Shown here: positions 1 to 64,000 of the stretch, one piece after another
How the letters are laid out: each line of letters begins with the position of its first letter
How positions within the stretch are numbered: the stretch's first letter is position 1
NCBI GenBank assembly: GCA_003482905.1
Contig: DMXM01000042.1
Location: forward strand, 2,398 to 66,397
Reading direction: 5' to 3'
Length of the DNA stretch: 64,000 nt
From: Elusimicrobiota bacterium
GTDB lineage: Bacteria; Elusimicrobiota; Elusimicrobia; Elusimicrobiales; UBA9959
Program-made: the position numbers and the translations under genes
The notes under the pieces: generated by a model
Seen by the model: the letters and a program-made list of their open reading frames with translations, nothing else
Told to the model about the DNA's origin: nothing
Databases searched by the model: none

Positions 1-2
1 GC

Positions 3-1445
3 ATCACCTTCCATCCGGTAGAATTCGAAGGAACGAAGTGGATATTTAAAGAGGCCATAGTCGGCAATCTTTACGACCGGCCCCGGGCACAGGTCGATCA
101 CAATGTGCCCTTCATTTCCAACGGCGCGGAGCTGGGGCGGCTGGAGTATGTGATAGACCTGGTGGATGTGAACGCGGCGGTGTTCGGGCAGAACTACGTG
201 CTGTTCATAACCGTGGTGGTCTTCTTTATCGGCCTGCTGGCTCTTTCCAATGTGGGGGCCATAAAAACTATTTTCAGCATAGAACACTGCGTGGACGAGA
301 CCAACGCCCTGGTGGCCGCCGGCGAGCATTCTAAAATACAGGATTCCATACAGCGCAACATCGAGTCCCTGCCGCAAAGTCTGAGGAACACGCCTTTTGC
401 GGTGCTTATAAGCCGCCTCGCCGAGGTGCTTCAAAAAGCTTCCAGACTGGAAAGCGAGCTGGCGGTTTCAAAGGCCACGGCGGACCTGGCCGCGCAGGTG
501 GCGCACGATATACGATCGCCATTGGCGGCCTTGGGGGCGGCGGCCAAAGGGCTTGATCTGCCGGAAGAGCAACGCAAGCTTATTGAGGGCGCCGTGGGGC
601 GCATGCAGGGCATAGCCGATGACCTGCTCAACCGCTACCGCGCGCCTTCAGCCGCGCAAGCCAGGGCCAAGCCCGCGCCGCATGATTTGAGCGGCCTTAT
701 AGAACAGGTATTGGCCGAGAAACGGCTGCAGCACAAAGATAAAACCGGCGTTAATATAGAATTCAACAACGACGCCGGGCAATTAAAAGCCCTGGTGGAA
801 CCGAAAGAACTGCAGCGCCTGCTGTCCAACCTGGTAAACAACTCGGTTGAGGCTTTTGAAAACAACGGCACGGTGACCGTCGGCCTGTCTTCTACTGATG
901 GCAAGGTTTTAATAGAAGTTAAGGACAACGGCAAAGGCATCTTGCCGGAAATACTCGCGAAGCTCGGCCAAAAAGGCGAGACGCACGGAAAAGCCGGCGG
1001 TAACGGGCTTGGCCTTTATCACGCGGTCACCGCGGTTGAGAGCTGGGGCGGCAATTTAAGGCTGGAGTCAGTATTAGGCAGCGGCACTACCGTAACCATA
1101 GAGCTGCCGCGCGTAAAAGCCGCAGGGTCGGTAGGGCCTACAGTGCTGCTGGACGACGATATGCTGGTGCATATGAACTGGAAGATGGCCGCCAATGCGT
1201 CGGGGGCGGAATTTAAGGCCTATAAGACCCCGCAAGACTTTGCCGCGGGCATTTCTGATCTGTCCAAAGACGCGGCCATTTATATAGATTCGGAACTCGG
1301 CAACGATATTAAAGGCGAGGACATCGCCAAAGACCTGCACGAAAAAGGATTTTCCAATATAACCATGGCCACCGGCCACAGCCCAGAGCAATTCGCCCAC
1401 CTCCCCTGGCTTAAAGTAACCGGCAAAGAACCCCCCTGGGCATAG
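3..1445 (+). CDS. Hybrid sensor histidine kinase (TM, HisKA, HATPase_c, C-terminal receiver); probably 5'-truncated by the window edge
   Basis: H-box AHDIRSPLAAL; N-box NLVNNSVEAF; G1 DNGKGI; G2 GNGLGL. C-terminal REC-like segment VLLDDD...IYIDSELG...MATGH...GKEPP. The track start is GTG at 105, but the same frame has no stop back to nt 3 and reads as ordinary protein sequence. Confidence 0.85.
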   Translation: MTFHPVEFEGTKWIFKEAIVGNLYDRPRAQVDHNVPFISNGAELGRLEYVIDLVDVNAAVFGQNYVLFITVVVFFIGLLALSNVGAIKTIFSIEHCVDETNALVAAGEHSKIQDSIQRNIESLPQSLRNTPFAVLISRLAEVLQKASRLESELAVSKATADLAAQVAHDIRSPLAALGAAAKGLDLPEEQRKLIEGAVGRMQGIADDLLNRYRAPSAAQARAKPAPHDLSGLIEQVLAEKRLQHKDKTGVNIEFNNDAGQLKALVEPKELQRLLSNLVNNSVEAFENNGTVTVGLSSTDGKVLIEVKDNGKGILPEILAKLGQKGETHGKAGGNGLGLYHAVTAVESWGGNLRLESVLGSGTTVTIELPRVKAAGSVGPTVLLDDDMLVHMNWKMAANASGAEFKAYKTPQDFAAGISDLSKDAAIYIDSELGNDIKGEDIAKDLHEKGFSNITMATGHSPEQFAHLPWLKVTGKEPPWA

Positions 1446-1494
1446 CGGCCAGGCTTGCGAATAAGACGCGGGTATGGGGTTGTAAACACATCGC

Positions 1495-1539
1495 CTTTCT
1501 TTTCATTTGAGAATAAATATTCTCAAATGAAAATGTTTT
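1495..1539. promoter_or_regulatory. Putative enhancer (UAS) for the local sigma-54 activator: 45-bp block identical to 5295-5339, with a 34-bp near-perfect palindrome at its core (1500-1533)
   Basis: TTTTCATTTGAGAATAAATATTCTCAAATGAAAA; the arms pair perfectly from 1500/1533 inward except for the central AA. It lies about 80 bp upstream of the -24 element. Confidence 0.7.
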
Positions 1540-1596
1540 ATCCCGATTTCCTGACCATATTCCCTTAACAATGCGAGTTTTGGCCTGTTTTAGGCT

Positions 1597-1612
1597 TGGC
1601 ATAAGTATTGCT
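1597..1612 (+). promoter_or_regulatory. Sigma-54 (-24/-12) promoter
   Basis: TGGCAT-AAGTA-TTGCT matches TGGCAC-N5-TTGCW. The first ATG (1657) is about 45 nt downstream of the -12 element. The extended sequence TTGGCATAA..ATTGCTCT is shared with 5417 and 8142. Confidence 0.8.
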
Positions 1613-1656
1613 CTGTAGGGGGTGCAGGCAGTAAAAAAATAACCTGGAGGGGAATT

Positions 1657-1749
1657 ATGAAGATAAAACTGATAAAAGATGTGGAGCGGCGCGGGATATT
1701 CTACGGGTCAAGGAATTTCTGCACTGGATTCTGTAATCTTAAGCTCTAA
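1657..1749 (+). CDS. 30-aa candidate RiPP precursor peptide MKIKLIKDVERRGIFYGSRNFCTGFCNLKL (not in the ORF track)
   Basis: GGAGG (1646-1650) lies 6 nt before the ATG. The TAA stop is immediately followed by the ATG of the radical SAM gene. The C-terminal FCTGFC motif sits in a small peptide next to a SPASM enzyme. Confidence 0.6.
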   Translation: MKIKLIKDVERRGIFYGSRNFCTGFCNLKL

Positions 1750-3093
1750 ATGGGCGCGGCTGGCAGATCCATGCCGGGAGCTGTGAGGCCCGGCATGGAT
1801 CAAAAAATGGACAATATGAAAAACCTAAAACCTTCCGTATACAATGAAACTATAAATGAGGGCGACAAAACTTACCTCTATAACTTTTACAGCGGCGCTA
1901 TTGTGGAAATGGAGGGTGGCGCGCAGTTGGAGGCAGCCGGAGTTTCCATGCAAGACGCAGCTTTGCTGAAAGAGAAAGGGTTCCTGGTGGATAAAAATAT
2001 TGACGAACTGAAGAGGTTGGAATTCTCGTATTTGTCCGGCAAGTTCAATAAAAGTTCTTTAGGGCTAACTCTTTGCACCACGCTCGAGTGCAATTTCAGC
2101 TGTCCTTATTGCTATGAAGGGAAGAGCCGGACCGGCTCGGCCATGAGCCCCGAAGTCATAACCAAGATTTTAGAATTCGTCCGGATGAAGCTGAAGGACA
2201 ACAACATAAACACACTGTACGTGAATTTCCTGGGCGGGGAAGCCCTGCTCAGGCTGGACGTACTCAGCGCGGTCCTGGCGGGCCTGAAAGCGGAGGCCGC
2301 GAGAAAGAACGTGGTGCTAGTTGCCGGGCTGGTAACCAACGGCTACTTGCTGGACGAGGCCATGAAAGTTATAGACATGCCGGGGGACATACAGAGTGTA
2401 CAGGTGACGTTCGACGGTTTTGGCGTCAGTCATGACAAGATGCGGCGGCTTGCAGGCGGTATAGGCAGCTTTGAACGGATATTCGCCAACATGGTACTTG
2501 CGCTGGAAAAAGGCGTGCGCGTCGCCGCCAGGTATAACCTGACCGGAGACAATGCCACCGACGCGACGCTGCTTATAGACAAGCTGGCCGGGCTTGAAAA
2601 AAAGCCGTTGCTCTACTTTGGGCATGTCAGCGCGGTCGGGAGTGCGGACACCTGCAAGTCCGTTTCCTGCATGAGCCGCATGGACTATTCTAAGGCGGAC
2701 CTAAAGCTGGCCCGGTATGCGGCGTCAAAAGGCGTAAAGACTGACTTCATGCCCGTCGGCAAGGGGAACTACTGCACTGCGGACGCGGTGAACGGGTTTA
2801 CCATAGACCCGGAGGGGGACATCTATAAATGCTGGAGTTCCGTAGGCAGAAAAGAATTAGCCTGCGGCAGCGTGCTGGTGGCCGCACCGGAAGAATGCAT
2901 AACCGACGAGAGCCGCTACTACATGTACACCATGGACAATCCTTTCCAGGATACCTGCGCGTCCTGCAAGCTGCTGCCTATCTGCATGGGCGGCTGCCCG
3001 GTAGAAAGACAGGCCGGTGGCAGGCAGTGCTCGAAATTTAAATTCCAGGACATGGAATTTATAAAATTATACACGGAAGGGGTTTTAAGATGA
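1750..3093 (+). CDS. Radical SAM / SPASM-domain peptide-modifying enzyme with an N-terminal ~90-aa extension (RRE-like)
   Basis: CNFSCPYC (CxxxCxxC). SPASM signature CTADAVNGFTIDPEGDIYKC (Cx13Gx4C) and CASCKLLPICMGGC (Cx2Cx5Cx3C). Alternative internal starts exist at 1795, 1807 and 1816. Confidence 0.9.
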   Translation: MGAAGRSMPGAVRPGMDQKMDNMKNLKPSVYNETINEGDKTYLYNFYSGAIVEMEGGAQLEAAGVSMQDAALLKEKGFLVDKNIDELKRLEFSYLSGKFNKSSLGLTLCTTLECNFSCPYCYEGKSRTGSAMSPEVITKILEFVRMKLKDNNINTLYVNFLGGEALLRLDVLSAVLAGLKAEAARKNVVLVAGLVTNGYLLDEAMKVIDMPGDIQSVQVTFDGFGVSHDKMRRLAGGIGSFERIFANMVLALEKGVRVAARYNLTGDNATDATLLIDKLAGLEKKPLLYFGHVSAVGSADTCKSVSCMSRMDYSKADLKLARYAASKGVKTDFMPVGKGNYCTADAVNGFTIDPEGDIYKCWSSVGRKELACGSVLVAAPEECITDESRYYMYTMDNPFQDTCASCKLLPICMGGCPVERQAGGRQCSKFKFQDMEFIKLYTEGVLR

Positions 3094-4313
3094 GAAACTT
3101 TTACTTTCTTTTTTTCGCACAGATGGTATCCCTCAGCGGTAGCGTGTTAAACTCGGTGGTTTCGATGTTCTGGGTTTACAGCATAACAGGCTCACTGTCT
3201 GGTTCTATACTCTCTGGCTTCTTTCCGGTAGCGGTGTACTTCCTGATCTCCACTTTCGCGGCCGCCATGGTGGAGCGGGGGAGTAAAAAGAATTACGTGC
3301 TCCTGGGCGAGGCCGCGCAGGCTTTGGTTTTCCTGGCGTTCTTTGTAATGGCCAAGTACGGGATAAAAAATATTTACGCTGTGTACGCCCTGCAGGGGAT
3401 AGTCGGCCTGGCGAGCGCTTTCTTCTCCCCGGCTATGGCGGCCTGGGAAATGGAATATATAAGGGATGTGTATCGCAAGATGGCCGGGAAGATTCACGCA
3501 GCCATGGCCGTACTAAACCTTTTATTCACGCTTGCCGGAGGCCTTCTGGCCGCCCGCGTGCCGTTCCATTACATCTTCCTCTACAACGCTGCTTCCTTCG
3601 GCGCGGCGTTCTTGATAGAGGTTTTTATCCGGGAGCCGGCGCGGGGTGCGCCTAAAGCGGAGGTGGCGGGCCGGACCCGCCTGCTTTCCGAAATGGCCGA
3701 GGGGTTTAGGTATGTAATCGCGGAAAAACCCGCGGTATTTTCCAGCATTCTGATGCTTTCAATGATAAATATGTTCTTCGCGCCGTTGGCCAACGTCATG
3801 CCGGTGTTTGTCAAGGCCGGGCTAAATCTCGGCCCAGACGCTTTCAGTTATGCCATGATTGCCAGCATGGCCGGGTCCATGGCCGCAGGGTTCTCTGTGA
3901 ATAAGGTTGGCCGATTGAACATTTCCATGCTCCTGCTTTTCTGCGTAGTGGACGCGGGATTGTGCTTTCTTATGTACTTCCTTACCGGCCTTGGCGCCCT
4001 ATTGCTGGTCATGATGGTGGTGGGATTCATCGTCAGCCTCATGACCATAGCGGTAAAGATAGAGGTCAGCACCGTAAAGCCCGAATATTACTGTAAGGTT
4101 CAGGCTCTCAGCGAGAACATTTCCGGTCTGCTGGTGCCGGTGGGAATAGTGATAATGTCGGTGCTGGCCGGTGCTGGCGGGGTGAGGACGCCATTCTTGT
4201 TCTCGGGCATCGCCCTGCTAGCGGTAGCGGGGCTGGTCAGGCTTCTGATATTCTCCGGCAGGTTCGGGAGGATCCTTGCCGCGCAAGGTTCCACGGCCTC
4301 GGGAGGGATATGA
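3090..4313 (+). CDS. MFS-type transporter (multi-TM), putative exporter
   Basis: About 12 hydrophobic segments across 407 aa. ATGA overlap with the radical SAM stop codon. Resembles MFS_3/EntS-like exporters in general architecture only. Confidence 0.7.
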   Translation: MRNFYFLFFAQMVSLSGSVLNSVVSMFWVYSITGSLSGSILSGFFPVAVYFLISTFAAAMVERGSKKNYVLLGEAAQALVFLAFFVMAKYGIKNIYAVYALQGIVGLASAFFSPAMAAWEMEYIRDVYRKMAGKIHAAMAVLNLLFTLAGGLLAARVPFHYIFLYNAASFGAAFLIEVFIREPARGAPKAEVAGRTRLLSEMAEGFRYVIAEKPAVFSSILMLSMINMFFAPLANVMPVFVKAGLNLGPDAFSYAMIASMAGSMAAGFSVNKVGRLNISMLLLFCVVDAGLCFLMYFLTGLGALLLVMMVVGFIVSLMTIAVKIEVSTVKPEYYCKVQALSENISGLLVPVGIVIMSVLAGAGGVRTPFLFSGIALLAVAGLVRLLIFSGRFGRILAAQGSTASGGI

Positions 4314-4486
4314 ATATTATAGCGTCGCTGCTGCAGATCCTGGGAGGAAATTGCATGGCCGCTGAAACTAAAGGCTGGGAATTCAAAGCGTCGGGGGACT
4401 CGGAGATACGGGTGGGGACCGAGGTCGGCGGGGTGGTATTCCCGGCCGCAGGGAGGGCGGTGGAAGCGGAACTGACGGGGGAATAA
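4310..4486 (+). CDS. 58-aa ORF, a truncated paralogue of the N-terminus of the downstream DUF4097-like protein (possible gene remnant; not in the ORF track)
   Basis: MNIIASLLQILGGNCMAAETKGWEFKASGDSEIRVGTEVGGVVFPAAGRAVEAELTGE aligns with MGYLGIIMIFLGGNCMATKNTNNWEFKAADVAVIQVETDSGEVVLEAAEGEVIKVEVTGE. The nucleotide block CTGGGAGGAAATTG(C/T)ATGGC is shared. ATGA overlap with the MFS stop. Confidence 0.45.
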   Translation: MNIIASLLQILGGNCMAAETKGWEFKASGDSEIRVGTEVGGVVFPAAGRAVEAELTGE

Positions 4487-4512
4487 TTATCCGCCGGATT
4501 GGAGGAAGGTAT

Positions 4513-5241
4513 ATGGGGTATTTAGGGATCATAATGATATTTCTGGGAGGAAATTGTATGGCTACGAAAAACACTAATAATTGGGAATTCAAGGCGGCGG
4601 ATGTGGCGGTTATTCAGGTAGAGACCGATTCCGGCGAGGTGGTCCTGGAAGCGGCGGAGGGAGAGGTTATAAAGGTGGAAGTAACCGGAGAATATGATGC
4701 TGACAAATGCGAGGTTTCAGCTGCGCTCAGCGGCTCAAAACTTATGGCGTCGGCAAAGGGTAAAAAGAAATGGTTCTGGAACAGCGCCAACTGCAAAGCG
4801 GGTTTCAGGATCACCGCGCCAGCGGGAAAGAAACTGATAGTGAGATCCGGCGCCGGCAAGGCCGGGCTTGCCGGGTTTGCGGCGGGAGCGGATGTGTTTT
4901 CGGGCGCCGGAAGCATAGAATTCAAGGGTGTTTCCGGTCCGATAAGCGTCAAAAGCGGCGCGGGCACCATAAAAGGCGATATCTACTCTGAAGAATTCAG
5001 CGCCAGTGTCGGGGCTGGGGCCATCGATCTTTCCTGGAATAAGGCGCCTGAAAAAGGCAGGGCGGATATAAAAACCGGCGCCGGGGGAGTAACTCTGGCC
5101 TTCCCGGCCGATAGCAGAATAAACGTAAATTACAAGGCGGGCGTCGGGAATCTGAGCAATGAGCTTGGGAGTGATCCCTCGGCCGGGTTTAATGTGGATG
5201 TTAAAAGCGGCGCGGGCAGCCTTAGCATAAAGAAACGGTAG
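4513..5241 (+). CDS. DUF4097/LiaG-like beta-strand-repeat protein with a short hydrophobic N-terminus
   Basis: Repeated (V/I)K(S/T)GAG-x-(I/L/V) strands: VKSGAGTIKGD, VGAGAIDLSW, IKTGAGGVTLAF, VKSGAGSLSIKK. GGAGGA lies 7 nt before ATG 4513. An alternative start at 4558 also has an SD. Confidence 0.7.
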   Translation: MGYLGIIMIFLGGNCMATKNTNNWEFKAADVAVIQVETDSGEVVLEAAEGEVIKVEVTGEYDADKCEVSAALSGSKLMASAKGKKKWFWNSANCKAGFRITAPAGKKLIVRSGAGKAGLAGFAAGADVFSGAGSIEFKGVSGPISVKSGAGTIKGDIYSEEFSASVGAGAIDLSWNKAPEKGRADIKTGAGGVTLAFPADSRINVNYKAGVGNLSNELGSDPSAGFNVDVKSGAGSLSIKKR

Positions 5242-5263
5242 TTATTGCTGAGACGGAGCATCA

Positions 5264-5304
5264 AAGAGGCGAACTGGAAGGAACCAGCTCGCCTCTTTCT
5301 TTTC
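5264..5304 (+). terminator. Rho-independent terminator after the DUF4097-like gene
   Basis: 14-bp stem AAGAGGCGAACTGG / CCAGCTCGCCTCTT (one mismatch), 6-nt loop, then TCTTTTC. The 3' arm runs into the repeated enhancer block. Confidence 0.6.
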
Positions 5305-5339
5305 ATTTGAGAATAAATATTCTCAAATGAAAATGTTTT
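5295..5339. promoter_or_regulatory. Second copy of the 45-bp enhancer block (palindrome 5300-5333)
   Basis: Identical base for base to 1495-1539. It lies about 100 bp upstream of the -24 element at 5418. Confidence 0.7.
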
Positions 5340-5417
5340 GGACCGCGTTTAAACGTATTTCCCAATAAAATCAGCGGTTTCGCCGATAAAAGGCTGGTTT
5401 GGGCCGCGGCTTTATGT

Positions 5418-5433
5418 TGGCATAATAATTGCT
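5418..5433 (+). promoter_or_regulatory. Sigma-54 (-24/-12) promoter
   Basis: TGGCAT-AATAA-TTGCT. The first usable ATG downstream is 5474. Confidence 0.8.
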
Positions 5434-5473
5434 CTGTAGCGGGTGTAAGCGAAACCGACTAAAGGATAAAAAA

Positions 5474-5659
5474 ATGAAAACCAAGACGATAATGGCGGCG
5501 GTAATAACCGGGATGGCGGTATTGATGATAGCCGGCATGGCGAATATGCCGTCCCAAAGCAGCCTAGCGGCGGGATCTGACGGTTCAAAAAGAATATCCC
5601 AGCGGTCGGGCGGCGCGGCCGGGGCCAGCCTGGCAATGGTTTATTACGCCGAAAAATAA
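5474..5659 (+). CDS. 61-aa small secreted/membrane protein (signal-peptide-like N-terminus)
   Basis: MKTKTIMAAVITGMAVLMIAGMA... The track start at 5429 lies inside the -12 promoter element, so the ATG at 5474 (same frame) is used. Confidence 0.5.
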   Translation: MKTKTIMAAVITGMAVLMIAGMANMPSQSSLAAGSDGSKRISQRSGGAAGASLAMVYYAEK

Positions 5660-5764
5660 AGTACGCGGTGCAATAAAACTATTTTGCGAATAATGCGGGC
5701 GGGCTGTTGCGGCAAGCGGGGGTAGGACGGCCCGCCCCATAGATCTAAAGACAATGGAGATAAC

Positions 5765-6331
5765 ATGAAGGATAGGATGAGAGCTGCGGGCGGGGTGATA
5801 TTGGCGGCGGCGGTTATTTTTGGCGCCGCCGCGGCGCGGGCTGAAATTGCCGTGGATATGCGCGGTGGCGGCCACATGCGGCTGGCTGCAGATGGTGGCG
5901 CGGCGCGCCGCGCCGCCCTGCTGGAAAATATTTCAGGCGCGGTGGACCGCCTGGCCGCCGCCGGGGATATGGCTGAAAAAGAAGTGCTGCTGGCCGGTTT
6001 ATACGCCGGTTCCACGCCGGCCGGGGCCGCCCCGGCGGTTAACGTAGAGGCCGTCCGCCTTCCGGCCGCAAGCGCGGCCAAGGCCGCGCCCGCCTCCGGG
6101 GCAAGGTCGGCCGTTGGGGAATTGGGTGCCGAAGCGCCGTCCGGCGCGGACGGTGAGGCGCCCGAGGTCTCTGGCGGGGAGCCCGAGGAGGATGAGGAGA
6201 CGGAGGCAGGTTATGCCTTCTCCGGATACCATGGCGCCGACGACGCCGATAAGCCGACCTTCGGCAGCATGCTGCTGGCCGCCGCCATAGGCCTGCTGGT
6301 GGTGGCTTTCTTCGTGCTGATACTGATCTAA
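5765..6331 (+). CDS. Ala/Gly/Glu-rich hypothetical protein with an N-terminal signal peptide and a C-terminal TM anchor
   Basis: N-terminus GGVILAAAVIFGAAAARA; acidic stretch GGEPEEDEETE; C-terminus MLLAAAIGLLVVAFFVLILI. GGAG SD before the ATG. Confidence 0.55.
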   Translation: MKDRMRAAGGVILAAAVIFGAAAARAEIAVDMRGGGHMRLAADGGAARRAALLENISGAVDRLAAAGDMAEKEVLLAGLYAGSTPAGAAPAVNVEAVRLPAASAAKAAPASGARSAVGELGAEAPSGADGEAPEVSGGEPEEDEETEAGYAFSGYHGADDADKPTFGSMLLAAAIGLLVVAFFVLILI

Positions 6332-6491
6332 GGGCTCGTCAAGAAATAACTGACACAATTTGAAGGCCCGTCTTTGGCCGATTCCTTCGTTGCTCCTCAC
6401 TCACAGACCGCCGGTATGCTCGTTCGTCGCGCCTCGGACTCGGCTCAAATCCAGACCCCCAAATCGCGCCATTTATTTCTTGACGAGCCCT
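6331..6491. repeat. 19-bp perfect inverted repeat bracketing a 123-bp spacer between convergent genes
   Basis: AGGGCTCGTCAAGAAATAA (6331-6349) is the exact reverse complement of 6473-6491. Both flanking stop codons touch the arms. Confidence 0.8.
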
Positions 6492-6669
6492 AAGCGGTTT
6501 TGCCCAGCGCCTGGACGGTCTTCGCTATCTCGTCGGCGGCCGCGGTCATAAGGGCCAGCATCTCTTTTTTTTCTCCGGCGGAGCAGTCCTTGTAAAGGTC
6601 CGCGGCGCTTTTGAGGCTGGCGCATTTGGATTTAAGGTCGTGCAGAAGTTTTGTGAGATCAGCGGTCAT
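6490..6669 (-). CDS. 59-aa helical ORF coupled to the activator gene; possible mini-HPt-like phosphotransfer protein (not in the ORF track)
   Basis: MTADLTKLLHDLKSKCASLKSAADLYKDCSAGEKKEMLALMTAAADEIAKTVQALGKTA. Its ATG overlaps the bEBP stop (ATGA at 6666-6669). LLHDLKSKCASL resembles the HPt H-x-L-K-G/S motif. Confidence 0.45.
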   Translation of the reverse strand: MTADLTKLLHDLKSKCASLKSAADLYKDCSAGEKKEMLALMTAAADEIAKTVQALGKTA

Positions 6670-8027
6670 TTCTTGTCCCCCGGCAGGGCTATTCCCAGTC
6701 TTTTAATGGTGGCGTAAAGCAGCCTGGTGGATATCTTCAGGTCCTCCAGGGTTTTTGTTTTCTTGCCGCCGTTCTCCCGCAGGTTCCTGGCTATTATCTC
6801 GCCAGAGATCTTTTCCAGGGCGGCTTCCAGGCCGCGTTTCAGCGCGTCGGTATAGACGGCATCCGGCCCGCCGGCCGCCTCCGGCGCGCGGCGGGGCGCG
6901 CCCTGGCCGCCCTTCAGATGCTTCTGCACGGTATCAAGGCCCACGCGGCCGCCCTCGCCGCTGGACAGCAGGTCTATGAATTTCTTAAGTTCGCGCACAT
7001 TGCCGGGCCAGGCGTAATCTTCCATCCAGGCGCGGGCCTCGGCGGTGAAAGACAGGCGCTTGCCGCCCTTGGTGAAATGCTGCGCCAGCAGGAACACGTC
7101 GGTTTTTCTGTCGGCCAGCGGTTTAAGGTTTATGGTGTAGCCGTGTACGCGCTGGAACAGGTCGAAGCGCATTTTCCCTTTGGCTATCAGGTCCTGCGGG
7201 TCTTCCAGCGTGGCGCTGATGACGCGGAACTCCGAGTGCTCCGGTTTCTCCGAACCCAGCGGGTAGAAAGAGCGCTCCTCTATGGCCTTGAGCAGTTTAG
7301 ACTGCATGCCCAGGCTCATGGCTCCTATCTCGTCCAGAAAAAGCGTGCCCTTATGGGCCTCCAGCAGGCGGCCCTTGCGGCTGTCCGCGGCCCCGGTGAA
7401 AGCGCCCTTCCTGTAGCCGAAGAGCTCGGCTTCCAGCAGGTCCTCGCCGTAGGCGGAGCAGTTTATGGCCACAAAGGCGCCCTCGCGGCCGGAATGTTCG
7501 TGCAGCACTTTCGCCAGGGAGGTCTTGCCGGTGCCCGACGGGCCAAGTATAAGGATGGGTAGTTCGGTGGGGGCGTATTTCAGGGCCTCGCCGGCGGCCG
7601 CCTTGGTTTCCGGGTCTCCGGTGATGAAGGCGGAGGTGAAAATATCCGTCGCGGCCGCGGCTTTCCTGTTCTGGAGGAACTTGCGCAGGATGTCCGCCAC
7701 GTTGGATTCCTCGTTGCCCTTAGAGTAGAAATCCCCGGCGCCCAGTTCGTACGCGCGGTCTATGATCTCGTCGGAATCGGAGCTGGAGACCACCACCGCG
7801 TAGACGTTCCTGGCCGCGGCGGCGGCTATGGCCCGCAGGCCCGAGTAATCGTCGTCAGGGCCCAGCATCAGGTCGAAGAATCCGAGGTCGTAGCGGTTGG
7901 CCTCTATCTTCTTCAGGGCGGTTTTTAGGTCCCCGGCCAGGTCCACGTTGTGGGCGGCCAGGCGGGAGGCCATTATCTTCTGCGCCAGTTTGTCGTCTTC
8001 AAGCACCAGTATGTTAAGTTTTTGCAT
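6666..8027 (-). CDS. Sigma-54-dependent response regulator (REC + AAA+ + Fis-type HTH; NtrC family bEBP)
   Basis: Receiver ILVLEDD...FFDLMLG. Walker A GPSGTGKT; GAFTGA loop (YRKGAFTGA); EAELFGY; Walker B LFLDEIG. C-terminal HTH LEDLKISTRLLYATIKRLGI. Confidence 0.95.
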   Translation of the reverse strand: MQKLNILVLEDDKLAQKIMASRLAAHNVDLAGDLKTALKKIEANRYDLGFFDLMLGPDDDYSGLRAIAAAAARNVYAVVVSSSDSDEIIDRAYELGAGDFYSKGNEESNVADILRKFLQNRKAAAATDIFTSAFITGDPETKAAAGEALKYAPTELPILILGPSGTGKTSLAKVLHEHSGREGAFVAINCSAYGEDLLEAELFGYRKGAFTGAADSRKGRLLEAHKGTLFLDEIGAMSLGMQSKLLKAIEERSFYPLGSEKPEHSEFRVISATLEDPQDLIAKGKMRFDLFQRVHGYTINLKPLADRKTDVFLLAQHFTKGGKRLSFTAEARAWMEDYAWPGNVRELKKFIDLLSSGEGGRVGLDTVQKHLKGGQGAPRRAPEAAGGPDAVYTDALKRGLEAALEKISGEIIARNLRENGGKKTKTLEDLKISTRLLYATIKRLGIALPGDKK

Positions 8028-8030
8028 TAT

Positions 8031-8066
8031 ATTCTCTTTTGAGAAAGATTATTTTCATTTGAAAAT
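8031..8066. promoter_or_regulatory. Degenerate copies of the enhancer half-sites, in the divergent region between the bEBP and sigma-54-like genes
   Basis: ATTCTCTTTTGAGAA (8031-8045) and TTTTCATTTGAAAAT (8052-8066), versus the consensus arms ATTCTCAAATGAAAA / TTTTCATTTGAGAAT. Confidence 0.5.
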
Positions 8067-8142
8067 ATTTACCCCGGCTACTATTATACAGAAATTGGGC
8101 CGGGCCTCGCTTTCATTGGCGGGTGGTCCGCGGCGCCGGGGT

Positions 8143-8158
8143 TGGCATAATAATTGCT
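8143..8158 (+). promoter_or_regulatory. Sigma-54 (-24/-12) promoter
   Basis: TGGCAT-AATAA-TTGCT, identical to the copy at 5418. ATG 8206 with a GAGGT SD lies about 48 nt downstream of the -12 element. Confidence 0.8.
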
Positions 8159-8205
8159 CTATAAAAGGTTATAATGGTATCAACGTGCGGTTGCGAGGTA
8201 ACTAT

Positions 8206-9258
8206 ATGAAATTTAAATTGAACGCGGCTGGCAGAACAAGGACTTCAACGGCGCTGATGGGCGCGCTTAAAATGGCGCATATGGCGGAAATGCCGGAGGA
8301 GGAGTTCGAGAAGGTTTTAAAGGAGCTGGAGGCCAGCCGGTTCTTTGCGCTGCTCAAGGCCTCGGGCGTAATAAACCTGGCCGAGTTCCCGGCCGCGCGT
8401 TACGCCGCCCGGAATTACGCCGGTTACGGCCTGAAGCTTTCCGGCGGCGACCTGCCGGAATTGGCCGACGGTAAAGGCGACCTGGTGGAAATAATACGGG
8501 GCATAGGGCAGGAAAAATTCGAGGCGTGCTTCCTGAGGGACGCGGTTATGAGCGACGTGGAGCGGGCGGAAGAATGCGACATTACGGTGGCCGACGCCGG
8601 GCGCCTGAGGGATTTTGTGAACCGGGCCTATATACAGGCGGAATTCGAGGGCGCGCCCGAGGCCCCGGCCGCGCAGGTGTACAGCGCGGTGGCCGGCATA
8701 GAGATAGAGGACGGCGCCCCGGTGCTGGCTTTCTTTCACCGCGAGATCTGGAAAGGCCGCTACAAGGTGGACGAGGAGAAACTGGCGCGGCTAACCGGGG
8801 ATCTGCCACCGGCCCAGCGTCAGGGGGTGGAGAAACTCCTTAAGCGCGTGGAGTTCGCCGACAAGCGCAAAACCACGCTTTACCGCGCGCTGGAGATACT
8901 GCTCAATATACAGACGGAATACCTGACTACCGGGGAGCCGGGCCGGCGCCGGCCGCTTTCGCAGAAAACGCTGGCGAAAAACCTGGAGGTGGACGCCAGC
9001 GTGCTCAACCGCCTGGTCTCGAATAAATCGGTGCAATTGCCCTGGGGAACCGAGGCGCCCATGAGCGTGCTGCTCCCCAGCGCCAAGCAGGTTAACCTGG
9101 AACGGCTTTATGCTATAGCCTCGGAGAATCCGGAACTGAGCGACGAAAAGCTGAAGGTGGAGCTGAAGGTGCGCCACGGGGTGGCGCTGTCCAGGCGGTC
9201 GGTGGCGCAGTACCGCAAGGATATGTCGCTGGCGGCCGGCGGTTCCAGGCGGCCCTAA
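8206..9258 (+). CDS. Short, divergent sigma-54 (RpoN) family protein, 350 aa
   Basis: C-terminal RpoN-box-like ALSRRSVAQYRKDM (canonical ARRTVAKYR). HTH region PLSQKTLAKNLEVDASVLNRLVSNKSVQLPWGTEAPMSVLL (canonical ...STVSRA..NKY..TP.G...LK.FF). N-terminus MKFKLN...L..L. The track start at 7897 overlaps the bEBP gene and the promoter, so it is rejected. Confidence 0.7.
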   Translation: MKFKLNAAGRTRTSTALMGALKMAHMAEMPEEEFEKVLKELEASRFFALLKASGVINLAEFPAARYAARNYAGYGLKLSGGDLPELADGKGDLVEIIRGIGQEKFEACFLRDAVMSDVERAEECDITVADAGRLRDFVNRAYIQAEFEGAPEAPAAQVYSAVAGIEIEDGAPVLAFFHREIWKGRYKVDEEKLARLTGDLPPAQRQGVEKLLKRVEFADKRKTTLYRALEILLNIQTEYLTTGEPGRRRPLSQKTLAKNLEVDASVLNRLVSNKSVQLPWGTEAPMSVLLPSAKQVNLERLYAIASENPELSDEKLKVELKVRHGVALSRRSVAQYRKDMSLAAGGSRRP

Positions 9259-9321
9259 AGTATTTGAACGTGGGTTTTAAAATTGCTAGAATGGTTATTC
9301 GGTCGGCAATGCCAGATTTAC

Positions 9322-9395
9322 GGGCCCGTAGCTCAGTTGGTTAGAGCAAACGACTCATAATCGTTGGGTCGAAGGTTCAAGTCCTTCCGGGCCCA
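9322..9395 (+). tRNA. tRNA with CAU anticodon (elongator Met, or Ile2 if lysidinylated)
   Basis: Cloverleaf: acceptor GGGCCCG/CGGGCCC, D stem GCTC/GAGC, anticodon stem AACGA/TCGTT with loop CTCATAA, T arm GAAGG-TTCAAGT-CCTTC. No encoded CCA. Confidence 0.95.
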
Positions 9396-9401
9396 GTATT
9401 T

Positions 9402-9437
9402 AAAAGGCCGTCCCTGCTAAAGGGACGGCCTTTTTTT
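9402..9437. terminator. Bidirectional rho-independent terminator
   Basis: GGCCGTCCCT-GCTAA-AGGGACGGCC flanked by AAAA and TTTTTTT. It sits between the tRNA and the convergent gene ending at 9457. Confidence 0.85.
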
Positions 9438-9456
9438 CATGGATAGGGACGCCGAG

Positions 9457-10518
9457 TTATTTTTTTATCGCCTTATCTTCCTTAAAAGAGTATTCGGCCT
9501 TGAGCGGGCCGCCTTCCTCGTAGACGCGCAACAATTTAAGAACCGATTTTTCAAAGACGAACTCTTTGCTCAGTTTTCCTTCCTTGGAATAAACCTTTAT
9601 CGCGCCGTCGGGGATCTTGCCTTCCTGGCTTATAATGTTGAAGTCCTTGTCCAGGTGCGCTTTTCCTATATATTTTCCGTTGAGCTGGAAGGCGAAGCGC
9701 TCGCCGCGCGCCAGGGACATGGTCTTTACCGTTACCAGGGATTCCTGTTCCTTGGCGGGTTCAGGTGCGGTCTGCGCTTTAGGCGGTTCGGCCACGTGGT
9801 CGTCAATGTAATAGGTTTCGGATTTAATCAGGCCGCCGGCGTCGAATTCTTTTTTCCAGCCGTTGAGCCTATCGTTCTTGTAGGTGGCTTCCATCAGGGG
9901 CTTGCCGTCATCGGCGTAATAATTGAAAGGGCCGTCCTTAGCGCCGGCCAGGTAATAGGCCTCTATCTGCACCTTCCCCGAGGGGTAGTAGGCCTTCAGT
10001 GTGCCGCTGGTTTTGCCGTTGGCCATGGTCTTTACCGTCTTGAGGGCGCCGGTGTCATAATATTCGGTGTAAGTCCCGTCTTTTATGGCGCCCTCAATTC
10101 CGGCGGGAGCGCCGGCGGCGTCAAATGTTTCGGTGGCTATGGCTACGCCGTTTTCGGAGTAGACCAGCAGGCGCGTGGAGGTGCTGGGCAGAATGGTGGT
10201 GAAGGTGAGTTTGAGGGGGGGCTGTTCCGGGGCCGGCAGCGCGGCGTGGACTTGCGCCGCTGGCGCGGTGGAGGCTGCGGCTTCAGGCGCGGTTGGGGGC
10301 TGCGCAGCTGCCGGCTGTACGGCCGCCGCCTCTGGCTGGCGTTCCTGAACATCGGATCTGTTTATGGTGAGCGAGCCGTATTTGGTCTTAACCAGCAGGG
10401 CGTCGTCAGTTTCTCCGGTTACTTCGCCGTCCAGTTTGGCCCCGTCCTTCATTATGAACGTGTCGGCATGGCAGAAGCCGGGTACTAATAAAAGGGCTGC
10501 GTAAATTAACGATTTCAT
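9457..10518 (-). CDS. Secreted MORN-repeat-variant (YwqK-like) protein with an Ala/Pro-rich linker
   Basis: Signal peptide MKSLIYAALLLVPGFCHA. Repeats YYPSGKVQIEAYYLAGAKDGPFNYYADDGKPLMEATYKNDRLNGWKKEF. Confidence 0.75.
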   Translation of the reverse strand: MKSLIYAALLLVPGFCHADTFIMKDGAKLDGEVTGETDDALLVKTKYGSLTINRSDVQERQPEAAAVQPAAAQPPTAPEAAASTAPAAQVHAALPAPEQPPLKLTFTTILPSTSTRLLVYSENGVAIATETFDAAGAPAGIEGAIKDGTYTEYYDTGALKTVKTMANGKTSGTLKAYYPSGKVQIEAYYLAGAKDGPFNYYADDGKPLMEATYKNDRLNGWKKEFDAGGLIKSETYYIDDHVAEPPKAQTAPEPAKEQESLVTVKTMSLARGERFAFQLNGKYIGKAHLDKDFNIISQEGKIPDGAIKVYSKEGKLSKEFVFEKSVLKLLRVYEEGGPLKAEYSFKEDKAIKK

Positions 10519-10608
10519 ATAACCTCCGATGGTCTTATTCTACAAAAGAAAACCGGGGGAGGCGAGGAGACCCCCGGTCGTGCGCGCCCGGGCCCCGGAA
10601 AAGAGGCC

Positions 10609-10637
10609 TTGACATAATGATACCGGAGTGGTATCAT
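10609..10637 (+). promoter_or_regulatory. Sigma-70-type promoter with an embedded 7-bp inverted repeat (candidate Rrf2 operator)
   Basis: TTGACA (10609-10614), 17-nt spacer, TATCAT (10632-10637). TGATACC-GGAGT-GGTATCA at 10618-10636. Confidence 0.6.
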
Positions 10638-10647
10638 ATAACACAAG

Positions 10648-11043
10648 ATGAAACTATTGAACAGGGATGTTGATTATGCGGCCAGGGCGCTGGTTTTTAT
10701 GGCCAGGGCGAATAAACCTACCGTTTCAGTGACCCAGATGCAGGAAACGGTGGGCGTCAGCCGGCCTTTTCTGCGCAAAACCATGCAGAAGCTGCACAAA
10801 GCCGGCATACTGCAGTCCGTTAAAGGCAAGGGCGGGGGTTTCGCGCTGGCGCGCCGCCCCGAAACCATAACCTTGGCCGCCCTGGTGGCGGCGCTTCAGG
10901 GCCCGCTGAAGCTGAACGACTGCGTCTTCCGTAAAAAGATCTGCCGGAACCACGGCGCCTGCCTCCTGCGCCACAAAATAGCGGCCATAGAAACCCGCAT
11001 GATATCGGAAATAGAGGGAATAACGATCAGAGACCTTATATGA
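10648..11043 (+). CDS. Rrf2-family transcriptional regulator
   Basis: N-terminal wHTH MKLLNRDVDYAARALVFMA...; C-terminal Cys triad CVFRKKICRNHGAC. Confidence 0.85.
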   Translation: MKLLNRDVDYAARALVFMARANKPTVSVTQMQETVGVSRPFLRKTMQKLHKAGILQSVKGKGGGFALARRPETITLAALVAALQGPLKLNDCVFRKKICRNHGACLLRHKIAAIETRMISEIEGITIRDLI

Positions 11044-11921
11044 AAACCAAAAGACAGATAATCAAGATAGACGAGCGGTTATGCGACGGCTGCGGCAATT
11101 GCGTGACCGGCTGCCATGAGGGCGCGCTGCAGGTGATAGACGGAAAGGCCCGCCTGATCAGCGACCTGCTCTGCGACGGCCTGGGCGCCTGCATAGGCGA
11201 ATGCCCCCGCGGCGCTATAAAAATAGAGGAGCGCCAGGCCGAGCCCTACGACGAGGTTAAAGTGATGGAGGGCATGGTAAAACACGGGGCCAACACCATA
11301 AAGGCCCACCTTAAACATCTTAAAGACCACGCGCAGAAAACGTTTTTAAATCAGGCCTTTGATTACCTGAAACAGCATAACATTCCCAATCCAATGGAGG
11401 AAGAAAAAGACATGTCAAAAGATAAAGAGAGCAAACACAAGCACGGCGGCCACGAACCCTGCGGCTGCCCCGGCGGGCGGACCATGGACCTGCGCGAAAC
11501 CTGCGGCTGCGAAGAAGGGACCGGCGATCCCGCCGCCAAGTCCCAACTGCGCCAGTGGCCGGTGCAGCTGCATCTGGCCTCCCCCATGGCGCCCTACTTC
11601 GAAAAGGCCGATGTGGTAATAGCCGCGGACTGCACGGCTTACGCCTACGGCAACTTTCACAACGATTTCATAAAAGGAAAAGCCATAGTTATCGCCTGCC
11701 CCAAACTTGACGACGGCCAGGAGATCTACGCCGAAAAGATCCAGGCGCTGATCGAGGACGCCAAGGTGAACACGCTCACCGTGGTCACCATGGAAGTGCC
11801 CTGCTGCAACGGCCTGCTGGCCATGGTAAAGACCGCCGCCGCGGCTGCCGGCCGCAAAGTGCCCATAAAGCACGTGGTCATAGGCATACAGGGCGGCATA
11901 AAGAGCGAGGCTTGGGCGTAA
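11040..11921 (+). CDS. 4Fe-4S dicluster domain protein with a His/Cys-rich linker and a conserved C-terminal domain
   Basis: CDGCGNCVTGC and CDGLGACIGECP ferredoxin motifs. Linker HKHGGHEPCGCPGG...ETCGCEEG. C-terminus ACPKLDD...MEVPCCNGL. ATGA overlap with the Rrf2 stop. Confidence 0.8.
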   Translation: MKTKRQIIKIDERLCDGCGNCVTGCHEGALQVIDGKARLISDLLCDGLGACIGECPRGAIKIEERQAEPYDEVKVMEGMVKHGANTIKAHLKHLKDHAQKTFLNQAFDYLKQHNIPNPMEEEKDMSKDKESKHKHGGHEPCGCPGGRTMDLRETCGCEEGTGDPAAKSQLRQWPVQLHLASPMAPYFEKADVVIAADCTAYAYGNFHNDFIKGKAIVIACPKLDDGQEIYAEKIQALIEDAKVNTLTVVTMEVPCCNGLLAMVKTAAAAAGRKVPIKHVVIGIQGGIKSEAWA

Positions 11922-12018
11922 AGAGACGCCGCAAGGTCAGGGATAAAGGCCTTTCCAGTCCCTGGCGGGGCGGCATTTAATTGAGAAAGCGGCTGGATTT
12001 TTGATAAGATATTTTTAC

Positions 12019-12090
12019 GGTGCGGTGGCCAAGTGGTAAGGCGAGAGTCTGCAAAACTCTTATTCGTGGGTTCGATTCCCACCCGCACCT
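12019..12090 (+). tRNA. tRNA-Cys (GCA)
   Basis: Acceptor GGTGCGG/CCGCACC with discriminator T. Anticodon stem AGAGT/ACTCT with loop CTGCAAA. T arm GTGGG-TTCGATT-CCCAC. Confidence 0.95.
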
Positions 12091-12123
12091 TAAAAATTTT
12101 CGGTGAAGTGCCCGCTTTCACCT

Positions 12124-13284
12124 ATGAACCTCAGCAGACTTGCCCTCTCCCTCGGCCAATCGGCCACCCTTAAGTTGAACGAATTAGCCAACAACCTTAA
12201 AGCCGAGGGCAAGCCCGTCATCCACCTGGGCGGCGGCGAACCCGAGGAAAAAATACCCAGCGGAGCTTTCGAGGAAAGCCGCAAAATGCTGGACGGCGGG
12301 TTTGTGCGCTACACTCCCGTCTCCGGCACGGCCCCCCTTAAAAAAGAGATAGCCGCCTACACCGAGGCTTATTACGGCGTAAAACCCGGCCCAAAGAACA
12401 TAGTGGTGGCCTCCGGGGCCAAGCAGGCCATTTACAATTTTTTAATTTCAGTGGTGGACCCGGGCGACCAGGTGATCTTCCCCGCGCCTTACTGGGTGAG
12501 CTACCCGGAAATGGTGCGCCTGGCCTACGGCCTGCCGGTTATAGTGCGCCCGCCCAAAGGCGAGCTGCTGGTTTCAGCCGCCGACATCGAGGCCCATCTT
12601 ACCAGCCGCACCAAAGCCATACTGCTCAACAGTCCCAATAACCCTTCCGGCCAGGTATATAGCGAAGACTTCGTGCGCGAAATGGTGGAGATCTGCGAAC
12701 ACCGCAATATCTACCTGCTCATGGACGACATCTACAACCGCCTGGTGTTCGACGGCCAGAAAGCCCCGTCGGCCTTTAATTTCTCCAAGCGGCCCCTGAA
12801 CGAGTCCATTATCGTCTCAATAAACGGCGTGTCCAAGACTTTCTCCATGACCGGCTACCGCATAGGCTGGAGCGTGGCCAACGAGGCCCTGACCCAGGCC
12901 ATGGTAAAAGTGCAGGCGCAGGTCTCTTCCTGCCCGTCGGCGCTCAGCCAGGCCGCCGCGGCCGGGGCGCTGCGCGAAGGGAACGGCTTTGTGGAAGCCC
13001 TGCGCGCGGGGCTCGAGAAAAAGCGCGACGTGATGGTGGCCGAGCTCTCCAAATTTAAAAAGGTGAAACTTAACGCGCCGCAGGGGACTTTCTACAGTTT
13101 TCCGGATTTCAGCGCCTACGAGCCCGACTCGACCAGGCTTTCTAATATGCTGCTGGAAAAAGCCATGGTGGTGACGGTGCCGGGCGTGGAGTTCGGCCTG
13201 GAAGGCCACCTGCGCCTGAGCTACTGCGGCTCGGAAGCCGACATAGTGGAAGGCGTTTCCCGTATCCGTAAAATACTGGACTGA
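12124..13284 (+). CDS. Class I pyridoxal-phosphate-dependent aminotransferase (aspartate aminotransferase-like)
   Basis: PLP-lysine motif SKTFSMTGYRIGW; NSPNNPSG. The track start (GTG 12103) is only 13 nt after the tRNA, so ATG 12124 (MNLSRLAL...) is preferred. Confidence 0.85.
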   Translation: MNLSRLALSLGQSATLKLNELANNLKAEGKPVIHLGGGEPEEKIPSGAFEESRKMLDGGFVRYTPVSGTAPLKKEIAAYTEAYYGVKPGPKNIVVASGAKQAIYNFLISVVDPGDQVIFPAPYWVSYPEMVRLAYGLPVIVRPPKGELLVSAADIEAHLTSRTKAILLNSPNNPSGQVYSEDFVREMVEICEHRNIYLLMDDIYNRLVFDGQKAPSAFNFSKRPLNESIIVSINGVSKTFSMTGYRIGWSVANEALTQAMVKVQAQVSSCPSALSQAAAAGALREGNGFVEALRAGLEKKRDVMVAELSKFKKVKLNAPQGTFYSFPDFSAYEPDSTRLSNMLLEKAMVVTVPGVEFGLEGHLRLSYCGSEADIVEGVSRIRKILD

Positions 13285-13302
13285 CCCGGACAGGAGGCCT
13301 GA

Positions 13303-14931
13303 ATGCCCGCCAGCCTTAAACTTAAATCTGAAGCCAAAAGAGGAAGCACCATGGAAACCAATACGCCGGCCGCGGGCGCGGAATTGACCACTACGAAGAC
13401 GATGTTCAGGAACCTGTCTGCCCCCGCCCTTTACGAACACGCCGTCGCCAAAAAAGAGGCCGAGATAGTGAAAGGCGGAGCGCTGGCCGCCCGCACCGGC
13501 AAGCATACGGCCCGCTCAGCGCAGGATAAATTTATAGTAAAAGAGCCCGGGAGCGAAAAGAATATCTGGTGGGGCGACCAGAACACCGCGATAGACGGCG
13601 AAAAATTCGACGGCCTGCTGCGCAAGGTGCAGGGCTACCTGGCCGGGCGCGACGTGTATCAGCGCGACTGCTATGCCGGTTCCGACCCGAAGAACCGCCT
13701 GAATGTGCGCGTTTATACCGAGCTGGCCTGGCACAGCCTGTTCGCCGGGCATATGTTCATCGATCCGCCGGCGGAGGAGCTGGCCGGTTTCAGGCCGGAT
13801 TTTACCGTAATAAACGCGCCGGGTTTTACCGCCCTGCCGGCCGTGGATGGTACGCGGGGCGGCGCTTTCATATTGCTTAATTTCAAGCGCAAGATCATCC
13901 TTATTGGCGGCACCGCTTACGCGGGCGAGATAAAGAAATCCATATTCAGCGTGATGAACTACCTGCTGCCGCTCAAGGGCGTGATGCCCATGCACTGCTC
14001 GGCCAACGTGGGCAAGAACGACGACACGGCCATCTTCTTCGGCCTGTCCGGCACCGGCAAGACCACGCTGTCCTCGGACCCGCTCAGGCGTCTGATAGGA
14101 GACGACGAACACGGCTGGAGCGACAACGGCATTTTCAACTTTGAAGGCGGCTGCTACGCCAAGGTCATCAACCTGTCGGCCGAGGCCGAGCCGCAGATCT
14201 ACGCGGCTACCGGGCGCTTCGGCACCATCCTCGAGAACGTGGCGTACGACAAAGATACCCGCGCGCTGGACCTCAACGACGGAACCCTGACCGAGAACAC
14301 GCGCGCCGCCTACCCGCTGGACTACATAGACAACGCCATCAAGGGCGCCGCCTTCCCGCACCCGAAGAACATAGTGATGCTGACCTACGACGCTTTCGGC
14401 GTGCTGCCGCCCATTGCCAGGCTGTCCTACGAGCAAGCCATGTACCACTTCATCAGCGGCTATACCGCCAAGGTGGCCAACACGGAAATGGGCATTAAAG
14501 AGCCCAAGGCCACCTTCAGCACCTGTTTCGGGGCGCCGTTCATGAGCCACCACCCCTCGGTTTACGCCGAGCTGCTCGAAAAGAAAATGCGCGGGCACAA
14601 AGCGGACTGCTGGCTGATAAACACGGGCTTGTGCGGCGGGCCTTACGGGGTGGGCAAGCGCATGAGCATACAGCACACCCGCGCGCTGCTCAATTCCGCG
14701 CTGGACGGGAAGCTGGCCAAGGTGAAATTTACCAAAGACCAGGTTTTCGGGTTCGAGATCCCGACGAAGTGCCCCGGCGTGCCGGCCGATGTGCTTAACC
14801 CGCGCGAAGCCTGGGCCGACAAGGCGCTGTATGACGCCAAATGCAAAGAACTGGCCGGCCTTTTCGCCGCCAACTTCAAAAAGTTCAACGTGACCAGCAA
14901 AGCCATAAGCGGCGCTGGGCCTAAGATCTGA
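13303..14931 (+). CDS. pckA: Phosphoenolpyruvate carboxykinase (ATP)
   Basis: Kinase-1a GLSGTGKTTLS; IGDDEHGW; full-length similarity to the PckA family. AGGAGG lies 5 nt before ATG 13303 (alternative start at 13351). Confidence 0.95.
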   Translation: MPASLKLKSEAKRGSTMETNTPAAGAELTTTKTMFRNLSAPALYEHAVAKKEAEIVKGGALAARTGKHTARSAQDKFIVKEPGSEKNIWWGDQNTAIDGEKFDGLLRKVQGYLAGRDVYQRDCYAGSDPKNRLNVRVYTELAWHSLFAGHMFIDPPAEELAGFRPDFTVINAPGFTALPAVDGTRGGAFILLNFKRKIILIGGTAYAGEIKKSIFSVMNYLLPLKGVMPMHCSANVGKNDDTAIFFGLSGTGKTTLSSDPLRRLIGDDEHGWSDNGIFNFEGGCYAKVINLSAEAEPQIYAATGRFGTILENVAYDKDTRALDLNDGTLTENTRAAYPLDYIDNAIKGAAFPHPKNIVMLTYDAFGVLPPIARLSYEQAMYHFISGYTAKVANTEMGIKEPKATFSTCFGAPFMSHHPSVYAELLEKKMRGHKADCWLINTGLCGGPYGVGKRMSIQHTRALLNSALDGKLAKVKFTKDQVFGFEIPTKCPGVPADVLNPREAWADKALYDAKCKELAGLFAANFKKFNVTSKAISGAGPKI

Positions 14932-15024
14932 AAACCCGCCCCGGGGGAGTCCTATTGACACTCTCGGGGAAAAATAGGTTATATGTAGTGGTAATTTGAA
15001 GTGAGACCTTAAGGAGGAAGTACA

Positions 15025-15288
15025 ATGCCCGCAGCAAAAGCAAACTCGAAGTTCATGGCCCCCGTTAACCCTAACGACACTCTTGGCGCGATAGTCGGCA
15101 CGAAGCCGCTCCCCCGCACGGAGATAGTTAAGAAACTCTGGGTCTACATAAAGAAGAACAACCTTCAGGATAAGAAGAACAAGCGCAACATCAACGCCGA
15201 TGCCAAGCTTCTTCCTCTTTTCGCCAACAAGAAGCAGGTTACCATGTTCGACCTGGCCACCATCATCAGCAAGAACATAAAGAAATAA
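15025..15288 (+). CDS. SWIB/MDM2 domain protein (87 aa)
   Basis: LGAIVGTKPLPRTEIVKKLWVYIKKNNLQD...INADAKLLPLF...VTMFDLATIISKNI is the SWIB fold signature. AAGGAGG SD. Confidence 0.85.
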   Translation: MPAAKANSKFMAPVNPNDTLGAIVGTKPLPRTEIVKKLWVYIKKNNLQDKKNKRNINADAKLLPLFANKKQVTMFDLATIISKNIKK

Positions 15289-15306
15289 GCCGGTTGTTTA
15301 TCTCTT

Positions 15307-15341
15307 GACGCCGTCCGTGTTAAAAGCGGGCGGCGTTTTTA
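15307..15341. terminator. Rho-independent terminator between convergent genes
   Basis: ACGCCGTCCG...CGGGCGGCGT stem (one mismatch) followed by TTTTT. Confidence 0.6.
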
Positions 15342-15358
15342 ATTGTCGGGGGAGAAGG

Positions 15359-17074
15359 TCAGTCGGTGCGGCGGTCTATGATGTAATGGCTCTTGGGGGC
15401 GGCTTTGGCGCCTTTCTTGAGCTCGGTGCCGATATTGCTCACCTGCGCGAAGGAATGCAGGGCGCGGGTCTTGTTCTGCACTATGCCGATGGAGATGGAG
15501 AGGAAGGGGAATTTCTTTATATCGCCCTGGCGGTCGGTGGAGATTATGTGCCCGCGGTCGCGGTCGGCCTTATTGTAGAAAGAGGGGGCGATCTCGTCGA
15601 AAGCCGCGGCTATAAGCCTGGCCAGGTCTTCGGCCCGGTCGAAAGCCGTGACCACTATGAAGTCGTCGCCGCCTATATGGCCGATGAAGTCTTCCGAGTG
15701 CTCGTTCTGGATGGTCAGCTTTACCAGCAGGTTGGCGGTGGCCTTCAGCACCCGGTCTCCGGCCTCGAAGCCATAGGTATCGTTGTAGGCCTTGAAGTTG
15801 TTGAGGTCCAGGTAAAGCACCGCGAAGGCATTTCCCATCTGGATCTCGCGTTCCACGCGGGCCTGTATGGAAGGGTTTCCCGGCAGTTTTGAAAGAGGGT
15901 TGGTGTCCAGCACCTGCTTGTTGCGCTTCAGGATCATGCGGATGCGCGCTATCAGTTCGTCCGTGTCCACGGGCTTTATCAGGTAATCGTCTATGCCCAT
16001 GCCCAGGCCTTTGAGTTTGGTGCGCTTTTCGCCCGCGCCGGTCACTATTATTATCGGGATATGGGCGAAGATGGGGTTGTTCTTAAGGTCCTGCGCCACT
16101 TCAAGGCCGTCCTTGCGCGGCATGTTATTGTCCAGCACTATGATGTCCGGGCTGGTCTCAAAAACCTCTTTCAGGGCCTCCACTCCGTCGTGGGCTGTGA
16201 AGACCTCAAAGCCGGCGGCTTCCACCATTTCCTTCATCAAAATCAGCAGTTCGGTCTGATCGTCAGCCAGCAGCACGCGCGGGCGGACGGGTTTGGGCGG
16301 CTCGCCCGGCAGGGAACGGCGCGCCTGAGCGGTCTGCTCTTCTATAAGTTTTAAAAGCAGGTCGCCCGGGATCTCCCTTGCAACTATCTCCGGCAGGCCG
16401 GTGAGGACCCCGTGCTCCTGGTAGTTCCCCAGGCGCAGCCCGCTCAGGATTATTATGGGAATGCCGGAGGTGTCGGCGGAGTCCTGCATCTCCTCCATGA
16501 TGGCGAAACCGTCTTTCTTAGGCATCATGATGTCGAGCAGCAGCGCCTCCGGCTTGTCGGAGCGGAGGCGGTCCATTACGGACGACGCGTCGCCTACCAT
16601 TATGGCGCGGTAGTCGTTGGCTTCCAGGAACATTTTAACCAGGTCTGAGAATTCAGGGTCGTCGTCCGCCACCATAACGGCGGGCTGCACGCCGGGGACC
16701 CGCTCCGGCAGGATGCCGCGCAGGGAGGCTTTAAGGGCCTCGAAATCCACCGGCTTGGTGAGGTAGCCGCGCACTTTGGGGGCGGGGCCGGTGACGATAT
16801 CCATTTTTGGGGTCTGGGAAAAGATTATTATTTTCTGGTTTTCCGTGAAGGGATTCTTCTTGATTTCGGCGATGAAATCCAGGGGGTTGAAGCCCTGCAT
16901 GAGGATGTTCAGTATCACCAGGTCCGGCTTCCAGTTCTGTACGGCCGTGAGGGCCTGCTGGTGATCGGCCACCATCTGCGCGAGGTAGCCGTGGTCCGTC
17001 AGAAATGTGATGAGAGAGCGCGCCGAGTCCGCGTCGTTCTCCACAATGAGTATCTTTTTCCCTCCGGCGTCCAT
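15359..17074 (-). CDS. Triple-receiver response regulator with a C-terminal GGDEF-type domain (motif GGDDF)
   Basis: REC1 has Asn at the acceptor position (DLVILNILM). REC2 is LLLDIMMPKKDG and REC3 is IVLDNNMPRKDG. The cyclase-like domain reads LPGNPSI...YLDLNNFKAYND...GHIGGDDFIVV. Confidence 0.85.
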   Translation of the reverse strand: MDAGGKKILIVENDADSARSLITFLTDHGYLAQMVADHQQALTAVQNWKPDLVILNILMQGFNPLDFIAEIKKNPFTENQKIIIFSQTPKMDIVTGPAPKVRGYLTKPVDFEALKASLRGILPERVPGVQPAVMVADDDPEFSDLVKMFLEANDYRAIMVGDASSVMDRLRSDKPEALLLDIMMPKKDGFAIMEEMQDSADTSGIPIIILSGLRLGNYQEHGVLTGLPEIVAREIPGDLLLKLIEEQTAQARRSLPGEPPKPVRPRVLLADDQTELLILMKEMVEAAGFEVFTAHDGVEALKEVFETSPDIIVLDNNMPRKDGLEVAQDLKNNPIFAHIPIIIVTGAGEKRTKLKGLGMGIDDYLIKPVDTDELIARIRMILKRNKQVLDTNPLSKLPGNPSIQARVEREIQMGNAFAVLYLDLNNFKAYNDTYGFEAGDRVLKATANLLVKLTIQNEHSEDFIGHIGGDDFIVVTAFDRAEDLARLIAAAFDEIAPSFYNKADRDRGHIISTDRQGDIKKFPFLSISIGIVQNKTRALHSFAQVSNIGTELKKGAKAAPKSHYIIDRRTD

Positions 17075-17150
17075 GCCATGATTTTACCATTTTATTTTTA
17101 TACGGTTACACCGGGGGCGCCCCGGCGCCCGAAAAATGTAGAATAGCGGT

Positions 17151-17366
17151 ATGACCGGACAGACAGAGGAATACTGGAAGTACGCGCAAATAGGGCTGGA
17201 GCTGGCCGCGGCCGTGCTGCTGGGTTTCTGGGCCGGGTACCAGCTGGATAAAAAAGCCGGCACGGCGCCCTGGCTTATGCTCGGCGGCGCCGCGGGCGGT
17301 ATGGGCGCCGGGTTCTACCTGGTAGTCCGCGAACTGTTCTCCGGTGAAAAAAAGGGGGGGAAGTGA
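17151..17366 (+). CDS. atpZ: AtpZ/AtpI-family small membrane protein (ATP synthase operon leader gene)
   Basis: YAQIGLELAAAVLLGFWAGYQLDKKAGTAPWLMLGGAAGGMGAGFY; positioned directly upstream of the atp genes. Confidence 0.7.
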   Translation: MTGQTEEYWKYAQIGLELAAAVLLGFWAGYQLDKKAGTAPWLMLGGAAGGMGAGFYLVVRELFSGEKKGGK

Positions 17367-17653
17367 TAAATTCAACCCCCGCCGCCGTTCTTTACGGAGC
17401 CGCGCTGGGCGCCATGGTCGGGTGGGCTACGCGGCTGGCTCTGGGCCGCGGGCTGAAGGCGCCGGAGGCCGTGTTCTATTCGGTTTTCGTGGGCGGAATT
17501 TTTATCCGTCTTTTCGTCCTGGTGGCGGCCGTTTGTCTGCTGCGCCATGAAAAATATATAATTATAATCGCTTTCGCGGTCTCACAGATCCTGGTCCAGA
17601 CTATTTTTGAAGCGTTTCCGCTGAAATATAATGGGATTAAAAGAAATTCTTGA
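17363..17653 (+). CDS. atpI: ATP synthase subunit I-like membrane protein
   Basis: 96 aa with 3 hydrophobic segments. GTGA overlap with the preceding gene. Assigned by position before atpB. Confidence 0.5.
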   Translation: MINSTPAAVLYGAALGAMVGWATRLALGRGLKAPEAVFYSVFVGGIFIRLFVLVAAVCLLRHEKYIIIIAFAVSQILVQTIFEAFPLKYNGIKRNS

Positions 17654-18392
17654 ACACCATATAGTGGACCATGTCTGGTCCAGGGCCGTTCTCGGCCCGC
17701 TCAGCGTCCCTTTTTCCAAACACCTGCTGATGATGGTCATAGCTTCCGCCATCCTGCTGGTGGTGTTCCCCCTGATCATCCGCAGCAAGTCCCGCGTCCT
17801 CGCCCCGTTCAGGGCCATCATAGAGATAATAGTGCTGTTCCTGCGCGACGAAGTGGTGGTGCCCAACCTCGGCCACAAGGGCGCGGCGTATATGGGATAC
17901 TTCTCCACGCTGTTCTTCTTCATTCTCCTGCTGAACCTCCTGGGCCTGGTGCCCTTCGGCGCCACCGCCACCGGCAACCTGGCCGTTACCGCGGGGCTCG
18001 CGCTTACCACCTTTGTGCTGATAAACTTCGCCGGCATAAAGGAGCAGGGGCTGTTCAAATACCTGTCGCATATCGTGCCCAAGGGCGTGCCGGGGTGGCT
18101 GTACCCGCTGCTGTTCCCCATAGAGCTGATCGGCCTGGTGACCAAGGCTTTCGCCCTCTGTATCCGTCTGTTCGCCAACATGATAGCCGGGCACATAGTG
18201 ATCCTGGCCTTCATCAGTTTTATTTTTATATTCGGCTCGCTCAACGTGTTCGTCGGTTTCGCGGTGGCGCCCGTGTCGGTCGGGCTGGTGCTGTTCACGC
18301 TGCTGCTGGAGCTTTTTGTGGCTTTCCTGCAGGCGTACGTTTTTGTTTTCCTGACGGCGATCTTTACCGGCTCGGCCATGCACCCGCACTGA
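17631..18392 (+). CDS. atpB: F0F1 ATP synthase subunit a
   Basis: LCIRLFANMIAGH (essential Arg motif); N-terminus LEHHIVDH...SKHLLMM. Confidence 0.95.
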   Translation: MGLKEILEHHIVDHVWSRAVLGPLSVPFSKHLLMMVIASAILLVVFPLIIRSKSRVLAPFRAIIEIIVLFLRDEVVVPNLGHKGAAYMGYFSTLFFFILLLNLLGLVPFGATATGNLAVTAGLALTTFVLINFAGIKEQGLFKYLSHIVPKGVPGWLYPLLFPIELIGLVTKAFALCIRLFANMIAGHIVILAFISFIFIFGSLNVFVGFAVAPVSVGLVLFTLLLELFVAFLQAYVFVFLTAIFTGSAMHPH

Positions 18393-18426
18393 TTTTTGGT
18401 TCGATATTTTAACGGAGGTAGTACAC

Positions 18427-18723
18427 ATGAACGACTTAACATTCCTCGGTCTCGGCTATATAGGCGCCGGCCTCGGCGCCGGCCTTACCCTGATAGGCGC
18501 GGGTCTCGGCATCGGCAAGCTGGCCGCCGGCGCCCTCGACGGCACCGCCCGCCAGCCGGAAGCCGGCCCGGCCCTGCGCACCACCATGATCATCGCGGCC
18601 GCCCTTATAGAGGGCCTCGCGTTCTTCGCGCTGGTCATCTGCCTGCTGGCCGTGATGAACTTCGCCATGCCCAAGGGCGAAGCCGCCCCGGCCGCCGCGC
18701 AGACCACCTCGGCGCAGCACTAA
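18427..18723 (+). CDS. atpE: F0F1 ATP synthase subunit c (with an Ala/Pro-rich C-terminal tail)
   Basis: GAGLGIGKLAAGALDGTARQPE loop; carboxylate helix AAALIEGLAFFALV. Confidence 0.95.
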   Translation: MNDLTFLGLGYIGAGLGAGLTLIGAGLGIGKLAAGALDGTARQPEAGPALRTTMIIAAALIEGLAFFALVICLLAVMNFAMPKGEAAPAAAQTTSAQH

Positions 18724-18816
18724 GCGGGTCGGGGTCGAGGGTCGGGAGTCAAAGCGGAGGCGAAAGAACTTCTCCTTGCGTTGACCTCCGGTCCCGGCTC
18801 CAGGCTAGGAGTTAAT

Positions 18817-19338
18817 ATGGAAGCATTGATCAGGCCCGAATTCGGCCTTACGTTCTGGACGATAACCTGCTTTGTCCTGCTGGTGTTCGTGCTGTCGAAA
18901 ACCGCGTGGAAGCCGCTGATGCAGGCCGTGGAGGAGCGCGAGCGCTCCATAAAGCACGACCTCCACTCGGCCGAAACGGCCCGCGCCGCGGCCGAAAAGC
19001 TTAAAGGCGAGCTGGCCGCCCAGCTGGCCGCCCTGAAGGCGGAGATACAGCGCCGGCTGGAAGAGGCGCGCCTGACCGCCGAGAAAGAGACGGACCTGCT
19101 TATAGAAGAGGCCCGCCGCAGCGCCGGCGTTATAGTGGAGTCGGCGCGCAAGGAGATAGAGGCGCAAAAAACCGAGGCCGCCCGCGAACTCAGGAACAAG
19201 GTGGCCGACCTGGCCGTACTGGCCGCCGAGCGCATACTCCTCAAGCAGCTGGACCACCGGGCCAACACGGACCTCGCGGCCAGGTATCTGGCCGAACTCG
19301 AGAAAGAAAGGCCGGACCTGAAGCTGGGGACCAACTAA
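18817..19338 (+). CDS. atpF: F0F1 ATP synthase subunit b
   Basis: MEALIRPEFGLTFWTITCFVLLVFVLSKTAWKPL followed by a long charged helix. AGGAG SD before ATG 18817 (the track start at 18781 is less likely). Confidence 0.9.
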   Translation: MEALIRPEFGLTFWTITCFVLLVFVLSKTAWKPLMQAVEERERSIKHDLHSAETARAAAEKLKGELAAQLAALKAEIQRRLEEARLTAEKETDLLIEEARRSAGVIVESARKEIEAQKTEAARELRNKVADLAVLAAERILLKQLDHRANTDLAARYLAELEKERPDLKLGTN

Positions 19339-19880
19339 ATGGATTCAAACGCCAAGATCCTTGCCAAGCGCTACGCCAGGGCCTATATGGGCCTGGACGG
19401 CAAGGTTTTCGGCAACGCCCTGGAGGTCGCCTCCATGGAAAAGCTCAACGGGCTGCGCCGGGTTTTTGAGGCGGCGCGGCCCTATCTGAAGACCCTGACC
19501 CACCCCGTGGTCAACAGCGCCGTCAGACTTGAGGCGCTGGAAAAGATACTTGGGGAAAAAAACGCGGGCTCGGCGGCGTCCTTCACGGCGCTGCTGGTCA
19601 AGCGCGGGCGGTTCAGCCTGCTCGAAGAGATAATGCAGGAGTGCCTGCGCCTGCACGACAATTTTTGCGGCCTGCTGCGCGCCGAAGTGTTCAGCCGCTA
19701 TACGCTTTCGGAGGGCGAGCTGAAAAGGATAGAGGCCCTGCTGGCGGGGATCTCGAGAAAGCGCGTCGGCCTGCGCAACATAATCACCGAACGCGTGATA
19801 GGCGGTTTCGAGATAAAGATAGGGGACACCCTTATAGACGCCACGGTACGCGGGCGGCTCGAGGCTATGAAAAGGATCTT

Positions 19881-19884
<4 letters not shown>
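19339..19884 (+). CDS. atpH: F0F1 ATP synthase subunit delta (OSCP)
   Basis: Size and position; C-terminus [22 protein letters not shown] is typical of delta. Confidence 0.9.
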
Positions 19885-21392
<1,508 letters not shown>

Positions 21393-21412
21393 GGACTGGT
21401 GAGGCTGGCTAA

Positions 21413-22336
21413 ATGAAAAAATACCTCGTAACCGGCGGCGCCGGATTCATCGGTTCCAATCTCGCCTTTACGCTCTGCGAAGAGCGCAAGGCGAAAGTGA
21501 CGGTGCTGGATAATTTCTCCTCCGGCAACTACAAGACCCTTCTGGGTTTTACTGGGGATATCATAGCCGACGACATCCTGAGCCGGGCCTGGTTCGACAA
21601 GGCCGGCCCGGTGGACGCCATTTTTCACGAGGCGGCCATAACCGACACCACCGTGCACGACCAGCGCAGGATGATGGAGGTGAACGTTGACGGTTTCCGC
21701 AACGTGCTCGACTTCGCGCTTAAGTCCGGCGTGAAGCGCGTGGTCTACGCCTCTTCCGCCGCGGTTTACGGCAACGGCGCCACCCCCATGCGCGAGGAGC
21801 AGCCGCCTACGCCGGAGAACGTCTACGGTTTTTCAAAGGCCATCATGGATAACACGGCGCGGGAGTTCGCGGCCGCTCACCCGGACATGACGCTGGTGGG
21901 GCTGCGCTATTTTAACGTCTACGGCCCCCGGGAATATTACAAGGGCAATCCCGCCAGCATGATGTTCCATCTTTATAACCAGATGAAGGCCGGCAAGCCG
22001 CCGCGCATTTTTAAGTTCGGCGAGCAGGTAAGGGATTTCGTTTACGTAAAGGACATCGTACGCGGCAACCTCAACGCGCTCGACGCCCAAAAGTCCTGCG
22101 TCTGCAACCTGGGCAGCGGCAAGCCCGGTAACTTTAACGAGGTTGTGGAGGCGCTGAACAAGGCCATGGGCCTGGACCTGGCCCCGGAATATTTCGATAA
22201 CCCATACGCCTTCTACCAGAACAAGACCCAGGCCGACCTGCGCCAGGCCAAAGCCCTGCTCAATTACAGGCCAGAATGGAACCTTTCCGACGGGATAGCG
22301 GACTACGTCAAAGCGCTGGAGCATACTAAAATATAA
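21413..22336 (+). CDS. hldD: ADP-L-glycero-D-manno-heptose-6-epimerase-like SDR (NAD-dependent epimerase)
   Basis: VTGGAGFIGSN; YASSAAVYG; GLRYFNVYGPREYYKGNPASMMFHL; RDFVYVKD; YQNKTQADL. These are collinear with E. coli HldD/RfaD motifs. Confidence 0.8.
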   Translation: MKKYLVTGGAGFIGSNLAFTLCEERKAKVTVLDNFSSGNYKTLLGFTGDIIADDILSRAWFDKAGPVDAIFHEAAITDTTVHDQRRMMEVNVDGFRNVLDFALKSGVKRVVYASSAAVYGNGATPMREEQPPTPENVYGFSKAIMDNTAREFAAAHPDMTLVGLRYFNVYGPREYYKGNPASMMFHLYNQMKAGKPPRIFKFGEQVRDFVYVKDIVRGNLNALDAQKSCVCNLGSGKPGNFNEVVEALNKAMGLDLAPEYFDNPYAFYQNKTQADLRQAKALLNYRPEWNLSDGIADYVKALEHTKI

Positions 22337-22345
22337 CGCTTAACT

Positions 22346-24675
<2,330 letters not shown>

Positions 24676-24689
24676 GCGGGCCAGTCAAC

Positions 24690-25115
24690 ATGGAAAAAAA
24701 GCATTTACTCCTTACCATAGTCACCCCCGAGCATACCGTCCTGTCGGATAAGCCGGTGGACCTGGTCACAATACCGGCCGTCGGGGGGGAAATGGGGATA
24801 CTGCCCGGCCACGCCTCGTTCGTGGTGCAGCTTAAGGAAGGGGTGATGCACTATAAGGAAGGCGTCCATAAGGAAGTCTTCTCCGTGCTTAACGGTTTCG
24901 CCGAGATCCATAAGGACAAGGTGCTGATAATGGCCGAGGCCGCCGAACTGGCCAAAGAGGTCAACGAGGAGCGCGCCCGCCAGGCCTACCAGAAAGCCAG
25001 GGAGACCCTGGCGATGCACGGCGCCGATATAGACCTGGACGCCGCCCAGGCCGCGCTGAAGCGCGCCGCCGTGCGCATTAAGTTGGCCGAGATCCGCCGC
25101 AAGCATAAACAGTAA
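24690..25115 (+). CDS. atpC: F0F1 ATP synthase subunit epsilon
   Basis: LLLTIVTPEHTVLSDKPVDLVTIPAVGGEMGILPGHA. Confidence 0.95.
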   Translation: MEKKHLLLTIVTPEHTVLSDKPVDLVTIPAVGGEMGILPGHASFVVQLKEGVMHYKEGVHKEVFSVLNGFAEIHKDKVLIMAEAAELAKEVNEERARQAYQKARETLAMHGADIDLDAAQAALKRAAVRIKLAEIRRKHKQ

Positions 25116-25132
25116 TATTCCGGGAAACGGAG

Positions 25133-25185
25133 AAAAGGGGACAGGCTACTTTTTTATAAAAAAAGTAGCCTGTCCCCTTTTTTTA
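25133..25185 (+). terminator. Strong rho-independent terminator after atpC
   Basis: Perfect long hairpin AAAAGGGGACAGGCTACTTTTTT-ATA-AAAAAAGTAGCCTGTCCCCTTTTTTT. Confidence 0.9.
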
Positions 25186-25321
25186 CCCGTTTTTTGCTCT
25201 GCACGGCTTCTATATTGTTTTTTTAAAATAGTTTTGCTAATCTGACCTTGGGGGATCAACTAACACAGAGCGTTGTCACAAAACAGCCGGCCTTAGCCGG
25301 ATTTTACGTGTTTTTTGCTTT

Positions 25322-25648
25322 ATGCGTGAAATCATAGCCGCGATATTGTCCGCCGAGGATGAAGCTGAACGCATGGTAGCCGAAGCCGCCGCGCGCGGCC
25401 GCGCCGTGATTTTGGAAGCCAGGAATAAGGCGTTGGAGATCTCGGAGACCTCGTCAGCGCAAGCGCGGCAGGCGGCCGGGCTGGCGTTAGACGCGGCGCT
25501 GGCGGCGGCAGCCCGCGAAAAAGAAGCGCTCCTGGCCGCCTCCGCAGCGGAGATAGAAAAAAACGCGTGTCTATCGGTGGCCGAAAGGCTTGCCGCGGTG
25601 GATCTTGTGGTGAAAGAAGTTCTCCGGGGGGGAAATGCTGGCGGTTAA
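25322..25648 (+). CDS. Small coiled-coil protein, putative V/A-type ATPase peripheral-stalk subunit (G/H-like)
   Basis: 108 aa, Ala/Glu/Arg-rich helical sequence, first gene of the V-type operon. No convincing SD. Assigned by context only. Confidence 0.4.
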   Translation: MREIIAAILSAEDEAERMVAEAAARGRAVILEARNKALEISETSSAQARQAAGLALDAALAAAAREKEALLAASAAEIEKNACLSVAERLAAVDLVVKEVLRGGNAGG

Positions 25649-26639
25649 GGACCTGGACAACCTGGCGGCGCGGCTTCACGGGCGAAGGGGCCGTATGGCC
25701 GAGGGGGCCCGGCTTTACGGATTTTGCGGCCTGGCCACACCGGCTTCGCTGGGGGCGGCGCTTTTCCCCGGTGTCGGTATCACGTTGTCTTCGCAGATAC
25801 AGCGGCGGCTGGAGGAAGATCTTTTTAACGAGATCAGGGAGATCTCGGCTTCGCTGGGGGGGGCGCGGGCGGCGTTCATGGACTGGCTGGCGGCGCGCCT
25901 CCAGCTTGAAAATATCAAGGTAGCCCTCCGGCGTATTTCAGCCGGCGCCTCCGGAGAGGAAGCGAGCCGGCACTTTTCCGGCCCGGGGCCGTACGGCTCA
26001 GGACTGGCGGCCGCCAAAAATAGTTCAGAGCTTTTGGCGGCGCTGCCGGGCGGGCCCTTGCGCGCCGCCGTGGAGCAGGCATACGCCGTGTACGGCGGCG
26101 ACGGCAGTTTATTCTTCCTGGAGGCCGCGGTGGAGAGGGGGTATTTGGCGGAACTGCTCACCAGGGCCGCCGTGCTGCCGTCGCCGGGCAGAAATGCGGC
26201 CCGCTCCCTGGCGGCGCAGGAGGCGGATATCTTTCACCTGGCGCTGGTATCGCGCGGAAGATTCTTTCACGGTCTAGAAACAGAAGATCTGCTGGCGTTG
26301 CATATTCCTGGCGCGGTAATAAGCCGCCGCAGGTTCCTGCGGATGCTGCTGGCGCCGGAACCGGAGGCGGCACTGGGCCTGGCGGCAGGGTTGGCGTTCG
26401 ACAGGAAGGATGGGCCGGCGGGCGGCCCCGAGAAGGCAGGATGGAGACGCTACGCGCGCCTGGCCGGTAAAGCGTTCCGCGGCTCCAATATTGATTTTGG
26501 GATAGCCGCCGGTTACGCCGCGCTGAAGCGCCTGGAGGCGGCCAACCTTATAACGGTGGCGGAAGGCCTGCGCCTGGGCGCGTCCGCCTCCGAATTACGC
26601 GGCAGGGTCATTAACAGCCGGGAGGGAGAAGGTGTTTAG
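25635..26639 (+). CDS. V/A-type ATPase subunit C (V0 d family)
   Basis: 334 aa. LQLENIKVALRRI and the repeated helical-bundle pattern are typical of subunit C/d. Operon context supports it. Confidence 0.6.
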   Translation: MLAVKDLDNLAARLHGRRGRMAEGARLYGFCGLATPASLGAALFPGVGITLSSQIQRRLEEDLFNEIREISASLGGARAAFMDWLAARLQLENIKVALRRISAGASGEEASRHFSGPGPYGSGLAAAKNSSELLAALPGGPLRAAVEQAYAVYGGDGSLFFLEAAVERGYLAELLTRAAVLPSPGRNAARSLAAQEADIFHLALVSRGRFFHGLETEDLLALHIPGAVISRRRFLRMLLAPEPEAALGLAAGLAFDRKDGPAGGPEKAGWRRYARLAGKAFRGSNIDFGIAAGYAALKRLEAANLITVAEGLRLGASASELRGRVINSREGEGV

Positions 26640-28545
26640 TCCCGTAAAAATGGAACGGCTAAGCGCTGCCCTGCTCGGCTCCGACGCCCGGGCCGTCCTG
26701 CGCCGCCTGGGCGGATCGGGAGCCATGGAACTCATCCGGTTAAAAGAGGGGCCGGACACCGCGCCGCTGCCGCCGCCCGACAACGCCGGCGCGCGGGAAT
26801 TTTGCCGGAGCCTGGCCTCAAGGGTGGAAGAACTGCGGCGGGCTCTGGGCCCCGGCGCCCTGAGCGCCTCAGCGCCGGGGGTTTTAACACCTGATGAGGC
26901 CGCGGCCTCTTTGTCCGCCCTGGAGTCGGAGGCAAAAATTATAATAAAGCGGCGTAGTTTGGCCGGTGAGGAAATGAAGGCCGCCGCCGCGGCCAGGGAA
27001 AAGATCTCCCCTTACGCGGCCCTGCCGCTGCCTTCCGACAGGCTCGCCGCGTTCTCATTTATACGCTGTTTCACCGGCACACTGCCCGTGGAAAACTTTA
27101 AGGCGCTGGCCGGGGCCCGCGCCGGAAAAAGCCTGCTCCTGCCCCTGGCTGAAAAGGACGGGCGATTTGTCGTACTGGGGTTAGCGGAGCGCGATAGCGC
27201 CGCGGCGCTGGCTTCGGACCTGAAGGCCGCCGGCTTCAGGCCGGAGGAGCCGCCGGCCCTGCCGGGGCTGACGCTGGAGGAGGCGGCGGCGCGCTTCGCT
27301 TCGGATGAAAAAACATCTGGCCGGGCGCTGCTCAGGGCCGAACAGGACCTGGCGGAAATGGCGGGCCGGATCTCGGGAACGCTGGCGGCCGTAGAAAACG
27401 CGGCGCTCGTAGAGGAGCGGCTGCTAGAGGCCGAGCGGTGCATGCCCGGGACAGGCTCCGCGGTACTGCTTTCCGGCTGGGTCCCCGTTCAAGAAACGGC
27501 GGCGCTGCGCTTTGAAATGTCCTCCGCCTCCTCCGGGCGCTGCGTGATAGAAGCCGGCGCGGAGGAAGGCGGCGCGCCGGTGCTGCTGCGCCCGCCGGCG
27601 TGGTTAAGGCCTTTTTTGGAAATGACAAAAGCTTACGGCCTGCCCGGGTACGGCGAGGTGGACCCGACCGCCTTCGCGGCTATAGTTTACGTTCTGCTGT
27701 TCGGGGCCATGTTCGGGGACGCCGGGCACGGGGCGATGGTCTGCGCCGGCGGGCTCTGGCTGGCCGCAAAGGGCCGTCCCTCCGCGCGCGCCGCTGGGCG
27801 CATAACTGCTTATTGCGGCCTGTCCGGAATAGTTTTTGGGCTGGCATACGGGAGTTATTTTGGATTGGAAAGTTTTAAAAAATACGCCCTTTGGCGCGAC
27901 CCTCTGGAAGGGGATCCTCTCGCGATGGTACTGGCGGCGGTGGCCGCGGGCGCGGTCGTCATCAGTCTGGGCGTGGTTCTCAACATCATAAACCGCGCCG
28001 GTTCCGGAGACAGGCTGGGCGCCGTCCTGGGCAGGTTCGGCGGGGCCGGGCTGTTGTTCTACTGGTGCGCCATACTTATGCTGACGGGAAAGCTGGGGAC
28101 CGGCTTCGGGCTCCCGGTCCTTGGCGCGGCCCTCGCCTGCTGGGCATTAAAGGAACCGCTCACATACCTGGCCGGGCGCGGGGAGGGCGGTAAAAATGAA
28201 GGAGGACTTGAGGCCTTGGCGGAGGGTTTTGTCGGGGCTTTCGAGGGCGTACTGCTGTACCTGGCCAATACGGTGAGCTTCGCCCGTCTCGCCGCTTACG
28301 CGATGAGCCATGCGGCGCTGCTGGCCTCCTCCTATACGCTGGCGGCCGCAGCGGACAAGGCCTGGGGCCCCGGCAGCCTGGCCGGCCTGCTGGCAATTAT
28401 CGCCGGGAACGCGGCGGCCATACTGCTGGAGGGGACAGTGGCGGCGGTACAGGCGCTGCGTCTGGAATATTATGAATTTTTCGGGAAATTCTTCGAGGGG
28501 GGAGGACGGCCGTTCAGGCCGTTCGTCCTGGAGGGTATAAAATGA
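26632..28545 (+). CDS. V/A-type ATPase subunit I (a-subunit homologue)
   Basis: 637 aa. Soluble N-terminal half plus a multi-TM C-terminal half with FARLAAYAMSHAALL and LRLEYYEFFGKFFEG motifs. Confidence 0.85.
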   Translation: MFSPVKMERLSAALLGSDARAVLRRLGGSGAMELIRLKEGPDTAPLPPPDNAGAREFCRSLASRVEELRRALGPGALSASAPGVLTPDEAAASLSALESEAKIIIKRRSLAGEEMKAAAAAREKISPYAALPLPSDRLAAFSFIRCFTGTLPVENFKALAGARAGKSLLLPLAEKDGRFVVLGLAERDSAAALASDLKAAGFRPEEPPALPGLTLEEAAARFASDEKTSGRALLRAEQDLAEMAGRISGTLAAVENAALVEERLLEAERCMPGTGSAVLLSGWVPVQETAALRFEMSSASSGRCVIEAGAEEGGAPVLLRPPAWLRPFLEMTKAYGLPGYGEVDPTAFAAIVYVLLFGAMFGDAGHGAMVCAGGLWLAAKGRPSARAAGRITAYCGLSGIVFGLAYGSYFGLESFKKYALWRDPLEGDPLAMVLAAVAAGAVVISLGVVLNIINRAGSGDRLGAVLGRFGGAGLLFYWCAILMLTGKLGTGFGLPVLGAALACWALKEPLTYLAGRGEGGKNEGGLEALAEGFVGAFEGVLLYLANTVSFARLAAYAMSHAALLASSYTLAAAADKAWGPGSLAGLLAIIAGNAAAILLEGTVAAVQALRLEYYEFFGKFFEGGGRPFRPFVLEGIK

Positions 28546-28871
28546 GAAACAAGAACGCGAAGTTATTGATGGGGCCGTTACCGGTAGTTATGGCGCTGTG
28601 TACAAGCGCTTCCGCCGCTTTACCCGGGGCCGGAGAGGCAGTAAGCGCCGCCGGGGGGAACGCGGTGGGACTCGGTTTCGCCGCCGCGCTGACCATGGCC
28701 TTGTGCGTGATGGGCTCGGCCTACGCCATTGGGCGCATCGGTTCCGCGGCCATGGGCGCCGCCGCGGAGAAGCCCGAACTGCTGATACGCAGCTTATTGT
28801 TCGTAGCCCTGGCCGAAGGCCTCGCCGTGCTCGGCTTCGTTATTTCCATGATGATGATCCAGAAGATCTGA
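28542..28871 (+). CDS. V/A-type ATPase proteolipid subunit K/c (single hairpin plus an N-terminal hydrophobic extension)
   Basis: GSAYAIGRIGSAAMGAAAEKPE loop; carboxylate helix LFVALAEGLAVLGFVISMMM. ATGA overlap with the subunit I stop. Confidence 0.85.
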   Translation: MRNKNAKLLMGPLPVVMALCTSASAALPGAGEAVSAAGGNAVGLGFAAALTMALCVMGSAYAIGRIGSAAMGAAAEKPELLIRSLLFVALAEGLAVLGFVISMMMIQKI

Positions 28872-28874
28872 AAT

Positions 28875-29105
28875 ATGAAGTTCTATTGCATAGGCGACGA
28901 GGAAACCGCGCGCGGCTTGCGCCTGGCCGGGGTGGAGGCCAGAGTTGTAAGCGACGCGCGCGGGGCCGCCGAGGCCCTCTCCCTGGCGGCAGGGCGCAAG
29001 GATTGCGGTGTGATCATAATGACGGCGGCGGCCGCGGCGCTGGTGAGGACGCAAGTGGACGAGATAAAACTGGAGCGCGCCGGACCGCTGATAGTGGAGA
29101 TATAA
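28875..29105 (+). CDS. V/A-type ATPase subunit F
   Basis: MKFYCIGDEETARGLRLAGVEARVV...GVIIMT...PLIVEI. Confidence 0.85.
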   Translation: MKFYCIGDEETARGLRLAGVEARVVSDARGAAEALSLAAGRKDCGVIIMTAAAAALVRTQVDEIKLERAGPLIVEI

Positions 29106-29737
29106 TGGAAATCCTTGGAAGCGCCGAGTCCCTTAAAAGGGCGATATTGGAGAAAGCCGGGAGCGAGAGCTCCGCCGTCATGGCGGCCGCTTTATCCGAG
29201 GCTGAATCCATTCTTGCCTCGGCGAGGGAGAGAGCGTCCAAGGATAGGGCGGCGCGCCTGGAAGCGGCGCTGGCGGAGGGCGCGCGCCGGCGGGAAATGA
29301 TGATGGCCTCCGTTCCGCTGGAAGCCGGGCGCTTGCGCGCCCTCCGCCTGGAAGCCCTGCTCGACGCTATAAAGGAGGAGGCTTTGGCCAGGCTGAAGGC
29401 CGAAGCCGGCGGGGCGGGCGGGTCCGCCGTGGCCGCGGGGCTGGCCGCGCAGGCGGTAAGGGTCATGGAAGGGAACGAATTTGTGATCACGCTGGGCGCC
29501 GGTGATGTTCCGAAGGCGGCGGGGCTCGCCGCGGAAATAGAGCGGCTGGCGGGGCGCGGGCCGCTGGCTGTTTCCTTCGAAGAGGATCCGGGTCTTGACG
29601 GCGGGGTCAGGGTGCGGGATGGCGGGGGGCGTCAATACTGGGACAACAGTTTCAGGGCCAGGCTTGAAAGATCATGGCCGGTCCTGCGCGGGCGCCTGCT
29701 GCCCGACGGCGCCGGCGTGAACCGGAGGAAAGCATGA
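29105..29737 (+). CDS. V/A-type ATPase subunit E
   Basis: MEILGSAESLKRAILEKAGSES... long N-terminal helix plus a C-terminal globular part (GGVRVRDGGGRQYWDNSFRARLE). The ATG overlaps the F stop. The track ORF from 28598 is a shadow extension. Confidence 0.75.
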   Translation: MEILGSAESLKRAILEKAGSESSAVMAAALSEAESILASARERASKDRAARLEAALAEGARRREMMMASVPLEAGRLRALRLEALLDAIKEEALARLKAEAGGAGGSAVAAGLAAQAVRVMEGNEFVITLGAGDVPKAAGLAAEIERLAGRGPLAVSFEEDPGLDGGVRVRDGGGRQYWDNSFRARLERSWPVLRGRLLPDGAGVNRRKA

Positions 29738-31524
29738 ACGCCGCGCAAGAAGGGGACAAGCCCCGGGTAACGCGGGTGAGCGGACCGGTGGTCACGGTGA
29801 AGGGCATGGGTGAAGCGCTCATGTACGAAGTGGTGCGGGTGGGCGAACTGGGCCTTGTGGGAGAGGTGGTAAGACAAGCCGGCGACCTGGCCACGGTGCA
29901 GGTCTACGAGGACACCTCCATGCTCAAGCCAGGAGCTATAGTGGAGCGTACCGGGGAACCGCTGTCTTTGTGGCTGGGGCCCGGGCTAATCGGGAATATT
30001 TACGACGGGATACAACGGCCGCTGCCCGCCCTGCGCGCGCTTGCCGGCGTCTGGATACGGCGCGGCGACAAAGCGGACCCGCTGGACGCGAACAGGCGCT
30101 GGGAGTTCAAGCCGCTGCTGCGGCCCGGGCAAAAGGTCGCCGCCGGCCAGGCCGCCGGTCTGGTGATGGAGACGCCGCTGGTGGAGCATAAAATAATGAT
30201 CCCGCCGGGGGTGGAGGGGACGGTGCGGTCGGCCGCCGGGCCGGGCAGCTACACTATAAACGAGACCCTGGCCGTTATAGACACGCCCTCGGGCCAGGCC
30301 GAAGTTACGATGCTGCAGAAATGGCCGGTGCGCCGGCCGCGCCCTGCGCGCGAGCGCCGCCGCGTGGAAGAGCCCCTGGTGACCGGCCAGCGCGTGATAG
30401 ACACGTTCTTCCCGCTGGGTAAAGGCGGGGCCGCCTGCATTCCCGGCGGCTTCGGCACCGGCAAAACAATTACCCAGCACCAGCTGGCTAAGTGGTCCGA
30501 CGCCGGGATAATAATATTCATAGGCTGCGGAGAGCGCGGCAACGAGATGACCGAAGTGCTGCGCGAGTTCCCGGAGCTTAAGGACCCGCGCACAGGCCGG
30601 CCGCTGATGGAGAGGACCATCCTTATAGCCAATACCTCCAACATGCCGGTGGCGGCGCGCGAAATTTCCATCTACACGGGCATCACCCTGGCCGAGTATT
30701 ACCGTGACATGGGCTACGACGTGGCGGTCTTCGCCGACTCCACCAGCCGCTGGGCGGAAGCCCTGCGCGAAATGGCGGCACGGCTGGAAGAAATGCCGGC
30801 GGAGGAGGGGTTTCCGGCCAGCCTCCCGTCGCGCCTCGCCCAGTTCTACGAGCGCGGCGGCGCGGTAACCACGCTGGGTGGTGACAGAGGCTCGGTAAGC
30901 ATAGTGGGGGCGGTAAGCCCCCCGGGCGGGGATTTCTCGGAGCCGGTCACGCAGCATACCCGGCGCTTCACCCGTGTTTTCTGGTCGTTGGATACGGAAC
31001 TCGCCAACGCCAGGCATTACCCGGCCATAAACTGGCTGCGTTCCTATTCCGACTACCTCGACGAGGTAGGGGGGAGCTGGGAGCGGGCGGCTCCCGGCTG
31101 GCGGGCGCTGCGCGACGAGGCCATGGAGGTGATGCAGCGCGAGGAGCATTACCGCCAGATAGCCAGGCTGGTGGGGCCGGATTCCCTGCCGGACAGCCAG
31201 CGGCTGTTCCTTTTTATAGGCGGCGTGATGCGCGACGGCTTCCTGTCGCAGAACGCCTTTGAGCCGGAGGACGCCTACTGCCCGCTGGAAAAACAGGCGG
31301 CGCTGCTCGGCGTGATCATGGCCCTTTACCGCGGCGGGCGGGACCTGATAAAGGCGGGGACGGCGCTGGCGGCCCTGACGGCCCTGCCGTGCGTGCCGGA
31401 GATCCTGCGCGCGAAAACCGACTACGCGGGCGGCGACCTCGAAGGTCTGGCGCGGCTGGCGGCGCGCGTGGCCGGCGAGCTGGAAGGATTAAACAAGCGG
31501 ACCGCCGGCGGGGAGGCCTCATGA
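29734..31524 (+). CDS. V/A-type ATPase catalytic subunit A
   Basis: Walker [10 protein letters not shown]; [12 protein letters not shown]; [17 protein letters not shown]; [27 protein letters not shown]; ATGA overlap with the E stop. Confidence 0.97.
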
Positions 31525-32927
31525 ACTACGAAGCGGACCGCGGGCTGGAATACAAAGGAGCCTCGCGCATAGAGGGGCCGCTGGTGGTGGTGGAGCGCGT
31601 GCGCGACGCCGGCTACGACGAACTGGTGGAAATAAGGGGCCCGGGCGGGCAGCCCCGCCTCGGGCGCGTGCTGGAGATCTCGGAGAACCATGCGCTGGTG
31701 CAGGTGCTCGAGGGCACCGACGGGCTGTCGGGCGGCACCGTGCGCGCCCGCTTCCTCGGGGAAAGCCTGCGGCTGCCGGTTTCGCGGAGCATGCTGGGGC
31801 GTGTTTTCGACGGCCTGGGCCGGCCCGCCGACGGCGGGCCGCCGCCTCTCTCCGGCGACAGGCGCGACGTGAACGGCGCGCCCATAAACCCCGTGGCCCG
31901 GCGCTACCCGAGAGAATTCATACAGACCGGGATCTCCGCCATAGACGGCATGAACGCCCTGGTGCGCGGCCAGAAGCTGCCGATCTTCTCCGGCAACGGC
32001 CTCCCGCACGACCGCGTCTGCGCGCAGCTGGTGAGGCAGGCGAAGCTGCCGGGTGAAAGCACGGAGTTCTCCATAGTCTTCGCCGCCATGGGGGTCAAGC
32101 GGGATGTGGCCGATTTTTTTATGCGGGACTTCGCCGGCTCGGGGGCGCTGGGCCGCGTGGCGATGTTCCTGTCCCTGGCCGACGCGCCCGGCGTAGAGCG
32201 CCTGCTTACGCCGCGCGCCGCGCTGACGCTGGCGGAGCACCTGGCCTTCGACTGCGGGCAGCACGTGCTTGTGGTGCTGACCGACATGACCAATTACTGC
32301 GAAAGCCTGCGCGAGGTGGGCACGGCCAGGGGGGAGATCCCCGGCCGCAAGGGCTATCCCGGCTACCTGTACTCCGACCTGGCCGCCATCTACGAACGGG
32401 CCGGCCGCGTCGAGGGCTCGCCAGGCTCCATCACCCAGACCGCCATATTGACCATGCCTTCCGACGATATAAGCCACCCGGTGCCGGACCTGACGGGTTA
32501 TATCACCGAAGGGCAGATAGTGCTGGACCGCGACCTATTCCAGCGGGGCGTCTACCCGCCCATAGCCGGGCTGCCGAGCCTGTCGAGGCTGATGAAGGAC
32601 GGGATCGGCAAGGGCTATACCCGGGAAGACCACCCCGCTCTGGCGAGCCAGTTGTTCGCCTGTTACGCCTATGTTAAACGCGTGCGCGCGCTGGCCGATA
32701 TTATCGGCGAGGAGGAATTGAGCGCGGGGGATAAGGTGTATATGAAGTTCGGGGAGGCTTTTGAAAAACGCTTTCTCACGCAGGGAGAGCGGGAGGACAG
32801 GCCGATAGCCGGGACGCTGGACCTGGGCTGGGAGATCTTGTCGCTGCTGCCGCGCGAGGAACTTCACCGGGTAAGCGCGGCCCTGCTCGATGAGCGCCAT
32901 GGGAAAGGATTAAAAACCAAGGGCTAA
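31521..32927 (+). CDS. V/A-type ATPase subunit B
   Basis: [18 protein letters not shown]; [20 protein letters not shown]; [26 protein letters not shown] overlap with the A stop. Confidence 0.97.
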
Positions 32928-32937
32928 AGGAGGGGAT

Positions 32938-33591
32938 ATGGCTTTATTGAATATGCCGGCCACGAAGTCCGCCGTCCTGGAACTTCGCCGTCAGCTGGTT
33001 TTCGCGGAGGAAGGCTTCTCCCTGCTGGACCAAAAAAAAGAATTGCTGCTGGCGGAGCTGGCGGAACGCTCCGGGCGCGCCGCGCGGGAGAGGACGCTGG
33101 CGCAAAAGGCTCTCGGGAAGGCGTTCGCCGATCTGCGCGAGGCCGAACTGGACGCCGGGTCGGAGGCCGTGGCCAGGGCGGCGCTCGGGGCGAGGCCGGC
33201 CTATAGAATGGAGATCAGGGAGCGCCGGCTGATGGGGATAAAATTGCCGGAAGCCCTGGCGGCGGCGGAGACGCCCGCCGCCGCGTTCGGCCCGGGCGGC
33301 ACTCCGGCCGCGGCGGCGGCCGCGGCCCGCTCGTTCACGGCCGCTCTGACGTTTTTGGCCGCGTTAGCGGGGAGCGAGACCTCCGCGCTGCGCCTGGCCC
33401 GCGAGCTGAAAAAGACGCAGCGCCGCTGCAACGCCCTTTCGAAGAAGATCATCCCGGACTGCCGGGAGACCATGGCTTATCTGGGCGGTTCCCTGGAGGA
33501 GCGCGAAAGAGAATCTTTTGTGATACTGAAGATGATCAGGAACAGGCTGAGGCTGGAGGGAAACCGGGCGGATCAGCGGCGCGCCGTGTGA
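32938..33591 (+). CDS. V/A-type ATPase subunit D
   Basis: PATKSAVLELRRQLVFAEEGFSLLDQKKELLLAEL; C-terminus LEERERESFVILKMI. Confidence 0.9.
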   Translation: MALLNMPATKSAVLELRRQLVFAEEGFSLLDQKKELLLAELAERSGRAARERTLAQKALGKAFADLREAELDAGSEAVARAALGARPAYRMEIRERRLMGIKLPEALAAAETPAAAFGPGGTPAAAAAAARSFTAALTFLAALAGSETSALRLARELKKTQRRCNALSKKIIPDCRETMAYLGGSLEERERESFVILKMIRNRLRLEGNRADQRRAV

Positions 33592-34277
33592 ACGGCCACC
33601 GCTCCAGGGCAGAGGATATTCGCCGAAACGTCGCGGAACCCGGCTTCGCAAAGCAAGGCGGAGAACTGGGCGGCGGAATAAAAATTCAATATCGTATTCC
33701 TAAGGAAGGAATACGAGGCGCGGCTTTTGGGGGAGAGCAGGTTGAGCAGGGCTATGACGGCTATCACATAGGCCCGCATTAAAAACCAGAGCGCCGGATT
33801 CTCCGGCCGGGTGGTTTCCAGGTTAAGAAAAAAACCGCCCGGTTTAAGCACCCGGCCGAACTCGCGCAGGGCGGCCAGCATTTTTTCCCGGTCTATGTTG
33901 AGATTGCGCGTGGCGAAGGAGATCGTGACCAGGTCGAAAACGGCGTCCGGGAAGGGGAGTTCCTTGGCCTCGGCCCGCAGAAAGGTTGTTTCCGGGTGTT
34001 TGGTCCTGGCGGAGGAGAGCATGGCGGGGCTGAGGTCGGCGCCGCAGATCTCCGCGCCCGGAGCGAGGCATTTTTTCAGGGCCGCGGAAAAATCACCGGT
34101 GCCGCAGCAGACGTCCAGGGCTTTTGCCCGCCCGGGGGCCAGCCGGCCGGCCGCGGCGGCGGCCCGGGCGCGCCAGTAACGGTCCAGGCCGAAGGTCAAC
34201 AGGGAATTGGCCGCTCCGTAAAAAAGGTAAATGCCGTCATAAAACCCGGCTATCGCCAGTTCTGTTTTTGACGGCAT
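33573..34277 (-). CDS. Class I SAM-dependent methyltransferase, UbiE/MenG family
   Basis: YDGIYLFYGAANSLLTFGLDRYWR (UbiE-type N-terminal motif); SAM motif I LDVCCGTGDF; post-II VTISFATRN. Confidence 0.8.
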   Translation of the reverse strand: MPSKTELAIAGFYDGIYLFYGAANSLLTFGLDRYWRARAAAAAGRLAPGRAKALDVCCGTGDFSAALKKCLAPGAEICGADLSPAMLSSARTKHPETTFLRAEAKELPFPDAVFDLVTISFATRNLNIDREKMLAALREFGRVLKPGGFFLNLETTRPENPALWFLMRAYVIAVIALLNLLSPKSRASYSFLRNTILNFYSAAQFSALLCEAGFRDVSANILCPGAVAVHTARR

Positions 34278-34302
34278 TTAACGTGCGGACCGAAGGAAAA
34301 AA

Positions 34303-34476
34303 CTATTTTTTCTCTTCTTTGTTGTCGTTTTCGGCCACGAACTTCTTGATCTCTTCAAAACCCTCTATGATGAGGCGGGCTTTGGAGAGGCCGAAAGAGA
34401 ACGGGTATTTGTCGTTCTCGTTCCTCTTGAGTATGAGGACGGGCTGGCCTTTGTATTCTGTTCTTTCAACTATCAT
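34303..34476 (-). CDS. 57-aa hypothetical protein (not in the ORF track)
   Basis: MIVERTEYKGQPVLILKRNENDKYPFSFGLSKARLIIEGFEEIKKFVAENDNKEEKK. Strong SD GGAGGGAG 7 nt before the ATG. It lies 25 nt upstream of the methyltransferase gene on the same strand. Confidence 0.6.
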   Translation of the reverse strand: MIVERTEYKGQPVLILKRNENDKYPFSFGLSKARLIIEGFEEIKKFVAENDNKEEKK

Positions 34477-34648
34477 AATTTGCTCCCTCCACGCGCTTAA
34501 GCGTTCAAGTCCTTATGCTAGCATAAAAATATCGCGCGATTCAATAATAATAAATATTAAGGCCGGGCCTCGCGGCGAGGCCCGGCCTTTTCCCACTCCC
34601 GTTTGTGCGGGACCCGGGGCCGGAGGGCGAGATTTTCTTTTTTATCTA

Positions 34649-34676
34649 TTGACCTGTAATAGTTATTTAATATAAT
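34649..34676 (+). promoter_or_regulatory. Sigma-70-type promoter for the pilM operon
   Basis: TTGACC (34649-34654), 16-nt spacer, TATAAT (34671-34676). Confidence 0.55.
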
Positions 34677-34746
34677 TGTTCTATAACTAAGTTGTGGAGT
34701 TAAATTAAGCGCGGTTCGGGATGGCGCGGAGGGCTTTTAAAACTTA

Positions 34747-35853
34747 ATGCTTTCAAATCTGGCGAAAATGATGTTCCCGCCCAAAGAGGTGCTGGGGATC
34801 GACATCGGGAATTGCGCCGTCAAGATAGTTTTTTTTGCCGAAGAGAAAAAAGTGCTGAGACTCAAGGACTGGGGCTACATCCCGCTGGCCATAAAAGCGG
34901 ATACCCCGCCCGAAGAGAAAAAGGCGATAATCTCCCAGGAAATTAAGAGCTATCTCAGGAAGAAGGGCATTCAGGCCCGCTACGCCGCCGCCTCCATTTC
35001 CGGCAACGCCGTGATAGTGCGCTACGTCAAACTCCCCAAACTTTCAAAAAAAGAGCTGGCCCTGACCATAAACGTGGAAGCCGAGCCTTTTATTCCCTTC
35101 GACATCAAAGACGTGAATCTGACCTACTATATACTCAACGAAACCTCCGATAGCGGCGAGCCCAAAATGGATACGGTCCTGGTGGCCGCCAAGAGGGAGG
35201 CCGTGCAGGACAAAATAGACATAATTTCCGGGGCCGGACTCGACCCGCTTATCATAGACGTGGATTCTTTCGCGCTGGAAACCCTTTACGGCGCGCTGGC
35301 GCCCGGGGAGGCCAGTTCGGTGCTTCTTCTCAACATCGGGCAGAAGGTCACCAACCTTTCCATCGTGTCGCAGGGCGTCACCCGCGTGGTCAGGGACATC
35401 TTCATCGCCGGCGCCACCTTTGACAAGGCCATCTCCAAGATCCTCAAGACCGACGCCGCCGCCGCGGAAGCGGCCAAGCGCGTCAAGTCCGTGATCGTGT
35501 CCGACGAGGACAAGGCCGCGGCCATCGAGGCTTTCGACCGGGACGGCATAGCCGTTTCAAAAGCCGCCGCCGGAGTACTGAGGGACCTGTATACGGAGGT
35601 TTCCCGCTCCATAGACTTCTACCTCTCCCAGGGCGTGGACCATTCCATCTCGAAAATAATACTTTCCGGCGGTATGGCCAACCTCGGGAATATCTCAAAA
35701 TTCCTGGCCGCGGAATTTAAGGTGCCGGTGGAAATAATGAACCCGCTTGCGTTCCTGACCGAGACCCCCAAGAACATACCGGCGGACGTGCTGCCCTCGC
35801 TGGCGGTAGCGTCCGGCCTGGCCCTGCGCAAGCTGAAGGACTGGGAAGAATGA
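34747..35853 (+). CDS. pilM: Type IV pilus assembly protein PilM
   Basis: Actin-like ATPase fold, LGIDIGNCAVKIV; size and operon context with pilNOPQ. Confidence 0.9.
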   Translation: MLSNLAKMMFPPKEVLGIDIGNCAVKIVFFAEEKKVLRLKDWGYIPLAIKADTPPEEKKAIISQEIKSYLRKKGIQARYAAASISGNAVIVRYVKLPKLSKKELALTINVEAEPFIPFDIKDVNLTYYILNETSDSGEPKMDTVLVAAKREAVQDKIDIISGAGLDPLIIDVDSFALETLYGALAPGEASSVLLLNIGQKVTNLSIVSQGVTRVVRDIFIAGATFDKAISKILKTDAAAAEAAKRVKSVIVSDEDKAAAIEAFDRDGIAVSKAAAGVLRDLYTEVSRSIDFYLSQGVDHSISKIILSGGMANLGNISKFLAAEFKVPVEIMNPLAFLTETPKNIPADVLPSLAVASGLALRKLKDWEE

Positions 35854-36401
35854 TCAGGATCAACCTCATTCCCCCCGAATACATCGAACGGATAAACCGC
35901 AAGGCCGTCATTGCCAAGGCCGTGCTCGCCGGCGTGGTGGTGGTGGTCAGCCTGGTGGTGGCGTCGCTTTGGCACATAACCCGCGCCAAGGCCATTGGCT
36001 CAACCCTGGCCCAGCGCGAGATAGAATTGAAGACGCTGCAGAAAGACGTGGACCAGGTGAAAGCCATTGAGGCGCAGATAGACGAGGTGCAGCGCTACCT
36101 GAATTCCATCGCCAGGATAAATAAGGGGCGCTTCACCTACACGCATTTCCTGCAGGACCTCACCAGCGACCTGCCTTCAACTATCTGGTTCACGGGGGTG
36201 AACACGTCGGTCAGCGGCGATCTGCTCAAAGTGGACCTGGCGGTGAACTCAAATTCCGCCTATGATCTGGCCTATTGGATAAATTCCCTGGAGACGTCCG
36301 GGCAGTACTCCGACGTGGGGGTCGGCGGCATCTCCATTTCCGACACGCCGGAGGGGAGGCGCTTCACCGCGCCGATCAACCTCAAGTACACCTACAGGTA
36401 G
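35850..36401 (+). CDS. pilN: Type IV pilus assembly protein PilN
   Basis: MIRINLIPPEY followed by a single TM; ATGA overlap with pilM. Confidence 0.85.
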   Translation: MIRINLIPPEYIERINRKAVIAKAVLAGVVVVVSLVVASLWHITRAKAIGSTLAQREIELKTLQKDVDQVKAIEAQIDEVQRYLNSIARINKGRFTYTHFLQDLTSDLPSTIWFTGVNTSVSGDLLKVDLAVNSNSAYDLAYWINSLETSGQYSDVGVGGISISDTPEGRRFTAPINLKYTYR

Positions 36402-36405
36402 AACC

Positions 36406-36957
36406 ATGGATAAGATAAAACTGACAAAGGAACAGCTGGGCCAGATCTTCGCGGGCCTGCTTTTCAGCGGCCTGTTCATTTACGGTTACCTGTTCTATTT
36501 CTGGCTGCCTACGGCCAAGAAGATAGAGGAGAATACCAAAAAGGTAGCCTCCATCGAGGCAGATATCAACAAGGCTAAAATGCAGAAGGCCAAGTATAAA
36601 GATCTCGAGTCCAAACTGGCCAGCCTGCGCGAAGAGAAAGAGGCGGCCCAGAAGAAACTGCCCCGCGAGCGCAAACTGCCGGACCTGTTGCGCACCATAA
36701 CGGCCCTGAGCCGCAAATACAAGGTGGATGTAAAGTCTATAACTCCCTCCGGCAGCGCGCCGGTGGAGTATTTCACCCGGGTGTCCTATGGCATAAGCCT
36801 GACCGGCAACTATCACGACGTGGGCCGGTTTCTCACGGCCCTGGGACTGGAGGAGAGGATAATGACGGCGGAGAATCTCAGCCTGTCCGCCACCGCCGGC
36901 CAGGAAACCTCCGTGAGCGCCCAATTCACGCTGGTGGCTTATCAATATAATGGTTAA
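36406..36957 (+). CDS. pilO: Type IV pilus assembly protein PilO
   Basis: TM plus coiled coil (IEADINKAKMQKAKYKDLESKL), then LPRERKLPDLLRTITAL. Confidence 0.8.
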   Translation: MDKIKLTKEQLGQIFAGLLFSGLFIYGYLFYFWLPTAKKIEENTKKVASIEADINKAKMQKAKYKDLESKLASLREEKEAAQKKLPRERKLPDLLRTITALSRKYKVDVKSITPSGSAPVEYFTRVSYGISLTGNYHDVGRFLTALGLEERIMTAENLSLSATAGQETSVSAQFTLVAYQYNG

Positions 36958-37399
36958 AAACTCGTTATTTTCTATGCTCGTCCTGCTGGCGGCGGCAGCC
37001 GCGCCCGCCGGCGCCCAAGTCCAGGTTTCCTCTCCGGCGGTCACCGTGGACCAGGCCTACAGGCCGGTAAACCCGCGGGATCCGCTCGTGCCCGCGACCA
37101 TCTTCGGCGACCAGAAGGGCGCCCCCGGCGCCGCGAGGGCCGCCGCCCCGGGCGTAGCGAAGGGCTCTTTTACCGTTTATGGGCTTACGCTGACCGGCGT
37201 ACTTGAAGATTCGCGCGGACGCCAGGCGCTGCTGCGGGACCAGGCCACCGGGCTGCTTTACACCCTTAAGGCCGGCCGCCTGGTGGATCCGAATAAGAAA
37301 ACAGTGCCGGGCATTTCCGGCGTAATAAAAGGCAAGCAGGTTATCCTCCTGACCGAAGACAAGAAGGTGCATCAGATCAACCTGCGCGAGAAGGAATGA
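36950..37399 (+). CDS. PilP-like periplasmic protein
   Basis: Signal peptide LFSMLVLLAAAAAPAGAQ. 149 aa, positioned between pilO and pilQ. Assigned by context only. Confidence 0.45.
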   Translation: MVKNSLFSMLVLLAAAAAPAGAQVQVSSPAVTVDQAYRPVNPRDPLVPATIFGDQKGAPGAARAAAPGVAKGSFTVYGLTLTGVLEDSRGRQALLRDQATGLLYTLKAGRLVDPNKKTVPGISGVIKGKQVILLTEDKKVHQINLREKE

Positions 37400-37480
37400 A
37401 TTTTTACGGGAGCGGCGGCGCGTAATCAGCGCGCGGCGGCCAACGTCGCGTCGCGCGTAATGCGTTAGGAGAGACCAAAA

Positions 37481-39238
37481 ATGAAAAAAATAATAACTTT
37501 GGCCGTTACGGCCGTTTTCTTCGCCCAAAACACCCCGGTCCTTTACGCCGCGGAAATGGCTACGGTCCGCTCGGTGCGGGTTTCGGCCGACAGCGTTTAT
37601 ATCGCCACCGACCGTCCGGTGCAATATAAGGCGTTCACTATGGAGAACCCTTCCAAGCTTGTGCTGGAGCTTATGGATTCAAGGATGAAAACGCTCCAGG
37701 AGATCCCCGTCAACGGCCAGGTCCTGCGCGGAGTGCGCACCGGCCAGTTCAAGAGCGGTCCGGCCAGCGTCTCCCGCGTGGTAATGGACCTGACGCAGAA
37801 GACCGCCTATGAAATAACCCGCAAGGGAACCGAACTTATCGTCATGCTCGGCGCCCGCCCCGTCACGCGGCCGGCGGTGAAGGACGCCCCCGCGGCGCCG
37901 CCCGCCGGGGTAACCGTTATCCCCCCGGCCTCCGGGCAGGCGCAGGATAAGCCCATGGAAATGACGCTTGAGGCATCCCCGGTTAAACCGGCGGACCTCG
38001 TACGCGAAACCGTCCAGCCGGTATCCGGAAGCAAAACCTACGCCCCCTCCCAGGCGCGCGGCATAATGGACAACCTCTCGCGCGAACCGATAACTTTAGA
38101 CTACAACGAAGCCGACGTCCGTGAGGTCCTGAGTATGCTGGCCGCCAAGGCCGGCATCAATATCATTTACAGCGACGACGTGAGCGGCACTATCACGATA
38201 AGCCTGTCCAAGGTGCCCTTTGACGAGGCGTTTAGGACCATCCTTAACGTGAAGGCCCTCGCCGCGCAGCAGGCCGGGGACAATATCCTGCGTATCGCCT
38301 CCCCCGCCAGTTTCCTGGCGGAGCAGAAAAAAGCCATGCAGCAGACGCGCGTGTTCTTTCTCAGCTACTCTAAAGCGGCGGAGGTGAAGGCGCAGGTGGA
38401 CGCGGTGGCCAATGCGGAAGGCCGTACTAAAGCCAGCTGCAACGCCGACGACAATAACAACGCCCTCATCGTGACGGATTCTCCGATGGGAATAGAGGTC
38501 ACTTCCCGGCTTATAAAGAACCTGGACCGCCGGCCCCGGCAGGTGGTCATAGAAGCCAAGTTCGTGGAAATGTCCCTCCAGGACGACTACCACCTGGGCA
38601 TCCAGTGGTTCGCCAACAGCGTTAAAAATAACGGCGTCTATTCCCAGGCCTCGATACCCATACCGTTCGCCGAAACCATCTACGGCGCTTTCACTATGGG
38701 TAGGATGAACGCAAATTCTAATCTCGAAGCGACCATCATGGCAGCGGCCCAGAAAGGCAAGGCCAAGGTTCTTTCCGATCCCAAGATAACGACGCTGAAC
38801 AACAAAGAAGCCAATATAGACATCACGCAGCAAACCCCGTACACAACCGAGGAATGGTCCGCCACCACCCCGCCCGTCAGGACCATTAAGTCGGTTTATG
38901 TGACCACCGGCATCATGCTTAAGGTCACCCCCGTTATCAATTCCGACGGCAGGATACTCATGAAGGTAAAGCCCTCCGTGAGCCAGGTGGCCAAGGCCAC
39001 CATCCTTGGCGGGGCGCCGGGCATAGACACGAGGCAGGCCGACACAAACGTTATAGTGCGCAACGGCGAAACTATAGTGATAGGCGGCCTGATAACGGAT
39101 ACGCAATCCAACACCGTCTATAAAGTGCCGCTGCTGGGGGATATCCCTCTCATCGGCTGGCTGTTCAGGAAGAAGAGCGTGCTAAGAAGCAGGATGGAGC
39201 TTCTTATATTCGTAACGCCCAGGATAATGGAAGAATAG
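37481..39238 (+). CDS. pilQ: Type IV pilus secretin PilQ (AMIN domain + secretin)
   Basis: AMIN-like VRSVRVSADSVYIATDRPVQYKAF...KLVLELMD. Secretin C-terminus VPLLGDIPLIGWLFRKK...ELLIFVTPRI. Confidence 0.95.
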   Translation: MKKIITLAVTAVFFAQNTPVLYAAEMATVRSVRVSADSVYIATDRPVQYKAFTMENPSKLVLELMDSRMKTLQEIPVNGQVLRGVRTGQFKSGPASVSRVVMDLTQKTAYEITRKGTELIVMLGARPVTRPAVKDAPAAPPAGVTVIPPASGQAQDKPMEMTLEASPVKPADLVRETVQPVSGSKTYAPSQARGIMDNLSREPITLDYNEADVREVLSMLAAKAGINIIYSDDVSGTITISLSKVPFDEAFRTILNVKALAAQQAGDNILRIASPASFLAEQKKAMQQTRVFFLSYSKAAEVKAQVDAVANAEGRTKASCNADDNNNALIVTDSPMGIEVTSRLIKNLDRRPRQVVIEAKFVEMSLQDDYHLGIQWFANSVKNNGVYSQASIPIPFAETIYGAFTMGRMNANSNLEATIMAAAQKGKAKVLSDPKITTLNNKEANIDITQQTPYTTEEWSATTPPVRTIKSVYVTTGIMLKVTPVINSDGRILMKVKPSVSQVAKATILGGAPGIDTRQADTNVIVRNGETIVIGGLITDTQSNTVYKVPLLGDIPLIGWLFRKKSVLRSRMELLIFVTPRIMEE

Positions 39239-39323
39239 GACGCGGCAGTCTGAATTTAATTAAGCGCGCTTGTCCGCCCGCCGGGTACCGACCCGCGGGC
39301 GGATCTCTTTGTCGGACGGGCTC

Positions 39324-40352
39324 CTAGGGGGCTTTCCAGCCCGGCGGGGCCTTTTCGGAATGAATAAGGATGAAATCTCCGGACTGCGCCCCCGGCCTGT
39401 TCACAAAGGGCTTGGTTCTGTCCACGGGTTTAGGCGCCACGCCCGCGCCTGATCTGGAGAAAAAATAGGAAATGGAGAAATGGTGGGTTATGCCAAGGTT
39501 TCCGTAGGGGACGAAGGCGTAGTCCAGCGCCCAGGACCTTTCCCTGACGCCGCCGCCCAGCGTGAAATTATATCCCTGCGTTCTCAACCGGGTGCTATAG
39601 CCTGCCCTGAACATGATGGGCGCGGCGGCCGGGTTTTGCGGTAAAATATATTCCGCGCCGCCGGAGAGCCAGGCGCCGTCACGCGAACTGTTCACGTCCA
39701 GCGCCAGGGTAACCGCGTTCAGCGCCGCCTGCGCGCCTATTTTGAGGGTTTGGGGCAGATCCTCCGAGCGGCCGTTAAATTTGATTCCGCCGCCGCTATT
39801 TTTCAGGGCGGCGCCCAGGGTTATGCGGGAAAAACGCGCGATCATTCCCGCGTCCGCCGCGTAAGCCGAGGCCCTGCCGCCCAGTTTCATGGAAAGATTT
39901 TTGGCGGCGACGCCGAACGCCAGGGTCTTGCCTGCCTTAAAGCCCCAGGCCGCCGAGACCACCCTGTCCGAGGGATTTAAATCCCCGTCCACCGAACCGG
40001 TCTTGTCCAGGGAATCCATGGAACCGTAATCGAGGTACTGCCAGCCGGCCGCGAAAACACCCAGGCCCGCCGGGCAGGCCGCCGAGACCGCGCTATAGGC
40101 CACTTCCTCGAACCATCTGCTGTGGCCGGTGAAAACCGAGCACCGGTCTACAAAGCCGAGGCCGGCCGGATTCCAGAACAAGGCCGAGGAGTCGCCGCTA
40201 TAGGCCGCCCCCGTATCTCCGAGAGCGGCGTAGCGGGCCCCGGCGCCGAGCTTCAGTATCTGCCCGGCCGCATTACCCGCCGACGCCGCGGAGGCGTGCG
40301 CCGGCGGAACTAACAGCCCGGCGGCCAGGAAAAGAATAGTCGTTGTTTTCAT
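39324..40352 (-). CDS. PorV/PorQ-family-like outer-membrane beta-barrel protein
   Basis: Signal peptide. N-terminal signature LGAGARYAALGDTGAAYSGDSSALFWNPAGLGF; alternating beta-strand pattern; C-terminal aromatic end. Its ATG overlaps the protease stop (ATGA). Confidence 0.6.
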   Translation of the reverse strand: MKTTTILFLAAGLLVPPAHASAASAGNAAGQILKLGAGARYAALGDTGAAYSGDSSALFWNPAGLGFVDRCSVFTGHSRWFEEVAYSAVSAACPAGLGVFAAGWQYLDYGSMDSLDKTGSVDGDLNPSDRVVSAAWGFKAGKTLAFGVAAKNLSMKLGGRASAYAADAGMIARFSRITLGAALKNSGGGIKFNGRSEDLPQTLKIGAQAALNAVTLALDVNSSRDGAWLSGGAEYILPQNPAAAPIMFRAGYSTRLRTQGYNFTLGGGVRERSWALDYAFVPYGNLGITHHFSISYFFSRSGAGVAPKPVDRTKPFVNRPGAQSGDFILIHSEKAPPGWKAP

Positions 40353-42268
40353 CTTTCTATCACTATCTTTAAAGTCTGCGCGGCGGAACTGGAGGCGTCC
40401 TTTATGTGCGCGAAATAAACCCCGCTGGCCGCGTTTTTGCCTGCGGAGTTCTTCCCGTCCCAGATCTTCTTGTTCAGGTCCGTGGGGGTGACTTTCAGCT
40501 CCCGCACCAATTCCCCTAAAAGGGTGTAGATCCTTATGGTAGCGTTGGCCGGCGCCGCCGAGAAAGTGATTCCGGCCGCGTCATGGGTTCCGCCCGAGCC
40601 CGGCGTCCAGGGCCTGGGATAGGCGAGCATGGACAGCGAAGGCGGGGCGGTATCGTTCAGGCTGAAGGTCATGGGGTTACTGCTCGCGGAAATACTCCAC
40701 AATAACAGGTCAAGGTCCAGGGAATGATAGCTTTTGCTGTTCGGGGTCGTGGAGTCGCCGAAACTGGTGTTATTGCCCAGGCGGAAGTAATCGGCGTCAT
40801 CGCCGGAATTCGCGTTCAGTTCCAGGTCCTGCAGTCCGTCGGCCTGCTTAAGCCCCACCAGGTAATGTGTCTGGTCGTTGTTGTCGGCTACGGATTCGTC
40901 GACGTGCCAGATCAGCATGCCGCGCAGCGGCCCGGGGAGGCCGGCGTCAAAACCGTAGCCCTGCCTGTTTTCAGCCAGAAAATATTCGGCGGAGGAAAAA
41001 GCCCCGCTCTGAAAAAGATATAAAGCGTTGGCGTTGGTCTCTATCTGGGCCAGGGAATAAGCGCCGGCCGCCGACAGCCGGGTGGCGGTGGCCCAGCCCA
41101 GCTCCTTCTTGCACCAGGCGCTCGGATGGGAGGGGGAGGTGCCGTTGTTGCCGTTCCAGGAGCCTTCCGCCATCAGGCAGAATTTCCCGGCGCCGGCACT
41201 GTCCCCGCCGTAGTCGTAAAGGTCCGGCAGGCCGAGGAAATGGCCGTTTTCGTGGCAGATAACGCCTACGCGCGCGATGCCGGTTGAGGACGTCACCGAA
41301 TCCCAGCCCCGCACTTCGGGCTCGGTATGGTACATCTGCATGGCCACGCCGTTCTTGGTCACGGGCGCGGCGAGCGACCATTGATGGGACCAGATATAGT
41401 CCGGATTGTTGCCCGCCGACTCTTCGCCCAGGCCGGAGTGGATGATAGTGAGCCCGTCCACCAGCCCGTCGCCGTTGCCGTCGGCGGCGCTGAAATTGAA
41501 GCCGGTCGCGGCCAGCGCGTTTATGGCGTCCGAGATCATTTGCTGCGGGTGGGAATCCTGCCCGGCCAGGTCGTTGCCCCCGTAATAAGCGAAGGGCTGC
41601 GGAAGGGCCACCCACTCGGTCACCGTGGACTGGACTATAAGGCCGTTATATGAAACCTGGAGGTAATAATCTTTTACCGAGCCGGTAGCTCCGTCCACCG
41701 TGTAGCCGATATCGTTAAAAAGGCCGTCGAACTGGGCCCGGCTGTAGGTGGTGGTCTGGTCGGAGAACCTGGCCAGGATGACCAGGTTCTTCATGGTGCC
41801 GCTGAGTATGGGCGCCTTGGCCCGCCGCGCGGGCGCCCGGCGGCCGGCGGCCGCCGCGCGGTAAACGGGGTTTGTGTTCTTCAAATGTCTGCCGACGCCC
41901 ATTTTTTCCGGATCGATCGAGCCGACTTTGTGGCTGCCGGCCTTCAGCGAGCCGTCGGCGTCGCGTTCAGCGTAAAACCAATCCCCGGCGGGAGCGGTTT
42001 TAAGAATGGTGTAGCCTTTGTCGTCCTCGTTCCACTTGGAATATTCGTCTCCCCTCAGAAAGATCCGTATGCCGGAGCCGTCCGATTGCCTGACTTCGGC
42101 CCCGGCGGGGTTGGCCGGGACGGCCCGGGAGACGCCGGGAAGGAGCAGGCCCGGCAAAAGCAGGAATACGACGGGCGCCAAACCCTTTATAAAGTCGGTT
42201 CTAACAGATGTCGTTGATTTTTTCACCGCCAGCCCTCTTTGCGCCCGTTGGCGGACACAAAAATCCAT
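40349..42268 (-). CDS. Secreted M6-family (immune inhibitor A-like) zinc metalloprotease with a C-terminal FlgD-Ig/T9SS-CTD-like domain
   Basis: HExxH region VICHENGHFLGLPDLYDYG. C-terminus IRIYTLLGELVRELKV...WDGKNSAGKNAASGVYFAHI...TLKIVIER. Confidence 0.85.
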   Translation of the reverse strand: MDFCVRQRAQRGLAVKKSTTSVRTDFIKGLAPVVFLLLPGLLLPGVSRAVPANPAGAEVRQSDGSGIRIFLRGDEYSKWNEDDKGYTILKTAPAGDWFYAERDADGSLKAGSHKVGSIDPEKMGVGRHLKNTNPVYRAAAAGRRAPARRAKAPILSGTMKNLVILARFSDQTTTYSRAQFDGLFNDIGYTVDGATGSVKDYYLQVSYNGLIVQSTVTEWVALPQPFAYYGGNDLAGQDSHPQQMISDAINALAATGFNFSAADGNGDGLVDGLTIIHSGLGEESAGNNPDYIWSHQWSLAAPVTKNGVAMQMYHTEPEVRGWDSVTSSTGIARVGVICHENGHFLGLPDLYDYGGDSAGAGKFCLMAEGSWNGNNGTSPSHPSAWCKKELGWATATRLSAAGAYSLAQIETNANALYLFQSGAFSSAEYFLAENRQGYGFDAGLPGPLRGMLIWHVDESVADNNDQTHYLVGLKQADGLQDLELNANSGDDADYFRLGNNTSFGDSTTPNSKSYHSLDLDLLLWSISASSNPMTFSLNDTAPPSLSMLAYPRPWTPGSGGTHDAAGITFSAAPANATIRIYTLLGELVRELKVTPTDLNKKIWDGKNSAGKNAASGVYFAHIKDASSSAAQTLKIVIER

Positions 42269-42358
42269 GTCCGCTTTTCCCGCTTATTTGTATATTATAT
42301 ATCATAGTTATAGCATAGCCCCAAAAGCAGATTTGATTTTTCGGACTTTTTACAGAGA

Positions 42359-43801
42359 ATGCTGGCCTATACCTTTTTCGCCGTACTGGCGCTGTCACCC
42401 CTGCTGCAGGCGGTCTTCGACCTGCCGCTGCAGCTGGCTTTTCAGCGGGCCGTCCTTTTCTCCTGCCTGGCCTGGCTGCTGCTGGGCTTAAAGGGGCGCG
42501 GCCTGCCCGCAAGCCTGGCCGAAAAAAGATTTTATCCCCTCTGGGGCGCCGCGGCTTTGACCCTGGCGGCGCTTATTTACAGCCCGTTGCGCGGCCATAT
42601 CTTTAACGAGTGGGGGAACTATGCGGCGGGCCTGCTGATCTTCGTGTTCGCCTCTTTCCTTAATAGAGAAGAGCGCGCCCTGACGGACCGGGCGGTCATA
42701 GCCGGCGCCTGGCTGGTCTTCGGCTTTTCCCTCCTGCAGGCCTTCGTCCTGAAAAATTTCGCGGGCCACCCGCCGCTCACGAACCTTAACGCGCTGGCCC
42801 TGTACGCCGTGATGGTCATACCGCTGGCCCTCGGGCGGCGGCTGTGGGCGCTGGCCGGGGCGATGCTCATACTTATCGTCTGGACCCAGTCGCTGGGCGC
42901 GGCGCTGGCGGGGCTCGCCGCGGCCGGTTTTTACGCGGCGCACAGGCTTAAGGGCGGTGAACTTAAAGATAACGCCTGGCCCCTGGCGGCGCTGGCGGTT
43001 CTGGCCGTAGGCGTGCTTTACCTCCTGCAGGCCGACTCGGTGGCGGGGCGCCTGGCCTGGTGGAAAAGCGCCTGGGAGATGTTCCTGGCCCGGCCGCTGT
43101 CAGGTTTCGGATACGCGTCGTTCACCTGGGTCCAGGCCGCTTTCCAGGGCGAAGGGACCTTCAGGGAACACGCCATCTACGCGCACAACTATTACATCGA
43201 GTTCCTCGCCGAGAACGGCCTGCCGGCGGCTATCCTCTGGTTCTGGCTGCTGCTGCGCGCCGTCCGGGCTAAAACCGGCCTTGTAAGGTACTCTGTAATA
43301 GCCGCCCTCACCCACTCACTGGTGGACTTCGGCCTTTCGGTGCCCGCTAATTTCTGGCTTTTCTGTTATCTGCTCAGCTCCGAGGCCTCCGCCAAAGAGG
43401 CCGTCAGGCCGGCCCGCCGCCTGGCGGCGCCGGGTTTTGTGCTGGCGGCGCTGCTGGCGGCGGCGCTGCTGAACCTGGACTACCGCAGCCTGGCTTTTGA
43501 AAAGGCGCGCGGCCGCGCGCTGACCGCGGCGGTTCGCGGCGACGGCGCCGCTGCGGAGACGGAACTGCGGCCAGCCCTGGAGGGCAAACTTTTCAGAGCC
43601 CCCGCCCTTGAATTCCTGGGCCGGCTTAACCTGACGGCCCGCGACGCGGGCTTGAGTTCGGCGGTCTATTTCGAGATGGCTCTGATAGAGAACCGCTACA
43701 GCGCGGCCTCCTGGAGAGCGCTGAAGCGTATTTATTCGCTCCCGGGCCGCGAGGCGGCCGCCGCAGGTTTGGAGCGGCGCCGGGCGGAGGTGTTCAGGTG
43801 A
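42359..43801 (+). CDS. O-antigen ligase (Wzy_C) family membrane protein with a soluble C-terminal repeat region
   Basis: Multi-TM; loop motif HAIYAHNYYIEFLAENGLPA (H-x-H-N...E-x-G signature of the O-antigen ligase family). Confidence 0.75.
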   Translation: MLAYTFFAVLALSPLLQAVFDLPLQLAFQRAVLFSCLAWLLLGLKGRGLPASLAEKRFYPLWGAAALTLAALIYSPLRGHIFNEWGNYAAGLLIFVFASFLNREERALTDRAVIAGAWLVFGFSLLQAFVLKNFAGHPPLTNLNALALYAVMVIPLALGRRLWALAGAMLILIVWTQSLGAALAGLAAAGFYAAHRLKGGELKDNAWPLAALAVLAVGVLYLLQADSVAGRLAWWKSAWEMFLARPLSGFGYASFTWVQAAFQGEGTFREHAIYAHNYYIEFLAENGLPAAILWFWLLLRAVRAKTGLVRYSVIAALTHSLVDFGLSVPANFWLFCYLLSSEASAKEAVRPARRLAAPGFVLAALLAAALLNLDYRSLAFEKARGRALTAAVRGDGAAAETELRPALEGKLFRAPALEFLGRLNLTARDAGLSSAVYFEMALIENRYSAASWRALKRIYSLPGREAAAAGLERRRAEVFR

Positions 43802-45423
43802 TAAGCCGGTTCTTCTCGCCCTTAGCCAGGCCGTACCCGCAGGGGGTTTTCCTGGCGCTGGCCGTGGCGGCGGGGGGGCTGCGTTCGGAGGCCGCCTGGC
43901 TGGTCTTCGGCGCGCTTTTCCTGGTCTGGTTCTCTCTTTACGCGCGCGACCTCGGTTCGGCCGGACTGCGCGCGCCGGGATTGTTCTTCGCCTGGGTCCT
44001 GACCGCCGCGATTTTTTCACCCGACCCGGCGGCGTCGGCCGGGGTTTTTGCCGGGTACGCCGTTCTGGGACTGGTTTTCTTTTTGGCTTCGGCGCATGAG
44101 GAGGGGGGGCGCGGCTGGCTGTCGTTCGTGCTGGGCATCGGCGCCGCGGCCGCGGCCGTGCTGCTGGCGCAGAAGGCCCTGGGGGCCGGGGTCACCGGGC
44201 TTATCGGCGGCAACCCCAACTATTCGGCCGCTTTTTGCGCAGCGGCCTTCCCGGCGGCGCTGCTGGCCGCTTTATCCGGCGAGGTGAAGAAAAAAAAGAT
44301 CCTTAACGCGGCTCTTACCCTTCTGTTGGGGGCCGGCATAGCGGCTTCCGGCTCGCGCGGGGCGCTGTTGGCCGCCTTCCTGGCGACCACCGTCGGGCTT
44401 TATTCTTCCGGATACCGGCGGGCGCTGGCGGCCGTGCTGGCCGGCGCGGCCGGCCTGGCGCTGCTGTCCCCGGCGGCCCTGGAGGGGTTTCTGAAGTTTT
44501 CAGATCCGCGCGCTTTCGCGCGGCCGCGCCTGTGGGGCGCCGCGCTTGAGGCCGCCGCCGCAAGCCCGCTGCTGGGCTGGGGACCGGGATTGTTCGAGCG
44601 GGCTTTCGAAATATTTAAGTTCCCATATTTCGACGGCGCTTCCTATTACGGCCACGGCACCCTGCACGCGCACGGCGAGCTGTTCAACCTGGCGGCGGAG
44701 GCCGGCTTCCCGGCGGCGCTGTTCTTTCTGCTGGCCGCCGCCGGCGGCGTGCTGCGCGGCGGCGCCGAAAAGCTGCCGCTCAGGCTGGCGGCCCTGGCGG
44801 TCTTTTTACAGGGCGTCACGGACATAACATTTTATTCCGGGGCCGTGGGCCTGTTGTTCTGGGGCTCGCTGGGCTTTGCCGGCTCCGGCGGCGAGGTTTT
44901 TGTCTTGGATCAAAAGCGCAGGGTCGCCATAGCGGCGCTGCTGCTGGCCGGCCTGGCCCTGGCCCCGGCGGCGGGTCTGCCAGGCGGCCGGCGGGCTTTC
45001 CTTGCCCATTCCTACGAGGAAGCCCGCTCGGGCGGGAACCCCGCATTGACGCTGGCCCTGCTGCGGATCTCCGCCCTGGATAAGCCCAAGGACCCTTTTA
45101 CGCCGGGGGCGGAGGGGCGGGCGCTGGCCGCGGCCGGTAATTTCGAGGGAGCGGCGGCGAGATTCAGAGCGGCGCTGGAACTGGAGCCGTTTTACGCCGG
45201 AGCGCGTCTCGGCCTGGCCGGTGCGCTTGGCGCCGCGGGCCGCGCCGGGGAGTGTTCGGCCGAACTGCGCGCGCTGGAGACCCTGCCGACGGTTCCGCCG
45301 CGCGACGAATACCGGCGGGCGCTGCTGGACTATGACCGCGCCGGTTTTGTAAAACTAAGAAAAGAAATATGCGTGAAAAAGAAAACTGGCGGCGCTACTG
45401 CGCCCGGCCGGAAAGCGCGGTAG
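43798..45423 (+). CDS. Second O-antigen ligase family membrane protein with a C-terminal TPR-like region
   Basis: Multi-TM; GTLHAHGELFNLAAEAGFPA; C-terminus AAGNFEGAAARFRAALELEPFYAGARLGLA. GTGA overlap with the preceding gene. Confidence 0.7.
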   Translation: MISRFFSPLARPYPQGVFLALAVAAGGLRSEAAWLVFGALFLVWFSLYARDLGSAGLRAPGLFFAWVLTAAIFSPDPAASAGVFAGYAVLGLVFFLASAHEEGGRGWLSFVLGIGAAAAAVLLAQKALGAGVTGLIGGNPNYSAAFCAAAFPAALLAALSGEVKKKKILNAALTLLLGAGIAASGSRGALLAAFLATTVGLYSSGYRRALAAVLAGAAGLALLSPAALEGFLKFSDPRAFARPRLWGAALEAAAASPLLGWGPGLFERAFEIFKFPYFDGASYYGHGTLHAHGELFNLAAEAGFPAALFFLLAAAGGVLRGGAEKLPLRLAALAVFLQGVTDITFYSGAVGLLFWGSLGFAGSGGEVFVLDQKRRVAIAALLLAGLALAPAAGLPGGRRAFLAHSYEEARSGGNPALTLALLRISALDKPKDPFTPGAEGRALAAAGNFEGAAARFRAALELEPFYAGARLGLAGALGAAGRAGECSAELRALETLPTVPPRDEYRRALLDYDRAGFVKLRKEICVKKKTGGATAPGRKAR

Positions 45424-46523
45424 CCGGCAACGGAGCGGAGCTGCTGCCCGGCGGCGAGGCGGCCTTCTCCGCCATGCTGGCCGCCATAGGCGGCGCCCGG
45501 GACTTCGTCCTGCTGGAATTTTACGCCTTTTCCGACGATTCCATCGGCCGGGCCTTCGCCGACCTGCTTAAGGAAAAAGCGCGCGAAGGCGTGGCCGTGC
45601 ACCTCATCTACGACTCGGTGGGGTCCATATTGACGGACAGGGAATTCTTCCTTGACCTTGCGGCGTGCGGGGTGAAAGTGGCCGAATTCCGCCCCGTAAT
45701 TTTCTGGAAGCCTTATTGGAACTGGATAAAACGCGACCACCGCAAAACCGTCTGCGTAGACGGCCGCGCGGCCTTTGTCGGCGGGTTCAATATCACCGAG
45801 TACGACGCGCCCAAGTCCCTGGGCGGCCGCGGCTGGAAGGATACGCAGGCGCTGCTGCGGGGGCCGGCCGTGGCCGAGCTGGAGAGGATCTTCTGGGAAG
45901 CCTGGACGGCCTCCACCCCGGTGGCCGGAGAGCGTACGCCCGCGCTGCCCGTCTCAACCCCCGGCCCGGCCGGTGACACGCCGGTTTCCGTGCTATCGGC
46001 CGGCGGCATACGCAACGTGCGTTCCATACGGCGCAGCTACCGTTACGCCATAGACAAGGCCGTCGAGTATATATACATCACCAACGCCTATTTCCTGCCG
46101 GACCGCCTGGTTTACCGCCGCCTGGTCAAAGCCGCCCGCCGGGGCGTGGACGTGCGCGTTATCGCACCCAGGGACACGGACCACCCTTATGTGCGCTGGG
46201 CTTCCTGGGCCATGTACGCTCACATGATAAAGAACGGCGTGAAGATCTACGAGTGGCAGGGCCCCATACTGCATTCCAAGACCGCCGTGATAGACGGTGT
46301 CTGGTCTTCCGTGGGCAGCCATAACCTTGACCACCGCAGCCTGCATTATAACCTTGAGGTGAACCTCAACGTGTACGACCCGGTTTTCGGCAAGGCGCTG
46401 TGCGGGGCATTCAGGGATGACCTGAAATTGTCCAGGCTGGTTAACCTGGACGATATAAAAAAAAGGCCGTTCACTTCCAAGGCCGCCTCCGCGCTGCTCT
46501 ATCTCTTCCGTTCCCTGCTTTAG
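45369..46523 (+). CDS. cls: Phospholipase D family protein / cardiolipin synthase (ClsB-like)
   Basis: Two HKD motifs: DHRKTVCVDGRAAFVGGFN and LHSKTAVIDGVWSSVGSHNLD. Confidence 0.9.
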   Translation: MREKENWRRYCARPESAVAGNGAELLPGGEAAFSAMLAAIGGARDFVLLEFYAFSDDSIGRAFADLLKEKAREGVAVHLIYDSVGSILTDREFFLDLAACGVKVAEFRPVIFWKPYWNWIKRDHRKTVCVDGRAAFVGGFNITEYDAPKSLGGRGWKDTQALLRGPAVAELERIFWEAWTASTPVAGERTPALPVSTPGPAGDTPVSVLSAGGIRNVRSIRRSYRYAIDKAVEYIYITNAYFLPDRLVYRRLVKAARRGVDVRVIAPRDTDHPYVRWASWAMYAHMIKNGVKIYEWQGPILHSKTAVIDGVWSSVGSHNLDHRSLHYNLEVNLNVYDPVFGKALCGAFRDDLKLSRLVNLDDIKKRPFTSKAASALLYLFRSLL

Positions 46524-46534
46524 GGTGCTCCAGA

Positions 46535-47941
46535 ATGAGACCTGTATTTTCCATCCTGCTGCTCGCCGTCCTCCTGCCCGGCTCAGCTCTGTGTTTTGAG
46601 CCGGAGATAGTCCCGGTCAGCGCGCGGAGCGGTGAGCTTTCGGCGGTGAAGGACAGGCTGGCGACCAGCCTGTCCTTGCGCGGTGAGCTGGCCGACCGGA
46701 TAATGGACGCCGGGCTGGCGGGGGAACTGGTGGCACTGGACGGCCTGGAGACCAACGCCGAGGTCAGGAGCGCCCTGCTCGGCTGGATAAACAAGAACGC
46801 GGAGCAGGCGGCCGGGCTATATCTGCGGCTGCGCGGCGGCGGGGCCCCCGCCGCGGCCCTGGAGTCCTACAAGACCACCTACGAATTAAATCCGGTATTT
46901 CTCTCGCTTATAAAAGATCTTAACGCGGCCGCCGGAGGCCGCGCCGTCAGCGACGAGGCCCTGGAGCTGGCGGCCAGGCGGCTGTACGAAGGGCCCCAGG
47001 CCGGGCCCGGGGGCGCCGTGGTGACGGCCGGTGGCGGCCCGAAAGGCAACTCTTTCTTCTCCGTCGACTACGCCGACCGCCGGCTGAACAGGGCTGGGCT
47101 TGAGCGCGAGCTGTCCGCGGCCGGCGCCTGGCTTGGGGCCGCGCGCGGAGCGTCGGGCAGGGGGCCGGCGGGACTGGAAAAAGAATACGGCGCCGCCCTG
47201 GCGGATTACGGTTCTTTCATCGCCGCCGCGGCGGCGGTCAAAGGCCGCGGCGTTATTACCCCGGGTGAGGCGCGGGGGCTTGAAGCCGGCCGAGCCGCGC
47301 TGCGTGTGAACATGGCCGTGCTTGCCTTGCGCTCGCGCGCTGCGGACCTTGCCGCAATTTCCGCCCTGCTGGCAAGTTACGGTCCCGCGCCTGGCGGCCC
47401 GGAGCTCCAGGCTGATATTTCCGGCATGCGCAACCGTCTGGAGGAGGCCGCCGGGAGAGCAAGGTCGGGCGCGACGCCTTTAAGCGGTCTTGGGCGGCTT
47501 ACCCGCGCCGCCGAAGCGGAATTCTCCGCCCTGTACCTGCGGTATTCCGCTTACAACGGGCTGCTCGCCCTTAAAAAACGTGTCGCGGCCTCCGGTTTTT
47601 CGTGTTTTTACGATTACGCCATTTACCGTTACCTGGCGGCTTTTTTTCCGGCTTCCCCCTACCCGTCGGCCAGGGCCGAACTGATGGCGGCCCGGCCGGC
47701 GCTGGACGCGGCTCTCGCCGCGGCCGGGGCCGGTAACGTGCCGGCCGCTCTTCTCGGTTTAGGGGAAAGGGTGGCTTCGGTGAAGGAGGCGCAGCGTTTC
47801 GTCAGCCGCGCCTCATCGTTTAACCGCGGCGCGCAGTTCTTCTTGTGGGGGCTGCTGTTCAGGCCGGTGGAGTACAGGGTCTCAGCCGACGGCGGCCGCC
47901 CCGTTTTTACTTTTACGGAAATAATGCGGAGCCGGCGGTAA
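46535..47941 (+). CDS. Secreted Ala-rich hypothetical protein
   Basis: Signal peptide MRPVFSILLLAVLLPGSALC; no recognisable motif. Confidence 0.55.
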   Translation: MRPVFSILLLAVLLPGSALCFEPEIVPVSARSGELSAVKDRLATSLSLRGELADRIMDAGLAGELVALDGLETNAEVRSALLGWINKNAEQAAGLYLRLRGGGAPAAALESYKTTYELNPVFLSLIKDLNAAAGGRAVSDEALELAARRLYEGPQAGPGGAVVTAGGGPKGNSFFSVDYADRRLNRAGLERELSAAGAWLGAARGASGRGPAGLEKEYGAALADYGSFIAAAAAVKGRGVITPGEARGLEAGRAALRVNMAVLALRSRAADLAAISALLASYGPAPGGPELQADISGMRNRLEEAAGRARSGATPLSGLGRLTRAAEAEFSALYLRYSAYNGLLALKKRVAASGFSCFYDYAIYRYLAAFFPASPYPSARAELMAARPALDAALAAAGAGNVPAALLGLGERVASVKEAQRFVSRASSFNRGAQFFLWGLLFRPVEYRVSADGGRPVFTFTEIMRSRR

Positions 47942-47958
47942 GTTTCAGGAAAAAACGG

Positions 47959-48375
47959 TCACTTCAGTTTTTTGAGCAGGGCCAGCATGGCCAGGTCGCT
48001 CTGGTAAACAAGCTCTTTCCCGGCGTCTTCCAGGGAGCACCACTTCATATCCAGTATCTCGTCCGGCGTTTTGGGCCGGCCGTCGCCGCCCGTGCGCCGC
48101 ATGAGGAACCAGCGTACGTCCTTGTCCACCGGGCGCCCGTCCCGCGTGAAAGAGTATTCCGCTGTATAAAAATCGGACTTGATCTCGCAGTCCCAGCCGG
48201 TTTCTTCGGTTACTTCGCGCAGCGCCGCCGCCTCCGCCGTTTCACCCGCTTCAACATGGCCTTTGGGAAAGGTCCAGACATCCTCCCCCTTGAGGTTGCG
48301 CATCATTATCAGCAGGACTTTGCCGTCCTCCAATATTATGCCGCCGGCGGAATGCTCGTTCTTTTGTTTTGACAT
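47959..48375 (-). CDS. NUDIX hydrolase
   Basis: Nudix box GHVEAGETAEAAALREVTEETG. Confidence 0.9.
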   Translation of the reverse strand: MSKQKNEHSAGGIILEDGKVLLIMMRNLKGEDVWTFPKGHVEAGETAEAAALREVTEETGWDCEIKSDFYTAEYSFTRDGRPVDKDVRWFLMRRTGGDGRPKTPDEILDMKWCSLEDAGKELVYQSDLAMLALLKKLK

Positions 48376-48408
48376 TTTATCGGGTTGTGCGGTTCTCGTC
48401 CCGGCCGG

Positions 48409-51400
48409 CTAGATCGGCTGCAGCGGGGCGTATTTTAGCATGAAAGTCTGGCGCACGCCGCTGTCGAATACCACGGTAACCTTGGCTAGCTCTCCCGCGC
48501 CTATCTGGTCTACCACGCGGCCCGGCCCGTGCACCGGGTGCATTATGCGCCGGCCTTTGCCGATGCGCGGCATGGCCGGCGGCGGCTGGTAGGAGGAGAT
48601 CACCTGCACGTCCTCCTCTCCGGCGCGGACCGCGGTCTCGCGGGCCACCTTGCTCTCGAAAATAAAGCGCGAGGCCAGGTTGGGGTAGGTGGTGCCGAAG
48701 ATGCGGCGCGTGCCGGCCCAGGTGAGGAATAAGCGCTCCCGGGCGCGGGTCATGCCCACGTAGGCCAGGCGGCGTTCCTCCTCCATTTCCTCCTCGGAGG
48801 AATTGCCGGCGTTGATGGGGAAAAGGTTCTCCTCCAGCCCGGTCAGGAACACGGCCGGGAATTCCAGACCCTTGGCCAGGTGCACGGTCATCAGCGTTAC
48901 GGCGTGGGTGTCGGTGTTGAGCTTGTCCACCTGGGAGGACAGCATCACTTCCTCGAGATATTTATGCATGGTGGGGGCGGCGCCTTCTTTCACGCAGTGT
49001 TCCTCGAATTCCTTCACGGCGTTCACCAGTTCCTGCAGATTTCCCAGGCGCGCCAGGGATTCCTGCGGTTCTTTTTCCGCCAGCTCTTCGGTCATTTTCC
49101 AGTAGCCGGACCTTTCCAGGATATTGGCCAGCATGGAGGACGGCGTGGCGGAGAAAAGGTCGGTCTTGACGCCCTCCAGCAGGTCCAGGAATTCTTTTAT
49201 GCCGCGCCGCGCCGTGTTGGTTATGTCGGGCACCTGTTCGCTGCTCAGCAGCGCGTCGTAAAGCGGCATTTCCTTCTGGCGCGCGTAGGCCATTACGTGG
49301 TCCAGGGCGGTCTTGCCCACCCCGCGCGCCGGGAGGTTCACCACGCGCAGCAGGCTTATGGTGTCGGCCGGGTTCACCAGCAGCTTCAGGTAGGCCAGCA
49401 CGTCCTTTACTTCCTTGCGGTCGTAGAAGCGCACCGAGCCTATCAGCCTGTAAGGTATGCGCGAACGGCGGCAGGATTCCTCGAAGGAGCGGCTCTGCGC
49501 GTTGGTCCGGTAAAAAACGGCGATGTCGTTATAGGTGAGGCCGCCGCGCCCGGTGAGGCGTTTTATCTCGTCCGTTATACCGCGCGCCTCGTCGGTTTCG
49601 TTGGCGTATTCCAGCACCACGGGCGCCTCGCCCTGGTCGGCCTTGGTCCAGAGATTCTTGGGGCGGCGGTTCTTGTTATGCTTTATCACCTCGTTGGCCG
49701 CGTGCAGGATGCGCGCCGTGGAGCGGTAGTTCTGTTCCAGCACCACGGTGAAAGCGTCGTTGAAATCCTTCTCGAAATCCATGATATTGCGGATATCCGC
49801 GCCCCGCCACCCGTACACGGAATTGTGGACGACTATCCCGCCGGAGGCGAAATTTCTTCCGCCGGGAACGGAGAGGTCGAAGACGGGGCCGTTATAGCGC
49901 CGGCTCTTTATGCCGGTGACGGCGTCCTCGATTATCTTGCCGCTTTCGAGGACCGGGAGCTTCATTCCAGGCTGGATATGAGAGGCGGGCATGAAATGAA
50001 AAGGTTTCCCATCGGTCAATTTGGCCCTGGAGATCACGGCCAGGCCGTCCAAGTCCGAGATATCAGATGCCAGCTTGAGGGCTTCGTCGTAATCCTTGCG
50101 GGAGGTCTCTATGCGCCACGTGGTTTTTTTATCCGGGCGGACATTGAATTTCTCGCCGGCTTTATTCCGAAGCTCTTCTCCGGAGGTAACAAGCTGAACC
50201 CTGTGGTAATGGCTTTTGTCCGAGAGTTTTTCCCTGCAGTCGCCGAAAACTGTGAACCATACGTATTTCCTATTAAACCCGCCGCGCGTAACCGCGTATG
50301 GCCTGTGATGGGGGAAATCCGGGCTAAGGCCGAAATCTTCCATTATTTTTTCCGCTGCTTTTCCGGTGTTTATCTCCCGGTAGAGGCGGTCGATGAGATC
50401 CTGGCCTACGGCCATGCGGCGGCCCCGCACATGGAAAACCATGGTTGGCAGTCCGTATGTCACTGAAAGGAAGTGTTCGTAATACCGGGCTTCGGCGGCG
50501 CTGGCGCAGGTTTTAATTATCCACATCGCGTCGGCTACTTCCTGGTTTGTGCGCACCATCAGGCCGTTTAAATGGGCATTGTCTTTTGAGGAGCGGGAGC
50601 CTGAGGTGACTCCCAGGCGGTAGCCTTTGTCGCGGCGGTGCATAAGGTAAACATAATGGGCTCCGGCGAACGGATCCAGCCTGGCAAAACAGATGTGGTT
50701 GGGCGTGCAGACCAGCTTTCTGCCGCCTTTGGTCTTAATCTCTATCAGCTCGCCGGAATAAGTCCGTTTTGTAACTTTATTCACTTTCCCGGGGGCGGCC
50801 TTGCCCCAGCCGGAGGCGGAAATAACCGTATCGCCCTCGCGTATGCTCTCTACGCGCTTTTCTCCCGCTTCGGTCCTTATTTTTGATCCGGGCGGGAGGC
50901 ACTGGTCAGGATCTCCGACGACGCAGAGGTTGCGGTGTTTGGCGGAAAGGGTTTTAATGAGCACGTATTGGGCGTGGTTGGTGTCCTGGTATTCGTCCAC
51001 CAGGATGTACTGGAAATTTTCCTGGAAATACTCGCGGATCTCCTCTTTTTCCTTGAGCAGTTCCACCATGCGCACTATCAGGTCGCCGAAGTCCAGCGCG
51101 CCGGCCTCCGTTAATTTCTTTTGGTAGCGGTGGTAGATCTGCGCGGCCTTCAGCCGGGCCGGGTCGTTGACGGCCTGGGCGTTGATCAGGTAGGACTGGG
51201 AATCCAGCAGGTCGTCCTTTGCGCGGGAGATGATGCTTAAGTACAGCGCCGCTTTGTTCTTCTCGGCCTCCAACCCCAATTCGTCCATGGCCAGGCCGAT
51301 AAGCTTTTTCTGGTCGTCGGCGTCGTAGATGACGAAATCCGGTTTTACTCCGATGAGGCGGCCGTGAGCGCGCAGGACGCGCGCGCCCAGCGCGTGAAAG

Positions 51401-51681
51401 GTGTGGATCCACATGCCGCCGGAGTAGGGCACCAGTTTGCCCACCCGTTGCACCATCTCCTGCGCGGCCTTGTTGGTGAAGGTGATGGCCAGGATCTGCG
51501 TCGGGGAGACGCCGGAGGCGATCAGCAGCGCTATTTTGGAGGTGAGCGTTTTTGTTTTGCCGGTGCCGGCGCCGGCGAGGATCAGCAGCGGCCCGGCGAA
51601 GTACTGCACCGCCTCCATCTGCTTGGGGTTCAGACCGAGCTGCGGCAGCAGGGTGGGGTTCAAGTTAAGTTCCAGGCTCAC
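48409..51681 (-). CDS. pcrA: UvrD/PcrA-type ATP-dependent DNA helicase interrupted by an intein
   Basis: Walker A AGAGTGKT; motif II ILVDEYQDTN. Motif III is split as VVGDPDQ | intein | SVYGWRGAD. VTLMTVHLAKGLEF; YVGMTRARERL. Confidence 0.95.
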   Translation of the reverse strand: MSLELNLNPTLLPQLGLNPKQMEAVQYFAGPLLILAGAGTGKTKTLTSKIALLIASGVSPTQILAITFTNKAAQEMVQRVGKLVPYSGGMWIHTFHALGARVLRAHGRLIGVKPDFVIYDADDQKKLIGLAMDELGLEAEKNKAALYLSIISRAKDDLLDSQSYLINAQAVNDPARLKAAQIYHRYQKKLTEAGALDFGDLIVRMVELLKEKEEIREYFQENFQYILVDEYQDTNHAQYVLIKTLSAKHRNLCVVGDPDQCLPPGSKIRTEAGEKRVESIREGDTVISASGWGKAAPGKVNKVTKRTYSGELIEIKTKGGRKLVCTPNHICFARLDPFAGAHYVYLMHRRDKGYRLGVTSGSRSSKDNAHLNGLMVRTNQEVADAMWIIKTCASAAEARYYEHFLSVTYGLPTMVFHVRGRRMAVGQDLIDRLYREINTGKAAEKIMEDFGLSPDFPHHRPYAVTRGGFNRKYVWFTVFGDCREKLSDKSHYHRVQLVTSGEELRNKAGEKFNVRPDKKTTWRIETSRKDYDEALKLASDISDLDGLAVISRAKLTDGKPFHFMPASHIQPGMKLPVLESGKIIEDAVTGIKSRRYNGPVFDLSVPGGRNFASGGIVVHNSVYGWRGADIRNIMDFEKDFNDAFTVVLEQNYRSTARILHAANEVIKHNKNRRPKNLWTKADQGEAPVVLEYANETDEARGITDEIKRLTGRGGLTYNDIAVFYRTNAQSRSFEESCRRSRIPYRLIGSVRFYDRKEVKDVLAYLKLLVNPADTISLLRVVNLPARGVGKTALDHVMAYARQKEMPLYDALLSSEQVPDITNTARRGIKEFLDLLEGVKTDLFSATPSSMLANILERSGYWKMTEELAEKEPQESLARLGNLQELVNAVKEFEEHCVKEGAAPTMHKYLEEVMLSSQVDKLNTDTHAVTLMTVHLAKGLEFPAVFLTGLEENLFPINAGNSSEEEMEEERRLAYVGMTRARERLFLTWAGTRRIFGTTYPNLASRFIFESKVARETAVRAGEEDVQVISSYQPPPAMPRIGKGRRIMHPVHGPGRVVDQIGAGELAKVTVVFDSGVRQTFMLKYAPLQPI
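49822..50901 (-). mobile_element. Intein (360 aa, helicase residues 261-620)
   Basis: Cys1 (CLPPGSKIRT) follows GDPDQ. Block B is TPNH. Blocks F/G are VFDLSVPGGRNFASGGIVVHN followed by Ser+1. Excision restores the canonical motif III GDPDQSVYGWRGA. Confidence 0.9.
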
Positions 51682-51876
51682 AAGGAATGATTTTATAATT
51701 TTAAGAGGGCTTTGTTGCCGTTCATCTGTTTTTACTTCGGAAAACCGGGCGCCGGCCGCCCTCCGTGTTCCGGGAAATCTGGAAACGGGGGGATTTTTTA
51801 GTATTATATATGGCGTAGTACGCTGGCGGAGGCCGGCGGTTGTAGGGGTAAATCTAAAATATAACGGAGCGGCATC

Positions 51877-52284
51877 ATGATCAAAAGAACGGTATTGTGG
51901 ATAGAGCCTGGTTTCCAGAAACGGATGATCTTATTCTGGATGCTGCAGGCCCTGGTGGTGACGGCGGCGACTTACCTGATAACGATTGGCTGGACCATCT
52001 ACCACACCAATCCCACGCTGGCGGGTTACGTGAATTATTTTGTGAAGCCTGCGCTTCTGATCTCGGCCGCGGTGGGGTTCGTTATTTCCTGCCTGGCCGG
52101 GTTGGTCTACTCCCACCGGATTGCCGGCCCGATCTACCGCTTTAAGGCCACCATAGACGCCGTTCTCGAGGGAAAAAACCCCGGAGCAATCACCCTGCGC
52201 CAGCATGACGAAATGAAGGACCTGGCCGAGTCGCTCAACAAGCTTCTGGAACATTACCGGCGGGTTCCCGGCAAAACCGCCTAA
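51877..52284 (+). CDS. Small two-TM membrane protein with a HAMP-like cytoplasmic segment
   Basis: Two hydrophobic helices, then SHRIAGPIYRFKATIDAVLEG...MKDLAESLNKLLE. Confidence 0.55.
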   Translation: MIKRTVLWIEPGFQKRMILFWMLQALVVTAATYLITIGWTIYHTNPTLAGYVNYFVKPALLISAAVGFVISCLAGLVYSHRIAGPIYRFKATIDAVLEGKNPGAITLRQHDEMKDLAESLNKLLEHYRRVPGKTA

Positions 52285-52307
52285 AATCCGGTAAACCGCG
52301 CGCACTG

Positions 52308-52346
52308 AAAAAGAAGAAGGCCCGTTTGAGCGGGCCTTCTTCTTTT
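52308..52346. terminator. Bidirectional rho-independent terminator
   Basis: Perfect 14-bp stem AAGAAGAAGGCCCG / CGGGCCTTCTTCTT (52311-52324 / 52331-52344), flanked by an A-run and a T-run, between convergent genes. Confidence 0.85.
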
Positions 52347-52359
52347 GCGCGGCGCTGGT

Positions 52360-52752
52360 CTAGTTCTTGTCGAACAGGTCTTTGCAGGTAAGAACGGATA
52401 TGGTGTGTATCTCTGTGGCGTCGGCAACGCGTTCTTTGAACTCGGCGCCGGTGAGCTTCCGGGCCGAAAGGAGGTTCTCGTAGCGGACTATGTCGCCGTC
52501 GCGCGCGGCGCCGGCCTGCGCCAGGCAGGACTCGAACGTTTCCTTCTCCGAACCCTGGGCGGCGGCTTCCTGCGCCGGAACCTGGGGAACTATTTCCCAG
52601 CCCGCGCTTCCGGCGTCCGGCTGCTCCTGCCCGTATACGCTGTTGGGGGCGTCCCGGAGGTCGGCGGGTACCGTCGGTGTATTGGAGCGTGTAAAGGTGT
52701 AAGCGCCGGCGGCGACCAGCGCCGCACTGATGATCCAGAATTTTTTATTCAT
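52360..52752 (-). CDS. Hypothetical secreted/anchored protein (130 aa)
   Basis: MNKKFWIISAALVAAGAYTF signal/anchor. Its composition is more protein-like than the overlapping + strand ORF 52345-52947. Confidence 0.5.
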   Translation of the reverse strand: MNKKFWIISAALVAAGAYTFTRSNTPTVPADLRDAPNSVYGQEQPDAGSAGWEIVPQVPAQEAAAQGSEKETFESCLAQAGAARDGDIVRYENLLSARKLTGAEFKERVADATEIHTISVLTCKDLFDKN

Positions 52753-52946
52753 AAGTACCCCACATTAAAAGATTTTCTCTACTTTCATTATTATATCCAA
52801 AAAAGGCCGCGGTTCGCAATAAAAAACGCGCGCCTTCAGCTCCCGGCTCTTATCCGTTCATGGCCAATCCGCGGGTGCGTGTTGATATGCAGGCACGTTA
52901 TAATATATTATTTGTACGATAATATAATTAGGATGGAGCTATCATA

Positions 52947-55900
52947 ATGCCGATGGGGAAATTAAGATTATCCGTAGTGGCGCTGTTGAGCGTTCTATTC
53001 TTTCCGGCGGTCCGCTCCCTGGCCAAGGACGCGCCTCCCTCCCGCGACGCGAAAGCCTGGAAGGCGATGCAGCGGCGCGCCCAGGACGACATGTCCGGCG
53101 AAGCGAACATAAAAATGCTCGGGAATTTTATCCGCGCTTACCCGCAAAGCGCGTTCATTCCGGACGCCCGGTTCGTCATCGCGGAAATGCTTTTCGCCAA
53201 AAAGAAATACAGGGAAGCGTGGCCCCAGTACGGCCTGCTCGCCAAGCAGAAAGGTTCGGCGTACAGGGACGACGCCACGCTGCGCCTTGGGGAGATCCAC
53301 TACAATAACGGCGACATCCCGGCGGCGAGGGGCTACTGGAAGGAGATAAGCGATAAGGTCCTGGGACGGTCCGTGCTTTCCGCCGAGGCGATGTACGGCC
53401 TTATTCTTTGCGACCTGCGCGAGAACGATTACCTGTCGGCAAGCCAGAAACTAGAGCGCCTGACGCGGCAGTTCCCCGCTTACGCCAGCCTGGCCAAGGT
53501 CAGGGAGCTCACCGCCATCGTCCGCTACCAGGAAAAAAATTACAACAAGGCCATGGAGGCTATTGAGGATATCGACACGCCGACCGCGGCCTTCTACCGC
53601 GGGCTGAGCTATTTTCATTTGAAGCAGTATCTTGAGGCGGCCCAGGCCTTCGAAAAGCTTTCCACGCTGGCCGGAGGGACCTATGCGGAGATAGGCGGCT
53701 ATTTTAAAGGCGAAAGCTTCCGCATGTCCGGGAACAACCCGCTGGCGGCGCGGGCCTATTCCGCTTTCATCCGCAGGTACCCCGCCAGCCGGCTGGTCCC
53801 TTACGCGCAGATCCAGTTCGCCAACTCGCTCTTTCACCTGAAGTACGCTAAAAAAGCCATGGAAGTTATCGCCGTGGTGAAGGCGACGCCGGGACTGTCC
53901 GGTGAGATAGCGGCTTACGCGCGCTATATTGAAGCCTCCATCTTTTCATCCGAAGGCGACCAGAAGGCGGCCGTGGCTTCGCTTGATTCGGCAGTCAGGC
54001 TGGTGAATAAAGCCGAAAGCCCGGACGTTTACAGCAGCCTGTACGTGGCCAAGGGTTATTACCTGCTTAAGCAGGGGGACCTTAAGGGCGCCTCCGACGT
54101 GCTCAACCGCCTGCTTCAGGAGATGCCCTACCATCCGCTCGGGCCCGCGGCCTGCATGATATTGGGCAACTCGGCCTACCTGCGGGGGGACTGGAACGCC
54201 GCCATGGCCTCGTATGAGACGGCCCTGCTCAAATACAAGTACACGGAGCTTTCCGACGTCGCCCTGGCCATGCTGCTCAAGACCTATTACAAGGCGGGCA
54301 GGCAACAGGAGCTTGTCACCAATGCGAACCGCATTATGAAGGTGGTGGTGTCGGAATTCCCGGCCCAGAACGCCCCCTGGCGCACCTACGCCTATTTCCT
54401 GCTGGCCGAGGCCTATTACAAGATCAAGCAGTACCCGGAAGCCTCCCTTTACTACCAGCGGGCCATGAAGAACTCCAAGTGGCTATCCGCCGCTCAATTC
54501 TCGCTTGCCTGGTCGCGCTATCACGAGGAGAACTATACCGAATCCATCGCCCTGGCCCAGAAGGTGATGGTTTCCTACGAGAACTCACCCGAAGAGAAAT
54601 CAAGCGCGGCATTCCTTATAGGCGCCAGCCTGTTCAATCAGAAGCAGTACGAGGAGGCCATCGAGGCGTTCCGTCAGCTGCGCAAGAAATTCCCCGGGGA
54701 CAAGAACGTGCCGGAGAGCTATTTCCAGGAAGGCATGGCCCTGAAGCAGTCCCGTTATTTCAAGGACGCCCTTATCGCCTGGTCCAGGCTGATAACCCTG
54801 TACCCGGACAATATCCTGGCGCAGGAGGCCATGCTGCAGATGGGCAGGCTTTATTTCCAGGGCCGGACCTACGACAAGGCCGTCAGGGTCTTCGCCGCTT
54901 TCGCCGAGAAATGGCCCTCCTCCGAGTTTTCAGCCGAGGCCGCCTGGCTGCTGGCCCAGTCCCATTACAACGGCAAGAAATACGCCGAGGCCATTGCGGC
55001 GTATGACGGCTTTCTCAAAAAGTTCCCCAAGGACTACCGCGTAGAGGACGGCAAGACCCAGCTGATGCAGTCCTACTACAACCGCGCCATGCTGAGCAGG
55101 GAACCCGGGCTGCTGGCCCAGTTCGTCAAAATGTATCCCAAATCCGAGCTTGCCGCAGAAGCGCAGTACCAGCTGGGCTACGGGCTCTACGCGGCAAAAG
55201 ACTGGCTTTCGGCGGCCAAAGAGCTGCGCGCGCTGCTGCTGAACTACCCCGGTACGCCCCAGGCCCCCATGGCCCTGCTGGCGGTGGGCCACGCCGAGGA
55301 ATACCTGAAAAGGCTGGACGCCGCGGTGCAGGAATACGAGAGCCTCCTGTCCCTTTTCCCGGCCACCCAGTACGCGATAGACGCCGCGCTGCGGCTTGGC
55401 GCCATTTACTTCAGCCAGGAAAAATATAAGGAAGCCTCCAATAAGTTCAAGTTCCTGGTGGACCACTCCCATGTCCCCGAGGTCCGCGCGGACGCCATCT
55501 ACAACATGGCCGTCTGCTATAAGCGTTCGCAGAATTCCGTGGACGCGCTCTCCGCCTACGAGCTTTTCGTGAAGGATTACCCGGGCGACGAAAGGCAGCT
55601 GGACGCCCTGCTGGAGATGGCGGACATCCACGCGTCCTCCGACGAACATCAGAAGACCATAGACAGCTATACCCGCGTCCTCGCCAGCAAAAGCAAGAAG
55701 CTTACCCCCATGATCAGCATGGACATATACGCGAAGATAGGCGACATCTTCATGAAAGCCCTTAATAATAAGGATAGGGCCGTGGTGGCTTACAGCCAGC
55801 TTATCCCTATGAAGCCTGAGAAATACGATTCCAGGCTGGTGGGGCTGGCTCAGCTGGCCGCGATCTACGAAGAGCGGGCGGACTGGAAAAAATCCCTCTC

Positions 55901-56126
55901 CATCTACGGCTACATCAGCAGGAGCGGCGGACGCAAGGATTGGGTGGCCAGCGCCGCGGGGCGGTCCAAGGAAATTCAGGAGTATCTCCGCGCCAACAGG
56001 GCCAGGGAGCAGCAGCTGGCCGCACAGGAAGAGCAGAAGGCCGCGGCGGCGGTCCCGACCGCCGTCACCAACGGAGACAAATCTTCGGGCGTGGTTCTGG
56101 CGGGCGAAGCCCCCGGGAAAATATAG
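52947..56126 (+). CDS. Large secreted tetratricopeptide-repeat protein (YbgF/CpoB-like repeats)
   Basis: Signal peptide. More than 15 TPR-like units (e.g. YAEAIAAYDGFLKKFPKD, AEAQYQLGYGLYAAKDW). First gene of the ExbB-ExbD-TonB cluster. Confidence 0.8.
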   Translation: MPMGKLRLSVVALLSVLFFPAVRSLAKDAPPSRDAKAWKAMQRRAQDDMSGEANIKMLGNFIRAYPQSAFIPDARFVIAEMLFAKKKYREAWPQYGLLAKQKGSAYRDDATLRLGEIHYNNGDIPAARGYWKEISDKVLGRSVLSAEAMYGLILCDLRENDYLSASQKLERLTRQFPAYASLAKVRELTAIVRYQEKNYNKAMEAIEDIDTPTAAFYRGLSYFHLKQYLEAAQAFEKLSTLAGGTYAEIGGYFKGESFRMSGNNPLAARAYSAFIRRYPASRLVPYAQIQFANSLFHLKYAKKAMEVIAVVKATPGLSGEIAAYARYIEASIFSSEGDQKAAVASLDSAVRLVNKAESPDVYSSLYVAKGYYLLKQGDLKGASDVLNRLLQEMPYHPLGPAACMILGNSAYLRGDWNAAMASYETALLKYKYTELSDVALAMLLKTYYKAGRQQELVTNANRIMKVVVSEFPAQNAPWRTYAYFLLAEAYYKIKQYPEASLYYQRAMKNSKWLSAAQFSLAWSRYHEENYTESIALAQKVMVSYENSPEEKSSAAFLIGASLFNQKQYEEAIEAFRQLRKKFPGDKNVPESYFQEGMALKQSRYFKDALIAWSRLITLYPDNILAQEAMLQMGRLYFQGRTYDKAVRVFAAFAEKWPSSEFSAEAAWLLAQSHYNGKKYAEAIAAYDGFLKKFPKDYRVEDGKTQLMQSYYNRAMLSREPGLLAQFVKMYPKSELAAEAQYQLGYGLYAAKDWLSAAKELRALLLNYPGTPQAPMALLAVGHAEEYLKRLDAAVQEYESLLSLFPATQYAIDAALRLGAIYFSQEKYKEASNKFKFLVDHSHVPEVRADAIYNMAVCYKRSQNSVDALSAYELFVKDYPGDERQLDALLEMADIHASSDEHQKTIDSYTRVLASKSKKLTPMISMDIYAKIGDIFMKALNNKDRAVVAYSQLIPMKPEKYDSRLVGLAQLAAIYEERADWKKSLSIYGYISRSGGRKDWVASAAGRSKEIQEYLRANRAREQQLAAQEEQKAAAAVPTAVTNGDKSSGVVLAGEAPGKI

Positions 56127-56156
56127 TTCTGGAGAGAATCTAAGGAGGAGTTAACA

Positions 56157-56807
56157 ATGGAAATAGGGATCAAGAGCGCGGCGTTCAGTAATTTTCACTC
56201 GTCATTCATTCTGGTGGTTTTGCTGATAGCCTCCATGGTGTGCCTGGCTTTCATTATAGAGAGATGGCGCTATTTTAAGAAGATAGACGTTAACCACGAG
56301 AAGATACTCGCCAAGCTGCGCGGCAGCATCGCCAACGGCAGAAAAGAGGAATCGCTCGCCCTCCTCGGCGAGGTGGAAGGCAACCCGGTGCTGTCCCTGA
56401 TTCAGGTGGCCCTGCTCAACGAACATCTTCCCAAAGAGCACCTCTCCGAGATCCTGAGGGCCTTTCAGCTGCGCCAGCGCGCGCTGATAGAAAAATCCAT
56501 CGGCATCCTGGGAACGCTCGGCAATACCGCCCCGTTCGTCGGCCTGCTAGGTACGGTGATGGGCATCATTCAGGCCTTCCGCGACCTGGCCGGGCCCCAG
56601 GCGCAGGCTAACGGGGCCAGCGTGGTGGCGACCGGTATAGCCGAGGCCCTTATAGCCACGGCCGCCGGCCTTTTTGTGGCCATACCCGCCGTCATCTTTT
56701 ATAATTATTTCCTTAAAAGGGTCAAGCATTTCGTCACCGAGATGGAAGCCGTCGGCATTGAGATGCTGGTGCTTTTATCCATGAAGAGGCAGGGTAATGC
56801 AGTCTAA
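56157..56807 (+). CDS. exbB: MotA/TolQ/ExbB proton-channel family protein
   Basis: LGTLGNTAPFVGLLGTVMGIIQAF...GIAEALIATAAGLFVAIPAVIFYNYF. AAGGAGG SD. Confidence 0.9.
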   Translation: MEIGIKSAAFSNFHSSFILVVLLIASMVCLAFIIERWRYFKKIDVNHEKILAKLRGSIANGRKEESLALLGEVEGNPVLSLIQVALLNEHLPKEHLSEILRAFQLRQRALIEKSIGILGTLGNTAPFVGLLGTVMGIIQAFRDLAGPQAQANGASVVATGIAEALIATAAGLFVAIPAVIFYNYFLKRVKHFVTEMEAVGIEMLVLLSMKRQGNAV

Positions 56808-57216
56808 TTCCTCTTCGGACGAGCCTATAGTTTCCATAAACGTCACGCCCCTGGTGGACGTGGGGCTGGTGCTTGTGATCATTTTTATGATCACAATGCC
56901 CTTCCTGGTGGAAAAGAGCATGAAAATAAAGCCGTCCGACGCCAAGGTGGTGCAGGTCAGTTCGGCCGCCGACCCGATACTGGTGGAACTTTCCGAAAAG
57001 GGCCTGCTGGTGGACGGGCGGAAGGTGGAGATGGCGGACCTGGCCGGGGCCCTTAAGAAGACCATGGCCGACAGGAACGTGTCGGCGGTTTCTATTTCCG
57101 CCGGAAAAAATATGCCTCACGGAGAGGTCATAAACGTCCTGGACGCGGTTACGGCGGCCGGCACCAAGGAATTGAACCTCATGGACCCCGAGGAGGGAAA
57201 AAGTGTCAGTCTCTGA
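56797..57216 (+). CDS. exbD: ExbD/TolR family protein
   Basis: INVTPLVDVGLVLVIIFMITMPF. Confidence 0.9.
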   Translation: MQSNSSSDEPIVSINVTPLVDVGLVLVIIFMITMPFLVEKSMKIKPSDAKVVQVSSAADPILVELSEKGLLVDGRKVEMADLAGALKKTMADRNVSAVSISAGKNMPHGEVINVLDAVTAAGTKELNLMDPEEGKSVSL

Positions 57217-57625
57217 TATTCCCGAAGACAATATTATTTCCGAGATCAATATGACGCCGCTGGTGGACATCTCGCTGGTGCTCGTCATTATTTTCATGGT
57301 GATAGCTCCTTTCTTCTCGCATTTGCTCAAGCAGATCACCCTGCCGACCGCAAGTACGGCTTCCCTTAACGACCAGAACTCCATTAAAATATCCGTTTTT
57401 GAGGACGGCACCCTGGCGGTCAACACCACGGTGGTGAAGGAGAACGAGATGGGCGGCGCCATCCTTGCTGAAATAGGCCGGGTGCGGTCCCCCTGGCTGA
57501 TAATGCGGGCCGACGGCAAGGTCCGGCACGGCCGCGTGATGGAAATAGTCCGGCTGGCCAAAAAATCCGGCGTGGAGCGCGTCGCCTTCGCCGTTACGCC
57601 CAAGATAGAAGGGGGAGCGCAATGA
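57203..57625 (+). CDS. exbD: ExbD/TolR family protein (second copy)
   Basis: INMTPLVDISLVLVIIFMVIAPF. Confidence 0.9.
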   Translation: MSVSDIPEDNIISEINMTPLVDISLVLVIIFMVIAPFFSHLLKQITLPTASTASLNDQNSIKISVFEDGTLAVNTTVVKENEMGGAILAEIGRVRSPWLIMRADGKVRHGRVMEIVRLAKKSGVERVAFAVTPKIEGGAQ

Positions 57626-58650
57626 ACGCCGAGGCACAGGCTTATGTTTTTCCGTTCCCCAAGGCGTCGAACCCCTTAGGAAGGCCTTTTGCGGTGTCGG
57701 CGGCGGCCCACCTTCTGCTGCTGCTGTTTTTTGTTTTCATGGCCAGCCAGCTGGCCGATCAGCCGCTGCCGCAGATAAAGGTGATGGAGATAAACGTGAT
57801 AGGCAAAGAGGACCTGGCGCTGAAGGGCACCGGTTCGGATTTCGCCCGCGGCCCCCTGCCGGACAAGGAATTGCTGGCCCAGCCGGCCAAGGGGTCCGGC
57901 AACGTCGTCAGGGGCAATACCGCCAAGCTTTCAAAATCGATGCATACCGAGGCGGCCCCGATCCCGGCGGAAATACCGGTATTGAAATCCCGGGGGCCGC
58001 TGTTCGCGGCGCGGGGCAGCATCGCCTCGGCCGGGGTAGGGCGCGAGAAGATCTATGTGTCCGCCAAAACCATGAAGGCCAGCTATCAAAGCGAGAGCAA
58101 GGGCGGGGAAGGCGAAGGCCTGGTGGGCGTTTCGGGGGCGGCCATCGACCTAAGCGCCAAGAGAGGGTCCGGCGGCTCCGGCGGCACGGGGAATTACCTG
58201 AGCGGCGGGGAGGGTTCGGTCAACGGCGGCAATACGCTTTCGCGCCGGGGCGCGCCGATACTTTCCGGCTACGGCGTCAGCAACGACCAGGTGCTCCAGG
58301 CCTCAAAGAGAAGGCCGGCGGAACTGTCCGCCCCTTCGGATGACTTTTTCTCTATCTCCGGCCCATTGCGCGGCCGCAAGATAATAAAGATGAGCCTGCC
58401 CCGGTATCCGCGCTGGGCGGAGGAGCAGGGCCTGGAGGCCCAGGTATCCGTGCGCATAACCGTGACCGCGGCCGGAAAGGTGAAGCCGAACATGCTTATA
58501 GAGCAGACCTCCGGCTTCCCGGAATTCGACAAGGTGGTCATGGAGGCGGTGAGCCGGATGGTGTTCGTCCCGCTTCCCTACGAGGCCGGCAACCGCGAAG
58601 AGTGGGGTGTGACCAGTTTTAATTTCAAGCTGAAAAAAAGGAGCGCCTAG
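57622..58650 (+). CDS. TonB-family energy transducer (C-terminal TonB domain)
   Basis: N-terminal TM AAHLLLLLFFVFMA; long linker. C-terminus PRYPRWAEEQGLEAQVSVRITVTAAGKVKPNMLIEQTSGFPEFDKVVMEAVSRMVFVPLP. Confidence 0.8.
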   Translation: MNAEAQAYVFPFPKASNPLGRPFAVSAAAHLLLLLFFVFMASQLADQPLPQIKVMEINVIGKEDLALKGTGSDFARGPLPDKELLAQPAKGSGNVVRGNTAKLSKSMHTEAAPIPAEIPVLKSRGPLFAARGSIASAGVGREKIYVSAKTMKASYQSESKGGEGEGLVGVSGAAIDLSAKRGSGGSGGTGNYLSGGEGSVNGGNTLSRRGAPILSGYGVSNDQVLQASKRRPAELSAPSDDFFSISGPLRGRKIIKMSLPRYPRWAEEQGLEAQVSVRITVTAAGKVKPNMLIEQTSGFPEFDKVVMEAVSRMVFVPLPYEAGNREEWGVTSFNFKLKKRSA

Positions 58651-58654
58651 CCCT

Positions 58655-59572
58655 ATGGGGAATATCCTTAAAAGTCCCGGTCCGCGCCGTATTATAGCCG
58701 CGGCCGCCTGCTTGTTCCTGGCGCCGGCCATTCTGCCGGCCGCCGCCCCCGGCCCTGGCCAGTCCGGGGATCTCCGCAACGTGGTGATAGAAGGCGTGCC
58801 GCGCATACAGATGCGCGGTGACAAGATCTCTAGCGTGGCCGACATGGACCCCAAACAGTGCGTGGAGGATTTTCTTGCCGCGTACATGTCCGAGAATAAT
58901 CCCCCGGACAAGCTGGCCATAACCCTGCCTTTATACCTGCCTTCCAGCCTGGCCTCGGACATAGTCCTGTCCCCCTGGCGCGGCCGCCTTATAGAGGGGC
59001 AGGTGCTGTCCCTTTCCATAAAAAGCCCGCCCAGGGTGAAGGTAGCGCAGTGGCGGCTTGTGGTGACCGACGACCGCGGAAAAGTCTTTCGCACCATTAA
59101 GGGCAACGAGTCCATACCGGATACCATAATCTGGGACGGCCTGAGCGATTCCGGAGGCGGTATAAAGGTGGGCCATCCTTACGCTTATTCGCTGTCCGTG
59201 CTGGACGATGTGGACGTTCCCACTTATCTTTTCGGAAAAAGCGTGACGGTCAACGGTTTTGTGCGCCGCCGTCACGGCCAGCTCGCTCTTTATATTAATA
59301 CCGAAAGCCTGTTCATGAAGGGCCCAGCTTTTTCCCCGCAGGGCCAGGCGTACATAAGGGAAGCCCAGGACCTGCTGCGCAAAGCGGTGGACTGGAAAAT
59401 AACCGCCACCGTATACGGCGACGACCAGGACCTGGCCCAGAGGGAGGCGGACATCATAAAGGAATTCCTCGAAGAGAGCCTTCACCTGCCCAAAGGCACC
59501 ATAGCGGCCAAGGGCCAGCCGTCTGACAAGGATTTTTACCAGCGAACGGAGATAGTAGCCGTTAAATCATGA
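58655..59572 (+). CDS. Secreted protein with a FlgD-Ig-like module and a degenerate OmpA-C-like C-terminus (Pal-like position)
   Basis: WRLVVTDDRGKVFRTIKG...IIWDGLSDSGGGIKVGHPYAYSLSV. C-terminus VYGDDQDLAQREADIIKEFLEESLHLPKGTIAAKGQPSD...QRTEIVAV. Confidence 0.45.
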   Translation: MGNILKSPGPRRIIAAAACLFLAPAILPAAAPGPGQSGDLRNVVIEGVPRIQMRGDKISSVADMDPKQCVEDFLAAYMSENNPPDKLAITLPLYLPSSLASDIVLSPWRGRLIEGQVLSLSIKSPPRVKVAQWRLVVTDDRGKVFRTIKGNESIPDTIIWDGLSDSGGGIKVGHPYAYSLSVLDDVDVPTYLFGKSVTVNGFVRRRHGQLALYINTESLFMKGPAFSPQGQAYIREAQDLLRKAVDWKITATVYGDDQDLAQREADIIKEFLEESLHLPKGTIAAKGQPSDKDFYQRTEIVAVKS

Positions 59573-61527
59573 TGAAAAAAATAATTCCTTTAGTTTATGC
59601 TTCGCTTTCTTTGGGTTGCTTCGCGGTTTCGGCACGCGCCGCCGCCCCCAATAGCTTCTCAATAACACCGGCAGCGCAGGGAGATTTCGGCGGCTGGCCG
59701 CAGAACGGGGCGCATCCTTATACGCTGTTGACCGGAAACTGCTACAACCTTACGGTGGAAGCCCTTAAGGCCGACGGCACCAGGGAAACTTCTTATACCG
59801 GCCCGGTTCTGCTGGAGCAGTTTGCCCTGAATTCGGCCGGCAGCGCCGCCACGCCGGTGGTGGGTATTTCGCAGGCCGGCAATATCGGAACCTCCAATAT
59901 GCTGGGGCTGTCTTCGGTGACGGTCACCCTGACCGACGGCGTTTATACCTTCGGTGCGGGAGACCAGCTGGGTACACAGATCTGTTTTTACGCGGCTTCG
60001 CGGGCGCCGAACGACTATGAAAGTATCGCTACCGTAGGCGATTTTAAATTAAAAGCCAGTACGCCTACCGCCACCATACCCGGTGTAAGCTCGGGCTATA
60101 TCGTTTGGCATAACAGCGCGCAGCAGATGCTGATGATTCCGCCCATACAGGGCCATGTTCCGGCCTCGGTATCCGGCTCCACAGGCACCGTTTCTCCGCA
60201 GGTCCTGGGCTCGCCTTTCCGCCTGACCGCCAAACTTACCGACGCATATTGGAACCGCATACTCAAAGACAGCCGCACCAGCGATACCCTCCGCTTTACC
60301 GCCTCCAACTCCTATGTGGGTTTGAACCCGGTACAGGTAGCCATGACGGACGGCATGGTGGATACCGTAGCCACCGTTACGGACAAGAGCGTTTGTAACT
60401 CCACCATAACCCTTACCGTCGAGGATATCACCGCCAATACAAATAACGGCTTTATCCGCTCCGATACCGTGGATGTTTATATTGCCACCTGTACGGATTC
60501 CGGCGGCGTGGTAATACCGCCCCAGAACGAGGGGTACTTTCAAATTGCCAATTATCCGACCAGTATAATAGCGGGCTCCAATTTTACAATGGACGTTGTG
60601 GCAAAGAACGTTACCATAGGCGACACGTCCGGAGACGTTCAGTATAAAGGGCAGCTGGTTCCGCTTACGGCGATAGCGCCGGGGATATATGATTTCGCGC
60701 CCGGCACGCTTGGAGTTTCGGTTTTCGATTTTAACGCCACGGACCACGCCGTAGATCCCAGCGACTTCACCCAGACCATAGCCAACCAGACTTATAATAA
60801 GACCGGGATCATCTGGCTTGAGCTGCTGGCCGCTAAGCCGGATGCTTTGTCCGGCGCCAGCGCGCTGGCCGGGCCCATACAGGTTTTCCCCGGGGCGGCC
60901 TCCGCCATTTCAGCTTCAGCCTCGCCAGCCGTTATAGGCCCGCTGTCGGCCTCCGTTATTACGGTGGCTGAGGTGGACGCTTTCGGCAACGGTATCCCCG
61001 GCAAAACGCTTTACTTGCAGATGGTGGAGGGTACGCAAAGCCGTCTCAGCCTGAACGGCGTGCAGGACACTTTTTTCCGCGTGCTTACCGACGCTTCCGG
61101 CAGGGCGGTGTTGAACCTGAACAGCGGTCAGATATCGGAAAAAGTCAGGCTGAGGGTCTATGCTCCGGCGGCCGACGCCCTTTCAGAGGTTTACCTGGAC
61201 CTGACGGTCTCGCTGCTGGGCAATGCCAGCCTGGCCGCCTACCCGAGCCCCGTGCGGATAACCAGGCAGCCCCTTAATATGGAATACAGGCTGGACGAGA
61301 ACAGCGAGGTGCGGCTGACCATAACTGACGCTTTCGGGCATGAGGTTTACAGCAAGACTTACCCCGCCGGCGCCGCCGGCGGCCTGGCCGGGTTCAATGT
61401 TGTGCAGTGGGACGGTAAAGCCGGTTCCGGCGAAAAAGCCGCCGCTGGGGTTTACGGACTGCACCTGGAAATATTGGCCAGAGGCCAGACCAGGAAACTT
61501 AAAACAAGGTTCGGGATAAGTAAATGA
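59569..61527 (+). CDS. Large secreted surface protein with Ig-like (Big_1-type) repeats and a C-terminal FlgD-Ig/T9SS-CTD-like domain
   Basis: Signal peptide. ASPAVIGPLSASVITVAEVDAFGNGIPGKTLYLQ...VLTDASGRAVLNL. C-terminus VRLTITDAFGHEVYSKTY...VQWDGKAGSGEKAAAGVYGLHLEI. Confidence 0.65.
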   Translation: MMKKIIPLVYASLSLGCFAVSARAAAPNSFSITPAAQGDFGGWPQNGAHPYTLLTGNCYNLTVEALKADGTRETSYTGPVLLEQFALNSAGSAATPVVGISQAGNIGTSNMLGLSSVTVTLTDGVYTFGAGDQLGTQICFYAASRAPNDYESIATVGDFKLKASTPTATIPGVSSGYIVWHNSAQQMLMIPPIQGHVPASVSGSTGTVSPQVLGSPFRLTAKLTDAYWNRILKDSRTSDTLRFTASNSYVGLNPVQVAMTDGMVDTVATVTDKSVCNSTITLTVEDITANTNNGFIRSDTVDVYIATCTDSGGVVIPPQNEGYFQIANYPTSIIAGSNFTMDVVAKNVTIGDTSGDVQYKGQLVPLTAIAPGIYDFAPGTLGVSVFDFNATDHAVDPSDFTQTIANQTYNKTGIIWLELLAAKPDALSGASALAGPIQVFPGAASAISASASPAVIGPLSASVITVAEVDAFGNGIPGKTLYLQMVEGTQSRLSLNGVQDTFFRVLTDASGRAVLNLNSGQISEKVRLRVYAPAADALSEVYLDLTVSLLGNASLAAYPSPVRITRQPLNMEYRLDENSEVRLTITDAFGHEVYSKTYPAGAAGGLAGFNVVQWDGKAGSGEKAAAGVYGLHLEILARGQTRKLKTRFGISK

Positions 61528-61589
61528 CGGGCCCCGGGCAGACCGGCAGAACGGAAGTTCTTAATAAAATATTCCAGAAGGCGGGGAGA

Positions 61590-62876
61590 ATGAAAACCAG
61601 ATCCATTGCGCGAGCGTTAGTCATATCTTTGCTTTCATCGCCGTTCTTGTGCCCGGGCGCCGGGGCAGTAACGCCGGACGCCGGTTTGCCCGGGGCTTAC
61701 CTGGGTTTTGCCGGCGGGGCCCGCTCTGCCGCCATGGGGCGCGCTTTTGTGGCCGTGGCCGACGGCGCTGATTCCGTTATCTGGAACCCGGCCGGGCTTG
61801 GCTATCTGCGGCCCAACACGTTCAGCCTTACGCACGTGGGCACGGTGGAGCAGACCAGCCTGGACACTATTCTTTACGCGCAGCCTTTCATGCGTTGGGG
61901 CGGCTTCGGCCTCGGCTACGTGCGTATGGATTCCGGGTCCCTGCCTCTGACGGACGAACTGAACCGCAAGGTGGGCTCTTTCAGCGACCTGCAGCAGACC
62001 TACATGCTCTCCTACGGTATGCCGGTCTACTCGGCCCATTCTTCCAAGAAACTCTTTCAGGCGGTTTCTGCCGGCGCCACTTTTAAGTATTCCAAGCAGG
62101 ACCTTTATAATATCGGCGCCAGCGGCTGGGGCATGGATTTCGGCGCGCTGGCCAGGTTCCGCCACAATATCACCGCCGGCATAAAGCTGCATAACGCGGT
62201 GGCGCCCAGTCTTAAATATGATACGGCCACCGACACCTTCCCGCGCCTGATCACGCTGGGAGGCGCCGTCAGTCTGCTTAAAAACAATCTTACGCTGGCC
62301 ACCGACATAGAGAAGACCATAGGGGTGGAGCAGCAGTTCAGGTGGAGCCTGGGGGCCGAGGGGGTGCTCTGGAAGATGCTGAAACTGCGCGGCGGCTTCG
62401 ACATGAAGAACAAGGAATTTACTCTGGGCCTGGGCTATGTTTTCGGCCGTCACGAGGTGAGCTACGCCGCCAATTCCAACGACGTCGGCATCAGCAATAA
62501 TATCGGTCTCGCCTATTCTTTCGGCGGCTTCCCGGTGACCATCCAGGCCAGTCCCGAGTCCTTCTCGCCCGTCGGGCTCAGGAAAAGCACGACCTTCAGG
62601 ATAGAGGTGAAGCATCCGCAGCGTCTGTACGGCTGGATAGTGGACATTAAGAACCAGGACGGCGCGGTGGTCAGGACTTACCGCGGCAGCGGCACCCCTC
62701 CCCCGGAGCTAAACTGGGACGGCTCCACCCAGAAAGGCATGATGGTGGCCGCCGGAAATTATATTTATACCCTGCGGGTGACCGACGCCGAAGGCAAGAA
62801 AGCGGAGACCGAACCGCAGGTGGTGCGCGTGGAATACGGCACTCCCCTCGATATGCTGGAGATGCGGACGCAGTAA
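61590..62876 (+). CDS. PorV/PorQ-family-like outer-membrane beta-barrel with a C-terminal FlgD-Ig-like domain
   Basis: MKTRSIARALVISLL signal peptide (GGGGAG SD; the track start at 61524 is less likely). FAGGARSAAMGRAFVAVADGADSVIWNPAGLGYL. C-terminus WIVDIKNQDGAVVRTYRG...LNWDGSTQKGMMVAAGNYIYTLRVTD. Confidence 0.6.
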   Translation: MKTRSIARALVISLLSSPFLCPGAGAVTPDAGLPGAYLGFAGGARSAAMGRAFVAVADGADSVIWNPAGLGYLRPNTFSLTHVGTVEQTSLDTILYAQPFMRWGGFGLGYVRMDSGSLPLTDELNRKVGSFSDLQQTYMLSYGMPVYSAHSSKKLFQAVSAGATFKYSKQDLYNIGASGWGMDFGALARFRHNITAGIKLHNAVAPSLKYDTATDTFPRLITLGGAVSLLKNNLTLATDIEKTIGVEQQFRWSLGAEGVLWKMLKLRGGFDMKNKEFTLGLGYVFGRHEVSYAANSNDVGISNNIGLAYSFGGFPVTIQASPESFSPVGLRKSTTFRIEVKHPQRLYGWIVDIKNQDGAVVRTYRGSGTPPPELNWDGSTQKGMMVAAGNYIYTLRVTDAEGKKAETEPQVVRVEYGTPLDMLEMRTQ

Positions 62877-62897
62877 ACCCCGGAAATACAGGTAGAA

Positions 62898-64000
62898 ATG
62901 AAAGAAAGTCATTTAAGGCGATCTCGTTCGTCCGTCTTCGTCCTGTCAGCCGCTTTAATGCTCTGCGGCGGTTCCCTGCTGTCCGCCGGGCGCATCGAGC
63001 GCGGCATCTCTCAATTAAGATCCGGCAACGAACCCAAGGCCCTCGACCTTTTTACGGAGGCCTGGGTCTCCGGCGAGGGCGAAGAGCGCCAACTGGCCAT
63101 GTTCTACCTCAACCTGGTCGCCGAGGGAAACAAGGGCAATATCCCGCCGGTGGAAGAGGCCCGGGCCGCGCTGAGGGTTAAGCATGAAAGCGCGCGTCTG
63201 GAGCGCGTTGAACGCTCGTCCCGCGCGGTCCGCGCGGACCGTTCCTCCGCGCAGGATGGATCTCCTTCAGGCGTAAAATCCGCTGCCGTCATATTCCATA
63301 CCCCGCAGGCCAGGCGCGCGTACGAAAGCGCGTACGGCGGGGATGACGAAGGGGAAGAGCCCGCCCGGGAGCCGGGCCGCGGGTACGGCGCCGCCCGGCC
63401 GCGGGCAAAACCCCTCGCCAATTATAAAAAAACCGCCGCCTACACCCCTAAATATGACGGAAGCGTTCCGGCCCGGAGGCCCGTAGCGCCCCGCGTACGG
63501 CCGCAACAACGGGCGGAGGGAACATATGTGACCGCCTCCGTTCCGCCCGAGGCAGCCGCGGCCAGCTATAGGCCAAAAACCGGCGCCGCCAGGCCCTCCT
63601 CCGCCCAGCCGCGCGCCAGGGCTCAAAAACAGGCCGAAGAAGAGGATATTCCGGCTGAGACCGCCGACGCGGAGCCCCGGAAGGACGGGGAAGACGATAT
63701 TGCAGCCCCCGCTTCCGCGCCATATAGGGAAACGGTTGTGGCCGACGCCGCCGCGGGCGACGATGTGATAGGTGTCGGGGAAACGTCCGTACCCGGCCGC
63801 GAAGTGAAAAAGGCCGAAGAAGCGCCCTCTTTCGAGGCTTCTTCCCCCTACAGGGAGACCGTGGTGGTCGGTGGCAGCGCCGGTTCCGGTACCAAAGTGG
63901 TGGCGCTCGCTTCAAAGGCCGTCAGAAAAGAGACCCCGGCCGGATTAAGGCCGGCGGATGGTTCATTTAAAAAACCGGCGGACACATCGGGGATAAAGGT
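62898..64000 (+). CDS. Hypothetical low-complexity (Ala/Arg/Pro/Glu-rich) protein with an N-terminal signal/anchor; 3'-truncated by the window edge (not in the ORF track)
   Basis: ATG 62898. The frame has no stop to nt 64000. N-terminus MKESHLRRSRSSVFVLSAALMLCGGSLLSA. PYRETVV occurs twice. Confidence 0.5.
   Translation, partial: MKESHLRRSRSSVFVLSAALMLCGGSLLSAGRIERGISQLRSGNEPKALDLFTEAWVSGEGEERQLAMFYLNLVAEGNKGNIPPVEEARAALRVKHESARLERVERSSRAVRADRSSAQDGSPSGVKSAAVIFHTPQARRAYESAYGGDDEGEEPAREPGRGYGAARPRAKPLANYKKTAAYTPKYDGSVPARRPVAPRVRPQQRAEGTYVTASVPPEAAAASYRPKTGAARPSSAQPRARAQKQAEEEDIPAETADAEPRKDGEDDIAAPASAPYRETVVADAAAGDDVIGVGETSVPGREVKKAEEAPSFEASSPYRETVVVGGSAGSGTKVVALASKAVRKETPAGLRPADGSFKKPADTSGIK

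Follow-up and report, generated by a model that had tools for sequence, protein, structure and literature searches.

The cassette lies near the start of the window, by which we mean the whole stretch of 64,000 nucleotides that was analysed. It includes a small gene for a Cys-containing peptide, followed by the genes of a radical SAM/SPASM enzyme, an MFS transporter and a Toastrack protein, and it is flanked by genes of a kinase, an activator and a sigma-54-like protein. The features that the initial annotation had attributed to the cassette were all recovered in place. The features of the locus are the following (labels such as L001 designate the loci of relatives):

1..1445, plus strand: sensor histidine kinase (HisKA and HATPase_c), 3' part, the rest lying beyond the window; the gene has 560 aa in the source contig and is seen in full in L094
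1500..1533, no strand: putative bEBP enhancer (UAS), the 34-nt palindrome TTTTCATTTGAGAATAAATATTCTCAAATGAAAA; conserved in relatives, with an identical copy elsewhere
1597..1612, plus strand: putative sigma-54 -24/-12 promoter, TGGCATAAGTATTGCT (TGGCAT-N5-TTGCT)
1646..1650, plus strand: Shine-Dalgarno sequence GGAGG, read from the sequence, 6 nt ahead of the precursor ATG
1657..1749, plus strand: precursor peptide gene, leader MKIKLIKDVERRGIFYGSRNF (21 aa) and core CTGFCNLKL (9 aa); conserved
1766..1801, plus strand: 13-bp GC-rich hairpin between precursor stop and enzyme start, identified by folding
1816..3093, plus strand: radical SAM/SPASM peptide maturase, 425 aa; start set by alignment, ORF open from 1750, alternative ATGs at 1795 and 1807
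3090..4313, plus strand: MFS transporter (H+ antiporter 2A0121 / Mef-like) by profile matches; start overlaps the enzyme stop
4310..4486, plus strand: 58-codon truncated duplicate of the next gene's 5' end; both copies align with the single L001 copy
4513..5241, plus strand: Toastrack (DUF4097) / LiaG-like protein with N-terminal signal peptide and conserved GGNC motif (LiaG E 7e-10, DUF4097 E 1e-3)
5300..5333, no strand: second palindromic UAS copy, identical to 1500-1533
5418..5433, plus strand: second putative sigma-54 promoter, TGGCATAATAATTGCT, a pattern match; equivalent promoter at 9398 in L007
5474..6331, plus strand: two small ORFs downstream of the second promoter, 61 aa (5474-5659) and 188 aa (5765-6331); signal-peptide and TM calls by eye
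6490..6669, minus strand: 59-aa ORF overlapping the end of the bEBP gene, conserved with it in L007 and L097 (73-76% identity)
6666..8027, minus strand: NtrC-type response regulator / sigma-54 activator (bEBP) with REC, AAA+ with GAFTGA, and C-terminal HTH (Sigma54_activat 185 bits, Response_reg)
8143..8158, plus strand: third putative sigma-54 promoter, ahead of the sigma-54-like gene, a pattern match; intergenic region and promoter conserved in L097 and L098
8209..9258, plus strand: short sigma-54-like protein, 349 aa, recognisable by its C-terminal DNA-binding domain only (Sigma54_DBD)

The precursor peptide

The small ORF, with its ATG at 1657 and its TAA at 1747-1749, is translated into the 30 residues MKIKLIKDVERRGIFYGSRNFCTGFCNLKL. 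The 93-nt ORF preceded at 6 nt by GGAGG, as initially described, is thus present. It is more than a chance reading frame because gene callers predict it and because the genes of orthologous enzymes are preceded by conserved copies of it. It immediately precedes the orthologous genes of the radical SAM/SPASM enzyme and the MFS transporter in at least five lineages (the window, L001/L010, L004, L007, L011/L090/L093 and L099, together with three further database variants). The precursors of the relatives also have a GGAGG or GGAG ribosome-binding site, and in L004 the gene occurs in two tandem copies, each with its own site. In pairwise comparisons between lineages, leader codons 2-21 show pS values of 0.45-1.0 against pN values of 0-0.29, and the leaders of L004a and L007 differ by nine synonymous and no non-synonymous changes; L004 and L007 encode an identical peptide. 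Judged from these codon comparisons, strong purifying selection acts on the first 21 residues. The pattern conserved in the leader is xKDVERxGIxYxSRNF.

The usual core of the family is GCGNxCGCQGC, with four closely spaced Cys. The window's core, CTGFCNLKL, is an outlier with two Cys and is unlike the usual one, so the window's product may differ from that of its relatives; the L001 core likewise keeps two Cys only. Cys is the only core feature common to all variants, as C-x3-C directly after SRNF(G). Searches of Pfam and NCBIfam with the precursor both returned no match, which agrees with the earlier view that the peptide belongs to no described family. A short peptide with a conserved leader and a Cys-containing C-terminus, encoded next to the maturase gene in every lineage and as a tandem pair in one relative, supports the view that the 30-mer acts like a RiPP precursor.

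A stable hairpin directly follows the stop codon of the peptide in every lineage, spanning the 45-66 nt after it. In the window the 76-nt stretch that holds it folds at -28.4 kcal/mol (z = -2.9), and L001, L004, L007, L011 and L099 have equivalent hairpins of differing sequence. Together with the Cys codons near the end of the ORF, this arrangement could also be read as a regulatory upstream ORF, i.e., a Cys-codon attenuator in front of an enzyme with some other substrate. We regard this as very improbable: it is hard to reconcile with strong purifying selection on leader amino acids other than Cys, with tandem copies that each have a ribosome-binding site, or with an enzyme from a peptide-maturase clade that carries a leader-binding-type N-terminal domain. 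No alternative antiterminator pairing was noticed either.

The radical SAM/SPASM enzyme and its chemistry

It had been proposed that the TAA of the precursor abuts the ATG of the enzyme. An in-frame ATG does lie at 1750, but it is unlikely to be the real start because the hairpin follows the peptide stop and because the orthologues begin at the position of ATG 1816 (MKNLKPS...). This alignment makes 1816, past the hairpin, the most likely start of the enzyme. The apparent coupling of stop and start then most likely arises only because the longest ORF reads through the hairpin.

The CxxxCxxC motif reads CNFSCPYC, its three Cys (C92, C96 and C99) are invariant in 36 homologues, and with PF04055 the enzyme reaches 49 bits (cut-off 29.5). 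The SPASM motifs Cx13Gx4C (CTADAVNGFTIDPEGDIYKC) and Cx2Cx5Cx3C (CASCKLLPIC MGGC) are followed by one more Cys, and the SPASM model TIGR04085 gives 53 bits for a cut-off of 27, which bears out both signatures in the initial annotation. All seven SPASM Cys expected for two auxiliary 4Fe-4S clusters are conserved (C320, C339, C381, C384, C390, C394 and C405). The AF2 model of the enzyme has a pLDDT of 88.7.

The best NCBIfam matches of the enzyme are Clo7bot (232 bits), TIGR04463 (229), CefB (188) and geopeptide (155), all below cut-off; the PapB family NF047865 scores 117 bits against 340, and no family (equivalog) cut-off in NCBIfam is reached. The top matches of the HMM classification are all RiPP maturases, and the anSME model obtains just 61 bits against 232 for Clo7bot. 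We thus rejected an assignment as anaerobic sulfatase maturase (TIGR03942 61 bits, cut-off 349), a type that is also without the 91-residue N-terminal domain. These scores support a peptide-maturase-type radical SAM/SPASM enzyme with an N-terminal extension, placed among the maturases of Cys-rich peptides.

The extension ahead of the CxxxCxxC motif, counted from 1816, is 91 residues long, within the approximate 90-115 of the initial annotation, and its likeness to an RRE is weakly supported. The AF2 model of residues 1-77 has three to four strands and then helices, and one helix appears to be deleted relative to other family members. In a profile search of the N-terminal region the sole PDB match was to TigE residues 10-95, at a weak E of 0.014. 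A domain-only Foldseek search gave no significant match (best E 0.21, TM ~0.4); its top nine ranks are mostly stand-alone leader-binding domains (TbiB1, the lasso B1 protein, PbtF), all without significance. In the full-model fold alignments to CteB, TigE and SuiB, the number of columns is close to the number of residues in the model.

We propose that this domain of about 90 residues would hold the conserved leader, and that the SAM cluster and the two auxiliary clusters would then modify the core. Sactipeptides have a thioether from the Cys sulfur to an alpha-carbon, and ranthipeptides to a carbon other than the alpha-carbon. The most likely products here would be one or two such crosslinks, from Cys22 and Cys26 to carbons of neighbouring residues. 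The grounds for this proposal are that the nearest families all act, going by their names, on Cys-rich or Cys-containing peptides, and that CteB is the closest solved structure.

The same cassette could perform another chemistry, e.g., a C-C or ether crosslink, an epimerisation or a side-chain rearrangement, with the Cys serving, for instance, as a disulfide or as metal ligands. Radical SAM/SPASM enzymes of RiPPs are chemically diverse, and those with leader-binding domains also yield C-C, ether and cyclopropyl products, e.g., TigE (PMC10878394). This cyclopropylglycine synthase is the fourth-best fold match of our enzyme, in addition to being the only PDB match of its N-terminal domain, and the enzyme stays below every family cut-off. 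We nevertheless think a different chemistry unlikely, if worth keeping in mind, given that the four best-scoring families and CteB presumably all act on Cys peptides and that Cys is what the cores of all variants share.

Regulation, proposed export and the cassette as an island

The sigma-54 promoter pattern occurs three times in the window, where 0.07 occurrences are expected, and none of 100 shuffled sequences reached three. The element at 1597-1612 has GG at -24, GC at -12 and the canonical spacing, and is found at the equivalent site in L001, L004, L007, L011, L090, L093 and L099. The suggestion that sigma-54 drives the cassette is thereby sustained in that the -24/-12 element is present and conserved in all lineages. 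The palindrome at 1500-1533 lies about 65 bp upstream of the promoter. Two identical copies are present in the window, against none expected by chance. L001, L004 and L007 keep this sequence ahead of the precursor, the L011 type has a different palindrome there, and a palindromic enhancer is kept in every lineage whose upstream DNA was covered (all but one). The palindrome also scores as a weak AT-rich terminator-like hairpin and could alternatively terminate the upstream gene. Both promoter and enhancer are predicted from motif conservation.

The activator has the GAFTGA motif and a candidate upstream site, the palindrome, that is duplicated before the second sigma-54 promoter. It is 91% identical to its L007 counterpart and 72-78% identical to those of L097 and L098, which are cassette-free. 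In its transmitter core the kinase has 85% identity with L007 and 51% with L097, and the N-terminal sensor regions are unrelated. The sigma-54-like protein matches TIGR02395 at model positions 291-433 only (58 bits, cut-off 277) and belongs with more than 120 clusters at 52-90% identity, of which the named ones are all from Elusimicrobia. In relatives, an SBP_bac_5 (peptide/nickel-type) binding protein lies beside the kinase; in the window's own contig, the ORF at this position is not detectably SBP_bac_5. The unit of 59-aa ORF, bEBP, sigma-54, SBP and kinase also occurs without the cassette in other genomes, and the same type of enhancer and promoter precedes other operons, so the earlier claim of a circuit dedicated to the cassette does not hold. 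On comparison of these loci, the set is a unit conserved within Elusimicrobiales, and further operons seem to be under its control.

The MFS gene has an orthologue in all lineages, even in L099 (E 9e-36), the distant lineage of 40% identity. Its start overlaps the stop of the enzyme (ATGA, 3090-3093) and its own stop overlaps the next ATG (4310-4313), just as first read, which supports an orthologous partner that is translationally coupled to the enzyme. With dN/dS values of 0.12 for the transporter and 0.10 for the enzyme (relative to L001), both are estimated to be under purifying selection. MFS pumps are uncommon exporters of peptides. The conserved cassette has neither a peptidase nor an ABC-C39 exporter, in line with what had been noted, and a general peptidase would have to remove the leader before the Mef/EntS-like pump exports a product of about 1 kDa.

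Two other views of the product can be considered. In the first, it is a Cys-based metal-binding peptide (metallophore) leaving by EntS-like export, with the two-component system reporting metal status. The four closely spaced Cys of the usual core, the weak matches of the MFS orthologues to MFS_3/EntS-type models and the nickel-binding members of SBP_bac_5 would fit this. Yet the window and L001 cores have just two Cys while enzyme and pump remain under purifying selection, and the conserved cassette, compared across the relatives' loci, includes no uptake receptor or importer. A metallophore is therefore doubtful.

The second makes the exported peptide an autoinducer. The periplasmic binding protein and the kinase next to the cassette would sense it and, by way of the bEBP and sigma-54, act back on the cassette's own promoter. 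The cassette indeed sits between the kinase and the activator that apparently controls it, and an SBP_bac_5 protein adjoins the kinase in relatives. Several observations make such a loop improbable, though somewhat less so than a metallophore: cassette-free genomes also have the unit of SBP, kinase, bEBP and sigma-54, the same enhancer drives other operons too, and the binding-protein position in the window's contig is occupied by an ORF that is not detectably SBP_bac_5. Moreover, L004 and L007 share one peptide sequence but have unrelated sensor domains in their kinases, and binding proteins of just 28% identity. An extended version, slightly more speculative still, is a RiPP autoinducer of a Gram-negative-type lineage: an MFS-exported, crosslinked mini-peptide, self-amplifying through the NtrC-type activator and the short sigma-54, that co-induces further cassettes for radical SAM peptides as well as small ORFs whose products look secreted. 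If true, this would be a sigma-54-wired regulon of peptide quorum sensing and competition.

The cassette is also compositionally distinct. Its GC content, which had been judged by eye to be low, is 0.533 against 0.601 for the whole window, within the lowest 2.6% of windows of the same size. Identities to L007 form a mosaic (bEBP 91%, Toastrack 88%, enzyme 60%, MFS 55%). The Toastrack gene also follows the MFS gene in L001, L004, L007 and L011. Of its duplicated 5' end, copy 1 matches the L001, L004 and L007 types at 65-71% identity and L011 at 57%, and copy 2 matches the L007 type at 87%; from these identities, the truncated duplicate is probably a recombination scar. The 61-aa and 188-aa ORFs have L007 orthologues (52% and 48% identity) and no family match. 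On sequence evidence, the regulatory locus is conserved in Elusimicrobiales, and the cassette within it is an island of lower GC that evolves fast and recombines.

A probable divergent branch of RiPP systems

We read positions 1500-5241, with a probability of about 70%, as a sigma-54-dependent RiPP operon. It would belong with the radical SAM/SPASM systems for the maturation of Cys-rich peptides, as a divergent branch centred on Elusimicrobia. From the conserved motifs, their spacing and their neighbourhood, the phosphorylated activator would bind the palindrome at 1500-1533 and open the promoter at 1597-1612. By analogy with other RiPP operons, the hairpin after the precursor may partly terminate transcription or stabilise a short precursor message, and read-through past it would then express the enzyme, the MFS transporter and the Toastrack lipoprotein. 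The cassette is genuine, yet rare among Elusimicrobia bacteria. It codes for a small Cys peptide and its radical SAM modification, and the product is probably pumped outside. Our best guess for its role is an extracellular agent of competition or signalling, produced in response to a signal that the flanking two-component system would perceive. The cassette adds a new branch to a well-known class and does not amount to a new kind of system.

Its control resembles NtrC-type two-component activation of sigma-54 (AtoSC, ZraSR) in the kinase, the REC-AAA+(GAFTGA)-HTH activator, the upstream palindromic enhancer and the -24/-12 promoter. It differs in having a RiPP operon as target and an unusually short sigma factor (349 aa) of which the DNA-binding domain alone is recognisable. 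The anSME structures (PDB 4K36-4K39) have the radical SAM core and SPASM fold in common with the enzyme, but align from residue 100 onwards only and have no counterpart of its N-terminal domain. The closest solved structure by sequence (E 7e-34) and by fold (E 2e-17, TM 0.68-0.70) is CteB, the maturase of the SCIFF (thermocellin) ranthipeptide (PDB 5WGG, 5WHY), which aligns over approximately the full length of the model, including the N-terminal domain and the SPASM domain with its two auxiliary clusters. However, the identity is 18-19%, the SCIFF maturase model TIGR03974 gives 67 bits against 425, and the precursor is no SCIFF peptide. The maturases of TIGR04463, CefB (Cys-every-fifth) and geopeptide score comparably to Clo7bot and are annotated RiPP maturases whose names suggest Cys-rich targets; the enzyme is below their cut-offs, and the precursor pattern here is C-x3-C-x-C-x2-C, or only C-x3-C.

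Clo7bot, a TIGR04333 precursor with a TIGR04334 radical SAM/SPASM maturase, was defined bioinformatically in Clostridia. It is the enzyme's best-scoring family and has an equal domain order, and its precursors are likewise short, begin with MK-hydrophobic-IK and have an aromatic residue just before the Cys-containing core. The window enzyme nevertheless obtains its 232 bits against a cut-off of 600 and is about 32% identical. The distant relatives, with identities of 32-33%, are genuine Clo7bot maturases (L089 at 828 bits) and have tandem MKYIIK...CYCSDC precursors. The window, L004 and L011 precursors give no TIGR04333 match, for 34-50 bits in the Clostridial ones. Clo7bot has three to seven tandem precursors, where the Elusimicrobia cassette has one or two with a longer leader (21 aa), and the cassette is further set apart by its Elusimicrobia host, its putative sigma-54 promoter, its MFS pump and its Toastrack protein.

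The precursor family

The initial annotation described a RiPP-like cassette, in which a 30-aa Cys peptide precedes a radical SAM/SPASM enzyme and an MFS transporter. This core reading stands: the cassette is real, coherent, and rare, and its precursor family and maturase clade are new within a well-known RiPP class. The GGAGG 6 nt upstream of the small ORF, and the overlaps of the enzyme stop with the transporter start (ATGA at 3090-3093) and of the transporter stop with the next ATG (4310-4313), were found as described.

Features of the locus (window coordinates)
1-1445, sensor kinase, cut at the window edge (560 aa in the source contig)
1597, sigma-54 element ahead of the precursor
1646-1650, Shine-Dalgarno GGAGG, read from the sequence, with a 6-nt spacer before the ATG at 1657
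1657-1749, precursor ORF of 30 aa, MKIKLIKDVERRGIFYGSRNFCTGFCNLKL, ATG at 1657, stop at 1747-1749
1816-3093, radical SAM/SPASM enzyme
3090-4313, MFS transporter
4513-5241, Toastrack gene
5418, sigma-54 element ahead of ORFs for two small putative secreted or membrane proteins
6666-8027, minus strand, NtrC-type sigma-54 activator (bEBP) with REC and AAA+ (GAFTGA) domains and, by eye, a C-terminal HTH
8143-8158, sigma-54 element ahead of the sigma-54-like gene
8209-9258, plus strand, 349-aa sigma-54-like protein

Sequence comparison indicates that the 30-codon ORF is conserved and translated. All related loci have a short ORF, preceded by a ribosome-binding site, immediately 5' of the enzyme gene, in answer to the conservation check proposed in the initial annotation. 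Pairwise comparisons of the loci show that synonymous change greatly exceeds non-synonymous change in leader codons 2-21, with 9 synonymous and 0 non-synonymous differences between L004a and L007, and pS of 0.89 and pN of 0.17 between the window and L007. The conserved leader ends in SRNF and is followed by a Cys-containing core. Together with the dominance of synonymous change, this gives the small ORF the anatomy of a RiPP precursor. The alternative that it is a regulatory uORF is contradicted by its conservation at the amino acid level and by its presence in tandem copies.

Precursor peptides of the window and of related loci with an orthologous cassette (leader-core)
Window: MKIKLIKDVERRGIFYGSRNF-CTGFCNLKL
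L001 and L010: MKIRLIKDVERRGIFYGSRNF-CTVFCNLKS
L004 (two tandem copies) and L007: MKFRMIKDVERQGISYVSRNF-GCGNNCGCQGCKEAVL
L011, L090, and L093: MRIKMVREVQRKGITFVSRNF-GCGNNCGCQGCAQINVPDSNPPH
L099: (M)KIIRNKIRKELNLVSRNF-GCGNKCGGQCGNKCGCQGDNQHI

The typical core of the family is GCGNxCGCQGC. The core of the window and L001, CT(G/V)FCNLK(L/S), retains the first C-x3-C alone and is an outlier within its own family, and the L099 precursor has a GTG start and a longer core with five Cys. The existence of a variant with 2 Cys makes a metallophore a less likely product. We rejected the possibility that the 2-Cys cassette is decaying, given dN/dS values between the window and L001 of 0.10 for the enzyme and 0.12 for the transporter. 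A profile search of the whole database with the precursor returned only six peptide clusters, including three further variants of the GC(G/S)NxCGCQG type, and scans of the precursors against Pfam and NCBIfam gave no family match. A metagenome scan with a degenerate leader pattern, too strict to recover the L099 type, gave 4 matches, all in lineages already found.

The maturase

The ORF open from the ATG at 1750 has 447 codons and contains the cluster ligands reported initially (CNFSCPYC, Cx13Gx4C, and Cx2Cx5Cx3C). Alignment with orthologues places the start of the enzyme at the ATG at 1816 (MKNLKPS...); in this numbering the SAM motif begins with C92. The codons from 1750 to 1815 cover a hairpin and lack conservation at the protein level. 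The abutment of the precursor stop on the ATG at 1750, proposed earlier, is thus correct as sequence but not as coupling, being most likely an artefact of ORF calling.

Close relatives of the enzyme are few. Among 5.8 billion protein clusters there are an identical copy, one at 83% identity, and three at approximately 60%, the rest being at 34% or less. When 1.84 billion representatives were scanned exhaustively with HMMER, no more than two clusters, at 61% and 40% identity, proved close; below them, in a superfamily that counts 1,350 proteins at E<=1e-30, scores are at most 243 bits. The NCBIfam scores identify a peptide-maturase-type radical SAM/SPASM enzyme that is a member of no defined family, and they bear out the earlier preference for a peptide maturase over an anSME.

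NCBIfam scores of the enzyme (bits; cut-off in parentheses)
Clo7bot: 232 (600)
TIGR04463: 229 (525)
CefB: 188 (600)
Geopeptide: 155 (400)
PapB: 117 (340)
SCIFF maturase: 67 (425)
anSME: 61 (349)
SPASM domain: 53 (27)

The Clostridial enzymes at 32-33% identity to that of the window are true Clo7bot members (828 bits); their tandem precursors (MKYIIKP...WYCYCSDCNVC) match TIGR04333, whereas the Elusimicrobial precursors do not. The closest solved structure by sequence is CteB, the SCIFF/thermocellin maturase (E 7e-34), which is also the best fold match of the AF2 model of the enzyme (pLDDT 88.7; Foldseek E 2e-17, TM 0.68-0.70, alignment about the length of the model). It is followed by TigE, a cyclopropylglycine synthase (PMC10878394), and then by SuiB, anSME, and SkfB.

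The N-terminal domain is modelled as 3-4 strands followed by helices, and in the alignment the Elusimicrobial clade appears to lack one helix that other family members have. The only match of its profile is the equivalent region of TigE (E 0.014). A fold search with the domain modelled alone (pLDDT 84) puts stand-alone leader-binding domains (TbiB1, the lasso B1 protein, and PbtF) at most of the top nine ranks, below statistical significance (best E 0.21, TM ~0.4). These models leave an RRE-like (RiPP recognition element) domain suggested, not demonstrated.

The island and its regulatory frame

The cassette had been judged by eye to be less GC-rich than its surroundings, and the computed values agree: 0.533 vs 0.601 over the whole window, which ranks the cassette among the lowest 2.6% of stretches of its size. 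Identities between the window and L007 are 91% for the bEBP, 85% for the kinase core, and 88% for the Toastrack gene, vs 60% for the radical SAM enzyme and 55% for the transporter. Relative to L001 the enzyme is 83% identical, and the transporter is 77-79% identical to those of L001 and L004. At the cassette junction, positions 4310-4486 duplicate in tandem the 5' end of the Toastrack/LiaG-like gene (compared with the intact gene over 4513-4700); this duplicate has diverged and is truncated by a change of TAT to TAA. Its protein sequence resembles the L001/L004 type, whereas the intact gene, from 4513, shares 87% identity with the L007 type. Together, the junction duplicate, the mosaic identities, and the lower GC point to a recombinational replacement of the precursor-enzyme-transporter segment. 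The most distant member of the family, L099, lies in an AT-rich MAG (GCA_015232015.1; regions of interest 1388-4197 and 6455-8942) and has an enzyme at 40% identity; the TrbC/TraC/TraG-type conjugation genes beside its cassette suggest horizontal mobility.

The motif TGGCAT-N5-TTGCT has 3 matches in the 64-kb window vs 0.07 expected, all within the cassette locus. The promoter ahead of the precursor is conserved in L001, L004, L007, L011, L090, L093, and the distant L099 (where its sequence is TGGCCCCATAATTGCT), and no convincing sigma-70 promoter was found ahead of the precursor. Identical copies of a 34-nt palindrome, TTTTCATTTGAGAATAAATATTCTCAAATGAAAA, lie ~65-85 bp upstream of the promoters at 1597 and 5418, and a half-site precedes the one at 8143. 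The palindrome also scores as a weak AT-rich terminator. Its sequence is kept in L001, L004, and L007, and a different palindrome occurs in the L011 type, the pattern expected for a protein-binding site. In all lineages the precursor stop is succeeded by a GC-rich hairpin, whose sequence varies from one to the next. The stretches folded (window, L001, L004, L007, and L011) give -28 to -36 kcal/mol (z-scores -2.7 to -6.7), and the hairpin of L099 has a U-run after it. Such a hairpin is the classic arrangement for an excess of precursor message over enzyme message. An Rfam scan of the cassette gave no match.

The same signals accompany other operons. The second palindrome and promoter of the window (5300-6331) stand ahead of a 61-aa ORF, which by eye has a signal peptide or TM and a short tail with a conserved C-terminal LAMxYYAEK, and of a 188-aa ORF with, by eye, a signal peptide and a C-terminal TM; both have orthologues in L007. 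L001, from Elusimicrobia RIFOXYA12_FULL_51_18, a close relative, carries a second cassette at 11409-12883, again behind this palindrome and with a sigma-54-like promoter. Its parts are a 39-aa ORF (MKNTNNDKMEVLQSEAEILALIDSDALEMPSWDDGCYVR), a hairpin, a radical SAM enzyme of 358 aa (anSME/DynA-like), and an ABC transporter. Yet another L001 peptide cluster, the third (73-5546: a 33-aa ORF, two radical SAM genes, and an ABC transporter) occupies the position of the window's kinase, of which the last ~15 codons remain at about 5620-5660. In L011, a third sigma-54 promoter stands ahead of yet another radical SAM gene.

The initial annotation had assigned the cassette a dedicated sigma-54/bEBP/kinase circuit, which our comparison does not uphold. 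Two Elusimicrobiales genomes without the cassette, L097 (6294-12163) and L098 (6305-9068), carry the unit of 59-aa ORF (6490-6669, minus strand, in the window), bEBP (72-78% identity), and sigma-54, and share the sigma-54 promoter and intergenic region with the window; SBP_bac_5 and the kinase come after the unit in L097. A pair of M16 peptidases adjoins the unit in both. Sigma-54 models match only the C-terminal DNA-binding domain of the sigma-54-like protein (58 bits vs a 277 cut-off). Its more than 120 database clusters (52-90% identity), the named ones all from Elusimicrobia, make it far more widespread at the sequence level than the cassette, and we rejected the idea that it is a cassette-dedicated paralogue. 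With its own sigma-54-type promoter, the gene looks like an unusually short, possibly autoregulated, lineage-wide sigma-54. There are plus-strand tRNA genes at 9322-9395, just 3' of it, and at 12019-12090. In our reading, a conserved Elusimicrobiales two-component/sigma-54 unit would control a variable set of peptide cassettes.

The transmitter cores of the kinases are 51-85% identical among the window, L004, L007, and L097. Their N-terminal sensor regions are mutually unrelated (window 1-700, L004, L007, L097; 2264-2980 in the source contig, L094), and the periplasmic protein adjoining the kinase varies as much. A stretch of ~100 residues following the ATPase domain resembles a receiver by eye. 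Pfam, BLASTP, and hhalign were negative or non-significant for the 479-aa ORF upstream of the kinase (source contig) as a diverged SBP_bac_5. An autoinducer loop, in which the neighbouring two-component unit senses the peptide, is attractive, but it is weakened by the existence of the unit without the cassette and by sensor domains that do not track the peptide. Co-variation of the sensor or periplasmic binding protein with the core was rejected: L004 and L007 have the same peptide and unrelated sensor domains, and all the sensor domains are hypervariable.

Proposed pathway and comparison with known systems

In the best-supported model, sigma-54 and the bEBP would activate production of a leader-guided, radical SAM-modified mini-peptide. 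We infer that the modification is probably a thioether crosslink; the earlier confidence in sactipeptide/ranthipeptide chemistry is not upheld, and a different chemistry by the enzyme is plausible. A peptidase would then probably remove the leader, and a Mef/EntS-like MFS pump would export the peptide. The analysis demonstrates that the genes are conserved and under selection, to which class the enzyme belongs and which cluster ligands it has, and that promoter, enhancer, and hairpin are conserved; chemistry, leader binding and processing, export, and biological role are inferred.

A search of the literature brought up no study of such peptides in Elusimicrobia, an almost uncultured phylum, none linking sigma-54 to RiPP operons, and nothing relevant for Clo7bot/TIGR04463/geopeptide, ranthipeptide with sigma-54, or OhkG/FlmE/CefB. 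The cassette brings to the radical SAM RiPPs a maturase clade together with precursors of a family not described before, with the leader ...VSRNF and the core GCGNxCGCQGC or CTGFCNLKL. As natural substrates go, a core of nine residues with 2 Cys is very small, so the chemistry of the enzyme would be easy to solve by mass spectrometry, and comparing this core with the 4-Cys relatives is a natural experiment on the substrate tolerance of the enzyme. The conserved sigma-54 promoter and enhancer offer a testable case of enhancer-dependent control of a peptide natural product, and the locus illustrates the recombinational swap of a variable biosynthetic island inside a conserved regulatory frame. 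Relative to the known class, the wiring is unusual: sigma-54 control, an MFS pump, a Toastrack lipoprotein, and no peptidase.

Follow-up and report, generated by a model that had tools for sequence, protein, structure and literature searches.

The window, that is, the whole 64,000-nucleotide stretch of Elusimicrobiota DNA analysed here, encodes a hybrid histidine kinase, a sigma-54 activator (bEBP) and, directly behind the activator gene, a protein of 59 residues. The locus raises the question of how a signal from the kinase would reach the activator, and what part the small protein would play in it. An earlier note, made from the sequence, suggested that the small protein may be a minimal HPt and the missing His link between the two. 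The features on which the argument rests are the following.

3..1445, plus strand: hybrid histidine kinase with HisKA and HATPase_c domains (Pfam) and a C-terminal truncated receiver; cut at the 5′ end of the window
1140..1442, plus strand: receiver-like tail of this kinase, with DDD, Y-I-D, A-T-G-H and G-K-E-P-P-W; proposed intermediate Asp site
1597..1611, plus strand: sigma-54-type promoter TGGCATAAGTATTGC, which precedes a 30-codon ORF, a radical-SAM/SPASM maturase gene and an MFS gene
5418..5432, plus strand: sigma-54-type promoter TGGCATAATAATTGC, which precedes the plus-strand ORF(s) converging on the small gene
5765..6331, plus strand: conserved ORF of 188 aa that converges on the small gene; without a match in Pfam or NCBIfam
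6490..6669, minus strand: small gene, 59 aa, encoding a free-standing DHp/HisKA-like helical hairpin with the candidate phospho-site His10
6666..8027, minus strand: sigma-54 activator (bEBP) with REC, Sigma54_activat AAA+ (GAFTGA) and AAA lid domains (Pfam)
8143..8157, plus strand: sigma-54-type promoter TGGCATAATAATTGC, which precedes the sigma-54 gene
8206..9258, plus strand: gene for a compact, divergent sigma-54 of about 350 aa; Sigma54_DBD at E 4e-15

The small gene and its family

The 59-codon ORF was recovered with exactly the peptide and the coordinates (6490–6669) that had been described, and it lies on the minus strand. Its ATG and the TGA stop of the activator gene share the sequence ATGA, an overlap of 4 nt; a Shine-Dalgarno-like GGGGGA run is located 8–13 nt 5′ of the ATG. 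Absence or frameshifting of the ORF in related genomes had been named as something that would refute the proposed HPt link, and the ORF is present there: a word-indexed protein search returned 59 close relatives, which are 58–63 aa in length and 64–86% identical to the small protein. The named sources of these relatives are Elusimicrobia throughout, and most of the records are unnamed or ‘hypothetical’. Over 33 locus pairs, dN/dS has a median of 0.117 and dS one of 0.97; the small gene is under purifying selection and is far from a chance frame. The ATGA junction with the activator gene is retained in 33 of 50 copies; in the remaining copies, the spacing is mostly between −20 and +14 nt.

When 1.84 billion representatives were searched exhaustively with the profile, matches at E ≤ 1e-3 extended the family to 74 cluster representatives. 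All but four of the 74 matches are 51–83 aa in length; three are 99–144 aa and one is 943 aa. The longest (P0133, matched over 7 stretches) is a leucine-rich-repeat protein and was rejected as a spurious match. Judged from these sequences, the small-protein domain is essentially never fused to other domains, the CA domain included. One further candidate, L034 from Verrucomicrobiales (22 residues, 55% identity, E 1e-3), has no context matches; it is probably spurious and was dropped. An Atlas look-up gave leads, namely 63-aa clusters in Acidobacteriota, one of them with HisKA on 12% of its members. Some JGI records of 65-aa relatives carry the name ‘signal transduction histidine kinase’.

Residue conservation was analyzed in three of four small-family alignments, A1 (59 members), A3 (30 members) and A2 (74 members); the fourth, A4, has 10 members. 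In the small protein, the central motif is K-L-L-H-D-L-K-S-K-C, which contains His10, and the H-box of the small family reads H-D-(L/V/I)-x-S-K-C. Eighteen columns are invariant in the 59-member alignment, including L8, L9, H10, D11, S14, C16 and C29. The His is retained in all 59 members of A1, in all 30 of A3 and in 72 of the 74 of A2; the two His-less representatives have Gly or Cys instead, which suggests that at least some small-family members work without the His or are degenerate. In the wider family, the H+1 residue is Asp or Glu in 59/74 and the H+4 residue is Ser in 66/74. Cys16 and Cys29 are both invariant within the close clade. A general role of the two in a metal or redox site was rejected, as Cys16 is present in only 51/74 and Cys29 is lost outside that clade.

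The genome has one small gene, and hmmsearch with the family profiles over all its ORFs gave no significant second copy. Variation in copy number was seen at two other loci: L026 has a second, divergent pair of activator and small gene, and L009 has a truncated extra copy of the small gene, in which the His is replaced by Arg.

Fold and homology of the small protein

Phosphotransferases are described as either HPt proteins or DHp-bearing pseudo-kinases such as ChpT (PMC9981736). The earlier note had placed the small protein among the former and had named the PF01627 profile as the comparison to make. Pfam Hpt (PF01627) matches none of the 59 close members at E ≤ 10, and it is absent among the 25 families listed of the 84 Pfam families matched by the 74 wider members. 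A true HPt would have been detected, because the four canonical Hpt domains of the genome score 36.7–54.6 bits, above the Pfam cut-off of 24.6 bits; one of the four is a free 99-aa protein adjoining a dual-receiver hybrid kinase. In the profile–profile comparison, run as hhalign, A2 and A1 match these four domains with probabilities of 0.6% and 1.5%, respectively, against a comparison profile that is thin (4 sequences), and without any His-on-His register. The AF2 model of the small protein (pLDDT 91) is an antiparallel hairpin of two helices, residues 3–26 and 31–58, and not the monomeric bundle of four helices and roughly 100–120 aa that is typical of HPt. All three results contradict a minimal HPt.

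The same searches point to the DHp domain of histidine kinases. HisKA is the commonest Pfam match of the family (31/59 close members, best E 0.0028; 25/74 wider members, best E 5.2e-6), with no match for the small protein of this window (P0001) itself; single members score below or near the Pfam thresholds (HisKA cut-off, 26.9 bits). Against 26 kinase H-box regions of the same genome, a set selected from its kinases by an H-box regular expression, hhalign matches A2 with a probability of 88.6% (P 2.7e-6, 54 columns), and this alignment puts the His of the small protein on the phospho-accepting His of the kinases. The corresponding values for A1 are 73% and P 3.1e-5, and reversed-sequence controls gave probabilities of 0.5–0.6%. 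The H-box registers correspond, H-D-L-K-S in the small protein and H-D-I-R-S-P-L in HisKA (PF00512), as do the hairpin length, the loop and the pattern of the second helix. Different from the kinases, which have Pro-Leu after the H-box, the small family has Lys-Cys.

Other searches gave weaker or no matches. When the family profiles were run against all ORFs of the genome by hmmsearch, no significant kinase match was found; the best sub-threshold matches are kinase H-boxes with the His on the phospho-His, that of the linked kinase included. An iterative search seeded with the DHp of the linked kinase converged on 4 paralogues and did not recruit the small gene. NCBIfam gave two weak matches for the small protein, both with E 0.015, one in the DHp region of ChpT and one at the C-terminus of TorS; the small protein is no member of the ChpT family, because its score of 14.8 bits is far under the cut-off of 225. 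In the PDB, neither the single protein nor profile A1 had a relevant sequence match; only an aminotransferase came up, at E 1.3. The hairpin model, when submitted to Foldseek, matched generic hairpins only (E > 0.5; HK853 at rank 28 and ChpT at rank 33–34), which is uninformative because the fold is so simple.

Taken together, the profile comparisons indicate that the small protein shares its ancestry with the DHp (HisKA) hairpin of histidine kinases, not with HPt; it is a free-standing DHp hairpin without a sensor, an ATP-binding or a CA-like domain. DHp hairpins work as dimers, forming four-helix bundles. The caveat attached to the HPt proposal, that at this length the protein must either dimerise or be of another kind, hence pointed in the right direction. 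A further idea, that the compact sigma-54 lacks an N-terminal region which the small protein provides, was rejected, as the sequence of the small protein is DHp-like.

The kinase tail, the activator and the linkage of their genes

The kinase encoded at 3–1445 had been called a hybrid, and its tail bears this out. In the last 110 residues of the kinase, Pfam finds nothing even at E ≤ 10, so that Response_reg has no match there; the AF2 model of the tail, however, has a pLDDT of 91, and Foldseek with this model returns receiver domains throughout the matches listed, each with a probability of 1.00 (best, 1s8n, E 9.8e-4). The DDD, Y-x-D, A-T-G and G-K elements are conserved across 15 aligned kinase tails (A5); the tail folds as a receiver and keeps the DDD, D, T and K features. 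In the model, the receiver ends after β5 and α5 is absent. It has been argued that the α4-β5-α5 face is dispensable in the intermediary receivers of hybrid kinases (PMC9981736), and a tail without α5 would fit this. The genome encodes four paralogous kinases with such a tail, which have one DHp subtype in common. In the window, the kinase gene is about 5 kb away from the small gene, on the opposite strand.

That the activator starts with a receiver is likewise confirmed: Pfam identifies a REC domain, and its D11, D12, D52 and K103 are invariant in 36 orthologues. A bEBP census of the genome gave one strong and one weak match; the strong one is the activator of the window, which is the only clear bEBP. 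Sigma54_DBD also has a single match in the genome, in the gene that is transcribed divergently from the activator gene; its start, ATG 8206, was inferred from the sequence and from where the homologue alignments begin. The genome, 2.5 Mb in size and 92% complete, thus holds four tail-bearing kinases, one small gene, one activator and one sigma-54, and the latter three genes are all adjacent. The three sigma-54-type promoters are near-identical, lie all on the plus strand and share the pattern TGGCATAA-N4-TTGC. The 188-aa ORF behind the second of them has counterparts in the same position at some related loci, namely tblastn matches in L001, L003, L005, L020 and L023.

Conservation of the ORF downstream of orthologous bEBPs, which the earlier note had named as a check, was found in both clades that we surveyed. 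Of 33 Elusimicrobia loci, 31 have the activator gene directly 5′ of the small gene, and 30 have the divergent sigma-54 gene; the exceptions are contig ends. Fifteen metagenome loci of a distant clade were retrieved with the 10-member alignment A4; the activator is upstream in 14 of them and sigma-54 is downstream in 11. In that clade, the activator gene is followed by the small gene and then by the sigma-54 gene, all in one direction and with overlapping stops and starts; the identities are 35–56% for the small protein and 54–61% for the activator where it is full-length. A kinase with the same receiver tail lies inside the fetched flank at 8/33 Elusimicrobia loci and 4/15 distant loci. Genome G092 has a third arrangement, in which the hybrid kinase, the small gene and sigma-54 follow each other co-directionally and the activator is 3.6 kb away.

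Kinase tail and small gene also co-occur across genomes. In an even sample of the phylum (151 genomes), the small gene is present in eight, and seven of these eight have the kinase tail at E ≤ 1e-30, though the co-occurring genomes are kin (7 genera, 4 families), so that few independent events are counted. Among the 143 genomes without the small gene, none has the tail at E ≤ 1e-30 and one has a weak match at 5e-11. The exception, G128, has the small gene without the kinase tail; its assembly is in 240 contigs, and the contig in question ends near the module.

The docking of the small protein on the activator was addressed by complex prediction, in the form of a dimer with a receiver that the earlier note had suggested. 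Two copies of the small protein plus the activator's REC domain scored 0.47, compared to 0.00 for the best of three controls; of the solved complexes, 116 of 157 reach that mark, as do 2 of 215 mismatched pairs, and scores of 0.60 or below comprise only 18 of the 157 solved complexes, plus both passing mismatches. Contact agreement between the runs was at least 87% and the partner pLDDT was 80 or higher; unlike the calibration, this job used its own alignments and three chains. The result is a weak pass with the activator receiver. Such a pass lends weak support, and it may reflect likeness only, since DHp–receiver complexes are solved.

A proposed phosphorelay through the small protein and its alternatives

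In the relay that we infer, as regards dimerisation, phosphorylation of His10, direction of transfer and identity of the partners alike, one of several paralogous hybrid kinases would autophosphorylate and pass the phosphate to its own truncated C-terminal receiver. From this receiver, the phosphate would move to His10 of the small protein and then to Asp52 in the receiver of the genome's single sigma-54 activator. At the TGGCATAA-N4-TTGC promoters nearby, the activator would in turn drive the compact sigma-54, for expression of its own gene, of the peptide-maturase cluster and of a gene whose function is unknown. A His-Asp-His-Asp relay of this kind is the simplest reading, because the hybrid kinase, the His-bearing DHp, the activator receiver and sigma-54 stay together. 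We judge it slightly likelier right than wrong that the small protein is a dimeric Spo0B/ChpT-like phosphotransferase reduced to DHp alone; it probably passes phosphate from the hybrid kinases to the sigma-54 activator. What stands of the original proposal is the His link from the kinase to the activator receiver, a function that is best supported on context (linkage, co-occurrence and the kinase receiver); its HPt structure does not stand.

A close parallel is the Lux system, where luxO is directly followed by luxU in one operon, just as the activator gene is followed by the small gene here. With about 114 aa, LuxU is about twice as long as the small protein, and it is a monomeric four-helix bundle of the HPt kind instead of a DHp-type hairpin; the Lux relay also differs from the present module, where a compact, divergent sigma-54 is encoded beside it. 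In Vibrio, three hybrid kinases, LuxN, LuxQ and CqsS, are described as signalling through LuxU to the sigma-54 activator LuxO (PMC5394107), so both relays would have several hybrid kinases, one small carrier and one REC-AAA+ sigma-54 activator. Close parallels in structure are ChpT (Caulobacter, Brucella) and Spo0B (Bacillus), described as bearing a phospho-His on a DHp hairpin, forming a dimeric four-helix bundle and shuttling phosphate between two receivers (PMC9981736, PMC3433190). ChpT and Spo0B are about 200 aa in length and keep a degenerate CA-like α/β domain, whereas the small protein has 59 aa and ends after the second helix. Canonical HPt proteins (PF01627), such as the free 99-aa HPt of this genome, would do the same His-2 job that we propose for the small protein, and differ from it in fold and family.

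Several other readings have to be weighed against this relay. The local H-D-L-K-S-K-C-A-S-L sequence has what we take to be a superficial resemblance to the HPt motif, and one of the two weak NCBIfam matches lies in the C-terminal region of TorS; given the Pfam and hhalign results above, the two helices and the ease with which the genome's own HPts are detected, a minimal canonical HPt (a four-helix bundle of PF01627 type) can hardly be maintained. The small protein could also be the phospho-acceptor part of a split kinase, its DHp receiving phosphate in trans from a CA domain that another gene encodes, as in split CheA proteins, whose separate His modules are trans-phosphorylated. Its DHp homology and retained His would suit this role, which we nevertheless regard as very improbable: no CA-only gene was seen in the clusters examined, and the linked kinases own complete DHp and CA domains. 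More deserving of attention, and still unlikely, is a DHp-type phosphatase or phosphate sink, in which a hairpin dimer docks on the receiver of the activator or of the kinase and drains phosphate. The DHp homology, the H-D pair, the Ser at H+4 and the gene linkage fit such a role as well as they fit the relay. A model exists in RedE of Myxococcus xanthus, which is sensor-less and kinase-like like the small protein and is described as taking phosphate from a receiver, not from ATP: it accepts phosphate from RedD on His24 and dephosphorylates RedF-P (PMC2755868). The two His-less members fit here as well, as the in vitro phosphatase activity reported for RedE is independent of its His (PMC2755868). 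That activity, however, required ADP or ATP (PMC2755868), and the small protein has no nucleotide-binding domain; RedE, an ADP-dependent phosphatase, keeps a catalytic-type domain and has no sigma-54 link. Moreover, a kinase tail without an output face needs a route to the activator, for which the cluster offers no other candidate, and the near-invariance of the His (72/74) favours a phospho-His intermediate.

A role in protein binding without phosphoryl transfer would leave that His aside altogether. The small protein would then be an anti-activator or adaptor acting on the AAA+ domain or on the compact sigma-54, or it would form dominant-negative mixed bundles that block the kinase DHp. A precedent is the kinase-like protein NifL, which has DH and GHKL domains and acts as the anti-activator of a bEBP (PMC12998190); its dimerisation helices, which participate in holding NifA, bear comparison. 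The translational coupling to the activator gene, the position of the small gene between activator and sigma-54 in the distant clade, the resemblance of its H-box and loop to those of the linked kinase and the absence of the His in two members are all compatible with it. This reading, however, leaves unexplained a near-invariant and presumably exposed His with an adjacent acidic residue, and equally the tight co-occurrence with one family of receiver-tailed kinases; the sole binding test, which was made against the activator REC, gave the weak pass described above. We consider a pure binding role rather improbable.

Returning to the relay through a dimeric DHp hairpin, a broader claim may be put forward tentatively, its chances falling a little short of even: the small family may represent a structural class of its own among histidine phosphotransferases, the third, made up of a free, dimerising DHp hairpin of about 60 aa. 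No smaller phosphorelay protein would then be known. Phosphate would be carried from the truncated, α5-less receivers of several paralogous hybrid kinases to the single activator of the compact sigma-54, within a self-contained, self-activating four-gene module that would have spread through Elusimicrobia and at least one other phylum. The literature searched holds no description of a natural DHp-only or HisKA-only phosphorelay protein that we could find, which is no proof of absence in print.

If this is true, the catalytic-like domain would be dispensable in a DHp-type carrier, and the small protein would be the smallest natural scaffold for the study and engineering of DHp–receiver specificity. 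Genome censuses based on domains would also turn out to miss a class of relay proteins, whose members are annotated as ‘hypothetical’ or mislabelled. For this organism, the small protein would be the single entry point to all sigma-54-dependent transcription.

Hybrid kinase paralogues and a conventional phosphorelay

The hybrid kinase of the window is one of four paralogues in its own genome, which are located on contigs C3 (the window), C24 (two sites) and C31. The H-box V-A-H-D-I-R-S-P-L-A-A-L is common to all four, and so is a receiver tail that lacks α5 and ends in G-K-E-P-P-W; relatives contain one to five kinases of this kind. The same genome also encodes a canonical free HPt protein, 99 aa in size, directly 3′ of a hybrid kinase that carries two receivers (locus L039, C35:196736-199966). 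The HPt protein and the dual-receiver kinase form a separate, conventional phosphorelay.

Unusual members and gene orders of the small-protein family

Several relatives of the 59-aa DHp-like protein differ in sequence at the candidate phospho-site position or in domain composition. In two family hits, P0090 and P0134, the His position is occupied by Gly or Cys. P0081 is 105 residues in length; in it, only about the first 48 residues of an activator-type receiver precede the DHp hairpin, to which they are joined directly, possibly through a deletion or an assembly artefact. Extra copies and an alternative gene order were also observed:

L009, 9319-9450: second copy of the small gene, truncated, with His replaced by Arg
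L026, 11085-12165: second, divergent pair of activator and small gene
L059, 5721-8641, minus strand: hybrid kinase, small DHp gene and compact sigma-54 gene, co-directional and in this order

The small protein of the second pair at L026 shows 42% identity. At L059, which is located on contig C19 of the sampled genome G092, the activator gene is 3.6 kb away on the opposite strand. The metagenomic locus L053 (3276-6223) carries the same genes on both strands in mirrored form, probably owing to a palindromic assembly artefact.

The inverted repeat between the convergent genes

In the window, the small gene and the convergent 188-aa ORF end at one perfect 19-bp inverted repeat, the arms of which (6329-6347 and 6474-6492) overlap the stop codons of both genes. 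The arms are separated by a spacer of ~125 nt; a 92-nt stretch of it recurs on contig C13 of this genome at 78% identity. No match to Rfam families or tRNAs was found.

Sigma-54 promoters and the maturase cluster

AT-rich palindromes that follow the pattern TTTTCATTTGAGAA...TTCTCAAATGAAAA were found by eye 5′ of sigma-54 promoters, at 1490-1540 and 8036-8070; they are candidate binding sites of the activator. Three genes (1657-4313) lie downstream of the promoter at 1597, and one further ORF is located at the end of the cluster:

1657-1749: 30-codon ORF with two Cys, read by eye, first behind the promoter
1750-3093: radical-SAM/SPASM peptide maturase, second gene
3090-4313: MFS transporter, third gene
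4513-5241: ORF weakly similar to LiaG and DUF4097 ('toastrack')

The top NCBIfam matches of the maturase are of the Clo7bot and TIGR04463 types, both under the cut-off. Homologues of the toastrack-like ORF were found repeatedly near the module of kinase, small gene, activator and compact sigma-54 gene, at many related loci. The genes at 1657-4313 look like a RiPP cluster under sigma-54 control.
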